Below, piece after piece: positions 1 to 63,889 of a stretch of 63,889 bases of DNA. The notes beneath the pieces are model-generated. The model was not told the DNA's origin and made no database searches. It saw nothing but the letters and a program-made list of their open reading frames with translations. The translations under genes and the position numbers were made by a program. The stretch lies in contig DIDN01000034.1 in assembly GCA_002418185.1 (NCBI GenBank), positions 1 through 63,889 of the forward strand, read 5' to 3'. The first letter of the stretch is position 1. Each line of letters begins with the position of its first letter. The stretch comes from Deltaproteobacteria bacterium UBA5799 (lineage in GTDB: Bacteria > Desulfobacterota > GWC2-55-46).

Positions 1-325
1 CCCCTAAAGTCGCTTCGCTCCTGACTTCCCCGGCCCGTTCACGCTCTCCCTCCCTTATGCAGCGCTCGCCTTACCCTCCGGGGTTTGTTAAAGACGAAAA
101 ATCTCACAGTACTTTGTTTTTGCATTTAAAACAATCCAGGGCATAAGGCGGAGCGAACATAGGGACGGGGGAGGGGCGGGCAAGCGCGGGGCAGCAGGAG
201 CGAGGCCCCGTAGCGGGCCGAGCGACATAAGGGCCGAGCCTGGAGGATGGAGGCGGAACGAGAGCGGAGCCTTATGCCGAAAAGCGCGGCCAGCGCGTGA
301 ATAGGTCTTTTCGAGAGAGACCGAT
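1..325. repeat. Large imperfect-palindrome repeat element, copy truncated by the window edge
   Basis: nt 1-95 (cccctaaagtcgcttcgctcctg...ccttaccctccgggg) align nearly base for base with about 38670-38765 and 47910-48000. nt about 130-325 align with about 38815-39004. Confidence 0.8.
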
Positions 326-359
326 TTGATTCGAACCCCAAAGGGCCTTGGTTAAACCC

Positions 360-1145
360 TCAGCACGCCGCCCCGCGGGCGTCGAGGAGGAGCTTGAGAA
401 ACACCTTGACCTCGTCCTGCGCTACCAGGTGGAAGGCCGCCTCTTCGGCCTCGCTGCCCACGTGCACAGAGACCCCTCCGGGGCCGAGCGCCCTGTAGGC
501 GTCCTTGTCGGTCTCGTCGTCGCCTATGAAGACGGGCATCGTCCCCCTGAACCTGTTCCTGTCCAGCATCCAGAGGACCGCCCGGCCCTTGTTCCAGTCG
601 ACGTTGGCCCTTATCTCGAAGGCCCTCTTGCTCAGCGCCAGCCGGACCAGGCCGCGGGAAAGGGCAGGGGCCGTTATCCTGTCGAACGCCTCCTTGAAGG
701 CGTGGAAGTGCCTTGAGCCGAGGAGCCTGTAATGGACCGTGTAAGAGGAGCCCTTGTTCTCGAATATGACGCCCTTGAAGTCCTCCTCAAGGCCCGTGAG
801 CGCGGGTTCGAGCCCGTCGAGCTCTTCCCTTGCGGCTCGTCCTATGTCGTACGTCATGGTAAAGTCCGGGGAGGCGGCCTCAAGGCCGTGGTTCCCGGCA
901 TAGGCGAGCCCGTCTATGCCGACGAGGGCCTCTATGTCCGCAAGTCCCCTTCCGGAGACTATCGCCACGGGCATGGAGCCGGCAAGCACCCTTACAAGCT
1001 CCTTCATCTGGAAGGATATGCGCGCGTCCTCGGGCCTGCCGGTGACCGGGGTAAGCGTGCCGTCGTAGTCGAGGAAAAGGGATATCTCCCTACCTTTTAA
1101 GCGCGACCGCATCTCCTCCACGGATTTCAGAAGGTATCTGCTCAT
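360..1145 (-). CDS. otsB: Trehalose-6-phosphate phosphatase (HAD superfamily)
   Basis: HAD motif I LFLDYDGTL near the N-terminus, and a later GDDETD motif. Size is about 260 aa. It overlaps and follows otsA on the same strand. The start may instead be the internal Met at 1112. Confidence 0.85.
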   Translation of the reverse strand: MSRYLLKSVEEMRSRLKGREISLFLDYDGTLTPVTGRPEDARISFQMKELVRVLAGSMPVAIVSGRGLADIEALVGIDGLAYAGNHGLEAASPDFTMTYDIGRAAREELDGLEPALTGLEEDFKGVIFENKGSSYTVHYRLLGSRHFHAFKEAFDRITAPALSRGLVRLALSKRAFEIRANVDWNKGRAVLWMLDRNRFRGTMPVFIGDDETDKDAYRALGPGGVSVHVGSEAEEAAFHLVAQDEVKVFLKLLLDARGAAC

Positions 1146-2592
1146 CCTGTATCCTTTGCATCGCCGAGAATATGTCCTCCACCCAATGGTAGATGTCGTG
1201 CTTTCTCACGTGCGCCCTGGCCTGTACGAGCCTGTTTTTCCTCTCCTCGGGGTCCATCTCCAGGGCGGCCTTCATCGCGTCGGCGCAGGCTTCGGTGTCA
1301 TACGGGTTGATTACCGTTACGCCCGGTATCTCTTCTGAAGCCCCGGCGAACTCGCTTATGAGGATGTTCCCGGTGAGGTCAAGCTGAGAGGCGATGAACT
1401 CCTTGGCGACGAGGTTCATGCCGTCGTAGACCGAGCTTATGACGGCGAGGTCGGCCCTCCTGTAAAGGGCCGCAAGCTCGGTGTGCGAGAGGTTCGAGTG
1501 TATGTACTCGACGGGCCTCCATCCCTCGCTCCCGAACCTCCTGTTGATGGACTCCACCTTGCGCTCGACCCGCTCCATGTAGCTCAGGAAGGGCTCGACC
1601 TTCCGGGTGGGGACCGCCACCTTGATGAGCGTGAATTTCCTCCTGTACCTGGGGTACTTGGTAAAAAAGAGCTCGACCGCTTCGAGGCACTTTATAACGC
1701 CCTTGGTGTAGTCGAGCCTGTTAACGCTCAGGCCAAGCTTTAAATGGCCGAGGTCCCGTTTCATCAGGAACTTCGTTATGAAGGACTCCGCCTCGGGCGA
1801 GGCGGCCGCCGCCTCGAACCAGCCGAAGTCCACGCTTATGGGGAAGGTCCTCAAGCGCGTAATGCGGCCTTTGTGCCTTACGCCGCCTTCCACCGGGTCT
1901 ATCACGCACCCGAGCTCCCTTTCCGCGCAGGTCATGAAGTTCTGCATGAAGCTCGGGAGCTGGAAGCCCAGGAGGTCGTTCGCGAGGAGCCCTTCGAGTA
2001 TCTCCTTTTTCTGCGGGCAAATCCTGAAGACCGCGTGCGGCGGCCAGGGTATGTGCCAGAAAAGCGAGATGAAGGCCCCGGGACGGAGCGCCCTTATCTC
2101 CGCGGCGGCAAGCGCGAGATGGTAGTCCTGCAGCCATATGATCGAGCCCTCCGGGGCCTCCTCGGCGACGGCCCTGGCGAACAGGCGGTTGACCCTCGAA
2201 TAGCTCCGCCAGTACGAGCGGGTGAGGTATACCCTGTCGAGCGCTATATGGCAGAGCGGCCAGAGGAACCTGTTGGAGTAGCCGTTGTAGTAGCCTTCCA
2301 TGTCGTTTGAGCTTAAGGGGACGAGGCGGAGAGTGTAGGAGGGGGATTCCGGGGGCACCTGGATACTGTGCGGCCCGTCCATCTTGTCCCCCTTCGGGCC
2401 CGAAGCTATCCAGACCCCCTTTGTCGCCTGCATCAGCGGGTCGAGGGCGGAGACGAGCCCGCCTACTGTCTTCTGGAGTCGACCCTTCTTGAGGCTGTAG
2501 GGCTCCCGGTTGGAGACAATGACTATTTTTTTGTCAGCTAGACCTTCCATGCTTTTCTTTTTGCCTGCTTTACGGAGAAAACCGAGCAGCAT
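1090..2592 (-). CDS. otsA: Alpha,alpha-trehalose-phosphate synthase (GT20)
   Basis: GT20 hallmarks are present: IVSNREPY, FLWPLCH, VNRLDYTKG and GMNLVAKEF. Length is 500 aa. Confidence 0.9.
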   Translation of the reverse strand: MLLGFLRKAGKKKSMEGLADKKIVIVSNREPYSLKKGRLQKTVGGLVSALDPLMQATKGVWIASGPKGDKMDGPHSIQVPPESPSYTLRLVPLSSNDMEGYYNGYSNRFLWPLCHIALDRVYLTRSYWRSYSRVNRLFARAVAEEAPEGSIIWLQDYHLALAAAEIRALRPGAFISLFWHIPWPPHAVFRICPQKKEILEGLLANDLLGFQLPSFMQNFMTCAERELGCVIDPVEGGVRHKGRITRLRTFPISVDFGWFEAAAASPEAESFITKFLMKRDLGHLKLGLSVNRLDYTKGVIKCLEAVELFFTKYPRYRRKFTLIKVAVPTRKVEPFLSYMERVERKVESINRRFGSEGWRPVEYIHSNLSHTELAALYRRADLAVISSVYDGMNLVAKEFIASQLDLTGNILISEFAGASEEIPGVTVINPYDTEACADAMKAALEMDPEERKNRLVQARAHVRKHDIYHWVEDIFSAMQRIQDEQIPSEIRGGDAVALKR

Positions 2593-2690
2593 CTATTTTA
2601 AGGCTAAAGCGCGAGAATGCAACCTTTAATATTTTTTTAGTAGTTAAAACACGGGGTTGCAGGGGGGATGGCTCGGGGGTGTGAGGGGTT

Positions 2691-3905
2691 TCAGATATAG
2701 ATTACCTTCTCGTCCCGCCTTTCAAGGGCTGTCCATATCCCGAGGTAGTTTTTGATGTTGCGGGTCGTCAGGAAGTTCCTCCTTATGTGTTCCCTCCCTG
2801 CCTCGCCCATCCTTTCCGCCCTTTCCGGGTTTTCGAGGAGCTGCCGTATCCTGTATGCGGTGCCTTCTACCGAATGGACCAGGAACCCTGTTACTCCTTC
2901 GATGACCTGGAGCGGTATGCCGCCCGCGTCCCCTGCGATTACGGGCTTTTTCTTCCATAGCGCCTCTGCCACGACCAGGCCGAAGCCCTCGCGGGTCGAT
3001 TTCTGGAGAACTATGTCGGCCCCCCTCTGAAGCGCGTTCACCTCCCTGTCGCTGAAAGGGGGCAGCAGCAGTATGTGTATGTCCGGGTCGCCGGCAGCCC
3101 TTTCCTCGACCTCGGCGAGGACCTTCTCGCCCTCGGGGTCGTCTGTGGCCGTGCCGCCGGCGAGCACCAGCCTGCAGTCGTGGTATTTTTTCGCCAGCCT
3201 GTAAGCGTCTATTACGCCCAGCGGGTCCTTGAAAGGGTCGAACCTCGATACCTGGAGGAGCACCGGCTTATCGAGCGGCACGCCGAGACGCTCGTAAACG
3301 GCCTTCACCTCCTCGTCCTCGAGGTGTATGTTCTTGTCGGCGAGAGGGTCTATCGTGGGCTGTATGAGAAACTGATGGATAGGGAGCGACTGTGCGAAGT
3401 TCGCGACCGAAAAGATGGAGCCGTCGTACTTCCCGACAATGTCCTTCAACTGGTGCCATGCGGCCCTGTCCGGAGAGGAGATGTCGATATGGCACCTCCA
3501 TATCCAGGTGCCCCTTTTCCTGTAATCGATGAACATGGCGGGCTGGGGGTCGTGAACGACCACGAAGTCCGCGTCAAGGTCTATCCTCCCGGCGTTCTCC
3601 CTGTTCACCCGTGCGAATTCGTCCCACATCTCCCTGGTAAGGGGCCTGCCCCTCCCTTGCAGCGAATTATGGATGTTCTTGGTGACCTCGAAGAAGGGCC
3701 GGTCGGCCTGCATGACCTCCCACCTCACGTCCAGGCCGATGTCCTTGAAAAGGGGCACCATCCTGGTCAGGAGCTCGGCCACACCGCCGCCGGCGGCGGT
3801 CGAGTTCACGTGGAGCATCTTCCTGCCGGCAAGCACCGAGGCCATCCGCTCGATGGCCCTCAAGTCGCCGGGTTCGGCTATGCCCTCGTAGTCCTTGAGG
3901 CTCAC
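2691..3905 (-). CDS. treT: Trehalose glycosyltransferring synthase (TreT-like GT4)
   Basis: Colinear with remembered archaeal/bacterial TreT blocks: HVNSTAAGGGVAELL, HDPQPA, WRCHIDIS, QVSRFDPFKD, DDPEG, REGFGLVVAEALWKKKPVIAG and GFLV. Confidence 0.75.
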   Translation of the reverse strand: MSLKDYEGIAEPGDLRAIERMASVLAGRKMLHVNSTAAGGGVAELLTRMVPLFKDIGLDVRWEVMQADRPFFEVTKNIHNSLQGRGRPLTREMWDEFARVNRENAGRIDLDADFVVVHDPQPAMFIDYRKRGTWIWRCHIDISSPDRAAWHQLKDIVGKYDGSIFSVANFAQSLPIHQFLIQPTIDPLADKNIHLEDEEVKAVYERLGVPLDKPVLLQVSRFDPFKDPLGVIDAYRLAKKYHDCRLVLAGGTATDDPEGEKVLAEVEERAAGDPDIHILLLPPFSDREVNALQRGADIVLQKSTREGFGLVVAEALWKKKPVIAGDAGGIPLQVIEGVTGFLVHSVEGTAYRIRQLLENPERAERMGEAGREHIRRNFLTTRNIKNYLGIWTALERRDEKVIYI

Positions 3906-4552
3906 AGCGCCTCCTCGATAAGGGACGCAATCTTCTCCCTCAGCACCTCGGTAGAATACATGTACGGGTCGAGCGATTTTATCCTGGCGGCTATGCCCGG
4001 GCGGTCGAGCGAGGTGGAGAGGTATTCGCTGAAGTCGTCGGTCGGCCGGTCGAGCCTGAGCCTCGACTCGTAGAAATGGAAATATATGCTCGAGTAGTCC
4101 ACTTCCCGGAGCTTCAGCAGGAAATCATGGAGTTGCGGCCCGCACTCCATCGAGGTCGGCAGAACGATGGTTATTCCCTCGTTGAACATGAACTCGCGCC
4201 CGGGCAGCACAGGCCTCGGCGGCGGGTAGGTGTCGAGGTACTCGTGTATTATCCTCATGAGCTCGAAGCGGAGGTCCTCGATCTTCGCGAATTCGAAAGG
4301 GTTCACGTTGGCGAGGGCCTCTGCGAGGAGCGGCTCGCCCAGGGACTCCGAGACCCAGACGGCGAAGTCGTTGGGGAATTCCGGCTCGACCGCGTGGGGC
4401 TTCAGGAAATACTGGTGCATGTGATGGAAGATGGACTCGCGGCTCACGGTTTTCATTATGTCGAGGAGGTCGAGGATGTCCGCCGCCTTCCGGCCCGTGA
4501 GCGTCGTGAGCGCGAAGCACTCGTAGAACCTGAAAGTCCTCTCGTCTGCCAT
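3902..4552 (-). CDS. Conserved hypothetical protein, translationally coupled to treT
   Basis: 216-aa ORF with consistent codon usage. Its stop overlaps the treT start by 4 nt (ATGA-type coupling). I recognise no catalytic motif. Confidence 0.7.
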   Translation of the reverse strand: MADERTFRFYECFALTTLTGRKAADILDLLDIMKTVSRESIFHHMHQYFLKPHAVEPEFPNDFAVWVSESLGEPLLAEALANVNPFEFAKIEDLRFELMRIIHEYLDTYPPPRPVLPGREFMFNEGITIVLPTSMECGPQLHDFLLKLREVDYSSIYFHFYESRLRLDRPTDDFSEYLSTSLDRPGIAARIKSLDPYMYSTEVLREKIASLIEEAL

Positions 4553-4850
4553 TGGTCCACCTTCTAAAACTAACGATTTCCTTAATGACCGTAACAGAGC
4601 GTCGCCGCACTGTCAAGGGCACGCGGGGCCTGCCGCTGCGTGCAAAAGGCCCCGGGTCCCCTCAAATCCACGGATTCAGGCTATAATACCTCATTAAATA
4701 TCCAGTGACGGAGACGTCTTGAATCAATGCGGCGCATTAAAGCGGCCTCAATATCACATTTCGGCGGCGGCAATAAAATATTTAAAAAATCAACGAGACT
4801 TGTTATATTCGGGTGGTTCGGAAAACCCCGCGTGTGGAGAGGTGAACAGC

Positions 4851-7800
4851 ATGGGCAGCAGGGACTCCGGAATCGGGTTTGTAGGGCAGGTGCCCTGGGG
4901 CACGCACCTTTGCCAGTTCTACGGCACGGAAGACGACCTCCTGGACCTGGTCGTCCCGTTCATAGCCGCGGGCCTCAGGTCGAAAGAGCGGTGCCTTCTG
5001 ATAACGCCCGGAAGAGCGCAGCATGAAAAGGCGCTGAGGGCGCTCGGGAGGGCGGTCCCCGAGATCGGGAAACGGATATCCAGGCAAGAGCTCGAGTTCC
5101 TGGAGCATGACGAATGGTACTTGAAGGGGGGCGTCTTCGAGCCTGAAAAGCTCATAAGGAGATGGTCCGAGATGCACGACAGGGCCCTGGAGGCCGGCTT
5201 CGAAGGGCTGAGGGTCATGGGCAGCGGCCTCTGCCCGGACAAGAGGCTGTGGAAGAGGTTCATGGAATACGAGGAGGCAGTTGACGGCGCGATACACGGG
5301 CTCAAGATGCTTGCACTCTGCGCCTATTCCGTCGACAGGTGCGGGGCCGCCGAGCTGCTGGAAGCGGCCGGCAGCCACAGCCCAGTCATAGTAAGGTGCA
5401 AGGGACAATGGAAGTCGATAGCCGGCTTGGGGCAAAAGACCTCCGAAGGCGCGCTCAAGGAAAGCGAGCAGCGTTACAGGCTGCTTACCGAGCTCACGTC
5501 CGACATAGTATTCAGGATGTCCATAAGGACGGACGGCGGGCTTGACCTTGAGTGGATAACAGAGGCGTTCGAGAACGTGTCGGGGTACGGGAGCTGGGAG
5601 ATATCCTCCTCAGAAAGCCTCGAGAAGATAATCCACCCGGAGGACGCGCGGGAGTACAGGGACATGCTGGCGTCGGTTCTGTCCGGCAGGCAGTCGGATG
5701 CGGAGGTCAGGTACGTCTCGAAGCGCGGCGAGGGCCGCTGGCTCAAGCTCTACGCACTCCCCGAGTATTACGAGGGGACGAGGATAATAAGGGGGGTAAT
5801 CGGGCGCGGCAAGGACATAACCCGAAGGAAAAGGGCAGAGGAGAGGCTCAGGGACTCGGAAAGGAAGCACAGGGGCCTTTGCGAGTCCATAAGCGAAGCG
5901 GTAATCGAGACCGCGCTCGACGGGACGGTGCTGGACTGCAACCAGGCCTGCCTCGACATGTTCGGCTACTCGCGGGAGGGGATCAAGGGTCTTGCGCTCG
6001 CGGACCTGGTCCCCGGCGGACGGGATGATTCAGGGGCCGGGACGTTCAGGGACCGGCTCTTTACCGAAGGGTGCTCGGTTGAGTGCGATAAGGATTGCAG
6101 GAGGAAGGACGGAACGGTTTTCCGGGCGAGCCGGAGGGTCTGGCCGATAAGGGACTCATCCGGCTCGCCTGCCGGAATGTGGTGGGTGCTGAGAGACCTT
6201 ACCCGGCTCAGGGAGGCCGAGAGGAAGCTTGTCGAGGAGGCGGCCCACAGGAAGGGGGTTGTCGAGAGCCTGCCCGGCGCATATTACATGCTCGACGCGG
6301 AAGGCAGGGTAATCGACTGGAACAGGGGCCTTGAGGATCTGACCGGGTATCCCGCAAGGGAGATCGCCGGGATGCGCGCCGTGGACTTCTTCGAGGCCGC
6401 CGAGAAGGAGACGATAGGGGAGAAGGTCAGGGAGGCGTTCCGGAGCGGCGGCGCGGAAGCGGAGGCTACGGTCGTCACCAGGGGAGGAGGACGGGTCCCT
6501 TTTCTCTTCAGGGCAAGGCTGTCCCAAAAGGACGGAAAGCCCTGCCTGATAGGCGTCGGACTCGATATGAGCGCCCGGAAGAAGGCCGAGGACCTCGCGG
6601 CAAGGGCCGGCAGGGAACTCGAAGCCAGGGTGGAGGAGAGGACCATTGAGCTCAGGAAAATAATCTCACGGCACAGGACTGGCGAGGAGCGCTTCAGGGC
6701 GCTTGTCGAGACGACGAGCGACTGGGTCTGGGAGATAGACGCGGAGGGCGTATACACATACGTGAGCCCGAAGGTGATCGAGTTGCTGGGCTACAGGCCC
6801 GAGGAGGTAGTCGGCAGGGCCAGGTTCGATTTCATGGCGCCGGACGAGGCGCCGTGCATCAAGGCCGCGTTCAACGAGATATCCGCGGTCAAAAAGCCCT
6901 TCTCTCTCCTCGAGATCCGGAAGGTAAGGAAAGACGGCAGGCCGGTTATCATAGAGACGAGCGGCGCGCCCATACTGGACCCGAACGGCAGCCTCCTCGG
7001 GTACAGGGGCGTAGACAGGGACATAACTGCCAGGAAAGTCGAGGAAGAGGAGCGGGGCAGGATACAGGAGCAGCTCATACAGTCGCAGAAGATGGAGGCC
7101 ATCGGCGCGCTTGCCGGAGGAATCGCACACGACTTCAACAACCTCATGGTGGTGATAAAGCTGAATGCCGAGCTTGCCCTGAAAAGAGAGCAGCAGAAAG
7201 GCGACATAAGCGCCTTCCTCGAGCAGATCTGCATATCCTCCGAAAGGGCCGAGAACCTCACGAGGCAGCTGCTCATATTCAGCCGCAAGCAGCCCACCCA
7301 GATGAGGCCCTTGTGCCTCAACGCCAAGGTCGACAACATGCTCAGGATACTCAAGCGCCTCATAGGGGAGAATATCCGGATTAAGACCTTCTTCGACCCA
7401 GGGATAGAGAAGATAAGGGCAGACAAGGTGAACGTCGAGCAGATAGTGATGAACCTGGTCATAAACGCGAGGGACGCGCTCCCGAGTGGCGGGACCATAA
7501 CCATCAGGACCGACAACGTCGAGGTCTCGGGGAGCGATTCGGCCAGGACGGCATCGCTCTCCGCAGGCGCATACGCCAGGCTCACGGTCGAGGACGACGG
7601 GGTGGGGATAGACGGAGACGTGATAAGGCGCATCTTCGAGCCCTTTTTCACAACCAAGGGCCCGCGCGGCACCGGGCTCGGCCTCGCGGTAGTGCACGGG
7701 ATAGTCAAAGAGCTGAAAGGCTGGATAGACGTCGAGAGCAAGCCCGGAGCCGGCGCCAGGTTCGAGGTCTACCTGCCGGCAATGGAATGGATCGAGGAGG

Positions 7801-8207
7801 CGGAGGCCAAGCGCCCCCCCGAGGGGCCGCTCCTCGGCAGAGGCGAAAGGGTGCTCGTCGTCGAGGACGAGAAGCTCCTCAGGAAAAGCGTAGCAGTGGT
7901 GCTGGCCAGGAACGGGTACAGGGTATTCGAGGCCTCATCGGCAAAGGAGGCCGTCGAGCTCTTCGAAAAAGAGAAGGGCCTCTTCAACCTCGTCTTCAGC
8001 GACATGGTCCTTGAGGACAGGGACGGGGTCTGCCTGGTCGACGACCTCCTGGCCAGGAACTCAGCATTCAAGGTGCTGATTACGAGCGGGTACCTTGACG
8101 TCGAGTCGCAGTGGCCCGCGATAAGGGACAGGGGGTTCAACTTCCTGCAGAAGCCTTATGAGGTCACCGACCTCCTTAGGTCGGTGCGGAACGCGATAGA
8201 GAACTGA
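4851..8207 (+). CDS. Hybrid sensor histidine kinase: MEDS-like N-terminus, several PAS domains, HisKA/HATPase, C-terminal receiver
   Basis: N-terminal HLCQFYGTEDDLLDLVVPFI resembles a MEDS domain. Several PAS-like blocks are separated by coiled-coil linkers. H-box is IAHDFNNLM, N-box NLVINARDA, G-boxes DDGVGI and GTGLGLA, receiver VLVVEDE...FSDMVLED. I prefer ATG 4851 (GGAGAGG RBS) over the TTG at 4719 in the ORF track. Confidence 0.9.
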   Translation: MGSRDSGIGFVGQVPWGTHLCQFYGTEDDLLDLVVPFIAAGLRSKERCLLITPGRAQHEKALRALGRAVPEIGKRISRQELEFLEHDEWYLKGGVFEPEKLIRRWSEMHDRALEAGFEGLRVMGSGLCPDKRLWKRFMEYEEAVDGAIHGLKMLALCAYSVDRCGAAELLEAAGSHSPVIVRCKGQWKSIAGLGQKTSEGALKESEQRYRLLTELTSDIVFRMSIRTDGGLDLEWITEAFENVSGYGSWEISSSESLEKIIHPEDAREYRDMLASVLSGRQSDAEVRYVSKRGEGRWLKLYALPEYYEGTRIIRGVIGRGKDITRRKRAEERLRDSERKHRGLCESISEAVIETALDGTVLDCNQACLDMFGYSREGIKGLALADLVPGGRDDSGAGTFRDRLFTEGCSVECDKDCRRKDGTVFRASRRVWPIRDSSGSPAGMWWVLRDLTRLREAERKLVEEAAHRKGVVESLPGAYYMLDAEGRVIDWNRGLEDLTGYPAREIAGMRAVDFFEAAEKETIGEKVREAFRSGGAEAEATVVTRGGGRVPFLFRARLSQKDGKPCLIGVGLDMSARKKAEDLAARAGRELEARVEERTIELRKIISRHRTGEERFRALVETTSDWVWEIDAEGVYTYVSPKVIELLGYRPEEVVGRARFDFMAPDEAPCIKAAFNEISAVKKPFSLLEIRKVRKDGRPVIIETSGAPILDPNGSLLGYRGVDRDITARKVEEEERGRIQEQLIQSQKMEAIGALAGGIAHDFNNLMVVIKLNAELALKREQQKGDISAFLEQICISSERAENLTRQLLIFSRKQPTQMRPLCLNAKVDNMLRILKRLIGENIRIKTFFDPGIEKIRADKVNVEQIVMNLVINARDALPSGGTITIRTDNVEVSGSDSARTASLSAGAYARLTVEDDGVGIDGDVIRRIFEPFFTTKGPRGTGLGLAVVHGIVKELKGWIDVESKPGAGARFEVYLPAMEWIEEAEAKRPPEGPLLGRGERVLVVEDEKLLRKSVAVVLARNGYRVFEASSAKEAVELFEKEKGLFNLVFSDMVLEDRDGVCLVDDLLARNSAFKVLITSGYLDVESQWPAIRDRGFNFLQKPYEVTDLLRSVRNAIEN

Positions 8208-8287
8208 GCCGGGGCAAGGGGGCCCGGACCCCGGGGCCGCCCTCTTCCGGGGTGCGCCCCGCATCCCCGGCGGGCCGCACATTCGGC

Positions 8288-8315
8288 TTGACTTTGACCA
8301 AAATAGGACTAAAAT
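8288..8315 (+). promoter_or_regulatory. Sigma70-like promoter upstream of the Rrf2 regulator
   Basis: TTGACT (8288-8293), 16-nt spacer, TAAAAT (8310-8315), about 34 nt upstream of the ATG. Confidence 0.45.
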
Positions 8316-8348
8316 CATCCGTAATGTCTTTTTTAAGGAGCATGCCGG

Positions 8349-8798
8349 ATGCTTCAACTCACAAGAAACGGCGAATACGCGGTCAGGGCCGTCCTTTTTC
8401 TCGCATCCCGGCCACCGGGCAGGCCCGTCCTCATAACCGAGATATCCGAATCGCAGGAGGTGCCGAAGAGCTACCTCTCGAAGATAATGCAGCAGCTGGT
8501 GCACTCGGGGCTCGTGAGGTCCCGCCGGGGCATAAACGGCGGCTTCACTCTCGCAAGGCCGGCGGAGTCCATAACCCTCAAGGAGACCATCGAGGCGGTC
8601 GAGGGGCCCATACACCTTAACGTATGTCTCATAAGGAAAGGCGAGTGCCACAGGGACGACTTCTGCCCTGTCCACCCGGTATGGCAGGAAGCGCAGAGGA
8701 GGCTTTCCGAGGTGCTGGACGGAAAGACCATGGCCGACCTCGTAAGGGACGGCGAGGCCATTCAAGGCAGGCTTAAAAAGTCCAGAAGGAAGAGGTGA
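8349..8798 (+). CDS. Rrf2-family transcriptional regulator with a putative Fe-S cysteine triad
   Basis: N-terminal MLQLTRNGEYAVRAVLFLA winged HTH typical of Rrf2. Cys cluster is CLIRKGECHRDDFC. AAGGAG RBS lies 8 nt upstream. Confidence 0.9.
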   Translation: MLQLTRNGEYAVRAVLFLASRPPGRPVLITEISESQEVPKSYLSKIMQQLVHSGLVRSRRGINGGFTLARPAESITLKETIEAVEGPIHLNVCLIRKGECHRDDFCPVHPVWQEAQRRLSEVLDGKTMADLVRDGEAIQGRLKKSRRKR

Positions 8799-8914
8799 GG
8801 AACAGGCCCCGTCCGCCTTGGCGTGGGCCAGGTCCGGGGCGGGCACTCAGCGGTTGTTTTTTTTATATGCTAAAATGAATCTGTACTGTTCCTGCGTATT
8901 CCAGCGGAGGCCGG

Positions 8915-10117
8915 ATGAAGAAGAGCTTCAGGTACGTGATAGTCGGAGGCGGCCTTGCCGGCGCCTCGGCGATAAAGGGCATAAGGGGGCGCGACAAGGA
9001 CGGCGGCATCCTCCTCATGGGCGCCGAGAGCGAAAGGCCCTATGACAGGCCGCCGCTCACAAAGAAGCTCTGGTCCGGGAAGAAGAAGGTCGAGGACATA
9101 TTCCTCCACGGGCCAGGCTATTACGACGAGAACGGGGTGGATCTCCGGCTCGGGAAAAGGGCCGTTAAGCTTGACACGGGCGCAAAGACCGTGGCCGACG
9201 AGACGGGGGCCGAGTTCGGGTACGAGAAGCTGCTGATAGCGACAGGCGGGGTCCCGAGGAAGCTCGACATCCCGGGAGGCGATCTCGATGGGGTCATTTA
9301 TTACAGGTATCTCGGCGACTACACCAGGCTGAGGGAGAAGGCCGCGAAAGGAGCTTCCGCTATCGTCATCGGGGGCGGGTTCATCGGCTCGGAGATAGCC
9401 GCCTCGCTCAACATGAACGGGGTCGACGTGACGATGGTCTTCCCCTCGCCCTATATCTGCAACAAAGTGTTCCCGGAGGGGCTCGGCAGGGCGCTCCAGG
9501 CGGATTTCGGGAAAAGGGGCATAAAGGTATTCGCAAGCGAAACCCCGGCCTCGTTCAGCAAGCTGGGCGGCAAGCTGGCCATAAGGACGACCGGCGAGAT
9601 TGTATTCGAGGCCGACGCCGTTATCGTGGGCGCGGGGATAGTGCCGGCCACGGAACTTGCCAGGGGCGCGGGGCTGAAGGTCGAGGACGGGATAACCGTC
9701 GACGAGTTCATGAGGACTTCCGAGCCGGATATATACGCGGCTGGGGACGTAGCCAACTTCCCTTACAAAGACCTCGGGAAAAGGACGAGGGTCGAGCACT
9801 GGGACAACGCCCTCAGCCAGGGAGCGCTCGCGGGCGCCAACATGGCAGGAGGCGCCGAGCCGTACCGCCACATGCCGTACTTCTTCTCGGACCTTTTCGA
9901 TTTCGGGTACGAGGCAGTGGGCGAAGTGAGCTCCTCTCTTGAGACCTTCGCCGACTGGCAGGAGGAGAACGTGAAAGGCGTCGTATACTACCTGAGGGAA
10001 GGCCGGGTGCGGGGGGTTATGCTCTGTAACGTCTGGGAGAAGGTGGACGAGGCGAGGGAGCTTATAAGAAAGGGAGAGCGTTTGACCCGCTCGGACCTCA
10101 AGGGCAGGATAGGATAA
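8915..10117 (+). CDS. FAD/NAD(P)-dependent pyridine nucleotide-disulfide oxidoreductase (ferredoxin-reductase/AIF-like)
   Basis: Two dinucleotide folds, VIVGGGLAGASA and IVIGGGFIGSE, plus the AAGDVA FAD motif. Length is 400 aa. Confidence 0.85.
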   Translation: MKKSFRYVIVGGGLAGASAIKGIRGRDKDGGILLMGAESERPYDRPPLTKKLWSGKKKVEDIFLHGPGYYDENGVDLRLGKRAVKLDTGAKTVADETGAEFGYEKLLIATGGVPRKLDIPGGDLDGVIYYRYLGDYTRLREKAAKGASAIVIGGGFIGSEIAASLNMNGVDVTMVFPSPYICNKVFPEGLGRALQADFGKRGIKVFASETPASFSKLGGKLAIRTTGEIVFEADAVIVGAGIVPATELARGAGLKVEDGITVDEFMRTSEPDIYAAGDVANFPYKDLGKRTRVEHWDNALSQGALAGANMAGGAEPYRHMPYFFSDLFDFGYEAVGEVSSSLETFADWQEENVKGVVYYLREGRVRGVMLCNVWEKVDEARELIRKGERLTRSDLKGRIG

Positions 10118-10164
10118 AAGGCTTCGCAGGTATTCCGAACAAGGACAACATGGGAGGACACGCC

Positions 10165-10491
10165 ATGAAGCTTTCAGAAGAGAGCTGCCGTCCTGTGGAA
10201 AAGGGGGAGAGGCCCCTTTCAGGGAGCGAAGTGCAGGAGCTTGCGAGGGAGGTGCCGGGCTGGGCGCAGAGGAACTCGGCAATAGAGAGGGAGTTCAGGT
10301 TCAAGGACTTCAGCGAGGCCGTGGAGTTCGTTAACGAGGTCGCGGGGCTCGCGTCCGCCGAGGACCACCACCCGGACATCTCGATAATGTACAACAAGGT
10401 AGGCCTCCGCCTGGAAACGCACAAGATAGGGGGGCTGTCCCGGAATGATTTCATACTGGCCGCCAAGATAGACGAGATGAAAGCGCATTGA
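10165..10491 (+). CDS. Pterin-4-alpha-carbinolamine dehydratase (PCD/PhhB family)
   Basis: EDHHPDI signature and about 110 aa size. ATG 10165 has GGAGG 7 nt upstream. The ORF track start at 10150 is also possible. Confidence 0.85.
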   Translation: MKLSEESCRPVEKGERPLSGSEVQELAREVPGWAQRNSAIEREFRFKDFSEAVEFVNEVAGLASAEDHHPDISIMYNKVGLRLETHKIGGLSRNDFILAAKIDEMKAH

Positions 10492-10569
10492 GCCTGTACG
10501 CGGCCGCGGAGCCGATAGCCCCGCGCCGTATGCGCTGGCTGGTCCTAAACCTGATCGGAGCAAAGCCGG

Positions 10570-11322
10570 ATGGCCTGGAAATTGAAGGGAAGGAACGCGC
10601 TCGTAACCGGCGGGGCGAAGCGCATAGGAAAGGAAGTAGCAACGGCCCTTGCGAAAGAGGGCGCTAACGTATGTATCCATTACAGCAGCTCCGAGGCCGA
10701 GGCAGGAGGGCTCAAGGCCGCCCTTGAGTCCCTGGGCGTAAGGTCCTGGCTCATGCAGGCCGATTTCGATAAAAACGGGTACGAGGGCCTGATTGAAAAG
10801 GCCGCCAAAGAGACGGGCGGCATCGACATCCTCGTCAACAACGCCTCCATCTTCCCGCAGTCGACCCTTCAGGACATGACCCTTGAAGGGCTCTCAGCCA
10901 ACATACGCGTAAACGCCTGGGCCCCCTTTGTCCTCATACGCGACCTCGCGAAAATTTCCGAAAACGCCAGGGTTGTGAACCTCCTGGATTCGAGGCTCTC
11001 TGGCTATGACTGGTCCCACGCGGAGTATATATTGAGCAAGCACCTCTTTTCGGCACTCACGAGGATGGCGGCTGTCGAGTACGCGCCCGGGCTCGTAATA
11101 AACGCGGTTGCCCCGGGCCTTATACTCCCGCCGCCCGGAAAGGACATGGAATATATAGAGAGGCTCAGGAAGACCGTGCCGCTCAAGAAGCGCGGGAGCC
11201 CCGGGGAGATAGCCGAGGCAGTCATTTATCTACTTAAGTCCGAGTTCCTGGCCGGAGAGGTCATATACGTAGACGGAGGGAGGCACCTTATTGAGTACGA
11301 CAGGGGACCGCATCCTGATTGA
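10570..11322 (+). CDS. SDR-family oxidoreductase, pteridine-reductase-like by context
   Basis: TGGAKRIG cofactor motif, NNAS, and catalytic YILSK (YxxxK). It overlaps folB by 32 nt. Confidence 0.8.
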   Translation: MAWKLKGRNALVTGGAKRIGKEVATALAKEGANVCIHYSSSEAEAGGLKAALESLGVRSWLMQADFDKNGYEGLIEKAAKETGGIDILVNNASIFPQSTLQDMTLEGLSANIRVNAWAPFVLIRDLAKISENARVVNLLDSRLSGYDWSHAEYILSKHLFSALTRMAAVEYAPGLVINAVAPGLILPPPGKDMEYIERLRKTVPLKKRGSPGEIAEAVIYLLKSEFLAGEVIYVDGGRHLIEYDRGPHPD

Positions 11323-11653
11323 AGGGCTTTCGGCCCGCTGCATCATCGGAATCAACCACGACGAGCGGAGGGAAAGGCAGGACGTCGTCATAGACATAGA
11401 CCTCCACGCCGACCTGAAGGCCGCAGGGAAGTCGGACGACATACGCGACGCAGTCAATTACAGGGACATCAAGAAGAAGGTGCTCGGGTTCGTCGAGTCG
11501 TCGGGTTTTCACCTGATAGAGGCGCTTGCCGAGGGCATAGCCCGGCTCTGCCTTGAGCACCCCTCGGTCGAAAGGGTAAGGGTGAGGGTCGATAAGCCCT
11601 CGGCCCTGAGGTTCGCAAGGACCGTGGGCGTCGAGATAACAAGGGGGCGTTAG
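11291..11653 (+). CDS. folB: Dihydroneopterin aldolase
   Basis: ILIEGLSARCIIGINHDERRERQDVVIDIDL and VNYRDI are typical FolB blocks. TTG start is preceded by GGAGGGAGG. Confidence 0.85.
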   Translation: MSTTGDRILIEGLSARCIIGINHDERRERQDVVIDIDLHADLKAAGKSDDIRDAVNYRDIKKKVLGFVESSGFHLIEALAEGIARLCLEHPSVERVRVRVDKPSALRFARTVGVEITRGR

Positions 11654-12159
11654 TGCCCGCGGCCTTTGTCGGCATGGGCACGAACCAGGAGCCTGAGGAA
11701 AACCTGGAAAAGGCCTTGCGGCTCCTTTCCAAAGAGGGGCTCTTTGCCCTCTCAACCATCTACCGGACAGAGCCGCTTGGGAGGCATGAGCAGCCGATGT
11801 TCCTCAACTGCGTGGCCGGGCTGAGGACTGAAAGGCCTCCCCTCGGGCTCAAGGCCGCGCTTAAGAACATCGAAGCCGCGCTCGGACGTGTGCGTACGGA
11901 CGACAGATACGCCCCGAGGCCCATCGACCTCGACCTCCTTTCCTATGGCGATGCAAGGCTCGAAAGAGAGGGGCTCGTGCTCCCGGATCCGGAAATAGAG
12001 ACCCGCCCGTTCATCGCGATCCCACTATATGAGCTTGCCCCCCAGGCCCTTACACCCTCAGGCAGGCCGCTTGAGGAGGTCGTAAAAGGCCTCCCGGCTG
12101 TCCATATGGAGCCGCTCCCCGCGCTTACGGGAAGGCTGAGGAAAATGTTTTTCAACTAA
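11653..12159 (+). CDS. folK: 6-hydroxymethyl-7,8-dihydropterin pyrophosphokinase
   Basis: AFVGMGTN..., YRTEPLG, QPMFLNCV and RPIDLDLL blocks. The GTG start overlaps the folB stop (TAGTG). Confidence 0.85.
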   Translation: MPAAFVGMGTNQEPEENLEKALRLLSKEGLFALSTIYRTEPLGRHEQPMFLNCVAGLRTERPPLGLKAALKNIEAALGRVRTDDRYAPRPIDLDLLSYGDARLEREGLVLPDPEIETRPFIAIPLYELAPQALTPSGRPLEEVVKGLPAVHMEPLPALTGRLRKMFFN

Positions 12160-12244
12160 AAGTAATGAGGGCGGTGTTGGTATGCATTTCACGAAGGAAA
12201 ATCGGACAGTTTTTCCTCTTTTTCAATCTGTTATTTAACCACCC

Positions 12245-12904
12245 ATGCGACTCGAAGACATCCCCAGAGTCATAAAGATACTGAGGGCCGAATATAAGCG
12301 CTTCCGCACCCCCTATGTCACAGAGGTCTCGGAGAGGATACGGAGAGACCCCTTCAGGGTGCTCGTATCCTGCCTGATAAGCCTCCGCACGAAAGACGAT
12401 GTCACGAGGGCGGCGTCCGAAAGGCTTTTTAAGCTCGGAGGCTCCCCGAAGGCCGTCGCCTCGCTCCCGCTCTCCCGGATAGAAAAGGCCATATACCCCG
12501 CAGGGTTTTACAGGACAAAGGCCGGGGTCATACGGGATATCTCAAGGGAGCTCGTTGAAAACTGTTCCTCGAAAGTCCCGGACGAGATAGACGAGCTTCT
12601 GAAGCTCAAGGGCGTGGGCCGGAAGACAGCGAACCTTGTCGTTACGCTGGGCTTCGGAAGACCCGGCATCTGCGTGGACACACATGTTCACAGGATTACA
12701 AACCGTTGGGGCCTTGTTAGAACGAAAACCCCTGACGAGACCGAGCGGGCTCTCCGCGAGAAGCTCCCGAAAAGGCATTGGATCGAGATAAACGACCTCC
12801 TCGTGGCCTACGGGCAGAACCTCTGCAGGCCGGCTTCCCCGTTTTGCAGCGCCTGCCGCATCGCCCCCTATTGCGCCAGGGCCGGGGTGGCAAAGAGCCG
12901 GTGA
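12245..12904 (+). CDS. nth: Endonuclease III-family DNA glycosylase
   Basis: HhH-GPD motif LLKLKGVGRKTANLV. C-terminal 4Fe-4S loop is C-x6-C-x2-C-x5-C (CRPASPFCSACRIAPYC). Confidence 0.85.
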   Translation: MRLEDIPRVIKILRAEYKRFRTPYVTEVSERIRRDPFRVLVSCLISLRTKDDVTRAASERLFKLGGSPKAVASLPLSRIEKAIYPAGFYRTKAGVIRDISRELVENCSSKVPDEIDELLKLKGVGRKTANLVVTLGFGRPGICVDTHVHRITNRWGLVRTKTPDETERALREKLPKRHWIEINDLLVAYGQNLCRPASPFCSACRIAPYCARAGVAKSR

Positions 12905-12944
12905 GAAATCAACAAAAGCGGCCTTTATGAGACCGCGCCTGGTA

Positions 12945-13034
12945 GTCATTGCGAGGAGCATTGGCTCCGAAGCGATCTCAAAGAGAATCTTCCGCCAGCA
13001 AATGCCGCCATTCCTTCTCTACGCTCGCAATGGC
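12945..13034. repeat. GTCATTGCGAG...CTCGCAATGGC hairpin element (about 90 bp)
   Basis: Inverted termini gtcattgcgag / ctcgcaatggc with an internal cgaagcgatctc / gagaatcttccg pairing. Intergenic after nth. Same architecture as 59866-59951. Confidence 0.6.
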
Positions 13035-13280
13035 GCGCTAAAGGCGTTTTTTCTCGCTGAAAGCCGGCCTTGAAGGCCCCTCGGCCCAAATCCGTTTAAA
13101 AAACTTGTAAAAAGTCCCGGTTAAGTGTTATATTTTGAGACCCCGGCCCTCCTGCCAGGAGCTTTTTCGGGTATAATTAACCTTTGTCCGGCAGGACAGC
13201 CTATCCGGTTGGCAGCTCCGCGCGGGCGGTCGACCGGATAGTCGGAATCGATGCCTCTCCTTAATCAAGGAGGAAAGCTC

Positions 13281-14066
13281 ATGGAGCGAAAGGGCGGGTC
13301 GGGTGCCGGTCATCGAAAAGAGCTCAACTATCCGGGGCTTTGGCAAGCAGCTGGTCCGCCCCCGGCAGGCAGGCTGCCTGCCGGGGATAAAGGGGGAGGG
13401 AAGCTTCGCGGGCCTGCATTCAAACAGGCGAGGGCCTTTCTCCTGGCGCTCCTTGTATTTGTTTTGACAGCCTGCGCCGCCGACCCGCTCACGCAGATGA
13501 ACTTCAGGGCAAGGGAGCCCTTCCGTTCCGTTGATTCGATCTTCGGGGACGGGGTCTCCGTGGCCCTGCTTGCGGCGTCGAATGCCGACAAGGGTTTCGA
13601 GTACAGGGAGCTCCTCGGCGATTACACGGAGGAGGCGCTCCGGAGCAGGCGGCCCGAGGTAAGCATAGTCCCCTACTGGGACGCCTTGAGCATCATAAAC
13701 GGCGGCGGGCTTTCAGCCGACTTCGCCAGGATGCTCAGGGAGTATTACGCAACAGGGATACTCGAGAGCACGCGCCTTCAGAAGATCGGGCGGCTTTTGG
13801 GCGTACGCTACATTATTTACCCGAAGCTCATCGAGTTCAAGCAGGGGCAGTCGAACAGGTTGAGCGTCTTCGGGCTGAGCCTCTTCAAGACGCACGAATC
13901 CCAGATAAAGCTCTATATGGAGGTCTGGAACACCGAGACCGGCCGTATAGCCTGGGTGGGCTCCGCAGAGGCGAACATGGCGAGCGAGAAGCTCATGGCC
14001 AAGCCCATACCATTCGAGGAAATAACCAAATACGCGATAGAGACGCTCGTACAGAGGATACCCTAA
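13281..14066 (+). CDS. Hypothetical lipoprotein
   Basis: AAGGAGG RBS 8 nt upstream of ATG 13281. Lipobox is LVFVLTAC after an unusually long basic N-region. No enzymatic motif recognised. Confidence 0.65.
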   Translation: MERKGGSGAGHRKELNYPGLWQAAGPPPAGRLPAGDKGGGKLRGPAFKQARAFLLALLVFVLTACAADPLTQMNFRAREPFRSVDSIFGDGVSVALLAASNADKGFEYRELLGDYTEEALRSRRPEVSIVPYWDALSIINGGGLSADFARMLREYYATGILESTRLQKIGRLLGVRYIIYPKLIEFKQGQSNRLSVFGLSLFKTHESQIKLYMEVWNTETGRIAWVGSAEANMASEKLMAKPIPFEEITKYAIETLVQRIP

Positions 14067-14084
14067 GGAGGACGCAGACTGGAG

Positions 14085-14504
14085 ATGGTTGAAAAGACGC
14101 TCTCGATAATCAAGCCGGACGGCGTGAGGAAAAAGGTAATAGGGGAGGTAATAAGGAGGTTCGAGGCCGCGGGCCTGAGGGTCGCCGCGATGAAGATGGC
14201 GAGCCTTTCCAGGAAGGAGGCCGAGGGGTTCTACGCCGTCCACAGGGAAAGGCCCTTTTTCGGGAGCCTCACCGAATTCATGTCCTCGGGGCCGGTGGTC
14301 CTCATGGTCCTCAAGGGTGAGAACGCCATAGCCAGGAACCGGGAGCTCATGGGCGCTACCGACCCGGCAAAGGCCGCCCCAGGGACGATAAGGAAGGACT
14401 TCGCGGACTCGATAGAGTCGAACATCGTGCACGGCTCGGACGGCCCCGACACGGCCGCCTTCGAGATAGGATATTTCTTCAGCGCAATGGATATTTTCGA
14501 GTAG
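14085..14504 (+). CDS. ndk: Nucleoside-diphosphate kinase
   Basis: [10 protein letters not shown] start and the NIVHGSD active-site His motif. Length is 139 aa. Confidence 0.95.
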
Positions 14505-14517
14505 GGACGCAGGCCGC

Positions 14518-15402
14518 ATGGAGTCGATTGAAAAGATAAAAGAGCACTACCGCTTCACCGACGAGGACGTCTCTCTACTCATGAGGCTCAGGCCCGTCAT
14601 GGAGCGGTACAGGGAGGAGTTCGTCGAGGAGTTCTACAACTTCGTCAAGGACTTCGAGGAGACCAAGCGGTTCCTCAAGGACGAGGCCACGATAAAGCGC
14701 CACCAGGACGCCTTGAAGCTCTGGTTCATGAAGCTCTTTTCCGGCACCTACGGGAGCCATTACCTCTCGGAGCTCCGGAAGGTGGGAGAGGTCCACGTAA
14801 AAGTGGGCCTCCATACCCATTACGTCAACGCCGCCTTCCATTTCGTGAAGATATACATCCACGGCATCCTCCACAGGGAAATCCCGGACATAAAAGAGCG
14901 CGCCCGGATGCTCGAATCGGTCGAGAAGATACTGGACATGAACCTCGACGTCTTCACGAACTCCTACGTGGAGGAGGAGAAGAAGTTTTTCTTCTCTCTG
15001 AAGGTCGAGTCTTACCTCGTCCAGATGGCAAACCGCTTCTCCCACGGCCTTAACCTCATCCTGGTAATCGGCCTCGTGCTACTGGGGTTCATGGTCATGG
15101 GCCTTTTCGCCTACGACATACTCCACATACTCGACGGCGATATCGAAAAGGGGCTTCTTAGCACGCTCGGAAGCCTTCTCATGCTCTGGGTGGTCATAGA
15201 GCTCATGGACACCGAGATAAAGCACCTCAGGGGGGGCAAGTTCGCGATAAAGGTCTTCATAAGCGTCGCCCTGGTGGCCGTCATAAGGAAGATACTCGTT
15301 ACGAGCCTCTCCAGCGAGGAGGTCGGCGCGCAGCTCTCGCTCGTCGCGGCGGTCGCGGTCCTCGGCGCAATCTATTGGCTTATCGCAAAGGTCGAGCGCT
15401 GA
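14518..15402 (+). CDS. Protoglobin-like sensor domain fused to a PsiE-like membrane domain
   Basis: The N-terminal roughly 150 aa (HYRFTDEDVSLLMRL...HVKVGLHTHYVNAAFHF) resemble protoglobin/globin-coupled-sensor globins. The C-terminal roughly 130 aa hold hydrophobic helices with LMLWVVIELMDTEIKH...VALVAVIRKILV, as in PsiE. Confidence 0.7.
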   Translation: MESIEKIKEHYRFTDEDVSLLMRLRPVMERYREEFVEEFYNFVKDFEETKRFLKDEATIKRHQDALKLWFMKLFSGTYGSHYLSELRKVGEVHVKVGLHTHYVNAAFHFVKIYIHGILHREIPDIKERARMLESVEKILDMNLDVFTNSYVEEEKKFFFSLKVESYLVQMANRFSHGLNLILVIGLVLLGFMVMGLFAYDILHILDGDIEKGLLSTLGSLLMLWVVIELMDTEIKHLRGGKFAIKVFISVALVAVIRKILVTSLSSEEVGAQLSLVAAVAVLGAIYWLIAKVER

Positions 15403-15460
15403 GGGAGCGCTCCGGGCCGTCAGCCCCCCGCCCTTTCCTTACGCTTTCATTTCAAAAGAC

Positions 15461-16486
15461 ATGAAGAACCTTAGGGATTTCACGTTAGAGGAGCTCGCCT
15501 CCGAGGTCGCCTCCATGGGCGAGCGCCCTTACAGGGCCGAGCAGATATTCAGGTGGGTCTTCATGAGGCGCGCCTCCGGCATCTCAGCCATGACCGACGT
15601 CTCGAAGGCGTTCAGAGAAAGGCTCGCCGAAGGCTACGAGATACGCGGCAATAAGCTCCTCGACGAAAGGCGCTCGCCCGACGGCACCCGTAAGTTCCTC
15701 TCAGAGATCGAGGACTCCTCCCGCATCGAGTCGGTCCTCATATCCGAGTCCGGCAGGCTCACGCTCTGCGTTTCCTCGCAGGCCGGGTGCGCCCTCGGGT
15801 GCAGGTTCTGCATGACGGGCATGGGCGGCTTCGTCAGGAACCTTTCCCTTGCCGAGCTTTCGGGGCAGGTCTTTACCGCCTACGAGGTACTCGACGAGGG
15901 CGAGGATATATCGAACGTCGTCCTCATGGGCATGGGCGAGCCCTTCGCAAATTACGGGAACGTAGTAAGGTTCACGAAGGTGCTCACGAGCAACCTGGGC
16001 GTCAACTTCTCCCACAACAAGGTCACTGTCTCGACCGCGGGCCTGGTGCCGGCGATAAAGCGGTTCGGAGAGGATTCGAACGTAAACCTCGCCGTCTCCC
16101 TTAACGCGACGACTGACGAGACGAGGGACAGGCTCATGCCGGTAAACAGGAAGTACCCGCTCTCCGAGCTCCTCACCGCCTTGAGGTCCTATCCGCTCAG
16201 GCAGCGGAGGTACATAACCATAGAGTACGTGCTCCTTTCCGGCGTGAACGACTCTGACGACGACGCGAGGAGGCTCGTAAGGCTCCTTCGCGGCATTCGC
16301 TGCAAGGTGAACCTCATCCCATTCAACCCGTTCCCGGGAGCGACTTTCGAGAGGCCTCCGGCTGGACGCGTCGACTCTTTCCATTCGATTGTCAAGAAGG
16401 CGGGCTATACGGTGATCGTCCGCGCGAGCAAGGGCTCCGAGATACAGGCGGCCTGCGGCCAGCTCCGGGGCGCGTACCCCGGCTGA
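15461..16486 (+). CDS. rlmN: 23S rRNA/tRNA A2503/A37 C2-methyltransferase (radical SAM)
   Basis: YRAEQIFRWVF N-terminus, radical SAM CALGCRFC, MGMGEP, and C-terminal GSEIQAACGQL. Confidence 0.95.
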   Translation: MKNLRDFTLEELASEVASMGERPYRAEQIFRWVFMRRASGISAMTDVSKAFRERLAEGYEIRGNKLLDERRSPDGTRKFLSEIEDSSRIESVLISESGRLTLCVSSQAGCALGCRFCMTGMGGFVRNLSLAELSGQVFTAYEVLDEGEDISNVVLMGMGEPFANYGNVVRFTKVLTSNLGVNFSHNKVTVSTAGLVPAIKRFGEDSNVNLAVSLNATTDETRDRLMPVNRKYPLSELLTALRSYPLRQRRYITIEYVLLSGVNDSDDDARRLVRLLRGIRCKVNLIPFNPFPGATFERPPAGRVDSFHSIVKKAGYTVIVRASKGSEIQAACGQLRGAYPG

Positions 16487-16576
16487 GGACCTGCCATGAA
16501 TGGCCTTGCCAAAGGACCCCCGCAGATGTTACAAGTTTAGGGTTAGGCGTATCTTTTTCAAAAGGAGAACGAGGCC

Positions 16577-17485
16577 ATGAAGGTGGTTGGGGTCATAGGC
16601 GGAAGCGGCCTTTACGAGATGGAAGGGCTTGCGGACGTAAGGTCCGTCGCCGTTTCAACGCCGTTCGGCGAGCCTTCCGACGAGTACATAACCGGGATGC
16701 TCGGCGACGTTAAGATGATATTCCTCCCCAGGCACGGCAGGGGGCACAGGCTCCTCCCGTCAGAGGTCAACTACAGGGCCAACATCTACGGCATGAAAAA
16801 GCTCGGGGCCGAATGGGTGATATCGGTCTCCGCGGTGGGCAGCATGAAGGAGGAGATTAAGCCCGGCCACATAGTGATGGTGGACCAGTTCTTCGACAGG
16901 ACCAGGGGCAGGGCATCGAGCTTCTACGGGAACGGCGTAGTCGGCCACGTCGAGTTCGCGGACCCGGTCTGCGCGGACCTGGTCGGCGTCCTCCACAGGT
17001 CCGCGATCGAGTCCGGCGCTACCGTCCACAAGGGAGGCACCTACATCTGCATAGAAGGGCCGCAGTTCTCGACCAGGGCCGAGTCGATGATATACAGGAG
17101 CTGGGGCGTGGACGTAATCGGCATGACCAACCTGCCCGAGGCCAGGCTCGCCCGCGAGGCCGAGCTCTGCTATTCCACCGTCGCCCTCTCGACCGACTAC
17201 GACTGCTGGCACACGACCGAGGAATCGGTCACGGTCGAGGCCATAATAGCGACCCTGAAGGCTAACGTGGCCATGGCAAAGGAGATAATAAGGAAGGCGG
17301 TCCCGGCTATCGCGGCGGAACGCGGCTGCAAGTGCGCGAGCGCCCTCAAGTACGCCACCATAACCGACCCCAAGGCCATACCGGACAAGGCGAGGGAGGA
17401 GCTGGACCTCCTCATAGGCAAGTACCTCTCGCCCGGGACCGTGGCGGACCCTCCGCGCGAAATTAGCCGCGGCCTCGTGAAATGA
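16577..17485 (+). CDS. mtnP: S-methyl-5'-thioadenosine phosphorylase
   Basis: VGVIGGSGLY, FLPRHGRGH, YRANI and GMTNLPEARLAREAE blocks are typical of MTAP. Confidence 0.9.
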   Translation: MKVVGVIGGSGLYEMEGLADVRSVAVSTPFGEPSDEYITGMLGDVKMIFLPRHGRGHRLLPSEVNYRANIYGMKKLGAEWVISVSAVGSMKEEIKPGHIVMVDQFFDRTRGRASSFYGNGVVGHVEFADPVCADLVGVLHRSAIESGATVHKGGTYICIEGPQFSTRAESMIYRSWGVDVIGMTNLPEARLAREAELCYSTVALSTDYDCWHTTEESVTVEAIIATLKANVAMAKEIIRKAVPAIAAERGCKCASALKYATITDPKAIPDKAREELDLLIGKYLSPGTVADPPREISRGLVK

Positions 17486-17546
17486 CGCGGGCCTTTTCCC
17501 CGTCCTCGGGAAAAAGGCGGTCAATCCCCCATAAGGAGCTTTTTGG

Positions 17547-18458
17547 ATGTCCAGGATACTAGTTGTCGGCTCTGTAGCGTTCGATTCGGTAGAGACCCCG
17601 TTCGGCAAGGCGGAAGAGGTGCTCGGCGGCTCTGCGACCTACTTTTCGACTTCGGCCAGTTTTTTCGCCGGGGTGAACCTGGTAGCCGTGGTGGGCGAGG
17701 ACTTCCCTGAAGCGCACATCAAAAGCCTCTCCACAAAGGGCATCGACCTCGCGGGCCTCAGGAAGGTCCCTGGAAAGACATTCAGGTGGAAAGGCTATTA
17801 CGGATACGACCTCAACCAGGCGCATACGCTTGAAACGCACCTGAACGTATTCAGCTCCTTCAACCCCGAGATACCGTCCGAGTACACGGACGCCCCCTTC
17901 GTATTCCTCGCCAACATAGACCCGGAGCTCCAGATGAAGGTGCTGGAACAGGTGAAGAGCCCCAGGCTCGTCGCCTGCGACACCATGAACTTCTGGATAG
18001 AGGGAAAGCCCGAGGCCTTGAAGGAGCTCTTGAAGAAGGTCGACCTCTTCGTCATAAACGAGGGCGAGGCAAGGGAGCTCTCCGGAGAAGCGAGCCTTGT
18101 GAAGGCGGCCAGGGTCATCCTGGGCTACGGGCCAAAGACGCTCATCGTAAAGCGCGGCGAGTACGGAGCGCTCATGTTCAACGGCGGCTCGGTCTTCTCG
18201 GCCCCGGCCTATCCGCTCGAGGACATCTTCGACCCCACGGGCGCAGGCGACACCTTTGCCGGCGGGCTCATGGGCTATCTCGCCAGCAGCAACGACATCA
18301 GCGAGAAGAACATAAGGAGGGCCATCATCTTCGGCTCTGTCATGGCCTCGTTCAACGTCGAGGCCTTCAGCCTGGAGAGGCTCGACAGGCTCACCCTCCA
18401 GGAGATAAACGAGAGGTTCGCGCAATTTAAGGTGTTGACCCACTTTGAAAGCATATGA
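17547..18458 (+). CDS. PfkB-family carbohydrate/nucleoside kinase
   Basis: PfkB signature DPTGAGDTFAGG and about 300 aa ribokinase-like length. Confidence 0.85.
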   Translation: MSRILVVGSVAFDSVETPFGKAEEVLGGSATYFSTSASFFAGVNLVAVVGEDFPEAHIKSLSTKGIDLAGLRKVPGKTFRWKGYYGYDLNQAHTLETHLNVFSSFNPEIPSEYTDAPFVFLANIDPELQMKVLEQVKSPRLVACDTMNFWIEGKPEALKELLKKVDLFVINEGEARELSGEASLVKAARVILGYGPKTLIVKRGEYGALMFNGGSVFSAPAYPLEDIFDPTGAGDTFAGGLMGYLASSNDISEKNIRRAIIFGSVMASFNVEAFSLERLDRLTLQEINERFAQFKVLTHFESI

Positions 18459-18504
18459 TATGATTTTCAAGTACTTACGTATTCAAGGCAGACGCGATGA
18501 ACGG

Positions 18505-19260
18505 ATGAACGGAAGGCTTTCAAGGATAATTCTCCTGGTCCTCCTCTCGGCGGGCCTTTCCGCGTGCGGGCCCTCGCTCGCCGAAAAGGTTGAACAGGCG
18601 GACATCCATTACAGGCTCGGCGAGGTCCATCTCATGGACAGGAACATCGCCGACGCCCTTAAGGAGCTTACCAAGGCTGTCGAGCTCCAGCCCGACAACG
18701 CCAATTACCGGAACGCGCTCGGATACGCCTATTTCGTAAGGGGCATGGGCCCCGAGGCTCACAAGGCCTTTGACAGGGCCATCTCGCTCGACCCCGGCCT
18801 TTCCGACGCCCATCTGAACAAGTCGGCCCTCTACCTCGAGGAAGGCGAATGGGACAGGGCCATATCGGCTGCAAGCAAGGCCGCCGGGAACATCTTCTAC
18901 AAGACCCCGGAGCTCGCCTATAACAACATGGGCTGGGCCTATTACAACAAGAAGGACTACAGGAGCGCTGTCGAGCATTATGCCAAGGCGGTCCAGGCAA
19001 ACCCCGGCTTCGCGCTCGCCTACTACAACATGGGCCTTGCCTGCGATAAGGCCGAGAGGGTCAAGGACGCGGTCGAGGCGTACAGGACGGCGGTGGGCAT
19101 AGCGCCGAATTTCCTGGAAGCCTATTTCAACCTCGGGATGGCGCTTGCGAAATACAAGGACAAGGCCGGGGCCATAAGGGCGTTCGAAAAGGTCATGGAG
19201 CTTGCGCCCGAGAGCGACCTGGCCCAGTCGGCTAAAGAGTACATCGGCCTCATCAAGTAG
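18505..19260 (+). CDS. TPR-repeat lipoprotein (PilF/PilW-like)
   Basis: Signal peptide with lipobox LSAGLSAC, followed by several TPR units (AYYNMGLA, AYFNLGMA). Start taken at ATG 18505. Confidence 0.8.
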   Translation: MNGRLSRIILLVLLSAGLSACGPSLAEKVEQADIHYRLGEVHLMDRNIADALKELTKAVELQPDNANYRNALGYAYFVRGMGPEAHKAFDRAISLDPGLSDAHLNKSALYLEEGEWDRAISAASKAAGNIFYKTPELAYNNMGWAYYNKKDYRSAVEHYAKAVQANPGFALAYYNMGLACDKAERVKDAVEAYRTAVGIAPNFLEAYFNLGMALAKYKDKAGAIRAFEKVMELAPESDLAQSAKEYIGLIK

Positions 19261-19484
19261 GGTGATGCGGGGATTTTGTTTGGTTTCATCCGAAGCCATT
19301 AGGCCGCCTGGCCCAATGGCTCGAATTTTTAACAGGGCCGATTGAAACCTGGCAGCAGGAGACTTTAGGGCCGCATGCGCGCAAGGCGGCTGGCGGGTCC
19401 ATGCGGGAGCCCCGACCTTTTATTCCTGGCCGGGGCGCGGCTGAAAGGGCCGGAGAGGACTTTTTCGCATCCTCAGGGGGTCAG

Positions 19485-20399
19485 ATGGAGAGTCCGGGCG
19501 AATACCTGAAAAGAGAAAGGGAGCTGCGAGGGGTATCCCTCAAGGAGATATTCGAGGCCACGAGGGTCCCGATGAAGTTCCTCGAGGCCATAGAGGCGGA
19601 CAGGACAGACGTGCTCCCTCACAAGGCCTTTGCAAAGGGGTTCATAAGGTCGTACTGCAAGGTCCTGGGCCTGGACGAGACAGACGCGGTCCTGAGATAC
19701 GAGGTCTACATGAGGGAAAGGGAGGCTGAAGCCGCATCCGTCGAGAGAACGGCCATGTCCGGCCCCCCGAGAGCGAAAAGGAAGCCGCAGCCGCTCCCTC
19801 TCAAGCGGCCCAAAAGCATGCGCATGTACGTCTTTATCGCGGCAGCGGTCTTCATAATAGCCGCGGCCTATGCGGTCTCCCTGAAAAAGGACTCTCCGGT
19901 GGAAACGGCCCCTGCGGGCCAGGGCTCAATACAGGAGGACGCGCCGTCCCCGCCCTTGAGCCCGGCCCCCGGCGAGGAGCCCTCCGGGGAACCCGGCCCG
20001 GCGGAAAAGGCGCCCGAACCCGTCGTCGCAGCACCTGTCCCCGTAGAGGCCAAGCCCGAGCGGGCGGGGAAAAAGGACGCCAAAGGGCCTGCGGCTTCAG
20101 CTGACGGCGTTACAGAGGCCTCGGGTAGCGCGCATACTCTTACCGCGAACGCAAGCGAGATGGTATGGATGAAGGTAGGGATAGACGGGGGCGAGCCCAA
20201 GGAGGTGCTCCTCCGCGAGGGTGAGAGGTTCACGTGGAAAGGCTCCAGGGGCTTCTCTGTCGTCGTGGGGAACGCGGGGGGCGTGACCCTTACCTATAAC
20301 GGGAGGGAGCTTCCGGCCCTGGGGGCCCAGGGCGAGGTCATAATGCTTGATCTCCCGTCCGGCGGCCTGCAGAAGATAGCGCCGGAAAATGCCGCCTGA
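19485..20399 (+). CDS. RodZ-like cytoskeleton protein (XRE HTH, TM helix, Pro/Ala-rich linker, C-terminal beta domain)
   Basis: GEYLKRERELRGVSLKEIFEATRVPMKFLEAIEAD HTH, TM segment MYVFIAAAVFIIAAAYAV, and a C-terminal VVVGNAGGVTLTYNG block like DUF4115. Start taken at ATG 19485. Confidence 0.8.
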   Translation: MESPGEYLKRERELRGVSLKEIFEATRVPMKFLEAIEADRTDVLPHKAFAKGFIRSYCKVLGLDETDAVLRYEVYMREREAEAASVERTAMSGPPRAKRKPQPLPLKRPKSMRMYVFIAAAVFIIAAAYAVSLKKDSPVETAPAGQGSIQEDAPSPPLSPAPGEEPSGEPGPAEKAPEPVVAAPVPVEAKPERAGKKDAKGPAASADGVTEASGSAHTLTANASEMVWMKVGIDGGEPKEVLLREGERFTWKGSRGFSVVVGNAGGVTLTYNGRELPALGAQGEVIMLDLPSGGLQKIAPENAA

Positions 20400-20581
20400 G
20401 GACCTGCCAGGGGGCCTTCAAGCGGCCCTGACGGGGTTTCATCGGTAATGCAAAAAAGCCCAGGTTCGGCTATACTGTCCTGCAGCGAGGGGCTTATTTC
20501 CGCTCTTTTTCCGGGATTCAAGGGCCCGGCGAGCGGCACAAGCGCGAACTCAAGGGGAGATACCAGGGAAAGGGAGCGTGT

Positions 20582-21292
20582 ATGGAGTCGATCTTAAGGT
20601 GCAGGAAATGCGGCAAGAAGATGAAGCCGCTCCGTGTCGACGATTACAGGATGAAGTTCTCCTGCAGCTGCGGCTTTTCGGAGTACAGGACGGCCCCGGC
20701 GGCCACAAAGGCCATAAACCCGCATTTCTCGAAGGAGAGCCTTCTGCCGCTCACTTTCGACGATTCCGGCCGGTTTTTCTTGCAGCAGCAGGCCGACCGC
20801 GAGCAGAAGGAGATAATAACGCTCGAGGAGATAAGTATGCTCGCCTCCTCGGACTATAACCTCGAGGACGTCCTCAAACGGGTGGCGGAGAAGACCGCCC
20901 GGAGGCTCGGTGTGGATATCTGCTCGATATACCTCTGGGACGGCGAGCACCTTGTGCTCCGGGCCACGTACGGCCTTGCGCAGGAGGCTGTGGGCAAGGC
21001 GCGCCTGAAGATAGGCGAGGGCATAACAGGCTCTGCCGTTGAGGCAAGGAGGCCGCTCCTCATAGACGACGTCTCAAATGATGACCGATACAGGTACTTC
21101 CCCGAGACCAAGGAAGAGCAGTACCGCATAAAAACCATGTACTCGTACCCGATATTCCTGGGCGAGAAGCCCTTCGGCGTCCTTAACGCGCAGACTGTCG
21201 TTACGCGCGAGTTCACGGACGACGAGATATACTTCATGTCCACCATAGCCAACATAATCCTCGGGGCGGTCAAGATGAGAAAGCGCCTTTAG
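20582..21292 (+). CDS. Zinc-ribbon plus GAF domain protein
   Basis: N-terminal CRKCGKK...CSCG ribbon. The C-terminal roughly 150 aa have a GAF-like pattern (ICSIYLWDGEHLVLRATYGL...GEGITG...). Confidence 0.75.
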   Translation: MESILRCRKCGKKMKPLRVDDYRMKFSCSCGFSEYRTAPAATKAINPHFSKESLLPLTFDDSGRFFLQQQADREQKEIITLEEISMLASSDYNLEDVLKRVAEKTARRLGVDICSIYLWDGEHLVLRATYGLAQEAVGKARLKIGEGITGSAVEARRPLLIDDVSNDDRYRYFPETKEEQYRIKTMYSYPIFLGEKPFGVLNAQTVVTREFTDDEIYFMSTIANIILGAVKMRKRL

Positions 21293-21305
21293 GCCGGGCC
21301 TGGCC

Positions 21306-22679
21306 GTGAAGATGCCCGACAAAACCAGGAACAACAACGGACCGCGCCAGCTGGGCCACGCAGGGGGCGCGGTCGTCCTCCTTGCAGCCTTACTGCTCGC
21401 CATCTCCGCCCTCGGTTTCATCTATCATTACATCAAAAGCGGGCCTTCCACTGAAAGGGTCCCGACTCCGGAGCGAGCCGCCTTGATTCAAGCGCCAGGC
21501 GAGGAGGACGGGGGGCGCCCGGGACCCGGCGCTGAGGCCGCGCCAGAAGACCTCGGGTATCCGGAAGAGAGCGATTTTTCAAGCAATGGGGCCGGCGAGG
21601 GCCAGGAAACGGAGCGCCGAGGAACCGGAGACCAAAGGCGTGCGGCGGCCCTGAATGAAAGTGCCGTTCGAGAGGCGCGCGCCGGCAGGCTCGACGAAGC
21701 GGCGGCGCTTCTCAGGGAGGCGGCAACGCTTTCATCCGACCCGGCGATACTCATAAACCTCGCCCGCGTGCAGGCACGCAGAGGGGAGCTTGAGGACGCG
21801 GCTATATCGCTCGAGGCGGCATCCGGCGACCCTGGCGCGCAAGTCGAGCTCAAACGCATATACCGAATGCTCGGCAGGGAAAGGTACTCAAAAGGCGACC
21901 TCTCCGGGGCGGCGGAATTCCTTGAGAAGGCGCTCGCCCTCGACTCTTCGGACAGGGGGCTCAGGGCCGAGCTCGCAAGGGTAGCAGGCGAGAAAGAGGC
22001 CGAGGACATGATGGGCCGGAGGGAGGGGAGCCGCTTCGTCGTAAGGTTCGAGGGCGGCGAGAACGCGGTCGCCGGGTACGTGATAGGCATCATCCTCGAG
22101 GAGGCCTATATAAAGGTCGGGAGCGAGCTCGGCCTGTGGCCTGAGGAACGCGTGGAGGCGCTCCTTTACTCCAGGGACGCCTTCAGGGACATAACAAGGA
22201 GCCCTTCCTGGGCCGGAGCGATATACGACGGCAGGATAAAGCTCCCGGCCGGCGGCATAACCGAGAAGACCGCGCTCCTGGAGCGGGTCATATACCACGA
22301 GTACGTGCACGCGGTCGTAAAGGAGGCGTCGAAGGGCAGGGCGCCGGTATGGCTTAACGAGGGGATAGCCCAGTACCTTGAGGGCAGGAGCACGTCAGGG
22401 TACGAGGAGGTCCTCGGCAGGGCCGCTGCGAGCGGGCCGGGCCTCAAGTCACTTGAGGGCTCTTTCATGGGGCTCAGGAGCGACCAGGCGGAGCTCGCGT
22501 ATCTCCTGAGCCTCTCTGCCACCGAGTACTTGATACGGGAGTTCGGGATATTTTCAGTGCGGAACATACTCGAAAACCTGGGACGCGGGCTGGGAGTCGA
22601 CGAGGCCGTCCATTCCGCCGTCCACCTTACGTACAGGGACTTTGAAAGGGCGTGGAAGGACTCGCTGGCGAGGCGATAA
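21306..22679 (+). CDS. Membrane-anchored TPR protein with a HExxH metallopeptidase-like C-terminal domain
   Basis: N-terminal TM helix, Gly/Glu-rich linker, TPR-like helices, HEYVH motif, then downstream NEGIAQYLE (peptidase MA-like). Confidence 0.7.
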   Translation: MKMPDKTRNNNGPRQLGHAGGAVVLLAALLLAISALGFIYHYIKSGPSTERVPTPERAALIQAPGEEDGGRPGPGAEAAPEDLGYPEESDFSSNGAGEGQETERRGTGDQRRAAALNESAVREARAGRLDEAAALLREAATLSSDPAILINLARVQARRGELEDAAISLEAASGDPGAQVELKRIYRMLGRERYSKGDLSGAAEFLEKALALDSSDRGLRAELARVAGEKEAEDMMGRREGSRFVVRFEGGENAVAGYVIGIILEEAYIKVGSELGLWPEERVEALLYSRDAFRDITRSPSWAGAIYDGRIKLPAGGITEKTALLERVIYHEYVHAVVKEASKGRAPVWLNEGIAQYLEGRSTSGYEEVLGRAAASGPGLKSLEGSFMGLRSDQAELAYLLSLSATEYLIREFGIFSVRNILENLGRGLGVDEAVHSAVHLTYRDFERAWKDSLARR

Positions 22680-22827
22680 AAAAAGGTTTTGCAAACTGTC
22701 CTTGTATGATATATTGCGATATTGACTACAGGCAACTTCCGGACCGCACCTTCCCCGGCCACTGATTAATGGCGTAAAGGTAATCTCGCCTGGGAGGCGG
22801 CCTACAATTCCTTTAGGAGAATGGCTC

Positions 22828-23403
22828 ATGAGTTTGACAGGTTCTTACAAAGGCATGTTCCTGGTTCCAGCTTCCGTCCTCATTCTCGCGCTCTCGGGCT
22901 GCGGAGGGGATAAAAACGCTCAGAACGCGGAAAAAGCCCCTGAAACGGCCCAGGAGGAGCAGTTACCCCAGGGCCATCCCGGCGTCTCTTCAATGCAGGA
23001 CGACATAAGCAAGGTCCAGCACGCAAACATAAAGACGCAAAAAGCCGTCTCCATTCCCGACGAGGTCAAGGAGAAATGGAAGGAGGCGCAGCTTGAGATA
23101 CTGGACGCCGGATCAGGCGCGAGCCAGACAGTAACCGTCAAGGTCGGCAGCGACGTAAAGCTCAAGGAGGGCGTAAGGCTCAGGGTGGAAGTGGTCGTGC
23201 CCGACTATACCATAGCCGAGAGCAGGATAGAGACCAGGTCCAACGAGCTCAACAACCCGGCTGTCCTCGTAGATCTCGTCGAGAACGACAAGAGCATTGC
23301 CAGGGGCTGGGTCTTCAGGGACTACCCCGAGTTCAATTCCTACAACGACAGGAGGTTCCCTCTGAGGTTCCTCTCCGCCGGCCCGGCGACGGCAAAGAAA
23401 TAA
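22828..23403 (+). CDS. Hypothetical lipoprotein
   Basis: Lipobox LILALSGC. It is followed by a strong intrinsic terminator. No enzymatic motif recognised. Confidence 0.75.
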   Translation: MSLTGSYKGMFLVPASVLILALSGCGGDKNAQNAEKAPETAQEEQLPQGHPGVSSMQDDISKVQHANIKTQKAVSIPDEVKEKWKEAQLEILDAGSGASQTVTVKVGSDVKLKEGVRLRVEVVVPDYTIAESRIETRSNELNNPAVLVDLVENDKSIARGWVFRDYPEFNSYNDRRFPLRFLSAGPATAKK

Positions 23404-23423
23404 GGGCAGTGTTTTGCATGCGG

Positions 23424-23454
23424 GCCCCCGGGCTGATCCCGGGGGCTTTTTTTT
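23424..23454 (+). terminator. Rho-independent terminator
   Basis: gcccccggg-ctgat-cccgggggc stem-loop followed by T8. Confidence 0.85.
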
Positions 23455-23504
23455 GCTTGAAGTCTCCTTGAAAAGTCCGCTTCAAGGCCGGCTTCGAAAT
23501 CGGA

Positions 23505-23578
23505 CAGTCCGGCGTACAGGCAGGGTACGCTTCATTCCTCTTCTATCGGCTCCTTGCTTCTTGAGTTCTTGAGCAGCC
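23505..23578. repeat. Partial, inverted copy of the GGAGCGAGG-type repeat module
   Basis: ccggcgtacaggcagggtacgcttcattcctc...ttgagcagcc aligns with the reverse complement of the 33970-34096 element. Confidence 0.5.
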
Positions 23579-23615
23579 TGAATTGGATTTCGAGTTTAGA
23601 GGGGCCTTAAAACTT

Positions 23616-23644
23616 TTGACAACCGCAGGGAAATATGTTTAATT
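23616..23644 (+). promoter_or_regulatory. Candidate sigma70-like promoter upstream of the tRNA-Ser pair
   Basis: TTGACA (23616-23621), 17-nt spacer, TTAATT (23639-23644). Confidence 0.35.
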
Positions 23645-23747
23645 TTTCTATCGGGTTGCTTGCACCCGTTCCTGCCTGGGGGTCGCGTTCCTTTGACGCG
23701 GCCCTCGTTTATTCTTTTTAAAAAGCGGGTGTTTTGAAGGGCCGTAA

Positions 23748-23837
23748 GGAGAGGTGACCGAGAGGCTGAAGGTGGCTGACTCGAAATCAGCTGTGTCGGA
23801 AACGGCACCGGGGGTTCAAATCCCTCCCTCTCCGCCA
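23748..23837 (+). tRNA. tRNA-Ser (anticodon CGA)
   Basis: Acceptor GGAGAGG/CCTCTCC, anticodon stem gctga/tcagc with loop CTCGAAA, long variable arm, GGTTCAAATCC T-loop, encoded CCA. Confidence 0.9.
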
Positions 23838-23859
23838 GTTTTGCCGGACGCGCCGCAGG

Positions 23860-23937
23860 GATTTGAAGGCGCTTGAGCGCCGAGTGGAGCGAGGATGAGG
23901 GCGCAGGGACGCGCCCGGAAGCGAAAGCGCTTGGCGC
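23860..23937. repeat. Repeat module copy A (direct repeat of 24069-24145)
   Basis: gatttgaaggcgcttgagcgccgagtggagcgaggatgagggcgcagggacgcgcccggaagcgaaagcgc is over 90% identical to copy B. Confidence 0.85.
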
Positions 23938-23957
23938 CAGAGTCAAGCAGGCCAGAT

Positions 23958-24045
23958 GGAGAGATGCCCGAGTGGCCGAAGGGGTACGACTGGAAATCGT
24001 ATGTACAGAAATGTACCGAGGGTTCGAATCCCTCTCTCTCCGCCA
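23958..24045 (+). tRNA. tRNA-Ser (anticodon GGA)
   Basis: Acceptor GGAGAGA/TCTCTCC, anticodon stem tacga/tcgta with loop CTGGAAA, long variable arm, GGTTCGAATCC T-loop, encoded CCA. Confidence 0.9.
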
Positions 24046-24068
24046 TTTTTACACCCCCCCTTTGGTTG

Positions 24069-24145
24069 GATTCGAAGGCGCTTGAGCGCCGAGCGGAGCG
24101 AGGATGAGGGCGCAGGGATGCGCACGGAAGCGAAAGCGCGGGGCC
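24069..24145. repeat. Repeat module copy B
   Basis: See copy A. It lies inside the 127-bp segment bracketed by the 28-bp duplication. Confidence 0.85.
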
Positions 24146-24179
24146 TGAGAGAGGAGGCAGGAAGCCGACGAGCGAGGGC

Positions 24180-24207
24180 CGAATCCCTCTCTCTCCGCCA
24201 TTTTTAC
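24180..24207 (+). other. Duplicated 3' end of tRNA-Ser(GGA) (att-like direct repeat)
   Basis: 28 bp cgaatccctctctctccgccatttttac is identical to 24025-24052. Confidence 0.85.
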
Positions 24208-24380
24208 GCCCCCGTAGGGAACAAACGCCCTGCCTGATGCGTTACGTTATTGGATAAGACGGGCCTGAGCGCCCAAACCTCTGAATAAGCCGATTTTCGA
24301 GACCGGCGCGGACGCCGTTGACGGGATTGCCTCAGAGCTTGCGCCTGCCTGTATATCATCGGGAACTCATTAAGGTTTGA

Positions 24381-25505
24381 ATGCAAGAACATGATGAAAT
24401 GAGAGTCGCTGGAAGGCCTGCCGAAAAGCACCTGATCACCTTTTTTTCTCTCCTCTTCTTCACCCTGTCCTCCCTGTTGTCAGCCGGCATCGCCCAGGGC
24501 GCGTCTTCCGGGCTCCCGGTAATCGTCGCCCCGGTAAAGAAGCTGGATTTCGCCGACATGGTCGAGGCCCTGGGCACTACCAGGGCAAACGAGACTGTCG
24601 CGGTCACCGCGGTCGTGACCGGGGCCATTGACGAAATAAGGTTCGAGGACGGGCAGCGCGTCGCAAAGGGCGATGTCCTCGTCGCGCTCGAAAAGAGCGA
24701 GGAGGAGGCCAACCTCAAGGCAGCCAGGGCGCTGCTCGAGGAGCGCACGGCCTCGTACAGGCGCGCGCAGGACCTCGAGAAGCAGCAGGCCCTTTCCACC
24801 GCGACCCTTAACGAGCGCCAGGCGCTCCTTCGCCAGATCGAGGGCGAGATCGACGCGATCCGGGCGCGCATAAACGACAGGGTCATAAGGGCCCCCTTTG
24901 ACGGCGTCCTGGGGCTTCGTAACGTGAGCCCCGGCGCTCTTGTCAGGCCCGGCGACATAATAACGACCCTCCATGACCTGAGCCGCATAAAGGTCGACTT
25001 CGACGTGCCTTCGGTCTTCTTGAGCGACATCCACCCTGGCCTGCAGGTCGAGGGACTCGTCGAGGCGTTCGGGGACAGGGTCTTCAGGGGCGAGGTCAGC
25101 ACCGTCGGCACCCAGGTCGACCCTGTAACGCGCACCGTGAGGGTGCGGGCAATCCTCCCCAACCAGGACGGCATGCTGAGGCCGGGCCTCCTCATGAGCA
25201 TCGTGCTCTTCAAGAACCCCCGCCAGGCGCTTCTCATGCCGGAAAAGGCCCTTGTCCAGAGGGAGAGGAGGTTCTTCGTCTTCGCCGCCGCCGAAAACGG
25301 CGGCAAGACCGTTGCCGTGCAGAAAGAGGTGGCCATCGGCGGCCGCGTCCCGGGCAAGGTGGAGATAGTCTCCGGCCTCGGCGAAGGCGAGCGCGTAATC
25401 GTCCACGGCCTCATGCAGGTGCGGGACGGGCAGGAGATAGACATCCGCGCGGTCGACGAAGGCGCCCGGCCCCTCGACGAACTACTCATGCAGCGGAACC
25501 CGTAG
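24381..25505 (+). CDS. RND efflux periplasmic adaptor (MFP/HlyD_D23 family)
   Basis: Signal/TM N-terminus, coiled-coil hairpin (ANLKAARALLEE...), a beta-barrel block, and position directly upstream of the RND pump. Confidence 0.9.
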   Translation: MQEHDEMRVAGRPAEKHLITFFSLLFFTLSSLLSAGIAQGASSGLPVIVAPVKKLDFADMVEALGTTRANETVAVTAVVTGAIDEIRFEDGQRVAKGDVLVALEKSEEEANLKAARALLEERTASYRRAQDLEKQQALSTATLNERQALLRQIEGEIDAIRARINDRVIRAPFDGVLGLRNVSPGALVRPGDIITTLHDLSRIKVDFDVPSVFLSDIHPGLQVEGLVEAFGDRVFRGEVSTVGTQVDPVTRTVRVRAILPNQDGMLRPGLLMSIVLFKNPRQALLMPEKALVQRERRFFVFAAAENGGKTVAVQKEVAIGGRVPGKVEIVSGLGEGERVIVHGLMQVRDGQEIDIRAVDEGARPLDELLMQRNP

Positions 25506-25517
25506 CCTGGAATAACA

Positions 25518-28500
25518 ATGAAGCTCTCCGACATCTCCGTAACGCGCCCAGTATTCGCTTCAGTCCTTTCGCTCCTGCTCCTTATCTTCGGCATCGTCTC
25601 GTTTACGCAGCTGCCTCTGCGCGAATACCCGGACATCGACCCGCCAGTGGTCTCCATCGACACGTCGTATCCGGGGGCCTCCGCGAACGTCGTCGAGACC
25701 CGCATAACCCAGGTGATAGAGGACAGCATCGCCGGGGTCGAGGGCATACAGTTCATATCCTCCACCAGCAGCGACGGCCGCTCGCGCATCTCGGTGGAGT
25801 TCTCCACCGAGCGCGATATCGACGACGCCGCAAACGACATCCGCGACAGGGTCTCCGGCGTCCTCGACAGGATGCCTTCCGAGGCCGACCCGCCCGAGAT
25901 AGAGAAGGCGGACTCGAGCGACGACGTCATCCTGTGGCTGAGCTTGACGAGCGACAGGATGAGCGTCATAGAACTTACCGACTACGCTCAGCGCTACCTT
26001 GTTGACCGGTTCTCGATACTTCAGGGAGTGGCGCGCGTGAGGGTCGGCGGCGGCCTCGACTACGCGATGCGCATCTGGCTCGACCGCACCAAGATGGCGG
26101 CCCGTAGCCTCACGGTCGAGGACATAGAGTCCGCCCTTCGCACCGAGAACATCGAGCTCCCGGCGGGCTCGATCGAGTCGCTCGAACGCCAGTTCACCGC
26201 CCGCGCCGAGCGTGCGTACAGGACCGAGGACGACTTCCGGAAGCTGGTAATCAGGCGCGACGCCGAGAGCGACTACCTCGTAAGGCTCGGCGACGTGGCC
26301 CGGGTGGAGAAGGCGGCGGTCGAGGACCGGATAATCTTCCGCGGCAACGGCCAGCCCAGGGTCGGCATAGGCGTCATAAAGCAGTCAAAGGGGAACACGA
26401 TAGCCGTCGCAAAGGCGGCCATCGCCCAGGCCGAGCGCATCTCCGCGACGCTGCCCGAGGGGATGGAGCTCGAGGCGGCCTATGACACCTCCGTATTCAT
26501 CCAGAACGCGATAGACGAGGTCTATAAGACTCTGGCCATAGCCGTAGGACTCGTCGTGCTGGTCATCTATCTCTTCATCGGGAGCGGGAGGGCGATGCTC
26601 ATACCCGCCGTTACGATTCCGGTCTCGCTGGTATCGAGCTTCGCCGCGCTCCTCTTGATGGGATTCTCGATTAACCTCCTTACGCTTCTGGCCCTCGTGC
26701 TCGCGATCGGCCTCGTGGTCGACGACGCGATAGTCGTCCTCGAGAACATCTCGCGGCGCATCGAGGCAGGGGAGACCCCGCTTGTCGCCGCGTTCCACGG
26801 CACGCGCCAGGTGGGGTTCGCGGTGGTGGCGACCTCGGTCGTCCTTATCGCGGTCTTCGTGCCCATAGCCTTCCTGCAGGGCGACCTCGGGCGGCTGTTC
26901 TCGGAGTTCGCGCTCACCATGGCCGCCGCCGTCTTCTTCTCGACGCTCGTGGCGCTCACGCTTTCGGCCATGCTCGCGTCCAAGCTCCTCAAAAAGACCG
27001 AGCGGACCTCCTTGAGCGCGTTCGTCGAACGGGCCTTCCTGCGGCTCCGGCGCGGCTACATGAAGGCGCTCGGTTTCTGCCTGGACAGGCCCGCGGTCGT
27101 CATAGCCGTCTTTTTCGCGCTCCTCGGGGCGGCGGGGCTCCTCTTCAGGGCCATCCCGTCCGAGTACGCGCCAAAGGAGGACCGGGGCGCGTTCTTCGTG
27201 ATGGTGAACGGGCCTGAAGGCGCTTCTCACGGCTACATGAAAGAGTACATGGACGAGATCGAAAAGCGGCTCATGAGGCTCGTCGAGGCGGGCGAGATAA
27301 AGATACAGCTTGTGCGCTCGCCGCGCGGCTTCGGGACACTCTCCCGCTTCAACGACGGCATGGTGATCGTCGTCCTTACGCCCTGGGAGGTGCGGCGCTC
27401 AGCCTGGGAGATAATGTCGGACGTGCAGGAAAGCCTCGCCGACTTAACGGGCGTGCGCGCCTTCCCTGTCATGCGGCAGGGCTTCGGGGGCGGCATCCAG
27501 AAGCCCGTGCAGTTCGTCATCGGCGGCGGCACCTACGAGGAGCTGGCGAGCTGGCGCGACCTCATGATCGAAAAGGTCGAGGCGGAGAACCCCGGCTTCG
27601 TGGGCCTGGATTCCGACTACAAGGAGACCAAGCCCCAGCTCGGGGTATCCATAAACCGCGACCGCGCCGCCGACCTGGGCATAAGCGCCACGACCGCCGT
27701 GAGGACGCTCGAGTCCATGCTGGGCGGACGCCGCGTTACCACCTTTATCGAGGACGGCGAGGAATACGACGTCATCATAGAGGGCGAGCGCGACAGGCAG
27801 CGCACCCCGACCGACATGCAAAACATATACGTGCGCTCCGCCACCACCGGCCGCATGATACCCCTTTCCAACATCATGAGCATAAGCGAGTTCGCGGATT
27901 CGAGCTCGCTTAACCGCTACAACCGCGTAAGGGCCATCACCCTTGACGCGAACCTCGCCGACGGCTACGCGCTCGGCGACGCGCTCGCCCACCTCGAAAG
28001 GCTGGTCCGGGAGAACCTGCCGGAGACCGCCGTAATCGACTACAAGGGCCAGTCGCTCGATTTCAGGAGCAGCGGGTCTTCCATCATGTTCATCTTCGTC
28101 CTGGGCATATTCATAGTCTTCCTGGTCCTGGCCGCCCAGTTCGAAAGCTACGTCCACCCGCTCGTCATAATGACAACGGTGCCGCTCGCAATGACAGGCG
28201 CGCTCGCGGGCCTTTATTTCCTGGGCGGGACGCTCAATATCTATACGCAGGTCGGGCTCATAATGCTCGTGGGGCTTGCCGCGAAGAACGGCATACTTAT
28301 CGTCGAGTTCATAAACCAGCTCCGGGACCAGGGCATGGAGTTCAGGAGGGCCGTCCTCGAGGCCTCCTCCATACGCCTTCGCCCCATAATCATGACCGGG
28401 CTCACGACGGCCGCGGGCTCGATGCCGCTCATACTCGCTTCCGGCGCAGGCGCGGAGACCCGTGCCGCCATCGGAATCGTAGTCCTCCTCGGTGTCCTTG

Positions 28501-28637
28501 CCGCTACCGTCTTCACCGTCATCGTGGTGCCTGTCGCCTATAGCCTGCTTGCGCGCGGCACCGGCTCCCCCGGGGACGTAAGGCGCGTGCTCGAAGAAGA
28601 GATGGACAGGTTCCACCTCCGGGAGGCTGATAAGTGA
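25518..28637 (+). CDS. RND efflux transporter permease (AcrB/HAE1-like)
   Basis: 1039 aa with a 12-TM pattern and two large periplasmic loops. Conserved VVDDAIVVLENI and AAKNGILIVEF blocks are present. Confidence 0.95.
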   Translation: MKLSDISVTRPVFASVLSLLLLIFGIVSFTQLPLREYPDIDPPVVSIDTSYPGASANVVETRITQVIEDSIAGVEGIQFISSTSSDGRSRISVEFSTERDIDDAANDIRDRVSGVLDRMPSEADPPEIEKADSSDDVILWLSLTSDRMSVIELTDYAQRYLVDRFSILQGVARVRVGGGLDYAMRIWLDRTKMAARSLTVEDIESALRTENIELPAGSIESLERQFTARAERAYRTEDDFRKLVIRRDAESDYLVRLGDVARVEKAAVEDRIIFRGNGQPRVGIGVIKQSKGNTIAVAKAAIAQAERISATLPEGMELEAAYDTSVFIQNAIDEVYKTLAIAVGLVVLVIYLFIGSGRAMLIPAVTIPVSLVSSFAALLLMGFSINLLTLLALVLAIGLVVDDAIVVLENISRRIEAGETPLVAAFHGTRQVGFAVVATSVVLIAVFVPIAFLQGDLGRLFSEFALTMAAAVFFSTLVALTLSAMLASKLLKKTERTSLSAFVERAFLRLRRGYMKALGFCLDRPAVVIAVFFALLGAAGLLFRAIPSEYAPKEDRGAFFVMVNGPEGASHGYMKEYMDEIEKRLMRLVEAGEIKIQLVRSPRGFGTLSRFNDGMVIVVLTPWEVRRSAWEIMSDVQESLADLTGVRAFPVMRQGFGGGIQKPVQFVIGGGTYEELASWRDLMIEKVEAENPGFVGLDSDYKETKPQLGVSINRDRAADLGISATTAVRTLESMLGGRRVTTFIEDGEEYDVIIEGERDRQRTPTDMQNIYVRSATTGRMIPLSNIMSISEFADSSSLNRYNRVRAITLDANLADGYALGDALAHLERLVRENLPETAVIDYKGQSLDFRSSGSSIMFIFVLGIFIVFLVLAAQFESYVHPLVIMTTVPLAMTGALAGLYFLGGTLNIYTQVGLIMLVGLAAKNGILIVEFINQLRDQGMEFRRAVLEASSIRLRPIIMTGLTTAAGSMPLILASGAGAETRAAIGIVVLLGVLAATVFTVIVVPVAYSLLARGTGSPGDVRRVLEEEMDRFHLREADK

Positions 28638-30094
28638 CGGCAGAGGCGAAACGGCCCTGGAGGGCCGTCTTAAATAGCGGGTTTCTCCGCCGTTCAAAGC
28701 TTATAGGGTCAGCGGCTTTAACCGCTCTTTTCCTTTCATCCTGCGCGGTCGGGCCGGATTACAAATCGCCGGAGCCGCTCGTACAAGACCAATGGCTCTC
28801 GGAGCAGGTAGGCGAGGCAGGTATGCGGGAACCAGCAGCCGACTGGTGGACGGTCCTGGGCGACCCCCAGCTTGAGAAGTACATCAACGCTGCAGCAGCT
28901 CAGAATAGAGAGCTTGAGGCCGCCCGTGCGGCAGTCCTCCGCGCCCGCGCACTCCGGCGCGAGTCCGCGGCGCCCTTCTACCCGACACTGGGCGCCAACG
29001 CCGCCGCAGTGCGGCAGAGGTCAGGAGGGGAGACTTCGAGCGCCTTCTCGGGCACCATCGACTCCTCGTGGGAACTGGACGTTTTCGGCGGGACGCGCCG
29101 CGCAACCGAAGCCGCGGGCGCGCGCGTAGCTGGCGCCGAGGAAAACCGCCGCGCAGTTCTCCTTTCCGTCCTCGCCGAGACCGCCCGGAACTACTATGCC
29201 GTCCGCGGCTTTCAGAAACGGATAGCCATCACGCAGAAGAATATCGAGTTGCAGGAACGTACCTACAGGCTTGTGGATACCCTCTTCCAGCTCGGCGAGG
29301 CGAGCGCATTCGACTTGAGCCGCGCCCGCGGGCAGCTCGAGCTTACCCAGTCCCGCCTGCCCGACCTCGAGGCCGAGATGAGGGCCGGCATCTTCCGCCT
29401 TTCGGTCCTCCTCGGGCAGCCGCCCGAGGCGCTCCTCGATGAGATGAGCGCCGTAAAGCCGCTTCCCACGCCTCCGGACGTGGTGCCAGTCGGTCTTCGT
29501 TCCGACATACTCCGCCGCCGCCCCGACGTGCGCGCGGCCGAGCGGGAGCTCGCTGCCTCGACTGCGGATATCGGCGCGGCTACGGCCCGCCTCTACCCGG
29601 ATTTCTCCCTGACCGGCGTTGTCGGGAGTAGCGCCAGGGTCCTGAGCGACCTCTTCGAATCGGGTAGCGGCATCTTCTCCATCGGGTCGTTCCTCAGGTG
29701 GCCGATATTCGAGGGCGGGGCGCTCCGCGCCCGCATAAATGCGGAAGGGGCCGAGGCGGACCAGGCAGAAGCGCTCTATGAGCAGAGCGTCCTTGATGCG
29801 CTGGCCGACGCCGAGACCGCGCTCACCCGCTACGCCCGGAAGCTCGATACGCGAAACCGCTTGCAAAACGCGGTCGAGAGCCGGCAGCGCTCCGTAGAGC
29901 TTGCGCGCGCCCTCTTCGACTCGGGCGAAGAGGACTTCCTGTCGGTGCTCGACGCCGAGCGGGAGCTCGTGAATACGGAAGACGAACTGGTGCGGAGCGA
30001 AACAGATACCATACTGAACCTCATAACGCTCTATACCGCTCTCGGCGGGGGCTGGGAGGCCTTCGAGGAGGCGGGTAGAACGGATGAAGAGTAG
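28634..30094 (+). CDS. RND efflux outer-membrane factor lipoprotein (NodT family)
   Basis: Lipobox FLSSC followed by GPDY, two OEP repeats, and a C-terminal YTALGGGW motif. Start overlaps the pump stop. Confidence 0.9.
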   Translation: MTAEAKRPWRAVLNSGFLRRSKLIGSAALTALFLSSCAVGPDYKSPEPLVQDQWLSEQVGEAGMREPAADWWTVLGDPQLEKYINAAAAQNRELEAARAAVLRARALRRESAAPFYPTLGANAAAVRQRSGGETSSAFSGTIDSSWELDVFGGTRRATEAAGARVAGAEENRRAVLLSVLAETARNYYAVRGFQKRIAITQKNIELQERTYRLVDTLFQLGEASAFDLSRARGQLELTQSRLPDLEAEMRAGIFRLSVLLGQPPEALLDEMSAVKPLPTPPDVVPVGLRSDILRRRPDVRAAERELAASTADIGAATARLYPDFSLTGVVGSSARVLSDLFESGSGIFSIGSFLRWPIFEGGALRARINAEGAEADQAEALYEQSVLDALADAETALTRYARKLDTRNRLQNAVESRQRSVELARALFDSGEEDFLSVLDAERELVNTEDELVRSETDTILNLITLYTALGGGWEAFEEAGRTDEE

Positions 30095-30300
30095 AGATGC
30101 CCTGCCTGACGTCCCGCCCTCTTTAATCCGGCAATTCCGTTATATTCCGAGGACTTAAGCGTTGCATCGGGCCGGAGTGCCCGCGTTTTGGCAAAAGTCT
30201 CGAATAAAGTTTTCGAGTCCTTCTCAGGCGTGCATTCCTATTTCAGGCGGTGTCAAAAGAGCGCTTGGTCTTTCGACTTTTTTCTGGTATATAATCATTA

Positions 30301-30465
30301 GGCCCGGACAGCGTGTCCGGGAGAGGTTTGCGGCAGCCGTTGATAGCCGGGTCTTGCGCAATGGAGGGCTGTAAATCCCGCCAGGTCCGGAAGGAAGCAA
30401 CGGTAGCAGTTCCGCCCATGTGCCGCAAGGGTGCCTGGCTATCAACGGCGTCCGCAAGCCTATTC
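30301..30465 (+). ncRNA. ffs: Signal recognition particle RNA (small/4.5S type)
   Basis: Conserved domain IV core ccaggtccGGAAggaagcaa. Closing helix aggtttgcggcagccgttgatagcc pairs with ggctatcaacggcgtccgcaagcct. TATAAT lies at 30291-30296. It sits upstream of dnaX-ybaB-recR. Ends are approximate. Confidence 0.75.
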
Positions 30466-30516
30466 TGCTCCGTCCTTCTGTCGGGCAAACCCCCTGATGG
30501 AAAAAAGGCCATTTGA

Positions 30517-32142
30517 ATGTCTTCCTACCAGGTCATAGCGAGGAAGTGGCGGCCGGGTGTCTTTGACGAGGTCGTGGGCCAGGCCCACGTCACCAGGACG
30601 CTCAGGAACGCCATAGCCTCGGGGAGAATTGCCCACGCGTACCTCTTCTCCGGGCCGAGGGGCGTGGGAAAGACCACCGCGGCCCGCATCCTTTCCAAGT
30701 GCCTGAACTGCTCGGGGGGCCCGACTGCCGACCCCTGCAACGAGTGCCCGTCCTGCAGGGGCGTCGCGCTCGGCTCGTCCGTGGACGTCCTTGAGATAGA
30801 CGGCGCCTCCAACAACAGCGTTGACAACATAAGGGAGATATCCGAGAGCGTAAGGTACGTGCCTTCGGACGGCAAGTACAAGGTCTATATCATCGACGAA
30901 GTGCACATGCTCTCGACGGCCGCCTTCAACGCGCTCCTTAAGACCCTCGAGGAGCCGCCGCCCCACGCCGTCTTCATCTTCGCCACCACAGAGGTGCACA
31001 AGATACCGGCCACCATACTTTCGCGGTGCCAGCGGTTCGACTTCAAGAGGATACCATTCAGGGACATTCAGGCGCGCCTGGTCGAGATAGCCGGGCAGGA
31101 GGGGATAAAGTTCGAGGACAAGGCCCTGTACCTCATCGCCAGGGAGGCGGACGGGAGCATGAGGGACTCCCAGAGCCTCCTTGAGCAGGCCCTGGCCTTT
31201 TCCGGGGGGGAGCTCAAGGAGGCGGACGTGGCCGAGGCGCTGGGCCTCATGGCCAGGACCGTCCTCTACGAGCTGTCCGAGGCCGTCGTCGGCAAGGACG
31301 CTGGCGCGTGTTTGAATATTGTTGAAAAAGTATATAATTTTGGATATGATTTTAAGAAGGCCCTCGGCGACCTCCTTGAGCACGTGAGGGACCTGGCCGT
31401 ACTCAAGGCGACAGGGGAAAGCACTCTCCTGGACCTCCCGGACAGCGAGCTTGAGAGGCTCCGGGCCATATCGGAGCGGGTGGGGCACGAGCGGCTCCAG
31501 ATGATCTTTACGGTACTCTCAAAGGGCTACGAGGAGGTATCCAGGTCGGCCCACCCGAGGTACGCCCTCGAGATGGCGCTTCTCCGGGCCGCCCACCTTG
31601 ACGAGCTCGAGCCATTGGGCTCGGTCATGGAAAGGCTTGAAATACTGTCGGCGAGGCTCGGTCCGAACGCCGCGGCCCCTGCCCCGAAACCTGCCGGAGG
31701 CGGCAAAGGGCCGGGGCCTCTCCCCTGGAAAAAAGAGGGGCAGGAGCAGCCTGCTAAAACAAGCCAGCCAGAGAAAAAGGCGCTTCCGGCGATTGAAACC
31801 GCTCCCGGAGCGGCAAATGACTGCGGAAACGACGGCCTTTTGAATTTTGTGAGTAAAAGAATCCCGGAGTTGGCGGATTCCCTGAAGGCAGCATCAATAG
31901 AGGTCGTAGGCGATACGATAACAATCAAGGCGGAAAATGAACGCCTGCAAGGAAGAATAAATGTAAGCAAGGCGGAGCTGGAGGCCTGTTGCAGGGATTA
32001 TTTCAGCAGGCCGGTTACTTTAAACCCGGGCGCCGGTAACAGCGGCGCTGCAACGAAAAAGGATACGGACCCAGTCGTCAAGGATGCTCTTCGCATCCTG
32101 GGCGGGAGGATCATAGAGGACCGGAGGAGGACCAATGTCTAA
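30517..32142 (+). CDS. dnaX: DNA polymerase III subunit gamma/tau
   Basis: Walker A GPRGVGKTT, zinc module CNECPSC, DEVHML, and sensor SRCQRFDF. Confidence 0.95.
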   Translation: MSSYQVIARKWRPGVFDEVVGQAHVTRTLRNAIASGRIAHAYLFSGPRGVGKTTAARILSKCLNCSGGPTADPCNECPSCRGVALGSSVDVLEIDGASNNSVDNIREISESVRYVPSDGKYKVYIIDEVHMLSTAAFNALLKTLEEPPPHAVFIFATTEVHKIPATILSRCQRFDFKRIPFRDIQARLVEIAGQEGIKFEDKALYLIAREADGSMRDSQSLLEQALAFSGGELKEADVAEALGLMARTVLYELSEAVVGKDAGACLNIVEKVYNFGYDFKKALGDLLEHVRDLAVLKATGESTLLDLPDSELERLRAISERVGHERLQMIFTVLSKGYEEVSRSAHPRYALEMALLRAAHLDELEPLGSVMERLEILSARLGPNAAAPAPKPAGGGKGPGPLPWKKEGQEQPAKTSQPEKKALPAIETAPGAANDCGNDGLLNFVSKRIPELADSLKAASIEVVGDTITIKAENERLQGRINVSKAELEACCRDYFSRPVTLNPGAGNSGAATKKDTDPVVKDALRILGGRIIEDRRRTNV

Positions 32143-32458
32143 GCAATTGGGCAATCTCATGAGGCAGGCCCAGAAGATGCAGGAGAAGATGGCCCAGGTG
32201 CAGAAGGAGCTTGCCTCCAAGACGGTCGAAGCCTCAAGCGGCGGCGGCATGGTTACCGCTACGGTAAACGGCAGCCAGGAGCTTGTCGCGCTCAAGATAG
32301 ACCCTTCCGTTGTGGACCCCAACGACATCGAAATGCTCCAGGACCTTGTCGTGGCTGCAGTCAGCGAGGGTTTGAGGAAAAGCAAGGAGATGGTCCAGGA
32401 GGAGATGGGCAAGCTTACCTCTGGCATGGGTCTTAACCTTCCTGGCGGGCTTTTCTAA
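32135..32458 (+). CDS. ybaB: Nucleoid-associated protein YbaB/EbfC
   Basis: 107 aa with MRQAQKMQEKMAQVQKEL and GGGMVTATVNG blocks. Conserved dnaX-ybaB-recR synteny. Confidence 0.9.
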   Translation: MSKQLGNLMRQAQKMQEKMAQVQKELASKTVEASSGGGMVTATVNGSQELVALKIDPSVVDPNDIEMLQDLVVAAVSEGLRKSKEMVQEEMGKLTSGMGLNLPGGLF

Positions 32459-32567
32459 TCACCAGATACCGGGGGGGAGTGCCGGGGCCTCTTTGGCGCG
32501 GCCCTAAGCCCCGTTGACAACGAATCTCCGGGCTTTTGCCCGGCGGAACAAGGATGGTTTTTGAAGG

Positions 32568-33164
32568 ATGCAGTACGCGGGGCCTATAAATGACCTGATA
32601 AGGGCTATTTCGAGGCTCCCGGGCATAGGGGAGAAGACGGCCACAAGGCTTGCGCTCTTCATCCTCAATTCGGAAAGGGAGTTCGCCGCAGGGCTTGCCG
32701 AGGCCATAGCCTCGGTAAAGGACAAGGTGGCCCTCTGCTCCGTATGCATGACCTTCTCCGAGGAAGACCCGTGCAGGGTATGCGCCGACCCCCGGAGGGA
32801 CCCCTCGATAATATGCGTGGTCTCCGACTTCAAGGACATGATGGCCATAGAGTCCATGGGCGGCTACAGGGGCAGGTACCATGTGCTCCACGGGAGCCTC
32901 GCGCCGCTTAAGGGCGTCGGGCCCGAGGAGATAAGGATACGAGAGCTCGCTGCCCGTCTTGAGGCCGGCGGAGTAAGCGAGGTTATTCTCGCCACCGGCT
33001 TCGATTCCGAGGGGGAAGGCACTTCCGCATACCTTACCAGGCTCCTCAAGCCCTACGGGGCGAGGGTCACCAGGCTCGCCTCCGGCATACCGGTCGGGAG
33101 CTATGTGGAGTTCATGGACGGGGCAACCCTCGGCAGGGCGCTCGAAGGGCGAAGGGAGCTGTAA
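32568..33164 (+). CDS. recR: Recombination protein RecR
   Basis: LPGIGEKTATRLA HhH, zinc finger CSVC...CRVC, and a Toprim block ICVVSDFKD. Confidence 0.95.
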   Translation: MQYAGPINDLIRAISRLPGIGEKTATRLALFILNSEREFAAGLAEAIASVKDKVALCSVCMTFSEEDPCRVCADPRRDPSIICVVSDFKDMMAIESMGGYRGRYHVLHGSLAPLKGVGPEEIRIRELAARLEAGGVSEVILATGFDSEGEGTSAYLTRLLKPYGARVTRLASGIPVGSYVEFMDGATLGRALEGRREL

Positions 33165-33330
33165 GGAGAAGCCGGGGCGAGCGCGAGATGAGGTTTGGCT
33201 TTATAAAGTCCGGCCCGCGCTTGAATGAAAAATATCCAAAGGAGCTGCCTTGAAAATCGGTATTTTTTTCTGAAGTCGCTGACGCGGAGGTCAGGAAAAG
33301 GGCGATTTTCAGAGGCAGCCGAGGAAGAGG

Positions 33331-33939
33331 ATGATGGAGAACTACATAGAAGTAAGGTGGCATGGAAGGGCCCAGCAGGGGGTCGTGACCGCGGCCAAGG
33401 TCCTGGGGGAGGCGTGCCTGCGGTCAGGCAAATTCGTCCAGGCCTTCCCCGAGTTCGGCCCGGAGAGGATGGGCGCGCCGGTAAAGGCTTACAACAGGAT
33501 ATCGGCGGAGCCCATAAGGCTCCACTGCCAGGTGACGAACCCGAAATACGTCCTCATAGCCGACCCCACGCTCATCGGTATGAACCTCTCGGGCGGCATG
33601 GAGTCCTCGGGCGGCGTAACCGACGGGACCCCGGAGGACGCGATATTCATAGTGAACACGCCCAAGGCCCCGGAGGAGATGAGGAAGGAGCTGGGGCTTG
33701 AGGGCAGGAAGGACGTAAAGGTCTTCACCCTGGACGCGGCGAAGATATCCCTTGAGACCATAGGCAGGATGATGCCCAACACCCCCATGCTCGGAGCGCT
33801 CGCAAAGGCGACTTCGTTCATAACGCTCGAGGCGCTTGTGGAGAACTTCAAGGAGAACTACTCGAAGAAGTTCAGCCCCAAGGTGATAGAAGGGAACGTG
33901 GCCGCAATGGGCAGGGGCTATGAAGAGGTAAGGGGATAG
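33331..33939 (+). CDS. porG: Pyruvate/2-oxoacid:ferredoxin oxidoreductase gamma subunit
   Basis: IEVRWHGRAQQGVVTAAKVLGEA and FPEFGPERMGAP blocks. It is followed by the delta, alpha and beta subunits. Confidence 0.9.
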   Translation: MMENYIEVRWHGRAQQGVVTAAKVLGEACLRSGKFVQAFPEFGPERMGAPVKAYNRISAEPIRLHCQVTNPKYVLIADPTLIGMNLSGGMESSGGVTDGTPEDAIFIVNTPKAPEEMRKELGLEGRKDVKVFTLDAAKISLETIGRMMPNTPMLGALAKATSFITLEALVENFKENYSKKFSPKVIEGNVAAMGRGYEEVRG

Positions 33940-33969
33940 CAGTTTGCGGAAAAACGCAAAATCCGCTCA

Positions 33970-34096
33970 GGCTGCTCAAAAAGCTCCAGATGCGAGGCCC
34001 CATTAGGAACAGGGGAGCGAGGAATGAGGCGTATTTTTTATGCGCCGGAGTGTCAAGCGACGAAGACAACGAAGCAGATGGGCTTTTTCAGCAGCC
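33970..34096. repeat. 127-bp inverted-repeat-bounded element inserted between porG and porD
   Basis: Termini are ggctgctcaaaaagc (33970-33984) and gctttttcagcagcc (34082-34096), 14/15 complementary. The core ggagcgaggaatgaggcg-loop-tgcgccgga matches the tRNA-Ser-associated repeats. Confidence 0.7.
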
Positions 34097-34130
34097 TGAT
34101 AGAAAGCACATCCCGGAAAGGATTCTGATA

Positions 34131-34412
34131 ATGGTTGAGAAAAAGGAATACCCCCTCGGCGGGGTCATACCAAAGGGCGGGACGGCCGACGATTATTCTA
34201 CCGGCGGCTGGAGGAAGCTCCGCCCGGTAGTGGACCTTGATAAATGCACCAACTGCCTCATATGCTGGGTCATGTGCCCGGACTCCGCTGTCGTCACCGA
34301 GGACGGCAAGATGGCCGGGTTCGACCTCGATCACTGCAAGGGGTGCGGCATCTGCGCCGTTGAGTGCCCGGACAAGGTCAAGGCGATAAAAATGGTAGAG
34401 GAGGCCGAATAA
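34131..34412 (+). CDS. porD: Pyruvate:ferredoxin oxidoreductase delta subunit (2x[4Fe-4S])
   Basis: CTNCLICWVMCP and CKGCGICAVECP ferredoxin motifs. Start taken at ATG 34131, because the track start at 33990 reads through the repeat element. Confidence 0.9.
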   Translation: MVEKKEYPLGGVIPKGGTADDYSTGGWRKLRPVVDLDKCTNCLICWVMCPDSAVVTEDGKMAGFDLDHCKGCGICAVECPDKVKAIKMVEEAE

Positions 34413-35602
34413 TGGCTATAACGGCGACCAAGGGGCAGACGGGGCTCACGGGTAATTCCGCGGTGGCCTATGCGATGAAGCAGGTAAACCCGGACGTCTG
34501 CGCCGCCTACCCGATAACTCCCTCCACCCAGATAGTGGAGGACTTTTCGGGCTACGTGGCCGACGGCGAGGTCACGACCGAGCTCATAACCGTCGAGAGC
34601 GAGCATTCGGCCATGAGCGCCTGCATCGGCGCGGCTGCCGCCGGGGCGCGCGTAATGACCGCGACCTCGTCCCAGGGGCTTGCCCTCATGTGGGAGATGC
34701 TCTACATAGCCTCGGGCATGAGGCTCCCGATAGTGCTCGCGAACGTGAACAGGGCCCTTTCGGCCCCCATAAACATACACTGCGACCACTCGGACTCGAT
34801 GGGAGCAAGGGACTCGGGCTGGGTGCAGCTCTACTCCGAGACTGTGCAGGAGGCCTATGACAACGTCTTCATGGCCCTCCGGATAGCCGAGCACAAGGAC
34901 GTGCTCCTCCCCGCAATGGTATGCCTGGACGGCTTCATAACGAGCCACGCCATCGAGAATATCTCGCTCCTGGACGACCAGGAAGTCAGGCAGTTCATAG
35001 GCTCGTACAGCGCCAAGGCCTCGCTCCTCGATATCGAAGGGGCCCCGACCTTCGGCGCCATGACCCTCCCGGATACGTACATAGAGTTCAAACGCCAGCA
35101 GTCCGAGGCCATGACAAGGGCCAAGGACGCGGCGATCGAGGTCATGAAGGACTTCGGGAAGAGGTTCGGCCGCGAGTACGGCCTCTTCGAGACATACAGG
35201 CTCGAGGACGCCGAGGCCGCGATAGTGGTCCTAAATTCCGCCGCCGGCACAACCAAGGTGGCGGTGGACGCGCTCAGGAAAGAGGGGAAGAAGGTGGGGC
35301 TCTTGAGGCCCAGGCTCTTCAGGCCATTCCCCTGGCAGGAGATAGCCGAGGCCCTCAAGGGCGCAAAGGCGGTCGCGGTGCTCGACAGGGCGGACTCGAT
35401 GAACGCCTTCGGCGGGCCGGTCTTCTCGGAGGTGCGCTCCGCTCTCTACGACCTGGACTCAAGGCCCAGGGTCATGAACAGGATCTACGGCCTTGGCGGC
35501 AGGGACTACAAGGTAAAGGACGCGGTAGAGGTCTTCAATGAGGCCCTCAAGGCCGCCGAGACGGGCAGGGTGGATACGCTCGTAAAGTACATCACCCTGT
35601 AA
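34412..35602 (+). CDS. porA: Pyruvate:ferredoxin oxidoreductase alpha subunit
   Basis: LTGNSAVAYAMKQVNPDVCAAYPITPST and ESEHSAMSAC blocks. The ATG overlaps the porD stop (TAATG). Confidence 0.9.
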   Translation: MAITATKGQTGLTGNSAVAYAMKQVNPDVCAAYPITPSTQIVEDFSGYVADGEVTTELITVESEHSAMSACIGAAAAGARVMTATSSQGLALMWEMLYIASGMRLPIVLANVNRALSAPINIHCDHSDSMGARDSGWVQLYSETVQEAYDNVFMALRIAEHKDVLLPAMVCLDGFITSHAIENISLLDDQEVRQFIGSYSAKASLLDIEGAPTFGAMTLPDTYIEFKRQQSEAMTRAKDAAIEVMKDFGKRFGREYGLFETYRLEDAEAAIVVLNSAAGTTKVAVDALRKEGKKVGLLRPRLFRPFPWQEIAEALKGAKAVAVLDRADSMNAFGGPVFSEVRSALYDLDSRPRVMNRIYGLGGRDYKVKDAVEVFNEALKAAETGRVDTLVKYITL

Positions 35603-35668
35603 GGACGCGCCCTAAGCGGCGATTACAAAAAGAAAACAACGGCCCTACGGGGCCTGGAGAGGTAGAAT

Positions 35669-36604
35669 ATGGCAACTCTCAAGGATCTTTCAAGGCAGCA
35701 GGAGCTCTTCTCCGGCGGGCACAGGCTCTGCGCGGGCTGCGGCATCCCGCCCATAGTGAGGCTGGTGCTCAGGGCGGCAAACGGGCCGGTCGTGGCCACC
35801 ACGGCGACGGGGTGCCTCGAGGTCGGCACCACCATATACCCCTACACGGCATGGAGGGTGCCCTGGATACATTCCGCGTTCGAGAACGCGGCGGCGACCA
35901 TAAGCGGCGCGGAGTCGGCCTACAAGGCGCTCAGGAAAAGGGGCGCGCTCCCCGGGGGCGACAGGGAAATAAAGTTCGTGGCCTTCGGCGGCGACGGCGG
36001 CACCTACGACATAGGGCTTCAGGCGCTCTCCGGGGCGCTGGAGCGCGGGCACAACTTCCTTTACATCTGCTATGACAACGGCGCGTACATGAATACCGGC
36101 ATACAGAGGTCGAGCGCAACGCCGTTCTATTCCAGCACGACCACTTCGCCGGCCGGCCAGGTCATTCCCGGCAAGAAGCAGTGGAGGAAGGACCTTACAA
36201 GGATAGTCGTTGCGCACGATATCCCGTATGCGGCCCAGACGAGCCCGCACAACTGGTCGGACCTTTCCAAGAAGGCCGAGAAGGCGCTTAAGATCCAGGG
36301 GCCGACCTTCATGAACGTCATGTCCCCCTGCCCGCTCGGCTGGTATACGAAATCCGAAGATTCGATAAAGTTGGCGAAGCTTTCCGTCGATACATGTTAC
36401 TGGCCCCTGTACGAGGTAGAGAACGGGGTGCTGAAGATAAACTACAAGCCCAGGGAGAAGAAGCCGCTCGTCGAGTGGCTTAAGCCCCAGGGCAGGTTCA
36501 AGCACCTCTTCAAGCCCGAGAACGCCGGGCTCCTCGAGGAGTTCCAGGACCGGGTCGATGCCGAGTGGCAGCGGCTCCTGGACCTCGAAGGCAAGCGCCT
36601 GTAA
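35669..36604 (+). CDS. porB: Pyruvate:ferredoxin oxidoreductase beta subunit (TPP-binding)
   Basis: CAGCG, GGDGGTYDIG TPP motif, and YDNGAYMNTGIQRS. Confidence 0.9.
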   Translation: MATLKDLSRQQELFSGGHRLCAGCGIPPIVRLVLRAANGPVVATTATGCLEVGTTIYPYTAWRVPWIHSAFENAAATISGAESAYKALRKRGALPGGDREIKFVAFGGDGGTYDIGLQALSGALERGHNFLYICYDNGAYMNTGIQRSSATPFYSSTTTSPAGQVIPGKKQWRKDLTRIVVAHDIPYAAQTSPHNWSDLSKKAEKALKIQGPTFMNVMSPCPLGWYTKSEDSIKLAKLSVDTCYWPLYEVENGVLKINYKPREKKPLVEWLKPQGRFKHLFKPENAGLLEEFQDRVDAEWQRLLDLEGKRL

Positions 36605-36715
36605 AAAAGGGCGGCCCCTTAGCCGGGATGTCCGTGTTCCCTGCGTCCGCCGGGGCGCGGCGGAATAAGGCGGGAGGGGCCGATTCCCAATCATCCGCCG
36701 GAAGAAGGACCGTAA

Positions 36716-37198
36716 ATGCCCCAGAGCTCATTCGTGATGTACGAGGAGGAGTACAAGGAGATTACAACCGTAATCGACAAGCTCCTCAGGGAAGCCAACG
36801 CGAAATGCGTGTACCTCGTCGACAAGGACGGCCAGCTCATAGCATCGAGCGGCGAAACAAGGGACATCGACGCGACTTCCCTGGCATCCCTCACGGCGGG
36901 CAACATAGCCGCCACCGGCGGGCTTGCCAAGCTCATCGGCGAAAAGGAGTTCACCATCCTCTTCCACGAGGGCGAGAAGGACAACATCCACATCTCGCTC
37001 ATTGAACAGCGGGTAATCCTCGTGGTCATATTCGACAAGAGGTCGTCTCTCGGTCTCGTGAGGCTCAGGGTCCGGAAGGCGAGCGAGGACCTGGGCCGCG
37101 CCATACAGAAGCTCCTGGCCAGGATGGCTGGCGGGACCGAAAAGGAGAGCCTCCTTGAGGAGATATCCGACGAGGACATAGAAAGGCTCTTTAATTAG
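36716..37198 (+). CDS. mglB: Roadblock/LC7-domain protein (MglB-like GAP)
   Basis: Roadblock pattern CVYLVDKDGQLIASSG...LASLTAGN, about 160 aa, located upstream of mglA. Confidence 0.8.
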   Translation: MPQSSFVMYEEEYKEITTVIDKLLREANAKCVYLVDKDGQLIASSGETRDIDATSLASLTAGNIAATGGLAKLIGEKEFTILFHEGEKDNIHISLIEQRVILVVIFDKRSSLGLVRLRVRKASEDLGRAIQKLLARMAGGTEKESLLEEISDEDIERLFN

Positions 37199-37394
37199 CT
37201 TTAGGCGTCAGGCCGTGAATAAAAATGCTTACATATTGTCATATATGCTCCGCTTTTATTCCCGGCCTTCCTTGATTTCTGGAAAAATCTCTGATTTTTA
37301 GAGGTTGCCTTTAATCTCTCAGTGCAGTCCTTTTTTTCGAGCCTGCGGCAGCCGTCCCGGAAGACCCCGGGGGGTTTCTTGAGACGAAGGAAAA

Positions 37395-37982
37395 ATGTCG
37401 TTCATAAATTACTCCTCGAGGGAAATAAACTGCAAGATCGTGTACTACGGGCCGGGCCTCTGCGGCAAGACCACGAACCTGCAGCACATCTACAGGAAGA
37501 CCAGGCCGGACGCCAAGGGCAAGATGATAACCCTTGCCACCGAGAGCGAAAGGACCCTCTTCTTCGATTTCCTGCCGCTCGCCCTCGGCGACATAAAAGG
37601 CTTCAAGACCAGGTTCCACCTCTATACCGTTCCGGGCCAGATATTCTACGACGCCTCCCGTAAGCTCATATTGAAGGGCGTGGACGGCATCGTCTTCGTC
37701 GCGGACTCTCAGGCCGAGAGGATGGACGCAAATATCGAGAGCTACGAGAACATGAAGGTGAACCTCGATGACCAGGGCTACAGTCTCTCCCAGGTCCCTT
37801 ACGTCGTCCAGTACAACAAGCGGGACCTGCCGAGCGCCGTGCCTGTGGCGGAGCTCAAGAAGGTCATCAACCCGGACTGCGTGCCTGACTTCGAGGCCGT
37901 GGCAAGCGACGGCGCGGGCGTGTTCGAAACGCTAAAGACGATAGTCAAACTCGTATTGATAGAGCTCAAGAAAAGCTCTTAG
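37395..37982 (+). CDS. mglA: Ras-like small GTPase MglA
   Basis: [33 protein letters not shown] is the canonical MglA N-terminus and P-loop. TVPGQ and YNKRD G-motifs are present. Confidence 0.9.
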
Positions 37983-38012
37983 GGCCTTAAAAAAAACCGC
38001 AGGAGACTTGCC

Positions 38013-38459
38013 GTGGGCTTGAGAGACGATATCAACAGGGACATGATCGCCGCGATGAAGTCCGGGGACAAGGAAAGGCTCTCCACCTTGAGGATGCTCC
38101 TTAGCGCCATCAAGTACAAGGAAGTGGACGCAAAGCACCAGCTGAACGACGAAGAGGTCGTCTCCGTCCTCTCGACCCTCGTAAAGCAGAGGCAGGACTC
38201 GATAGACCAGTTCAGGAAAGGCGGAAGGGAGGACCTCGTCGAGAAGGAAACGAGGGAGGCGGAGGTCCTCAAGGGCTACCTCCCGCCCCAGCTCTCGGAG
38301 GACGAGGTGAGGGACATAGTAAGGAAGGCCGCGGAGGAGACCGGCGCAGCCGGTCCCAGGGACATGGGCAAGCTCATGAAGGCCGTAATGCCGCAAGTAA
38401 AGGGCAAGGCCGACGGCAAGCTCGTGAACGATATAGTGAAAGAGGTGCTGGGGGGCTGA
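38013..38459 (+). CDS. GatB/YqeY domain protein
   Basis: 148 aa with DMIAAMKSGDKERLSTLRML and GKLMKAVM...KGKADGKLV blocks. GTG start. Confidence 0.85.
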   Translation: MGLRDDINRDMIAAMKSGDKERLSTLRMLLSAIKYKEVDAKHQLNDEEVVSVLSTLVKQRQDSIDQFRKGGREDLVEKETREAEVLKGYLPPQLSEDEVRDIVRKAAEETGAAGPRDMGKLMKAVMPQVKGKADGKLVNDIVKEVLGG

Positions 38460-38484
38460 GCGCCCGCGCTAAAGGCATTGTAAA

Positions 38485-38520
38485 GGGCTCAAGCCTAAAG
38501 GCCTGAGCCCTTTTATTTTT
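38485..38520 (+). terminator. Rho-independent terminator
   Basis: gggctcaagcc-taaa-ggcctgagccc stem (1 mismatch) followed by ttttattttt. Confidence 0.75.
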
Positions 38521-38540
38521 AGGAATCAGCACAAACAGGG

Positions 38541-39004
38541 TCTTTTTTGCAAAAAGCCTTTATCGCGCTACCGCGCTCAAGCAGAAGTAAAAGGCCTTTT
38601 TCCGCACTACCGTGCGGTTTTTGAGGGTAAGGCTCGCTTGCTATCTGCCTTCCCCACCCTGTGAACGGGCCCCTAAAGTCGCTTCGCTCCTGCCTCCTCG
38701 GCCCGTTCACACTCCGCCTCCCTTATGCAGCGCTCGCCTTACCCTCCGGGGTTTGTTGAATACAAAATAAAGACACGCGGAGCGCACCCTGCTCGGTTTT
38801 GTTTCATCTTTCAAAACAACCCAGGGGCATAAGGCGGAGCGAACATAGGGTTGGGGGAGGGGCGGGCGAGGCGGGGCAGCAGGAGCGAGGCCCAGGGAGG
38901 CCGAGCGACATAAGGGCCGAGCCCGGAGGATGGAGGCGGAATGAGAGCGGAGTCTTGTGCCCAAAAAGAGCGCGGCAGCGCGATAATGGCCCTTTGCAAA
39001 AAGC
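38541..39004. repeat. Complete about 464-bp giant imperfect palindrome (full copy of the repeat family)
   Basis: Terminal inverted repeats ttttgcaaaaagcctttatcgcgctaccgcgctc (38545-38578) and gagcgcggcagcgcgataatggccctttgcaaaaagc (38968-39004). Nested palindromes include gtgaacgggcc/ggcccgttcac and gagggtaaggctcgc/gcgagccttaccctc-type arms. Confidence 0.85.
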
Positions 39005-39223
39005 TGGATACGGGGTTATGGGTATTCCATTCTCCCGAAATTAAATAAAGAAAAACCATATATCAAAAAGAGCGGCGGCAGTCATGTGAAAGGCATTATG
39101 CACTGAAAAGACCGGTAAGCACGAAAACAATATTCCCCGCTCGGACAAGCGCAAAAAGATAGAACTTACGATATAATCGGGCTATAATGTCCCCACACCA
39201 GCGGAAGGAGCCCTTTCAAATAG

Positions 39224-40177
39224 ATGAAAATAATCGACATATACGAGAGGGCCATAAAAAGGGGGATGGAGCTCGACCCCAGGGGCGCCGACGAGGTGAA
39301 GGCCGAGCTCGAGCGCGCGAAAAAGGAATACGACGAGCTGAAGGAAAAGGACCGCAGGTGGTTCGATGCCGAGCGCCTGAAGAACCCCTATTCAGATTCC
39401 CGCATACTGTACGGCGACCCGGAACAGGAGGTAAAACGGGTCCTTGTCGGCATAGATATCGAGGTGGGCGAGATAGTGCTCGCCGACAGGCTGCGTGAAA
39501 AGGGGGAGCGCATAGACCTTATAATCTCCCACCACCCCGAGGGCATGGCGATGGCCAAGCTCTACGAGGTGATGGACATGCAGTCGGGCATACTCCTTAA
39601 ATACGGCGTGCCCATAAATGTCGCGGAGGACATAATGGACGAGCGCATAAGGGAGGTCGAGCGGAGGCTAATGCCGACCAACCACACGAGGGCCGTGGAT
39701 GCGGCCCGCCTCCTCGACATACCGCTCATGTGCGTGCACACGCCCGCTGACAACGCGGTTACCGACCACCTCCAGAGGCTCTTCGACGAATCGAAGCCCC
39801 GGCAGGTCTCGGACGTCGTGAAGGCATTGAAGGAGATACCCGAGTACATGACCAGCATGGGAGAGGTCTTCATGCAGCCCAAGGCCGTCGTGGGCTCCGA
39901 GAAAAAGAGCGCGGGCAGGGTCTTCGTGGACATGACGGGCGGGACCGGAGGGTCGAAGCGCGCCTACGAGAAGTTGTCCCAATCCGGCGTCGGCACGGTG
40001 GTCGGCATGCACATAAGCGAGGACCACAGGAAAGAGGCCGGGAAGCACCATATAAACGTCGTCATCGCGGGCCACATAGCGAGCGACACCCTCGGGATGA
40101 ACCTCCTCTTCGACAGTATCCTTGACGGAGTCGACGTGGTGGAGACATCGGGCTTCAGGAGAATCGCAAGGACCTGA
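39224..40177 (+). CDS. NIF3-family dinuclear-metal protein
   Basis: IISHHPEG motif and C-terminal VVIAGHIASD, typical of NIF3 (YbgI/YqfO) proteins. Confidence 0.75.
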   Translation: MKIIDIYERAIKRGMELDPRGADEVKAELERAKKEYDELKEKDRRWFDAERLKNPYSDSRILYGDPEQEVKRVLVGIDIEVGEIVLADRLREKGERIDLIISHHPEGMAMAKLYEVMDMQSGILLKYGVPINVAEDIMDERIREVERRLMPTNHTRAVDAARLLDIPLMCVHTPADNAVTDHLQRLFDESKPRQVSDVVKALKEIPEYMTSMGEVFMQPKAVVGSEKKSAGRVFVDMTGGTGGSKRAYEKLSQSGVGTVVGMHISEDHRKEAGKHHINVVIAGHIASDTLGMNLLFDSILDGVDVVETSGFRRIART

Positions 40178-40247
40178 CCGCATGGCCTTTAAAGCGCGCC
40201 TTCAAATGGACGCGCATGCAACGTACACCCCTTATCAGTAAATTGCC

Positions 40248-42560
40248 GTGGACGAGACAACCCTTTCCACACTCGAATATCCGGCTGTCCTCTCCGAGCT
40301 TGCCTCCTTTACAATGACCCCTGTCGGCAGGGAGAAGGCCCTCATGCAGAGGCCGGGCAGGGACATCCGCTCCATTGAGGAGGCCTACGCCGAGTTCCGG
40401 GAGGTCTCCGAGCTTGTAAAGACATCCGGAACGCTCCCCCTCGGCGGGGTCGGGGACATAAGGGAGGTCCTCTCCAGGACCGACCCCGAGGGCGCATATC
40501 TCCTCCCTTCCGAACTCCTTACTGTGCTCTCGAACATTACCTCCGCCGGGCTTGTAAAGGCCGTATTCGAGCCCAGGGAGGCGGGCCGCCTGTACCCGAG
40601 GACCGCTTCAAGGGCAGGACGCATCTCCTCGCAGGACGAGCTGAGGGGCGCCCTGGCCCGCATACTCGACGAGAGGGGCGAGATAAAGGACACGGCCTCC
40701 ACCGAGCTCTATAACATAAGGCGCGAGATACGGGGCAACAAGGAGCGGGCGAGGAGGATACTCGAGTCCATCACGACGGACAAGAGCACGCGGGAGTACC
40801 TCCAGGAAGACATCATAACCATCAGGGACGACAGGTACGTGCTCGCAGTAAAGGCCGGGATGCACACTACCTTCAAGGGCGTAGTCCACGGGAGGTCCGG
40901 GAGCGGCTCCACATTCTTCATCGAGCCCATAGAGCTCGTGGAGCTCAATAACAGGGTCGCGGTCCTCAAGAGGGAGGAAAAGGCCGAGGAGATAGAGATA
41001 TTGAAGGAAGCCACCCGGCAGGTGGCCTCGGAGCGCGGCGCGCTCTTAAATGGCCTTGAAGAACTGTCGGAGCTCGACCTCATCCAGGCCAAGGCGCTTT
41101 TCGGCAGGGAAACGGGCGGGGTTGTGCCGGTCGTCAGGGAAGGGGGGGACGTGAAGCTCCTCTCGGCCCGGCATCCCATACTGGTCTTCAAGGAAAAGAG
41201 GGGCGCATCCCCTGCGGTCCCCATAGATATCATGATACCCGAGGACAGGACCGTGCTCGTCATATCCGGCGCGAACACGGGCGGCAAGACCGTCGCCCTC
41301 AAGGCGCTCGGGCTCCTTACACTGATGGGCCTCTCGGCCATGCCCGTTCCTGCCGGCGAGGGAAGCGAGGTCGTCGCGTTCAAGGAGATACTCTCCGATA
41401 TAGGAGACAGGCAGGATATCGTAGCCTCCCTCTCGACCTTTTCGGCGCATGTGAAAAGGATGAAGGAGTTCCTGGAGAGGGCGTCTTCAGGGACGCTCGT
41501 CCTCATAGACGAGGCCGGGGCCGGGACCGACCCCTCAGAGGGCGGCGCATTCGCGCTCGCCGCTATCGAAACCCTGCGGGAGAGGGGCGCCAGGACGGTC
41601 GTTACCACGCACCTTAACCTCCTCAAGGCCTACGCGCAGGCGAACAAGGCATACCTTAACGCGTCGGTGGAGTTCGACGAGAAGACGCTAAAGCCCCTTT
41701 ACGGGCTCCTTTACGGGGTGCCGGGGCCGAGCCTCGGCCTCTCAATCGCCAGGAGCCTGGGCATACCGCAGGAGATAATAGAAAGGGCCGGCGGCTATAT
41801 AAAGGAGAAGGAAGGGGCCTTCATCGAATCGACGCGCGCGCTCGAAAGGGAAAAGGAGGAGATAAGGGAGATCAAGCAGAGGCTTTCGGCCCTTGAAAAG
41901 GGGAGGCAGGAAGCCCTTTCGAAGTTCAGGAAGAACCGCGAGGCCATGATCGAGAGGGCTAAAAAGAACATAGATTCGGCCGTAAGGAAGGCCGACGAGG
42001 ACATAAGGGAAGCGGTAACGAGGTTCCGCGACGAGCGCGGCAGGGGCTCAAGGAACGCGCTCGCGGAGCTTGCGAAGGCAAAGGAACGGGCAAGGGCGAA
42101 GTTCGAGCAAAAGGCCGAGGAATATGTCCCCTCTGAAGGAGACAAGGTCGCGATAGAGGGCTCGAGCTCGAAAGGCGTTGTCGTCGCACTCGACGCCGGC
42201 GGCAAAAGGGCCGAGGTGCTCGTCGGCAGCCTCAAGGTGTGGGCGCCGTGGGACAAGCTTCGCAGGAGGGGCGGCGATGCCGGCAGGCCCTCTAAAGGTA
42301 TAAGCGTTAGCGCCGATATGGACTTAGCCTCGAAGCTCAATATCATAGGGCTGCGCGTGGACGAGGCCATGCCCAGGGTGATGAAGTTCATCGACAGCGC
42401 GCACGCGAACGGCCTCGGGAGTGTCGAGATCGTCCACGGGATGGGCACAGGAAGGCTCGGGAAGGCCGTCGAAGAGTTCCTCAGGGGCAACCCCCTTGTC
42501 GGCAGGTTCCACCACGGCACCCCCGTAAACGGCGGCGTGACCGTCGTAGAGCTCAAGTAG
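40248..42560 (+). CDS. mutS2: Endonuclease MutS2 (MutS domain plus C-terminal Smr)
   Basis: Walker A GANTGGKT, LIDEAGAGTDP, and a C-terminal Smr domain with VHGMGTGRL. GTG start. Confidence 0.9.
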   Translation: MDETTLSTLEYPAVLSELASFTMTPVGREKALMQRPGRDIRSIEEAYAEFREVSELVKTSGTLPLGGVGDIREVLSRTDPEGAYLLPSELLTVLSNITSAGLVKAVFEPREAGRLYPRTASRAGRISSQDELRGALARILDERGEIKDTASTELYNIRREIRGNKERARRILESITTDKSTREYLQEDIITIRDDRYVLAVKAGMHTTFKGVVHGRSGSGSTFFIEPIELVELNNRVAVLKREEKAEEIEILKEATRQVASERGALLNGLEELSELDLIQAKALFGRETGGVVPVVREGGDVKLLSARHPILVFKEKRGASPAVPIDIMIPEDRTVLVISGANTGGKTVALKALGLLTLMGLSAMPVPAGEGSEVVAFKEILSDIGDRQDIVASLSTFSAHVKRMKEFLERASSGTLVLIDEAGAGTDPSEGGAFALAAIETLRERGARTVVTTHLNLLKAYAQANKAYLNASVEFDEKTLKPLYGLLYGVPGPSLGLSIARSLGIPQEIIERAGGYIKEKEGAFIESTRALEREKEEIREIKQRLSALEKGRQEALSKFRKNREAMIERAKKNIDSAVRKADEDIREAVTRFRDERGRGSRNALAELAKAKERARAKFEQKAEEYVPSEGDKVAIEGSSSKGVVVALDAGGKRAEVLVGSLKVWAPWDKLRRRGGDAGRPSKGISVSADMDLASKLNIIGLRVDEAMPRVMKFIDSAHANGLGSVEIVHGMGTGRLGKAVEEFLRGNPLVGRFHHGTPVNGGVTVVELK

Positions 42561-42570
42561 GCGCGCGCGG

Positions 42571-44328
42571 ATGGCCATCCCCAAGGACAAGATAGAGGAG
42601 GTAAGGGAGAGGGCGAGCATAGTCCAGGTCGTCTCGGACTACGTGCCGCTTGCGAAAAGGGGCGCGAACCATATCGGCCTCTGCCCGTTCCACTCGGAGA
42701 AGACCCCCTCGTTCACGGTGAGCGAGGAAAAGAAGATATTCTACTGTTTCGGCTGCAACGCCACGGGGAACGTTATAACCTTCCTCATGAAGAAGGAAGG
42801 GCTCGCCTTCCCGGACGCTGTCCGCTCCCTTGCCGCGAGGTACGGGATAACCATAACCGAGTCCGCGAGGAGCGGCGCGCCCGACAAGAGGGAGGCGGTC
42901 TACAACGCGCTCAAGACGGCGGCCGAATACTTTACGGCAGAGCTCAGGGCCTCGGAAGGGGCCAGGGCAAGGGAGTACCTGAAGGCCAGGGGCCTGACGG
43001 GCGAGCTCGCGAAGTCGTTCGCGATAGGGTTCGCTCCAGACGGATGGGACGGCCTTACTGTGCACCTGAGGAGAAAGGGCGTAGACCCGGAGGCTGCCCG
43101 GAGCGCCGGCCTCATTGTAAAGAGGGACAAGTCCTCCGGCTACTACGACAGGTTCAGGGGAAGGGTCGTGTTCCCCATAACCGACATGAGGGGCAGGGTA
43201 ACCGGCTTCGGCGGGCGGGCAATGGACGACAAGGTCCAGCCCAAGTACCTCAACTCTCCCGAATCGCCGGTATTCAGGAAGGGAGAGACGCTCTTCGGCC
43301 TCTCGCAGGCAAGGGAGGCGATACAGAAGGAGGGCTCGGTCATCGTGGTCGAGGGGTATTTCGACCTCGTCGCCCTCGTAAAGCACGGCTTCAATAACAG
43401 CGTGGCCACAATGGGCACGGCCCTGACGCCCGAGCATGTAAGGCTCCTGAAGGGCTATACGGCTTCCATATACTGCCTCTTCGACGCTGACGAGGCGGGC
43501 AAAAAGGCGGCCCTCCGCGGGCTCGGCCTGTTCCTCAACGAGGACGTGGCCTGCAGGGCTGTCCTCCTGGACAAGGGCAAGGACCCGGACGAGTTCCTCA
43601 GGCTTTCCGGGCCTGAGGCGCTCAGGGAGGCGGTGAGAGAGGCGCCGACCCTGATGGAGTTCTATCTCCGGAGCCTCAGGGACGGGACCGACATCAAGAC
43701 CCCTGAGGGGAAGAAAAAATACTTCCGGGAAGCGCTCGCGTACCTTTCCCGGATAAAAGACGTTGCCGAGCTTGGCCATTACGCGTCGATCGTCGCATCC
43801 ACTCTCGGAATAGGCGTCGATGCGGTATACGGGGAGATTAAGGGCCGTCCCGGGGCAGGCGGGGCCGAGAGGACGAAGGGCTTCCGTTCACCGGCGGCCC
43901 CGAAGCCGGAGCTTATTATATTAAGGGTGCTCCTTAAGCACCCGGCCCTTTACGGCCCGGAGGTGGACGAGGCCATCGAACGGTTTACCGACCCCGGGCT
44001 CAAGGAGGCGGGCCGCATAATCACGGGCCTCTGCCGGGAAGGGAGTGCCCTTTCGGGAGGGGGGCTCCTCGATAGCGTCGAAGACGACGCCGTAAAGGCC
44101 CGCCTCGCGGAGCTATTGCTCCGCGAGGACGACGGGTTCGTTGAAGAGCCTGAGAAGATGCTCAGCGACGGCCTGAAGGTGCTGCTCAACAAGGGGGGCA
44201 TAAAGCCTTCTACCATGGAGTTCGCGGAATGGAGCATAAGGCTCCTCGAAGAGACGGGAAAATCGGAACTGGCGCGGGATATGAAAAAGAGGCTCGAGAT
44301 CGGACCCCATGGGAAAAGGAATAGATAA
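42571..44328 (+). CDS. dnaG: DNA primase
   Basis: Zinc finger [13 protein letters not shown]...YCFGC, RNA polymerase core FRGRVVFPI, and Toprim VVEGYFD. Confidence 0.95.
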
Positions 44329-45847
44329 GGAAAGGGACGGAGACGGGCCAGAAGGCCGCTTCGCCGCGACCGACCTCAAAGGACCGGGCTTTGGCGAAGG
44401 AGACGGCCCTGAAGACGCCCTCGGCCTCGAAGGCGAGGCGGACGAACGCCTTGAGGAGGACGAGGAGGAAGCGCAGGCGCCTTCAGGTGCACCGGCAGAC
44501 AAGGGCCCGGCCGCTGCCGCCGACCCGGTAAGGACCTATCTCAAGGAGATGGGCTCGGTATTCCTCCTCACCAAGGAAGAGGAGATAGAGCTCGCGAGGT
44601 CAATCGAGGAGGGCAGGAACGAGATTGCAAGGGAGTTGCTGAAGACGCGGCTCCTTTCAGACGAGCTCCAGGGGCTAAGGAGCAGGCTTGCCGAGGAGGA
44701 GGGTGACGAAGACCCGGCAGGGTACGGCGGCGAGGAAGGGTTTTTCGCGGACGGCGAAACCGAAAGGCAGGAGGCCCTGAGGAAGGTAGATGAAGCCGAG
44801 GCCGCCATCTCCAGGCTTTCGTGCAGGAAGGGCAATCCCAGGCCCGGGGCGAAGCTGGTATCCGCGCTGCTTCTGATAGACGAGAAGGCGGACATATTCG
44901 GCAAGGCACTTGACGGGCTAAAGGAAGCCGAGGCCGAGGCCAGGGGCCTTCTGGACAGGGTCGCCGCCCTTGAGGACCCGGAGGCAAGACCGGCGGGAAA
45001 GGCCGCGTCCAGGGCCGAAGATGCGAGGGCGTCCGTCAGGGCGATCGAGGCGCGTACAGGCCTTTCCTCGGGAGAGCTCCCGCTCCTTATCGCGCGCATA
45101 GAAGACCGCCTCTCCATGATGGACTCCGCAAAGGACAAGCTCGTAAGGGCGAACCTGAGGCTCGTGGTGAGCATAGCGCGTAGATACATGAACCGGGGCC
45201 TCCAGTTCCTGGATCTCATACAGGAGGGGAACATCGGCCTCATGAAGGCCGTCGAAAAGTTCGAATACAGGAGAGGGTACAAGTTCTCGACCTACGCCAC
45301 ATGGTGGATAAGGCAGGCCATATCGAGGTCCATAGCAGACCAGGCCCGCACCATAAGGATACCCGTACACATGGTCGAGAGCCTAAATAAGCTCGTCCGC
45401 ACCTCGCACTATTTCCTCCAGGAGAACGGGAGGGAGCCGACTCCGGAGGAGCTTGGAGAGGCCCTGAAGTTCCCGCTCGAAAAGGTCCGGAAGATAATGA
45501 GGATAGCCAAGGAGCCGGTCTCACTCGAGATGCCCGTTGGCGAGGAGGGCGACAGCTACCTGGGTGACTTCATAGAGGACAAGGACGCTCTCGTACCGCA
45601 TGACGAGGCGATAACGAGCGACCTTACCGGCCACATGAGCGAGGTGCTCGCAACCCTTAGCGCCAGGGAGGAGAAGGTCCTCCGGATGAGGTTCGGCATA
45701 GGCGAGGTCAAGGACCACACCCTCGAGGAGGTCGGGGCCTTTTTCAATGTCACCCGCGAGAGGATCCGCCAGATAGAGGCAAAGGCCCTGAGGAAGCTCA
45801 GGCACCCCAAGAGGTGCAGGAAGCTCAAGACCTTTTCAGGCAAGTAG
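44309..45847 (+). CDS. rpoD: RNA polymerase sigma factor RpoD
   Basis: Acidic N-terminus. Region 2 is [37 protein letters not shown], and region 4 is [30 protein letters not shown]. Confidence 0.95.
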
Positions 45848-45895
45848 CCTGCCCGGCCCCGCTTATACAATCCAGCCATTTGACGAAGAGAGCGG

Positions 45896-45924
45896 TTGAC
45901 TTGCCCCCTGCTTTTCCTTATCAT
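45896..45924 (+). promoter_or_regulatory. Sigma70-like promoter upstream of asd
   Basis: TTGACT (45896-45901), 17-nt spacer, TATCAT (45919-45924). Confidence 0.5.
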
Positions 45925-46014
45925 TAAAAGATTGCAAGCCCTTATCGGATTCAAGGCCTCCCGGAAGGGGGGTTTTTGAGTTTGGGGTCCTAAAATTACG
46001 CAGAGGGGCGTCCC

Positions 46015-47037
46015 GTGAAGAAGAAAAAGTATAACGTTGCCATAGCCGGAGCGACCGGCGTCGTGGGAAAGGAGTTCCTGAAGATCCTCGAAGAACGGGC
46101 TTTCCCGGTGGGCGAGCTCAGGCTCCTCGCATCCGAGCGTAGCGCGGGCGCAAGGGTCGAGTTCAAGGGGGTCGAGGAGCTTGTGACCGAGCTCGACAAG
46201 GAGAGCTTCGAGGGAGTGGACATAGGGCTCTTCTCCCCCGGCGCGAGCGTAAGCGCCAAATACGCGCCCAGGGCCGCGAAGGCCGGCTGCATAGTGATAG
46301 ACAACACCAGCCAGTTCAGGATGGACCCCGACGTGCCGCTCGTGGTGCCTGAGGTCAACCCCAAAGACATCGGCCTCTACACGAAGAAGAACATCATAGC
46401 CAACCCCAACTGCTCGACCATACAGATGGTCGTCGCGTTGAAGCCCATACACGACAGGTACCGGATAAAGAGGATAGTCGTCTCGACCTACCAGTCCGTC
46501 TCCGGGGCGGGCAAGGAAGCCATGGAGGAACTCTCGACCCAGGTGAAGGAGCTCTTTAACATGAGGTCGCCCTCGGTGAATGTCTTACCCCACAGGATAG
46601 CCTTCAACTGCCTTCCGCAGATAGATTCCTTCCTTGATGACGGCTACACCAAGGAAGAAATGAAAATGGTTAACGAGACCAAAAAGATATTCGGGGACGA
46701 CTCCGTAAAGGTGACGGCAACTGCCGTAAGGGTCCCTGTCTTTATAGGCCACTCAGAGTCCGTGAACATCGAGACCGAAAAGCCAATTGATCCGAAGGAC
46801 GTGAAAAAGCTCCTCTCAAAGGCCCCGGGAATCACCGTCATAGACGAGCCGGGCCAGGGGGCCTATCCGATGCCAGCCGACGCGGCAGGCGCTGACGACG
46901 TCTACGTGGGGAGGATCCGGAGGGACGACACCGTCCCGAACGGCCTCAACATCTGGATAGTCGCGGACAACCTCCGGAAGGGCGCGGCCCTGAACGCCGT
47001 CCAGATAGCCGAGGCGCTCATAAAGGACTATATCTGA
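46015..47037 (+). CDS. asd: Aspartate-semialdehyde dehydrogenase
   Basis: VAIAGATGVVG NAD fold, active-site ANPNCST, and QSVSGAG. GTG start. Confidence 0.95.
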   Translation: MKKKKYNVAIAGATGVVGKEFLKILEERAFPVGELRLLASERSAGARVEFKGVEELVTELDKESFEGVDIGLFSPGASVSAKYAPRAAKAGCIVIDNTSQFRMDPDVPLVVPEVNPKDIGLYTKKNIIANPNCSTIQMVVALKPIHDRYRIKRIVVSTYQSVSGAGKEAMEELSTQVKELFNMRSPSVNVLPHRIAFNCLPQIDSFLDDGYTKEEMKMVNETKKIFGDDSVKVTATAVRVPVFIGHSESVNIETEKPIDPKDVKKLLSKAPGITVIDEPGQGAYPMPADAAGADDVYVGRIRRDDTVPNGLNIWIVADNLRKGAALNAVQIAEALIKDYI

Positions 47038-47066
47038 CCGGCGCGCCTCAGTCGGACGGCCAGGCC

Positions 47067-47804
47067 ATGAGGAACATAAGGCTCGTTATCGAATACGAAG
47101 GCACCTCTTACGCGGGCTGGCAGGTCCAGGAGGGGCTCCCGACCATACAGGGCGCGCTCACCGAGGCCGCGAGGAAGCTCACGCAGAAGGAGGCGGTCAT
47201 AACCGGGGCCTCCCGGACGGACGCAGGAGTACACGCCTTAGGCCAGGTAGCGAGCCTCCGGACCGAATCCGCCATACCCTGCTGGAACATCACGCAGGGC
47301 ATGAACGTTTTCCTGCCAAAAGACATAGTAATAAAAGACGCGTTTGATGCGCCCCCTGAGTTCGATCCCAGAAAGGACTCCAAGGGCAAGGTCTATGTTT
47401 ACAGGATAATAAACAGGGGCCATCCATCGGCCCTTCTCCGTAACTTCACCTGGCATATATTCAACCCCCTCGACATCGTCGCAATGCAACAGGCTGCCGC
47501 TCATCTCATAGGCGAAAAAGACTTCTCGTCGTTCAGGGCCGCGGGCTGCGAAGCGCTTCATGCGAAAAGGGAGGTCACCTCTGTAAATATAAGCAAAAAA
47601 GAGGACGGGCTCGTGGAGATAGAAGTAAGGGGAACGGCTTTCTTGAGGCACATGGTCCGAATCATGGCAGGCACTCTTGTAGCGGTTGGAAAAGGCAAGC
47701 TCTCTTCCGATGAGGTCCTTCGCATCCTCGAGGCCAGAGACAGGACATTGGCAAGCCAGACCGCGCCGGCGCGGGGGCTTGTGCTCGTTAAGGTGGAATA
47801 TTAA
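47067..47804 (+). CDS. truA: tRNA pseudouridine(38-40) synthase
   Basis: YEGTSYAGWQVQ and the catalytic GASRTDAGVHA motif. Confidence 0.95.
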   Translation: MRNIRLVIEYEGTSYAGWQVQEGLPTIQGALTEAARKLTQKEAVITGASRTDAGVHALGQVASLRTESAIPCWNITQGMNVFLPKDIVIKDAFDAPPEFDPRKDSKGKVYVYRIINRGHPSALLRNFTWHIFNPLDIVAMQQAAAHLIGEKDFSSFRAAGCEALHAKREVTSVNISKKEDGLVEIEVRGTAFLRHMVRIMAGTLVAVGKGKLSSDEVLRILEARDRTLASQTAPARGLVLVKVEY

Positions 47805-47835
47805 CCTTATGTTATGCGCACCATCGAATTTACAT

Positions 47836-48010
47836 AAAGCCCTTTTCCGCACTGCCGTGCTTGAGGGCAAGGCTCGCTTGCTAAGCCCCTCCCCCACCTC
47901 GTGAACGGGCCCATGAAGTCGCTTCGCTCCTGACCTCCCCGGCCCGTTCACGCACTTCCTCCCTTATGCTACGCTCGCCTTACACTCCGGGGTTGTTGCA
48001 AGACAAAATA
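47836..48010. repeat. Half copy (left module only) of the palindromic repeat family
   Basis: aaagcccttttccgcactgccgtgc...gtgaacgggcccatgaagtcgcttcgctcctgacctccccggcccgttcac...ccttacactccgggg aligns with 38590-38765 and with 1-95. Confidence 0.85.
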
Positions 48011-48125
48011 CAGTAAGGCAGCTGTGAAGAATCCGCACCCGCCGCTTTCACCTGAAAACCCTTGTTTTTACGCTCCCCCTGATGCATACTTTATACGGCG
48101 AAATTCGTTCAAGGACCCGTTTTTC

Positions 48126-49040
48126 ATGGAGCTTACGCTTGGCCCGGTCCTCTTCGATTGGCCCCGTGAAGAGGTATTAGGGTTCTACAGTGAAATATCG
48201 AAGACGGACGTGGACAGGGTCTATGTCGGCGAGGTGGTCTGCTCGAAGAGGCTGGGCCTCTCGCACGGAGATATCGGTGGCATAATAAGGCTCCTCCTGG
48301 ATTCCGGGAAAGAGGTAGCCCTCTCGACCCTAGCCGTCATCTCGAACGACGATGAGCTTCAAACGGCCCGGAAGCTTTTTGAATTCCAGGTCCCGATAGA
48401 GGCTAACGACATGTCGGCCTTCAACATGGCCGACGCGCGGGAAAGGGAAATTTACGCCGGGCCTCATATCACCTCCTACAACGCGCCGACTGTGGAGTTC
48501 CTGAAATCCATAGGCGTCAAACGGGTGGTGTTCCCGGTCGAGCTTTCGAGGGATTCCATCAGGCACTGCATTGAAAAGACCGGCATATTGGCAGAGGTCT
48601 TCGCGCACGGAAGAGCGCCCCTTGCATTTTCGTGGCGGTGCTACACGTCCAGGGCATTCGGCCTCTCCAAGACCGAATGCAGGCACCACTGCCTCAGGTA
48701 CCCGGACGGCATGGAGCTTAAGACGATAGACAACGGGCCGTTGTTCTCCATAAACGGCACCTCGATCCTCGGCGCAGCAACCCACACCCTCGTCGAATAT
48801 GTCGAGGACCTCAAGGAGACAGGCGTTGCCGCTTTAAGGATATCCCCGCAATACAGGGACACGGCCAGGATAGTCGAGGTCTTCAGGGCGCGCCTGAACG
48901 GCACGCTCGGCCCCGCGGAAGGGCTCAGGGAACTTAAGGCAATCACAAAAGGGGAGTTCACAAACGGCTGGTACCTCGGAGGCGCCGGCAAGGACTATTT
49001 AAATGCTGCCGGGAAAGTCCTTGGGGGAAACTTTCTGTAG
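48126..49040 (+). CDS. ubiV: U32-family protein, UbiV-like (O2-independent quinone hydroxylation accessory)
   Basis: MELTLGPVLFDWP start, GEVVCSKR (Cys39), and C-x12-C-x3-C (RCYTSRAFGLSKTECRHHC), matching the published UbiV 4Fe-4S ligand spacing C39/C180/C193/C197. About 300 aa. The track start at 48024 lies in the repeat. Confidence 0.7.
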   Translation: MELTLGPVLFDWPREEVLGFYSEISKTDVDRVYVGEVVCSKRLGLSHGDIGGIIRLLLDSGKEVALSTLAVISNDDELQTARKLFEFQVPIEANDMSAFNMADAREREIYAGPHITSYNAPTVEFLKSIGVKRVVFPVELSRDSIRHCIEKTGILAEVFAHGRAPLAFSWRCYTSRAFGLSKTECRHHCLRYPDGMELKTIDNGPLFSINGTSILGAATHTLVEYVEDLKETGVAALRISPQYRDTARIVEVFRARLNGTLGPAEGLRELKAITKGEFTNGWYLGGAGKDYLNAAGKVLGGNFL

Positions 49041-49172
49041 AAAGTTTCCCCCATACCCCCTTCAAAGACTTTTAGTCCCTGAGAGGACCCCCTTTTAAGG
49101 GGGTCCTCTCAGGAAGAACTGAAAGTTTTTGGAGAGAGTTTGAGAGAACCTTTTTACAAAAAGGTTCTCTCA
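49023..49172. repeat. Three consecutive perfect hairpins (stems 13, 15 and 15 bp)
   Basis: 49023-49052 is gggggaaactttc-tgta-gaaagtttccccc. 49078-49113 is cctgagaggaccccc-ttttaa-gggggtcctctcagg. 49141-49172 is tgagagaaccttttt-ac-aaaaaggttctctca. Confidence 0.9.
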
Positions 49173-49231
49173 AGAAGCTTCTCCCCGTAGCCTCTAAATG
49201 CGGCCATGGGCCGTGGAAGGGAAGGTGGAGT

Positions 49232-49636
49232 ATGGCGGACCTGCTCGATAAGGCGATACTCATAGGCATGGGTCTTGAAAGAAAGGCCAGGGAAGCCCTT
49301 GAGGAGCTTGAAAAGTCCGGAAAGGGATCGAAGGATGCATCAGGCGAGGCCGGACTTCCGCCCAGGGAGACGGTCGAGAACAGGGTGGTCGACGAGGGCG
49401 TGAGGGCGCTTAAGGAGTTCCTTTCCGTCGTGAGCTCCGCAAAGGAGAAGCTCGGGAAAGAGGTCGCGTCTTCATCCGGGAAGGTATTCGAGAAGCTCAA
49501 CGTGGCCACCCAGGAGGAGCTTGAGGTGGTGAAGGAGATGGCCAGGGTTGCGAGGGAGAAGGTAGACAGGCTCGAAAAGAGGGTTACGGAGCTCGAAGCG
49601 AGGCTTGAGAAAAACGAGCTCAGGGAAGGCTTGTAA
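49232..49636 (+). CDS. Coiled-coil protein, UbiK/BMFP-like or phasin-like
   Basis: C-terminal LNVATQEELEVVKEMARVAREKVDRLEKRVTELE parallels the UbiK (YqiC) pattern L.LVSREEFDV....L...R.K...LE.R...LE. Context is between ubiV-like and ubiB. Confidence 0.55.
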   Translation: MADLLDKAILIGMGLERKAREALEELEKSGKGSKDASGEAGLPPRETVENRVVDEGVRALKEFLSVVSSAKEKLGKEVASSSGKVFEKLNVATQEELEVVKEMARVAREKVDRLEKRVTELEARLEKNELREGL

Positions 49637-49645
49637 GTCGTACGG

Positions 49646-51316
49646 ATGGCGAACAGCGCATACAGGAACCTGAGCAGGCTCAACCGGATAGTGGTCACGC
49701 TCATAAGGTACGGCTTCGGCTCGCTCGCGAGGGAGCTCCGGGTGCTTCCGCCGTTCGTACCCGCGATAGAGCGGCTCTTCATATCTAAAAAGGCCCAGGG
49801 CTTGAGCGCCCCTGTGCGCATAAGGCTGGTCCTCGAGGAGCTAGGCCCGACCTTCATAAAGCTCGGGCAGATCGCCTCGACCAGGGCAGACCTCCTGCCG
49901 CCCGAATGGGTGGAGGAGATGAAGAAGCTCCAGGACATGGTCCCGCCCGTGCCGTACGAGGAGGTCAGGAAGGCCGTCGAGGGCGCGCTCAAGGCGCCGA
50001 TAGGCTCGAAGTTCGCCTCCTTCGACCCGGTCCCGGTCGCCTCGGCCTCGATCGCCCAGGTCCATTACGCGGAGCTCTTCGACGGCACCAAAGTCGCCGT
50101 GAAGGTGAAGAGGCCGGGCATAGGGCGCGTCATCGACTCCGATCTCTCGGTCATGCATACCATAGCAGGGCTGCTCGACAGGTATGTGCCTGCCGCGCGC
50201 CGGTACAGGCCTCACGACGTCGTCGGCGAGTTCGAGAGGGTCATAAGGAACGAGCAGAACCTGGCGGCCGAGGGCGTAAACATAAGCCGTTTCTCGGAGA
50301 TGTTCAAGGGCGACCCGGCCGTCCAGATACCGCGCGTCTTCTGGGACTACACCAACGAGGACATCCTCACGATGGAGCGCATATACGGCACTCCAATCGA
50401 CGAGGTCGAGGCGCTCAGGGCCAAGGGGCTCGACATAAAGGAGGTCGCGACAAGGGGCCTCACCATATTCTTCAAGCAGGTCTTCGACCACGGGGTATTC
50501 CACGCGGACCTCCACCCGGGGAACATCTTCGTGAGGGACGACGGGACGATCATCTACCTGGACTTCGGCATAGTCGGGAGGATAGACCGGGACTTGAGGA
50601 AGTATCTCGCGAGCATGCTCTACCATCTCGTCAGGGCCGACTACCAAAGGATGGCGGTCGTGCACAGGGAGATGGGGCTCATATCCGAGGACGTGAGCCT
50701 CTCGGACTTCGAGGACGCGCTCCGGGACATATCAGAGCCGATATTCGGCAGGACGCTCGAGCAGATAGACATCTCCGGGCTCCTCATGAAGCTCATCCAG
50801 ACCGCAAAGCGCTTCAATATGAAATTGCAGCCGAACCTCCTGCTTCTCCAGAAGTCGATGGTCATAATCGAGGGGGTGGGGAGGCAGCTATACCCCGACG
50901 TAAACATGTGGGAGGTGGCAAAGCCCCTCATTTACAGGTGGATGGCGAGGGAGAAGCTCTCGCCGAAAAGGGTCGTCGAGAAGGGGCGCGAGAGGGTGGA
51001 AGACATGCTGGATACAGCCTTCGACCTGCCCGTGAATTTCAATACCCTGGTCCGGAGGGCGCTGAGGGAGGATTTGAGGATAGGGTTCGTGCACCACAGG
51101 CTGGAGGATGTCACAGGGGAGCTTGAGAGGGCCGGAAGGAGGATAGGCGGCGGGCTTGTGGTGGCCGCTCTCTTTATCGGCGCCTCGCTCGTGGCGGTCT
51201 TTTCCGGCGACGGGCCGAGGTTCATGGGGCTCCCGGTCCTGAGCGGGGCGGGTTACCTGGCAGGCGCCGTCATTGGATACAGGCTTTTCCGGAGGTCCAG
51301 GATTGATGGAAGGTAA
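49646..51316 (+). CDS. ubiB: ABC1/UbiB-family atypical kinase
   Basis: KLGQIASTRADLLP, ASASIAQVH, HADLHPGN and DFG motifs, plus C-terminal TM helices. 556 aa. Confidence 0.9.
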   Translation: MANSAYRNLSRLNRIVVTLIRYGFGSLARELRVLPPFVPAIERLFISKKAQGLSAPVRIRLVLEELGPTFIKLGQIASTRADLLPPEWVEEMKKLQDMVPPVPYEEVRKAVEGALKAPIGSKFASFDPVPVASASIAQVHYAELFDGTKVAVKVKRPGIGRVIDSDLSVMHTIAGLLDRYVPAARRYRPHDVVGEFERVIRNEQNLAAEGVNISRFSEMFKGDPAVQIPRVFWDYTNEDILTMERIYGTPIDEVEALRAKGLDIKEVATRGLTIFFKQVFDHGVFHADLHPGNIFVRDDGTIIYLDFGIVGRIDRDLRKYLASMLYHLVRADYQRMAVVHREMGLISEDVSLSDFEDALRDISEPIFGRTLEQIDISGLLMKLIQTAKRFNMKLQPNLLLLQKSMVIIEGVGRQLYPDVNMWEVAKPLIYRWMAREKLSPKRVVEKGRERVEDMLDTAFDLPVNFNTLVRRALREDLRIGFVHHRLEDVTGELERAGRRIGGGLVVAALFIGASLVAVFSGDGPRFMGLPVLSGAGYLAGAVIGYRLFRRSRIDGR

Positions 51317-51734
51317 AAAGACAAAGGTCGTTGCCGTCATCCAGTGCGATTTCGCGAAGGAGCGCTGCAGCGGCTTCGCCTGCCTCGATTCGTTCGCAAA
51401 GAGGATAGACGCCTTCAAAGGTTATCCGGCGGACTCAGGGATAATAGCCGTTCCCTTCAACTGCGGCGGCTGCCCCGGCAGGAGGATACCGAGGACGGTG
51501 GCGCACCTCGTCAAATCGGCCATGAAAAAGGCAGGGGTTGAAAAGGACGAGATAGTCATTCACCTCTCCTCGTGCATGGTCACGGACAACGGCCATTACC
51601 CGCCGTGCCCGCATCTCGGTTACATAGAGAAGATGCTTGAAAGGAAGGGCGTTGCGTACAGGAAAGGGAGCTACGGGAGCAAGACAGCGTCCTCGCGCAG
51701 GAGAGAGGGCAAATACGAGCCGTTCGAGTTTTAG
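51306..51734 (+). CDS. CGGC-domain protein (Cys-rich, uncharacterised)
   Basis: NCGGCPGR motif plus further conserved Cys residues (CDFAKERCSGFAC, SSC, PPCPH). ATG 51306 overlaps the ubiB stop. Confidence 0.75.
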   Translation: MEGKKTKVVAVIQCDFAKERCSGFACLDSFAKRIDAFKGYPADSGIIAVPFNCGGCPGRRIPRTVAHLVKSAMKKAGVEKDEIVIHLSSCMVTDNGHYPPCPHLGYIEKMLERKGVAYRKGSYGSKTASSRRREGKYEPFEF

Positions 51735-51749
51735 CCAAAGGCAGGGTGT

Positions 51750-52496
51750 ATGACGGAGAAGATGACGTATTTCGGGAACAAGCTCGTCCCGGAGGGGGAA
51801 AAGGAGAAGAAGGTCAGGGAGGTCTTCGACTCGGTGGCCGGGAAGTACGACCTGATGAACGACCTCATGAGCTTCGGCATCCACAGGCTCTGGAAGAGGC
51901 TCGTCGCGTCCGAGACGGGGCTCAGGCCCGGGCAGTCGGCCCTGGACGTGGCCGGCGGCACCGCCGATATAGCCATACTCATGGCTGACAGGGTGGGCCC
52001 GGACGGCAGTGTCGTGGTTTTCGACATCAACGGCGAGATGCTGAAGGTAGGGCGCGACAAGTGCGTCGACAGGGGCTATCTCTCGAACATGCGCTTTGCC
52101 CAGGGGAACGCCGAGGAGATACCCTTTGAGGAGAACTCCTTCCACTGCGCGACCGTCGGCTTCGGCATAAGGAACGTAACGCACCTTGACCGGGCCCTCT
52201 CCGAGATGACCAGGGTGGTAAAGCCCGGAGGCAAGGTCATCTGCCTCGAGTTCTCGCGCCCCGAGAGCGCGCTCCTACGGAAGGCCTACGACCTCTATTC
52301 CTTCTCGTTCATACCGGCGGTCGGAGAGATGATAACCGGGAACAGGGGCGCGTACGAATACCTGCCCGAGTCGATACGCAAGTTTCCGCCGCAGGAGGAG
52401 CTTAGGAGGATAATGAAGGAAGCAGGGCTGTGGAAGGTCAAGTACCATAATCTCCTTAACGGAATAGCCGCCGTGCACGTGGGCGTAAAGGTATAG
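51750..52496 (+). CDS. ubiE: Demethylmenaquinone/ubiquinone C-methyltransferase
   Basis: VREVFDSVAGKYDLMNDLMSFGIHRLWKR and SAM motif LDVAGGTAD. Classic UbiE/MenG. Confidence 0.9.
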   Translation: MTEKMTYFGNKLVPEGEKEKKVREVFDSVAGKYDLMNDLMSFGIHRLWKRLVASETGLRPGQSALDVAGGTADIAILMADRVGPDGSVVVFDINGEMLKVGRDKCVDRGYLSNMRFAQGNAEEIPFEENSFHCATVGFGIRNVTHLDRALSEMTRVVKPGGKVICLEFSRPESALLRKAYDLYSFSFIPAVGEMITGNRGAYEYLPESIRKFPPQEELRRIMKEAGLWKVKYHNLLNGIAAVHVGVKV

Positions 52497-52532
52497 GCTG
52501 CAGCATTCGGTCTGATATCCCGGGGAAAGCGC

Positions 52533-52955
52533 ATGGAAAAGGAAGAAGCAAAAAAGAAACTGAGGGAAGGGTTCTACAAGGGCCTGCGCCTGCCGTTGAA
52601 GGCCATGCCGCTCTGGATGGAGGCCATCGGCATGGGGGTCTTCATCTCGACGATACTCGACAGGAACCCGGGTTTCCGCGAAAGGCTCGCAGAGATTGAC
52701 GACAAGCTCTTCCTGTTCGAGGCCAGGGACGTGGAAAAGAGGTTCTTCCTCCACGTGAAGGACAGGAACATAAAGGTGGTGCCCCATTCGGTGCGCCGGC
52801 CCGACGTCGCCATGAGCGGGAGCGCGAGCGTCCTCATGGAGGTGCTCCTCGGCAAGGAAGACCCGGACACGGTCTTCTTTTCAAGGAAGCTCGAGATAAC
52901 AGGCGACACCGCCGCCGCGATACACCTTAAAAACCTCCTCGCCTCGCTGGGATAG
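52533..52955 (+). CDS. SCP2 lipid-binding domain protein (UbiJ/UbiT-like)
   Basis: 140 aa with the C-terminal SCP2 pattern KLEITGDTAAAIHLKNLL. Immediately follows ubiE, as UbiJ does in proteobacteria. Confidence 0.7.
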   Translation: MEKEEAKKKLREGFYKGLRLPLKAMPLWMEAIGMGVFISTILDRNPGFRERLAEIDDKLFLFEARDVEKRFFLHVKDRNIKVVPHSVRRPDVAMSGSASVLMEVLLGKEDPDTVFFSRKLEITGDTAAAIHLKNLLASLG

Positions 52956-53180
52956 CCCTGAAGCAGGCCGTCCCCCGCCCTTCAAAAAAAAATCGGCAAA
53001 AGAGTTGACAAATGCACAGGGTGAGATAAGCTTTTTTCCAATACACTTTTCAGCATTGCCTCAGAGCCCGCCTGTCTCCTCGAGGAGGCTGCCGCCGGGC
53101 CGTTTTTTATCCTTCGCACCCAATTCATAAGAGCTGTCCGGCCTCCGGGCCCCTTTTTGCGTCAAACCAGTGAGGTGGAC

Positions 53181-56100
53181 ATGAAGAGGACGGCTTTTCT
53201 TCTGATTCTGGTCCTGATGGCGCTGGCCCTCCCGGGCACGACCCTGGCCGATATCTTCTATGTGCGCGCGGACGCCCCGGGCGACAACTCCGGCACCGAC
53301 TGGACAAACGCGTTCAGGGGCCTCCCCGAGGAGCTTGAGCGCGGTGGCACGTATTACGTGGCGTCAGGAGAGTACCCCGGTTACACATTCGACGACCCGC
53401 TGCCTGAAACCCCCGCTTTCATATACATAAAAAAGGCTATGTCCGGAGACCACGGCACTGACACCGGATGGGAGGACTACCTGGGAGAGGGGAGCGCGGT
53501 CTTTGAGGCGCCGTTCGTCTTCAAGGCGGGCTACTACGAAATAGACGGGCAGGCCGGAGGCGGACCCGGGAGCTGGAAGGAGGGGCACGGCATCAAGCTG
53601 CGGCACTCGGGCGCTTCGGACCAGATAAAGCTTATCAAAATGGACGCCAGGGTCTCGAACCTCGTCTTCAAGCACATGGAGATGTATTTCAGCCCGTGCA
53701 CCACGTGCTCTGGCCAGGACATCGTCTACGGCCTTAGCGGCGGCTCGGACTGGACATTCCGGGACTGCTACATGCACCACGCGGGCAGGGTCATACTCCT
53801 CACCTTCGGCGCCACCAGCAACGTGCTAATAGAGAACTCCATGCTCGAGAGGAACGGTGTGTCGTCCGCCCAGCACTCCGAGATATGGATAGCGCGTGAC
53901 GTCAACAACGCCGTCGTGAGGAACAGCGTGATAGCGGACTTCGTGAGCACCGGCGGCATAATAATAAGCCGGGGCGAGAACTGGGACATCTACGGCAATA
54001 TTTTCATCTGGACCGAAAACTTCGGACGGAGGTCCATGAACGGGGCGATAGGGAGCCTCGCCTCCTCGTCCGACTATTACGCCCGGAACATAAACATATA
54101 CAACAACTCTTTCGTGAACCTTCTGGAGGGCGGGGCCGGGAAAATATTTCCCATCTATAACGAGATAACGGGCATAAGGGCATATAACAACCTCTGGTAT
54201 AACAGCCCCGCCACCGCGTTCGGCCCGGATGTCGAGCATAATTACAACTGGTTCATGAACTCGAACGAGGGCGCGATATTCGAGAGCGCCATGCAGGTCG
54301 GGGAGGGCGACCCGTTTGTCGATTACACCGCCGGCGACTTCCGTCTCTCTGCCGCGACCGAACCTGGCGTGGTCCTGCCGGAAATCTACGATACGGATAT
54401 GGACGGAGTCATCCGCGGCGCTGACGGCTTCTGGGACCGCGGCGCGTTCGAATTCGAATCGACAGGCGGCGAGGCGAACGAGCCTCCGGCGGCTTTCGAC
54501 GACTCCGCGGTAACTGCGGAGGATACTCCCGTGGCCATCGATGTGCTCGCAAACGACACCGACACTGAAAACGACCCGCTTACGGTAAGCGGCCTGTCGC
54601 CGCCCGGAAGCGGCGCCGTGGCGCTGAACCCGGACCAGACCGTGACATACACGCCGGACCCGGGTTTTTCAGGCACGGACAGCTTCACATACAAAGCCCA
54701 CGACGGCAGGTCCGAGAGCAATGCTGCTACCGTGACGGTGACGGTCTCGGCGGGAGAAACGCTTATCGCCAACGACGATGCGTATTCCACCGATGAAGAC
54801 AACGCCCTTGTCGCCGAAGCGCCGGGCGTCCTCGGAAACGATTCGCTTGAGGGTGAAGCCCCGGGCGCCGTGCTCGTCTCTGGCACGGTAAACGGCACGG
54901 TCGATCTGGAACCCGACGGCTCCTTCAGATACGAGCCCCTGGCCGACTATAACGGCCAGGACTCCTTTTCATACAAGGTGGTCACCGCGCTTTCCGAGAG
55001 CAACATTGCGGCCGTAGTCCTGACGATAAAGCCGGTTAACGACGCGCCTGCCGCGGCAGACGATTCAACTTCCACGTTCCGGGAGATGCCGGTAGTCATA
55101 AATGTGCTTGCGAATGATTCGGATATCGAAGGCGACGCATTGACGGTTGCTGCCCTTGCCGGGCCTCAGAACGGGACAGCGGACATTAACCCTGACCAGA
55201 CCGTGACATACACGCCGGACCCGGGCTTCTCAGGCGTTGACAGCTTAACATACAGGGCGTTCGACGGCGAGGCGGAGAGCAACACCGCTACGGTTACCAT
55301 AACCGTGCAGGACAGGCCTGTTGCGGTCGATGATTCATATTCTACCCTGGAGGATACTCCTTTGCAGGTGGCAGCCCCGGGCGTGCTCGGGAATGACTCT
55401 GGCGAGGGGGTTCTAACTGCCCAGCTCGAAACCGGCCCTGCGAACGGAAGCCTTACCCTGAACCCGGACGGATCGTTCCTTTATACTCCGGCAGCGGGCT
55501 ATTCAGGAAGTGACTCGTTTACCTACAAGGCGGCCTCCGGAGGGGTTGAAAGCGATGCCGCGACGGTTTCCATAACCGTGCAGGACAGGCCTGTTGCGGT
55601 CGATGATTCATATTCTACCCTGGAGGATACTCCTTTGCAGGTGGCAGCCCCGGGCGTGCTCGGGAATGACTCTGGCGAGGGGGCTCTAACTGCCCAGCTC
55701 GAAACCGGCCCTGCGAACGGAAGCCTTACCCTGAACCCGGACGGATCGTTCCTTTATACTCCGGCAGCGGGCTATTCAGGAAGTGACTCGTTTACTTATA
55801 AGGCAGTCTCCGGAGGGGTGGAGAGCGAATTCGCGACGGTTACTATAACCGTTGCCAGGGAATCCAACACCGCGCCGGTCGGATACCAGGACAGCGCTAC
55901 AACCGACTTCAATACGCCAGTAATCATACCTGTCCTCGAAAACGATGTTGACGCGGACGGAGACCCGCTTAGCGTGGCGGCCATAACCATCCCACCCCCC
56001 AACGGCACGGCAGCCATAAACCCCGACAACACCGTGACATACACGCCGAATCCCGGCTTCAGCGGGAGCGACAGGTTTTATTACAAGGCTACCGACGGAA

Positions 56101-56435
56101 TGGACCTGAGCAATACGACGAGGGTCACGGTCAGCGTCAGATCGAACAAGCCCCCGGTAGCGGTAGTGGACTATGCCAAAACCGTCGTCAACACGCCGGT
56201 TTTGATAGACATTGCCGCAAACGACTATGACGTCGACGGGACGGTGGTGAGGGAAAGCGTTACCGTACTTACCAACCCGGGCCGCGGCGGCACGGTCGTA
56301 AATAACGGAGACGGCACGGTGACATTCACCCCGGCAGCCGACTTCAAGGGCTTCGATTACTTCTATTACAATATCAAGGACGACTACGGCGCGACATCGA
56401 GGAGCGCCAAGGTTACCGTGCAGATGGTCAATTAA
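53181..56435 (+). CDS. Secreted parallel beta-helix domain protein with seven cadherin/Ig-like tandem repeats
   Basis: Signal peptide MKRTAFLLILVLMALALPGTTLA. The N-terminal roughly 430 aa show beta-helix-like periodic N/V/I ladders. Seven units of about 91-95 aa follow (DDxxxTxEDTPxxIxVLxNDxD...NPDxTxTYTPxxGFSGxDSFTYK). Start ATG 53181 has a GAGGTGG RBS. Confidence 0.85.
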   Translation: MKRTAFLLILVLMALALPGTTLADIFYVRADAPGDNSGTDWTNAFRGLPEELERGGTYYVASGEYPGYTFDDPLPETPAFIYIKKAMSGDHGTDTGWEDYLGEGSAVFEAPFVFKAGYYEIDGQAGGGPGSWKEGHGIKLRHSGASDQIKLIKMDARVSNLVFKHMEMYFSPCTTCSGQDIVYGLSGGSDWTFRDCYMHHAGRVILLTFGATSNVLIENSMLERNGVSSAQHSEIWIARDVNNAVVRNSVIADFVSTGGIIISRGENWDIYGNIFIWTENFGRRSMNGAIGSLASSSDYYARNINIYNNSFVNLLEGGAGKIFPIYNEITGIRAYNNLWYNSPATAFGPDVEHNYNWFMNSNEGAIFESAMQVGEGDPFVDYTAGDFRLSAATEPGVVLPEIYDTDMDGVIRGADGFWDRGAFEFESTGGEANEPPAAFDDSAVTAEDTPVAIDVLANDTDTENDPLTVSGLSPPGSGAVALNPDQTVTYTPDPGFSGTDSFTYKAHDGRSESNAATVTVTVSAGETLIANDDAYSTDEDNALVAEAPGVLGNDSLEGEAPGAVLVSGTVNGTVDLEPDGSFRYEPLADYNGQDSFSYKVVTALSESNIAAVVLTIKPVNDAPAAADDSTSTFREMPVVINVLANDSDIEGDALTVAALAGPQNGTADINPDQTVTYTPDPGFSGVDSLTYRAFDGEAESNTATVTITVQDRPVAVDDSYSTLEDTPLQVAAPGVLGNDSGEGVLTAQLETGPANGSLTLNPDGSFLYTPAAGYSGSDSFTYKAASGGVESDAATVSITVQDRPVAVDDSYSTLEDTPLQVAAPGVLGNDSGEGALTAQLETGPANGSLTLNPDGSFLYTPAAGYSGSDSFTYKAVSGGVESEFATVTITVARESNTAPVGYQDSATTDFNTPVIIPVLENDVDADGDPLSVAAITIPPPNGTAAINPDNTVTYTPNPGFSGSDRFYYKATDGMDLSNTTRVTVSVRSNKPPVAVVDYAKTVVNTPVLIDIAANDYDVDGTVVRESVTVLTNPGRGGTVVNNGDGTVTFTPAADFKGFDYFYYNIKDDYGATSRSAKVTVQMVN
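55301..55846 (+). repeat. Near-identical 273-bp tandem duplication inside the adhesin-like gene
   Basis: 55301-55573 against 55574-55846. The first roughly 225 bp of each unit differ at a single position, and the last roughly 50 bp diverge. Confidence 0.9.
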
Positions 56436-56631
56436 GGGAGGCGCGGTCCGGGCGGGTACTGGCGGCAAGGATGTCGGACGCTCCCTCCGAACAATTCGGC
56501 GGCATGGGGGTAGAGCCGTCGGGGACGCAAGCGGAAACTGCGCGGATGTGTTTGGTGCGCTTCGAGCAAGTGTCCGTAAACCCCAGCTCCAACCTCTCCG
56601 GCATTCCTCCCGCGAATCCGTGCAGGCTGGT

Positions 56632-57906
56632 TCAGAAGGCCGCGAAGAGCATGAGGGTGGTAAGGTTGTCGCCGCTTCCGGGGCCCGGGCCGCCTGCACC
56701 GGAATACCATGTGGAATCGAGCTGGAGCTGTACGTTCTGAAGTGGGGTGTAGACGACCCCGAGAGTGGTGGCCCTGTCCTTGTCGTCTCCCGGGGCGCCG
56801 CTTTTGCCGTGCCGATAGGCCGCGGCGGCAGTGAGCTTGCCTGGAAGCACGCCTAGCTCGGCGAGCACTGTCCATGCCTTCCTGGCCTTTTCCTGGCTCT
56901 CGTTGAATATGTTCCCGCCCTCGCCCTGCTCGCCGTCTGATTTCGCCGCCCTCGCGTAGGTGAGATATACGCCGAGAGGGAACCCGCCGGCAGTGCCCTG
57001 CGCCTGGGCGTCCACTGCCCATGCCTCGGCTTCCTTTCTTGCGACGATAACGGCTGTCTCGTCGCCCGGGTCGGCGCTTACGTTAGTCTCCTTGCCCGCC
57101 CATATCTGACCGCCAAACCCCAAGTCCCAGCCATTGAAGGTCGGAGTAAAAGCGATCCTCCCGTAGTGGAGATAAGGGCCCGAGGCTATTTCCGACGAGT
57201 GCTCGTTCGACCAGAGCGTGTAGTTGGCGAACCAGAGCTGGTGCACGGCGGCAAGCGTGATCCCGGTCGCCTCGGTAGCGGTACCGATGTACTGCTGGGC
57301 GGAGATCTCCGTCCGGTGCTCGACCGGCCTCTGGAGCCTCAGTGCACCGGTATTCAGGAGCTCAAGTCCGTATGTCGGGCCGAAACCGTCGGTCGTGAAC
57401 GGGATTGCATTCAAATTGACCTCTCCTGCCAAGTACACGAACGGTATCTTGAAAGACGTAAAGCGAGGGTCCCCGTCCTTGAGTGACGCTTCCAGGAGAA
57501 AGCCCGCGTGCTCGCCGACCCTGCCGCCAAGAAGGAGCGCGGCCTCGTCCGGGAACTGAAGCTGCCCCTTGTTAAGCTCCTGGCCTTCTCCGGTGGCGTC
57601 CGGGTGGTTCGAGTCGCCGTCCCGCTTCTGGTACCTGATCTTGGTCACGAAAGAGGCGTTCAGGGCCGAGGGCAGGGAGAGAAAGTCCCCTTCTATCATG
57701 CTCTGGCCGCCAGTCATCGTATATCCCCCGGCCTTGAATGCCCTGCCGAAGGTATTGAGGCTTGGGAAGTGCTGGAAGTGGCAGGAATTGCATGCCATCC
57801 CGGTCTGGCGCGAAAACGCCGGCACGGCAGCAGACTCTGAAGGGGAAAACAGAATCAGCACGAAAAAAGAAAGCATGGCCGTAAAAAAAGAAAAAAGTTT
57901 TCTCAT
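56632..57906 (-). CDS. Monoheme cytochrome c fused to a predicted outer-membrane beta-barrel (Cyc2-like candidate)
   Basis: Signal peptide MRKLFSFFTAMLSFFVLILFSPSESAA, then PAFSRQTGMACNSCH (a single CXXCH). About 370 aa of alternating beta-strand-like sequence follow, rich in G/Y/T and ending in a terminal Phe (LMLFAAF). Start ATG 57906 has a GGGAGGGAG RBS. Confidence 0.8.
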   Translation of the reverse strand: MRKLFSFFTAMLSFFVLILFSPSESAAVPAFSRQTGMACNSCHFQHFPSLNTFGRAFKAGGYTMTGGQSMIEGDFLSLPSALNASFVTKIRYQKRDGDSNHPDATGEGQELNKGQLQFPDEAALLLGGRVGEHAGFLLEASLKDGDPRFTSFKIPFVYLAGEVNLNAIPFTTDGFGPTYGLELLNTGALRLQRPVEHRTEISAQQYIGTATEATGITLAAVHQLWFANYTLWSNEHSSEIASGPYLHYGRIAFTPTFNGWDLGFGGQIWAGKETNVSADPGDETAVIVARKEAEAWAVDAQAQGTAGGFPLGVYLTYARAAKSDGEQGEGGNIFNESQEKARKAWTVLAELGVLPGKLTAAAAYRHGKSGAPGDDKDRATTLGVVYTPLQNVQLQLDSTWYSGAGGPGPGSGDNLTTLMLFAAF

Positions 57907-58056
57907 CACTCCCTCCCCGGCTGAAATGACCGCGCCCTGATAACTGATAAGGGTCGGGTACGGAATTTCAAGGACTCTACCAGCAGTTTCGTGATTGTCA
58001 AGGGAAGGGAGGTGTTTTTTTTCAGTATGCGGGCTGGGCGGCCCCCCTGCGGGATG

Positions 58057-58085
58057 TTGACAGTGGGCGCTATTTCTGTTACTTT
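58057..58085 (+). promoter_or_regulatory. Candidate promoter for tRNA-Leu
   Basis: TTGACA (58057-58062), 17-nt spacer, TACTTT (58080-58085), about 30 nt upstream of the tRNA. Confidence 0.4.
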
Positions 58086-58115
58086 TCACGAATCTGCAAC
58101 GCTTCCACCTGAAGT

Positions 58116-58202
58116 GCCCGAGTGGCGGAATTGGCAGACGCACGGGACTTAAAATCCCGAGGTGGCAACACCGTGCCGGTTCGACCCCGGCCTCGGGCAC
58201 CA
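58116..58202 (+). tRNA. tRNA-Leu (anticodon UAA)
   Basis: Acceptor GCCCGAG/CTCGGGC, anticodon stem cggga/tcccg with loop CTTAAAA, long variable arm, GGTTCGACCCC T-arm, encoded CCA. Confidence 0.9.
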
Positions 58203-58222
58203 CTACTAACCCGCCGAAAACA

Positions 58223-59317
58223 TTAGTGAATCGAGGCGGCAGCCCTCTCCGGGATTTCGGTTGTTGCGGGGTGGAAATCAGCCGACTGTGCTAAAATTGT
58301 GCTAAATCGCTCCTGAACCTTTTGGGCCGCAAGCTTCAGGTCAGCCTCATTGACGATGTTATACCTGTCAAAGATGCTCCTTGTCTTGTGGCCTGAGACC
58401 TTCATTGCGACCCTTTCAGGAACGCCAGCCCTTACCATATTTCTCACAGCCGTCCTTCTGAAATCGTGGAATATCTTTCCCTCAAGCCCTGCCCTCTTGC
58501 AGGCAGATAACCAAGCCTCTCTAAACCACCTTACGGGCTGCCCGGTCTCGCCGAAAAAGACCCAAGGGCATTTGGGAAACTTCCTGTCCCTCAGGGCCTT
58601 CTGCAATCGCATGGTTTCCAATAGCTCCCCTGCCATGTAGACGACCCTTGATTCCCCGTTCTTGGTGTTTTCCGGCCTGAGGGTAATCTTTCCCTCGAAG
58701 AGGTCAACCTGAGGCCATTGAAGGCTTAGAATCTCCATCTTCCTCATTCCCGTATAGTAGGCCATTGTAGCGACTGGCCTTAGGTAATACGGAAGGGCCT
58801 CCTTGAGGGCCAGATATTCCGGGTGCTCGAAGTATCCCTGCCTGATATTGTTCTCCCTCAAGCTGGGTATGTAAGGCACATTGAGCACCTTTGGAGGGGT
58901 TGCCCTTGCGCCGAGACGGAACATCCGTTTGAGGGCCGCCATTTCCCTGTTGATGGTCGCGTTCTTCGCGCCTTCATTCTGCCTCTTCACGATATAGGAC
59001 TGAATGAGCGTTGTCGTTATCTCCGCAACCTTCATCCCCTTGAACGTCTTTTCAAGGTGCCTGAGGTTCCTCCCTATCCGGTCGAGGGACTTTTTCCCGT
59101 TGACCTGATAATCGAGGGTAAGGCCCTGGCTCAGTTCCTCAAACGTTGTCTCTCTTGCCTCGACTTCGAAGAACTTCCCTTCGACTACCTGAGTCTTTAC
59201 CTTGCAGAGGATTTCCTCTGCCAATTTCTTTGACGTGGTCTCGCATGAACGGCGTACCTGTTTGCCGTTGTACGAAAACCGCATCCACCAGACCGAGCCT
59301 CTCTTGAACAGTCCCAA
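58223..59317 (-). CDS. Tyrosine recombinase / phage-type integrase
   Basis: N-terminal SAM-like core-binding region. The C-terminal catalytic residues lie in ...[14 protein letters not shown]..., HDFRRT and [11 protein letters not shown] (R...HxxR...Y). TTG start directly after the xis stop. Confidence 0.9.
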
Positions 59318-59638
59318 TTAGACCTCCTTCCTGAGGCCTTGATTCGGGCTGGTTTCCCGTTTGGACGTATTGTAACGTTTTCCGGTCACGTCCTCAACGG
59401 CCTTTTTGATTATGTTATCGATATCCAAACCGCTTGATTTTGTTTTGGTTTTCGTAACGTTACGGGCCGTTGCCCTCGACTGCCTGAGCCATTCTTTGAC
59501 CTCTTCCATGTCGAAACGCACAAGGCCGCCCACCTTGTATGATGGAATGGAGCCGTTACGCACCCATGAATAAAGCGTTGGCTCCTTAACGTTCAGGAAC
59601 GTTGATACCTCTTTTATCGTTACAAGCTCCATAACCAT
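59318..59638 (-). CDS. Excisionase-family HTH DNA-binding protein
   Basis: LVTIKEVSTFLNVKEPTLYSWVRNGSIPSYKVGGLVRFDMEEVKEWL is a typical HTH_17/Xis fold motif. Directly upstream of int. Confidence 0.8.
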   Translation of the reverse strand: MVMELVTIKEVSTFLNVKEPTLYSWVRNGSIPSYKVGGLVRFDMEEVKEWLRQSRATARNVTKTKTKSSGLDIDNIIKKAVEDVTGKRYNTSKRETSPNQGLRKEV

Positions 59639-59682
59639 AACGTTGGGCCAACGTTGCCTCAGGCCCGTGTCCTTTCCATAAC

Positions 59683-59726
59683 ATACGTTACGGGAATTAC
59701 CCTTCCATACGTTACGTAACGTATGG
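59683..59726. promoter_or_regulatory. Operator-like site: direct CATACGTTACG repeats and a perfect 22-bp palindrome
   Basis: catacgttacg occurs at 59683-59693 and 59706-59716. ccatacgttacgtaacgtatgg (59705-59726) is its own reverse complement. The site lies upstream of xis-int. Confidence 0.55.
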
Positions 59727-59865
59727 GCTGCTTTTTAGCGATTACAGATACGAGCAAAATCCGTATCGCATACATACGTATATATACGCTTGCCGAGATG
59801 AAGTCCCGGACACCGACAGGGGTGTTTTTTGTCCGGCGTGGGAAGGGCGATAAATAACAAACGTT

Positions 59866-59951
59866 GTCATTCTGAGCGCAGCGAAGAATCTCGTATTTGG
59901 AAAATAGCAAGTTACGAGATTCTTCGGTCGCTTTCGCTCCCTCAGAATGAC
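59866..59951. repeat. GTCATTCTGAG...CTCAGAATGAC hairpin element (about 86 bp)
   Basis: Inverted arms are gtcattctgagcgcagcgaagaatctcgta and tacgagattcttcggtcgctttcgctccctcagaatgac. Same architecture as 12945-13034. Confidence 0.7.
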
Positions 59952-59980
59952 AGGAAGCGGAATCAGGCTAACGTTTGGGG

Positions 59981-60949
59981 CTAAAACCTGTAGAGGGGCT
60001 TTATGTGCCTATTGATGAACTTCTCAAAGGCATAAGGATGGGCGGGGGGGATTATGCCGCAGGACTCAAGGAACCTGTAAAGCTCAAGGCTTCCGAGCTT
60101 GTAAAGGCCCATAGGCCAGAAGAAGTTCAAGACGAAATACGTCTTTCCATGCTGTCCGATTCGCTTAAGCGGGGTGTCCGATACGGCCTTGCCGAGGTCT
60201 TTGAAAAAGCGGGTATCGCCTGTAAGCTGGGCCTTTATTATCCGGGCCTTGACCTTATCGTGGAATAGGAAGCCCTTGTCCAACGTAACGGCCTTGAAGA
60301 GGGCTTTATCATCCCCTTCGCTGAATCTGGCGATAAGCTCATGGATGGTCTTCTGTTGGGCTATATGGGGCAGTATGAAAAAGAGCACCCCTATGAAGGT
60401 CATAAGGACTTCCGGCTTTTCGAACTCGCCTTCAAGCTCGCCTTCTTGAGGGGGCTTTGCCTTCTCAACCTCTGAGAAAAGATAACGGAGCAGGAGGGAA
60501 AAGACTATGGAGAAATAGTCCCTTGTCTCTTTCTCGAAAACGTTGTCCAAATCCGGCTTGAAGGCGGGCCTTCGAGAAAGGGCCTCAAGCTCCCTCCGAT
60601 AATATGCCCTGCTTTCCTCTTCGGGTAGACTTTCTGCAAGGCTTGAGCAAATTTTCAGGACCTTCTCCGGGTTGTCGAGTGAGTTGACCACCTCAAGGAA
60701 GTTTCCCATGATGCCTTTATCAAGGCCGAACTTCTCCAAAAAGCCTGTGAAGCCCTCATTGAACTCGCCTCTGTAGAAGTCCTGCCATTGGCAGCCTGTA
60801 ACCTCCTGAACGATATCCTCCGGCAGGCAGGGAAACCCCTCTGAGGGGCTTTTTTCGAGCTGGCCTATGAAGTCCAGAAAACAGGCGGCAAGCCTGTCAA
60901 GGCAGGGGTCTATCTTCCGCTTCCAGTTGTCATTGGGAGGTCTCTTCAC
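59981..60949 (-). CDS. Hypothetical protein (island cargo, no recognisable domain)
   Basis: 322-aa ORF with lower-GC codon usage consistent with the island. It is divergent from mod. I recognise no motif. Confidence 0.65.
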   Translation of the reverse strand: MKRPPNDNWKRKIDPCLDRLAACFLDFIGQLEKSPSEGFPCLPEDIVQEVTGCQWQDFYRGEFNEGFTGFLEKFGLDKGIMGNFLEVVNSLDNPEKVLKICSSLAESLPEEESRAYYRRELEALSRRPAFKPDLDNVFEKETRDYFSIVFSLLLRYLFSEVEKAKPPQEGELEGEFEKPEVLMTFIGVLFFILPHIAQQKTIHELIARFSEGDDKALFKAVTLDKGFLFHDKVKARIIKAQLTGDTRFFKDLGKAVSDTPLKRIGQHGKTYFVLNFFWPMGLYKLGSLELYRFLESCGIIPPAHPYAFEKFINRHIKPLYRF

Positions 60950-61096
60950 GGAAAGGCCTGTATGTTCGTAACGTTAACGTAACGTATGGGAGCCAGGGGC
61001 CTGTACGCCTGAAGGCCAATCGTAACATAAGCTATTGAAAATTCCGCAAATAAAAGTTAAAAATATGGCTGGACTCAAGGGGGGTGCGGCTTCCAA

Positions 61097-62716
61097 ATGG
61101 CTATTCTCAATTTCAAGGGCAAGACCTTTGTCCAGAACCATCATCTCGCCGTCAAATTCCACCAGCTTGTCCCCAAAAAGGACTTAAGCCTTACGGACAA
61201 GGCAAGCCTTAACGACAACCTCATAATCAACGGGGACAACCTGAAGGCCCTCAAGGCCCTCCTTCCGACCTATGCCGGAAAGGTGAAGTGCATATACATA
61301 GACCCGCCCTACAACACCGGAAATGAGAAGTGGGCCTATAACGATAATGTAAACTCGCCCATGATGCAGGAATGGCTCGGCAAGGTGGTTGACCGGGAGG
61401 ACCTTACCCGCCATGACAAATGGCTCTGCATGATGATGCCGAGGCTCAAGCTTCTGAGGGAGCTACTGAGGGAAGACGGGGTTATTTTCGTCAACATAGA
61501 TGACAATGAAGTCCATCATCTTAGGATGTTGATGGATGAAATTTTCGGGGCTGATAATTTTCTTGCAGCAATTGCATGGGAGAAGAGGTTTACGAGGAGC
61601 AATAATGCACGCTTATTTTCATCAATAAAAGACTATATCGTAACATATCGTAAAAGCCCTGCCGTTTCACAGCTCAGAGAGGCCCGTTCCGAAAAATCAG
61701 ATTCTATTTATTCCAATCCCGATAATGACCCCAGAGGGCCTTGGACAAGCGTTTCATATGTTAATCCAGCAACAAAGGCTCAAAGACCAAATTTAACATA
61801 CAAAATCAAGAATCCTTTTTCTAAAAAGATGATTGAGCACCCGACAAATGCATGGAAATACAGTTATGAGGTTTATCTCGAACACGAAAAAGAAAATCGT
61901 TTGCATTGGGGCGAAGCGGGAGGGAATACTTTCCCAAGATTGAAAAAATTCCTTTCAGAAGTCGAGGGAGGCATTGTTCCAACCGATTTGTGGCGATATG
62001 ATGATGCAGGCACAACCGATGAGGGAAGCAAGGAGCTTGATGAAATCATAGGTAAGGATATCTTTGATAACCCCAAGCCTACAAAGCTTATAAAAAAGAT
62101 TTTAAATCTCGCATTAGATGATTCGGAAAATTCTATAATCCTCGACTCCTTCGGAGGCTCCGGCACAACCGCCCATGCCGTATTAGACCTGAACAAAGAG
62201 GACGGGGGCAATCGCAAATTCATCCTTGTCGAGTGCGAGGACTACGCAGACAAGATAACAGCCGAGAGGGTGAGAAGGGTAATAAAAGGCGTAAAGGGCG
62301 CAAAGGATGAAAAGCTCAAGGAAGGGCTTGGAGGCTCTTTCAGCTTCTTCGAGCTTGGCGACCCTATCGAGATGGAAAGCATACTTGAGGGCAGGAAACT
62401 CCCCTCTTATCTCGACCTTGCAAGATATGTCTTCTATACCGCAACGGGCGAGGAGTTCGACCCGAAGAAGGTCAACGAGAAGAAGAACTTCATCGGCGAA
62501 TCACGGGAGTATGAGGCGTATCTTTTCTATAAGCCTGATATAGAGTACCTTAAAAGGACGGCTCTGAACCTCGACCTTGCAAAGAGCCTGGGCGAGTACA
62601 AGGGCAAGAAACGCCTTGTCTTCGCGCCCTCGAAGTATCTCGACACCAACTACCTTCTTGATTACCGCATCGAGTATTGCCAACTGCCGTTTGAGATTTA
62701 CAAATTAAAGGGCTAG
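61097..62716 (+). CDS. mod: Type III R-M DNA methyltransferase (Mod, beta-class N6/N4)
   Basis: Motif IV IYIDPPYNTG is N-terminal, motif I LDSFGGSGTTAHAV is C-terminal, and a variable TRD lies between them. res follows downstream. Confidence 0.85.
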   Translation: MAILNFKGKTFVQNHHLAVKFHQLVPKKDLSLTDKASLNDNLIINGDNLKALKALLPTYAGKVKCIYIDPPYNTGNEKWAYNDNVNSPMMQEWLGKVVDREDLTRHDKWLCMMMPRLKLLRELLREDGVIFVNIDDNEVHHLRMLMDEIFGADNFLAAIAWEKRFTRSNNARLFSSIKDYIVTYRKSPAVSQLREARSEKSDSIYSNPDNDPRGPWTSVSYVNPATKAQRPNLTYKIKNPFSKKMIEHPTNAWKYSYEVYLEHEKENRLHWGEAGGNTFPRLKKFLSEVEGGIVPTDLWRYDDAGTTDEGSKELDEIIGKDIFDNPKPTKLIKKILNLALDDSENSIILDSFGGSGTTAHAVLDLNKEDGGNRKFILVECEDYADKITAERVRRVIKGVKGAKDEKLKEGLGGSFSFFELGDPIEMESILEGRKLPSYLDLARYVFYTATGEEFDPKKVNEKKNFIGESREYEAYLFYKPDIEYLKRTALNLDLAKSLGEYKGKKRLVFAPSKYLDTNYLLDYRIEYCQLPFEIYKLKG

Positions 62717-62723
62717 GACAATT

Positions 62724-63143
62724 ATGAGTATCGCAGAAATAAGCGGACTGCTAACCGGGATTAAAGCGGCAAGTGATATACTTCTTTTTGTAAGGAATGC
62801 AGATTTTTCCTTGGAAAAGGCCGAACTCAAATTTAAGCTATCTGAGTTAATGAGCGCACTTGCAGATGTGAAAATTCAAGCCGCACAAGTTCAGGATGTG
62901 TTATTGCAAAAGGACGAGCAAATAAAAGAGCTAACTAAGGCACTTGAACTCAAGGCCAAAGTTAAAAGAGAAGGTAATGCATACTATGAAGTAGATACAA
63001 ATGAAAATGCTGTTGGAGACCCATATTGCTCTAATTGCTGGGAAACCTCTTTTAGGCTTGTGCATTTGAATTATATAGAACATTGGAATCGTTGTCCTTT
63101 CTGTAAAACCACATATGAGGCGCATTTAACCAGAACAAAATAA
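62724..63143 (+). CDS. Hypothetical coiled-coil plus C-terminal zinc-ribbon protein
   Basis: N-terminal amphipathic helix or coiled coil (KFKLSELMSALADVKIQAAQVQDVLLQKDEQIKELTKALE). C-terminal CSNCW...x22...CPFC. It starts after a 7-nt gap following the mod stop. Confidence 0.7.
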   Translation: MSIAEISGLLTGIKAASDILLFVRNADFSLEKAELKFKLSELMSALADVKIQAAQVQDVLLQKDEQIKELTKALELKAKVKREGNAYYEVDTNENAVGDPYCSNCWETSFRLVHLNYIEHWNRCPFCKTTYEAHLTRTK

Positions 63144-63155
63144 AAAAGGTATAAA

Positions 63156-63416
63156 ATGCCTGAAATAAGTCGCTTTTTCGGTATAATCATATTGATGTTT
63201 CACAAAGACCATAACCCGCCCCATTTTCATGCGAGATATGGAGGTGAGAAGGCGGCGATAAGGATTGCGGATTTTGCAATACTTGAAGGCTATCTATCGC
63301 CGAGGGCATTGGGCCTTGTAATGGAGTGGGCTGAAATACATAAAGACGAACTTTTGAAGAATTGGGATTTGGCAAAGGATAAGCAACCGCTCTTTCATAT
63401 TGAGCCGCTTAAGTAA
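63156..63416 (+). CDS. DUF4160-family protein
   Basis: MPEISRFFGIIILMFHKDHNPPHFHARYGG is the characteristic DUF4160 N-terminus. Confidence 0.8.
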   Translation: MPEISRFFGIIILMFHKDHNPPHFHARYGGEKAAIRIADFAILEGYLSPRALGLVMEWAEIHKDELLKNWDLAKDKQPLFHIEPLK

Positions 63417-63428
63417 GGAGGGCTGGCC

Positions 63429-63719
63429 ATGTATGATGTTATCAAGGCTGAATATCTTGAAGGCTACAAGATAGCCGTAACGTTCGAAAACGGGAAAAAT
63501 GGCGTAGTTGACTTCAAGGATTATCCGAAGCTTGGCGGTGTTTATGCCCGTTTTGCTGATATGGAATATTTTAGGAAGTTTTTCATTAATGAAGAAACCG
63601 GAGTGCTGTGCTGGCCTGATGAAGTGGATGTCGCACCGGAGACACTTTATCACGAAGCAACCGGAGAGCCTTTGCCAAAATGGATGAATGATGATTCTGA
63701 CCGGAAAAAAGCTATTTGA
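63429..63719 (+). CDS. DUF2442-family protein
   Basis: YKIAVTFENGKNGVVDF...GVLCWPDEVDVAPETLY matches the DUF2442 pattern. It is the usual partner gene of DUF4160. Confidence 0.8.
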   Translation: MYDVIKAEYLEGYKIAVTFENGKNGVVDFKDYPKLGGVYARFADMEYFRKFFINEETGVLCWPDEVDVAPETLYHEATGEPLPKWMNDDSDRKKAI

Positions 63720-63734
63720 AAGATAAGACGGTAG

Positions 63735-63889
63735 ATGGAGCTTAAAGAGTACCAGAAAAAGACCATCGAGCAGGTAAAGCTCTACCTCGAAGCTCTGGCT
63801 GCGTTCAAGGACAAGAACGAAAAGGCCGTCGAGATAGACCCTGAGCTTTCCATCGACTTTCCCCTGAAGGCTTGGGAGAAGGTCGCAAG
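63735..63889 (+). CDS. res: Type III restriction enzyme Res subunit / DEAD-box helicase-like, N-terminal fragment (runs off the window)
   Basis: MELKEYQKKTIEQVKLYLE is a typical Res/helicase N-terminus. Same strand and operon as mod. Only 51 codons are visible. Confidence 0.55.
   Translation, partial: MELKEYQKKTIEQVKLYLEALAAFKDKNEKAVEIDPELSIDFPLKAWEKVA

Follow-up and report, generated by a model that had tools for sequence, protein, structure and literature searches.

Putative Rip1-like and DhiT/DhiA-family modules embedded between mod and res of a type III restriction-modification operon

[quoted passage not shown] The explanation that we favor, and consider reasonably probable, is that these genes make up independent defense and addiction modules which are co-transcribed with the R-M genes at a recurrent cargo slot: one module would be a distant homolog of the pore-forming defense protein Rip1, the other a DhiT/DhiA-family toxin-antitoxin (TA) pair, and both would function independently of restriction. 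The window analyzed is a whole contig of 63,889 nt (DIDN01000034.1), and the five genes lie at its end, on one strand from position 61097 onward, with intergenic gaps of 7, 12, 12, and 15 nt. An earlier reading of this DNA, made without database searches, had placed mod, the three small ORFs and the downstream ORF at exactly these coordinates; its description of a type III operon split by a three-gene insert also holds, as do the Mod, Res, DUF4160, and DUF2442 family assignments.

Type III R-M enzymes cleave DNA in an ATP-dependent reaction that needs a pair of unmethylated sites in inverse orientation, with Mod methylating one strand (hemimethylation); in the canonical systems (EcoP15I / EcoP1I type), res follows mod immediately. 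Here, the 539-aa Mod (61097..62716, + strand) matches PF01555 (1e-34) and the PADLOC model MTase_III (PDLC03644; 2.4e-164, profile positions 1-540 of 542), and its translation reads, in order, the catalytic DPPY motif (IDPPYNTG, ~residue 68), a target-recognition region, and the AdoMet-binding FxGxG motif (DSFGGSGTT, ~residue 350), an arrangement that marks it as an N6-adenine/N4-type methyltransferase. The res gene enters the window with 51 codons (63735..63889, + strand) before the window ends. The stretch from 59925 to the window end is also covered by a public contig, L001, in which the Mod and 139-aa proteins are identical and the res gene is complete (3811-6306); the 831-aa product matches PF04851 ResIII (5.7e-15), aligns with positions 70-878 of the 883-position PADLOC profile REase_III (1.3e-188), and has a Walker A motif (PTGGGKT), IIDEGH (DEGH), and a C-terminal PD...ETK (YPDF...VVETKG). 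The res that the sequence-only reading had put forward from its 5′ end is thus real, and by these profile and motif matches Mod and Res are type III R-M subunits. A second copy of res or mod might have explained why the assembly breaks at 63889, but the window contains none, and this cause was rejected.

The 1018 nt that separate mod from res contain three genes (996 bp of coding sequence), and the two R-M genes are neither adjacent nor translationally coupled. From the start of mod to the start of res, there is no terminator-like site on the + strand, which, together with gaps of at most 15 nt, is consistent with a single transcription unit that probably spans all five genes. Base composition is patchy: against a host GC of 60%, mod has 46%, the 139-aa gene 38%, DhiT/DhiA 43%, res 50%, and a TIR gene 34%; by this contrast with the host, the region is foreign and mosaic in origin. 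It belongs to a low-GC island of ~9.9 kb inserted at a tRNA-Leu(TAA) gene (58116..58202, + strand; ARAGORN), the far end of which is marked by a 30-nt tRNA repeat: positions 58148-58177, inside the tRNA, are 100% identical (blastn) to the final 30 nt of L001 (8098-8127). Directly beside the tRNA is a 364-aa tyrosine integrase gene (58223..59317, - strand; PF00589 Phage_integrase, 1.6e-23, plus N-terminal SAM-like domains), followed by a gene for a 106-aa HTH_17 / AlpA-like small DNA-binding protein (59318..59638, - strand; PF12728 HTH_17, 3.2e-15), probably an excisionase or regulator, and by an ORF for a 322-aa protein that diverges from mod (59981..60949, - strand). The 322-aa protein has no match in Pfam, PADLOC, or NCBIfam, and a homolog is missing from all 80 related R-M loci. 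Mod, the three cargo genes, and res come next; a gene for a TIR-domain protein starts 1 nt downstream of res, and the island's remaining genes encode a small tail-anchored membrane protein and then a 65-aa protein.

The first cargo gene (62724..63143, + strand) encodes a 139-aa protein with an N-terminal helical hairpin and a C-terminal four-Cys zinc ribbon. The sequence-only reading had recognized its coiled coil and CxxC...CxxC ribbon and assigned it no function. It matches no Pfam, NCBIfam, or PADLOC family; yet it is no orphan, and belongs to a very large family distantly related to Rip1. Rip1 was reportedly described by Patel et al. in 2026 (Nature 651:1060). Rip1 (ring interacting pore 1; PDB 9OOX) is a single-protein, pore-forming antiphage defense that is triggered by oligomeric portal or small-terminase rings, assembles into a 12-mer membrane pore, and protects from phage (PMC13434031, PMC12908700); its genes are prophage-borne and sited between terS and terL (PMC13434031). 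When the 139-aa family profile was compared with the PDB, it matched Rip1 (9oox_L) over nearly its full length, and because the E-value is only 0.0037 the relationship has to be called remote. Alignment of the two families with hhalign pairs residues 5-134 with Rip1 14-158 at 96.3-96.6% (E = 1.6e-9 / 5.5e-10; 129 columns in the 96.3%, E = 1.6e-9 alignment; ~23% identity), scores that coiled-coil-rich sequences inflate. Each half on its own matches Rip1 at ~1e-4, while crossed halves, a reversed alignment, and column-shuffled alignments gave E ≥ 0.045. Four Cys residues are kept in both families, the C..C[WY]E and C..C...Y motifs are collinear, and the N-terminal helix, hydrophobic and rich in G/A/S, is like the one in Rip1.

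The AF2 model of the 139-aa protein (pLDDT 88.9) has a helical N-terminal half and the CxxC...CxxC ribbon, and its elements follow the order found in the model of a Rip1 homolog (pLDDT only 71.9): two helices, β hairpin, strand, short helix, three strands. A Foldseek search of the PDB with the 139-aa model (library to 2026-04-08, apparently without 9oox) gave nothing below E = 0.4, and the PDB folds returned were only ribosomal zinc ribbons and helical hairpins. Against BFVD, the 139-aa model has a single match, M4STA4, which the low-confidence model of the Rip1 homolog did not recover among matches of which none was significant. Altogether, the profile and motif evidence suggests that the 139-aa protein is a remote Rip1-family homolog across both of its domains.

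A word-index search had found three relatives of the 139-aa protein, and the notion of a rare family was dropped when an exhaustive profile search returned 912 clusters at E ≤ 1e-10. In the 69 distinct homolog loci examined, the neighbors are mixed (PIN, HicA, MazE, DarT, AbiTii, AAA_15/21, integrases, and transposases). One homolog occupies an integron-cassette-like position on an Enterobacter IncC plasmid. Just one of the 69, L153, adjoins a type III R-M system, which is of another subfamily; there, the homolog lies 28 nt after res. A tblastn search of a phage genome collection with the 139-aa protein gave no match, and a viral contig collection searched with a 4-sequence alignment held no relatives. 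The closest homologs (52% identity; L091 and L099-L102) adjoin a same-strand DhiT/DhiA pair, a hint that the three cargo genes may not be fully independent. No such pair was found in 64 of the 69 loci, at least 8 of which have a translationally coupled gene for a 96-aa partner instead; this partner is unrelated to DhiT or DhiA, and the idea that it is a diverged copy of either was rejected at hhalign probabilities ≤0.2%.

The other two cargo genes encode the DhiT-family toxin (DUF4160, 86 aa; 63156..63416, + strand; PF13711, 7.3e-24) and the DhiA-family antitoxin (DUF2442, 96 aa; 63429..63719, + strand; PF10387, 2.3e-17). Taken for uncharacterized in the sequence-only reading, DUF4160/DUF2442 are in fact the validated DhiT/DhiA type II TA system of Dickeya dadantii 3937 (PMC8198452); a pair of this type is a plasmid “persistence-enhancing module” in Thermus (PMC12724237), and NCBIfam models exist for toxin and antitoxin alike. 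Inhibition of growth by DhiT, neutralization by DhiA, and autoregulation of the promoter by the complex pertain to the Dickeya and Thermus members only (PMC8198452, PMC12724237). The proteins encoded here score 1.7e-22 (79.8 bits, equivalog cut-off 100) against toxin_DhiT and 4.2e-07 (30.5 bits, cut-off 200) against antoxin_DhiA; both fall below the cut-offs, and the pair belongs to the family without being an equivalog of the Dickeya pair. The embedded pair is, by these matches, a DhiT/DhiA-family type II TA with predicted activity, so the earlier idea that the R-M system houses an addiction or abortive-infection module was essentially right, with the DhiT/DhiA pair and the putative Rip1-like gene as the cargo.

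Is the cassette a fixed part of this R-M system? One genome per species was scanned, yielding 80 related loci, and 77 Mod relatives (55-88% identical) with res downstream were compared. In 38 of the 77, the mod-res gap is ≤25 nt; in the closest R-M relative, L011 (Mod 88% and Res 79% identical), the genes are 7 nt apart and the cassette is absent. The cassette is therefore an insertion that split an ancestrally adjacent mod and res. Another 29 relatives (38%) have 300-2456 nt of cargo at this junction, and in 27 of these 29 the largest junction ORF is on the same strand as mod and res. The cargo, which includes PD-(D/E)XK nucleases, comprises YhcG/DUF1016, PDDEXK_3, Uma2, DUF3800, DUF6978+DUF1828, SEC-C+Bro-N, XRE-Peptidase_M78+DUF4411, DUF4258+DUF2283, HicA/HicB, and a VapBC-like PIN toxin with an upstream partner; neither a DhiT/DhiA pair nor a 139-aa homolog occurs at the junction in any of the 80 related loci. 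The mod-res junction is thus a recurrent cargo slot, a hotspot with cargo turnover, in this R-M family. Comparison of the junction sequences for a recombination site or target duplication revealed nothing obvious. Going by the genes present, the features of “guilt-by-embedding” are all here: the same orientation, variable cargo, and cargo homologs that are mostly not embedded.

We propose that the slot holds two self-contained modules. The Rip1-like protein would be inert until, late in infection, ring-shaped oligomers of portal or small terminase seed a Rip1-like ring; by analogy with Rip1, the amphipathic helices at its N terminus would then pierce the inner membrane, aborting the infection. 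DhiT/DhiA would make the cell dependent on the operon or island (addiction) and might also abort infections. But if neither module needs the R-M enzyme, what would be gained by sitting between its genes? A transcript from the mod promoter would probably cover all five genes, and embedding could therefore bring co-regulation, co-transfer, and a layered defense: early restriction, a late pore, and a TA pair for retention.

The neighborhoods of the nearest homologs raise the question of whether the cassette is instead tripartite, its three genes having moved as a unit in which the zinc-ribbon protein is a sensor or third component that controls DhiT/DhiA. Same-strand DUF4160/DUF2442 genes beside these homologs would fit, as would a spacing of only 12 nt among the three genes in the window, but in L091 and L100-L102 the order is DhiT-DhiA-(~130 nt)-zinc ribbon, whereas here the zinc-ribbon gene comes first. 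Moreover, the window DhiT is 59% identical to the DhiT of L030, which has no zinc-ribbon neighbor, vs 46% to that of L091; GC contents differ (38% vs 43%); no DhiT/DhiA was found in most homolog loci, some having the unrelated 96-aa partner; and the pair functions as two genes in Dickeya and Thermus (PMC8198452, PMC12724237), all of which makes a tripartite module unlikely. Its zinc ribbon and coiled coil, a generic architecture, could also make the 139-aa protein a nucleic-acid-binding regulator, delaying res after transfer or acting on the TA promoter, rather than a Rip1-like effector; the ribosomal zinc ribbons and helical hairpins of the fold search agree with this, and the gene is upstream of res, where controller proteins are found in some R-M systems. 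Against such a role, both halves align collinearly with the Rip1 family, C..C[WY]E and C..C...Y included, and the G/A/S-rich hydrophobic N-terminal helix is Rip1-like; in addition, most family members are not beside R-M or TA genes that would call for such a regulator, and relatives of this R-M system function without it. We find this role quite unlikely.

Alternatively, the toxin or pore might be held inactive by Mod/Res and freed when a phage anti-restriction protein disables R-M, by analogy with PrrC in EcoPrrI. Such guarding would suit a minimally spaced, co-oriented cassette at the very junction of mod and res, and PrrC, which resides within a type IC locus (PMC12707154; bioRxiv 10.1101/2024.01.29.577857), sets a precedent; the L153 homolog, directly after a type III res, is also in its favor. 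However, the cassette is missing from the closest R-M relatives, unrelated cargo fills the slot in 29/77, both cargo families are overwhelmingly found outside R-M loci whereas PrrC is almost exclusively embedded, and the mechanisms given for Rip1 and DhiT/DhiA in the literature are autonomous; we regard this scenario as very unlikely. More broadly, a functional embedding, in which the Rip1-like protein and/or DhiT is checked by or senses Mod/Res, or in which DhiT/DhiA and the zinc-ribbon protein together make up a sensor-toxin-antitoxin system of three components, recurring in the nearest clade, strikes us as improbable; if true, it would be a new type of coupling among restriction, a TA pair, and a pore-forming sensor. 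The co-occurrence check largely came out as an independent insertion that never co-varies with R-M, contrary to the association once proposed. Since the cassette is an insertion, other cargo occupies the slot in relatives, and only 1/69 homolog loci is beside a type III system, we see no support for the idea that type III restriction has a new regulatory or accessory layer here, nor for an undescribed composite defense system.

Independent modules in a cargo slot remain our preferred reading, and they have company. Defense systems have been found inside Hma, BREX, DISARM, and type I R-M loci by “guilt-by-embedding” (Payne et al., bioRxiv 10.1101/2024.01.29.577857); cases in point include DarTG2 between hsdS and hsdR (PMC12255303), TgvAB in a Vibrio type I R-M locus (PMC12409362), and PrrC in EcoPrrI (PMC12707154). 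We found no paper on cargo at the type III mod-res junction; the combination of a Rip1-like gene with DhiT/DhiA is not reported in the embedding work (Payne et al., bioRxiv 10.1101/2024.01.29.577857), and a term search of Makarova et al. 2013 (PMC3632139) yielded nothing on embedding in type III R-M. The locus is a further example of defense genes nesting in defense systems, not a new composite system, and extends that rule to type III R-M. Precise and occupied in 38% of 77 relatives, the slot could be mined for small defense/TA modules, as type I R-M, BREX, DISARM, and Hma have been (bioRxiv 10.1101/2024.01.29.577857). The profile comparisons further suggest that Rip1 pore defense represents a small, prophage-borne part of a far larger superfamily that lacks annotation. 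Its clusters would number hundreds to thousands in environmental bacteria, with genes on islands, plasmids, and integron-like arrays, some next to a conserved 96-aa partner gene. The island also offers a compact natural construct for layered defense, with restriction, pore, TA, and TIR on ~10 kb. None of these findings overturns current understanding.

How does the locus compare with its known counterparts? Like canonical type III R-M, it has a Mod with DPPY...FxGxG, a Res with SF2 helicase motifs and a C-terminal PD-(D/E)xK, and mod ahead of res on one strand; unlike it, mod and res are split by three genes and a TIR-domain gene follows. The DhiT/DhiA pair shares with that of Dickeya both Pfam domains, the unusual toxin-first order, the sizes (86 and 96 aa), and the tight spacing (12 nt), but its DhiA does not extend into the longer C-terminal region of the 160-position model and, because it is embedded in an operon, the pair has no upstream promoter region of its own. 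The 139-aa protein is similar to Rip1 in size (139 vs 164 aa), in its predicted N-terminal G/A/S-rich amphipathic helix followed by a long helix, in a C-terminal four-Cys domain with an equal Cys spacing pattern, and in being encoded by a single-gene mobile cassette. Its gene, by contrast, is part of an integrative island, where its neighbors are mod and the embedded DhiT/DhiA pair ahead of res, and not prophage terminase genes; its family gave no match in the phage and viral-contig collections against 56 phage records for the Rip1 family, is found in islands, integron-like arrays, and TA clusters, and includes one subfamily with a 96-aa partner gene. As in known cases of embedding, the cargo consists of small, putatively autonomous defense/TA cassettes in the same orientation, diverse and subject to turnover, with homologs that are mostly non-embedded; what sets this case apart from Hma, BREX, DISARM, and type I R-M is its type III host, with the mod-res junction as the slot.

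Five ORFs follow one another on the plus strand at the end of the window, with intergenic gaps of 7, 12, 12 and 15 nt; this layout, proposed by the sequence-only reading, is borne out by the ORF listing and the raw sequence. The series opens with mod (61097-62716), whose 539-aa product matches PF01555 and the PADLOC type III methyltransferase model over its full length (2.4e-164), continues with the ORF for a 139-aa coiled-coil/zinc-ribbon protein (62724-63143), an 86-aa DUF4160 ORF (63156-63416; 7e-24) and a 96-aa DUF2442 ORF (63429-63719; 2e-17), and ends with the 5' part of res, which starts at 63735 and runs past the window end. The suspected res is a genuine type III Res: a Logan contig retrieved by exact protein identity look-up (L001, 8127 bp) covers the window from 59925 to its end and extends downstream, completing an 831-aa gene that matches PF04851 (ResIII) and nearly the whole PADLOC REase_III profile (1.3e-188). 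The motifs visible in its translation are Walker A, DEGH and, at the C-terminal end, PD...ETK. No plus-strand terminator-like site was found in the intergenic stretches from mod to res; the sole such site downstream of the mod start falls within res. Three independent public contigs (L002-L004) stop at the very base where the window itself ends, 63889, in res codon 51, and no second copy of the sequence downstream of this base occurs within the window; the common break looks like an assembly-graph branch, perhaps reflecting strain variation or recombination in res.

Does the cassette belong to the restriction system, or does it occupy a site that other genes also use? A scan with Mod, restricted to one genome per species, yielded 80 loci at 55-88% identity, 77 of which have res downstream of mod. 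The mod-res gap is at most 25 nt in 38 of these; among them is L011, the nearest relative (88% identity in Mod, 79% in Res), where tblastn puts 7 nt between the stop of mod and the start of res, and in the junction sequence just GCA separates the mod stop codon from a GTG start. Another 29 of the 77 (38%) are occupied, holding 300-2456 nt between mod and res; in 27 of these the largest ORF has the same orientation as the two R-M genes. The cargo is diverse: YhcG/DUF1016, Uma2, DUF6978+DUF1828, SEC-C+Bro-N, DUF3800, XRE-Peptidase_M78+DUF4411, DUF4258+DUF2283, HicA plus two HicB-like genes, a PIN toxin preceded by a small partner, and PDDEXK_3 (one locus by Pfam, four others similar by eye). Neither a DUF4160/DUF2442 pair nor a 139-aa homologue sits at the junction in any of the 80 related loci; L030 has such a pair 6 kb away, on the opposite strand. 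The three-gene cassette is thus an insertion at a hotspot, a recurrent cargo slot of this R-M family. Because the closest relative lacks it, other junctions carry different cargo and none of the 80 loci shares it, the cassette behaves for the most part as an insertion independent of the R-M genes, with no co-variation between the two; of the earlier proposal, the type III operon split by three genes stands, and the new composite system finds no support.

Uncharacterised cargo common to several loci was also seen in the mod-res gaps of L012, L023, L025, L042 and L051. One cargo type, a 115-131-aa family (motif EPIPYF.DSINRNA), occurs either by itself or together with a 166-169-aa protein; a second is 128 aa long and matches WYL weakly. 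Both are candidate cases of "guilt-by-embedding" in type III R-M.

The R-M genes lie on a small integrative island. Upstream of them are tRNA-Leu(TAA) (58116-58202) and genes for a tyrosine integrase, an HTH_17 protein and an unknown 322-aa protein. The terminal 30 nt of L001 (8098-8127) are an exact copy of 58148-58177, in the interior of this tRNA gene, which is the signature of a distal att repeat; since the integrase adjoins the tRNA and the repeat lies at the end of L001, the element is about 9.9 kb long. The host has 60% GC and the island 34-52%, a foreign and mosaic composition: mod has 46%, the 139-aa gene 38%, the DUF4160/DUF2442 pair 43%, res 50% and a TIR-domain gene 34%. This last gene, whose probable ATG stands 1 nt past the res stop in L001, encodes a protein with TIR_2 (1.2e-26), weak PADLOC matches to PDC-S66, bSEFIR and ThsB, and a weakly winged-helix-like C-terminus; on its 3' side follow two more genes, one for a 144-aa protein whose C-terminal tail is hydrophobic and one for a product of 65 aa. 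These three genes (L001 6308-7923) are tightly spaced on the same strand, occur in none of the 80 related R-M loci, and may form a further defence module on the R-M transcript. Between the HTH_17 and 322-aa genes, the non-coding stretch 59640-59980 contains repeat-like sequence (...CGCTCCCTCAGAATGACAGG...) whose translations resemble those of short mod-res gap inserts in two compared loci, L082 and L087. This stretch may represent a small, dispersed repeat element. The base at which L001 and L002 both begin, 59925, falls in this stretch.

The DUF4160/DUF2442 pair, described earlier as uncharacterised, belongs to a known type II toxin-antitoxin family, DhiT/DhiA, in which the toxin gene comes first; it was validated in Dickeya dadantii by toxicity, neutralisation, co-transcription and autoregulation (PMC8198452). 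On Thermus plasmids, such a pair is a persistence module in which ORF 2 neutralises ORF 1 (PMC12724237), and DUF4160 also occurs as an effector domain in Menshen NsnC-like proteins (PMC12065111). The window proteins match NCBIfam toxin_DhiT and antoxin_DhiA with scores under both equivalog cut-offs, which makes the pair a family member and not an equivalog of the Dickeya pair.

The 139-aa protein has no match in Pfam, PADLOC or NCBIfam. A word-indexed search found just three relatives; when 1.84 billion cluster representatives were searched exhaustively with a profile, 2514 clusters passed E ≤ 1e-3, of which 912 also passed 1e-10 and 100 passed 1e-30. All members are 130-160 aa long; their helical N-terminal half is conserved and four Cys residues are almost invariant. 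An AF2 model built from a 65-sequence alignment (pLDDT 88.9) has helices at 3-25 and 34-77 and, after them, a zinc ribbon rich in beta structure. Searched against the PDB, the family profile matches 9oox_L, the antiphage pore protein Rip1, over nearly its full length (E=0.0037). Rip1 was reportedly first described by Patel et al. 2026 (Nature 651:1060). Portal or small-terminase rings trigger this single, prophage-borne protein, which forms a 12-mer ring and perforates the membrane with its N-terminal amphipathic helix (PMC13434031, PMC12908700).

When the 65-sequence alignment was compared by hhalign with an alignment of 14 recovered Rip1 homologues, the families matched at 96.3% probability (E=1.6e-9) over 129 columns, pairing residues 5-134 with Rip1 14-158. 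Each half matches alone (N-terminal 1.1e-4, C-terminal 1.3e-4); the negative controls (halves crossed, alignment reversed, columns shuffled five times) all gave E ≥ 0.045. The predicted model of a Rip1 homologue has its secondary-structure elements in the same order as the 139-aa model. A fold search of the latter against the PDB did not return 9oox, which is apparently absent from the fold library; the only significant structural match of the 139-aa model, in BFVD, is M4STA4, an unnamed 156-aa viral protein that aligns over the full length (E=9.7e-5, TM 0.62, 144 aligned columns) and was not among the BFVD matches of the Rip1-homologue model. True homology to Rip1 is probable; a Rip1-like function is a tentative assignment, just short of an even chance.

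Where else do these proteins occur? In 69 distinct loci the neighbours are mixed (PIN, HicA, MazE, DarT, DUF5615/DUF433, AbiTii, AAA_15/AAA_21, DUF4062, integrases, transposases), as is typical of variable or defence regions. Marine metagenome contigs L092-L094 carry homologues in arrays of small same-strand ORFs spaced by about 80-100 nt, and an Enterobacter hormaechei IncC VIM plasmid (L178; pVIM-Exn692, NZ_OR497351.1 164792-165211) has one downstream of genes for a qacG-like SMR protein and an alpha/beta hydrolase; both settings look like integron gene-cassette contexts. In at least eight loci a conserved 96-97-aa ORF follows the homologue (L095 5453-5743, L110 4457-4747, L117 2231-2521, L124 4456-4746, L127 4277-4570, L130 3147-3440, L131 2907-3197, L137 4447-4737), in most of them overlapping its stop codon by 4 nt. 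This partner (motif ELRYHGYSR.VEP...GWKLLKV) is WYL-like by eye, has no Pfam or PADLOC match, and may mark a two-gene subtype of the Rip1-like family. A relationship to DhiT/DhiA was considered and rejected (hhalign probability ≤ 0.2%).

We keep alive the alternative that the 139-aa gene is linked to DhiT/DhiA or to type III R-M. In its nearest clade (52% identity; L091, L099-L102) the homologue likewise adjoins a DhiT/DhiA pair, but the gene order differs from that in the window and a spacer of about 130 nt intervenes; moreover, the window DhiT is 59% identical to that of L030 and 46% to that of L091, which argues against co-inheritance. Linkage to R-M is hinted at by L153, where a homologue lies 28 nt after res, on the same strand, next to a type III system of a different subfamily (27-4411; MTase_III 6.6e-54, REase_III 1.2e-20). 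In our preferred reading, the cargo probably shares a transcript with the R-M genes and would act independently of them. A small island at tRNA-Leu thus carries a type III R-M system that is intact, with DhiT/DhiA and a distant Rip1-family protein lodged at the mod-res junction.

A literature search found no description of embedding at type III mod-res junctions, and this junction is a place to mine for new cargo. The other most useful lead is a large non-prophage branch of the Rip1 superfamily: the Rip1 family occurs in 56 phage records, whereas no 139-aa homologue was found in the phage genomes or viral contigs searched. Embedding itself is known for Hma, BREX, DISARM and type I R-M (bioRxiv 10.1101/2024.01.29.577857), with DarTG2 (PMC12255303), TgvAB (PMC12409362) and PrrC (PMC12707154) as published examples. 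The present arrangement is therefore known in kind, not an undescribed composite system, and its parts can now be assigned.
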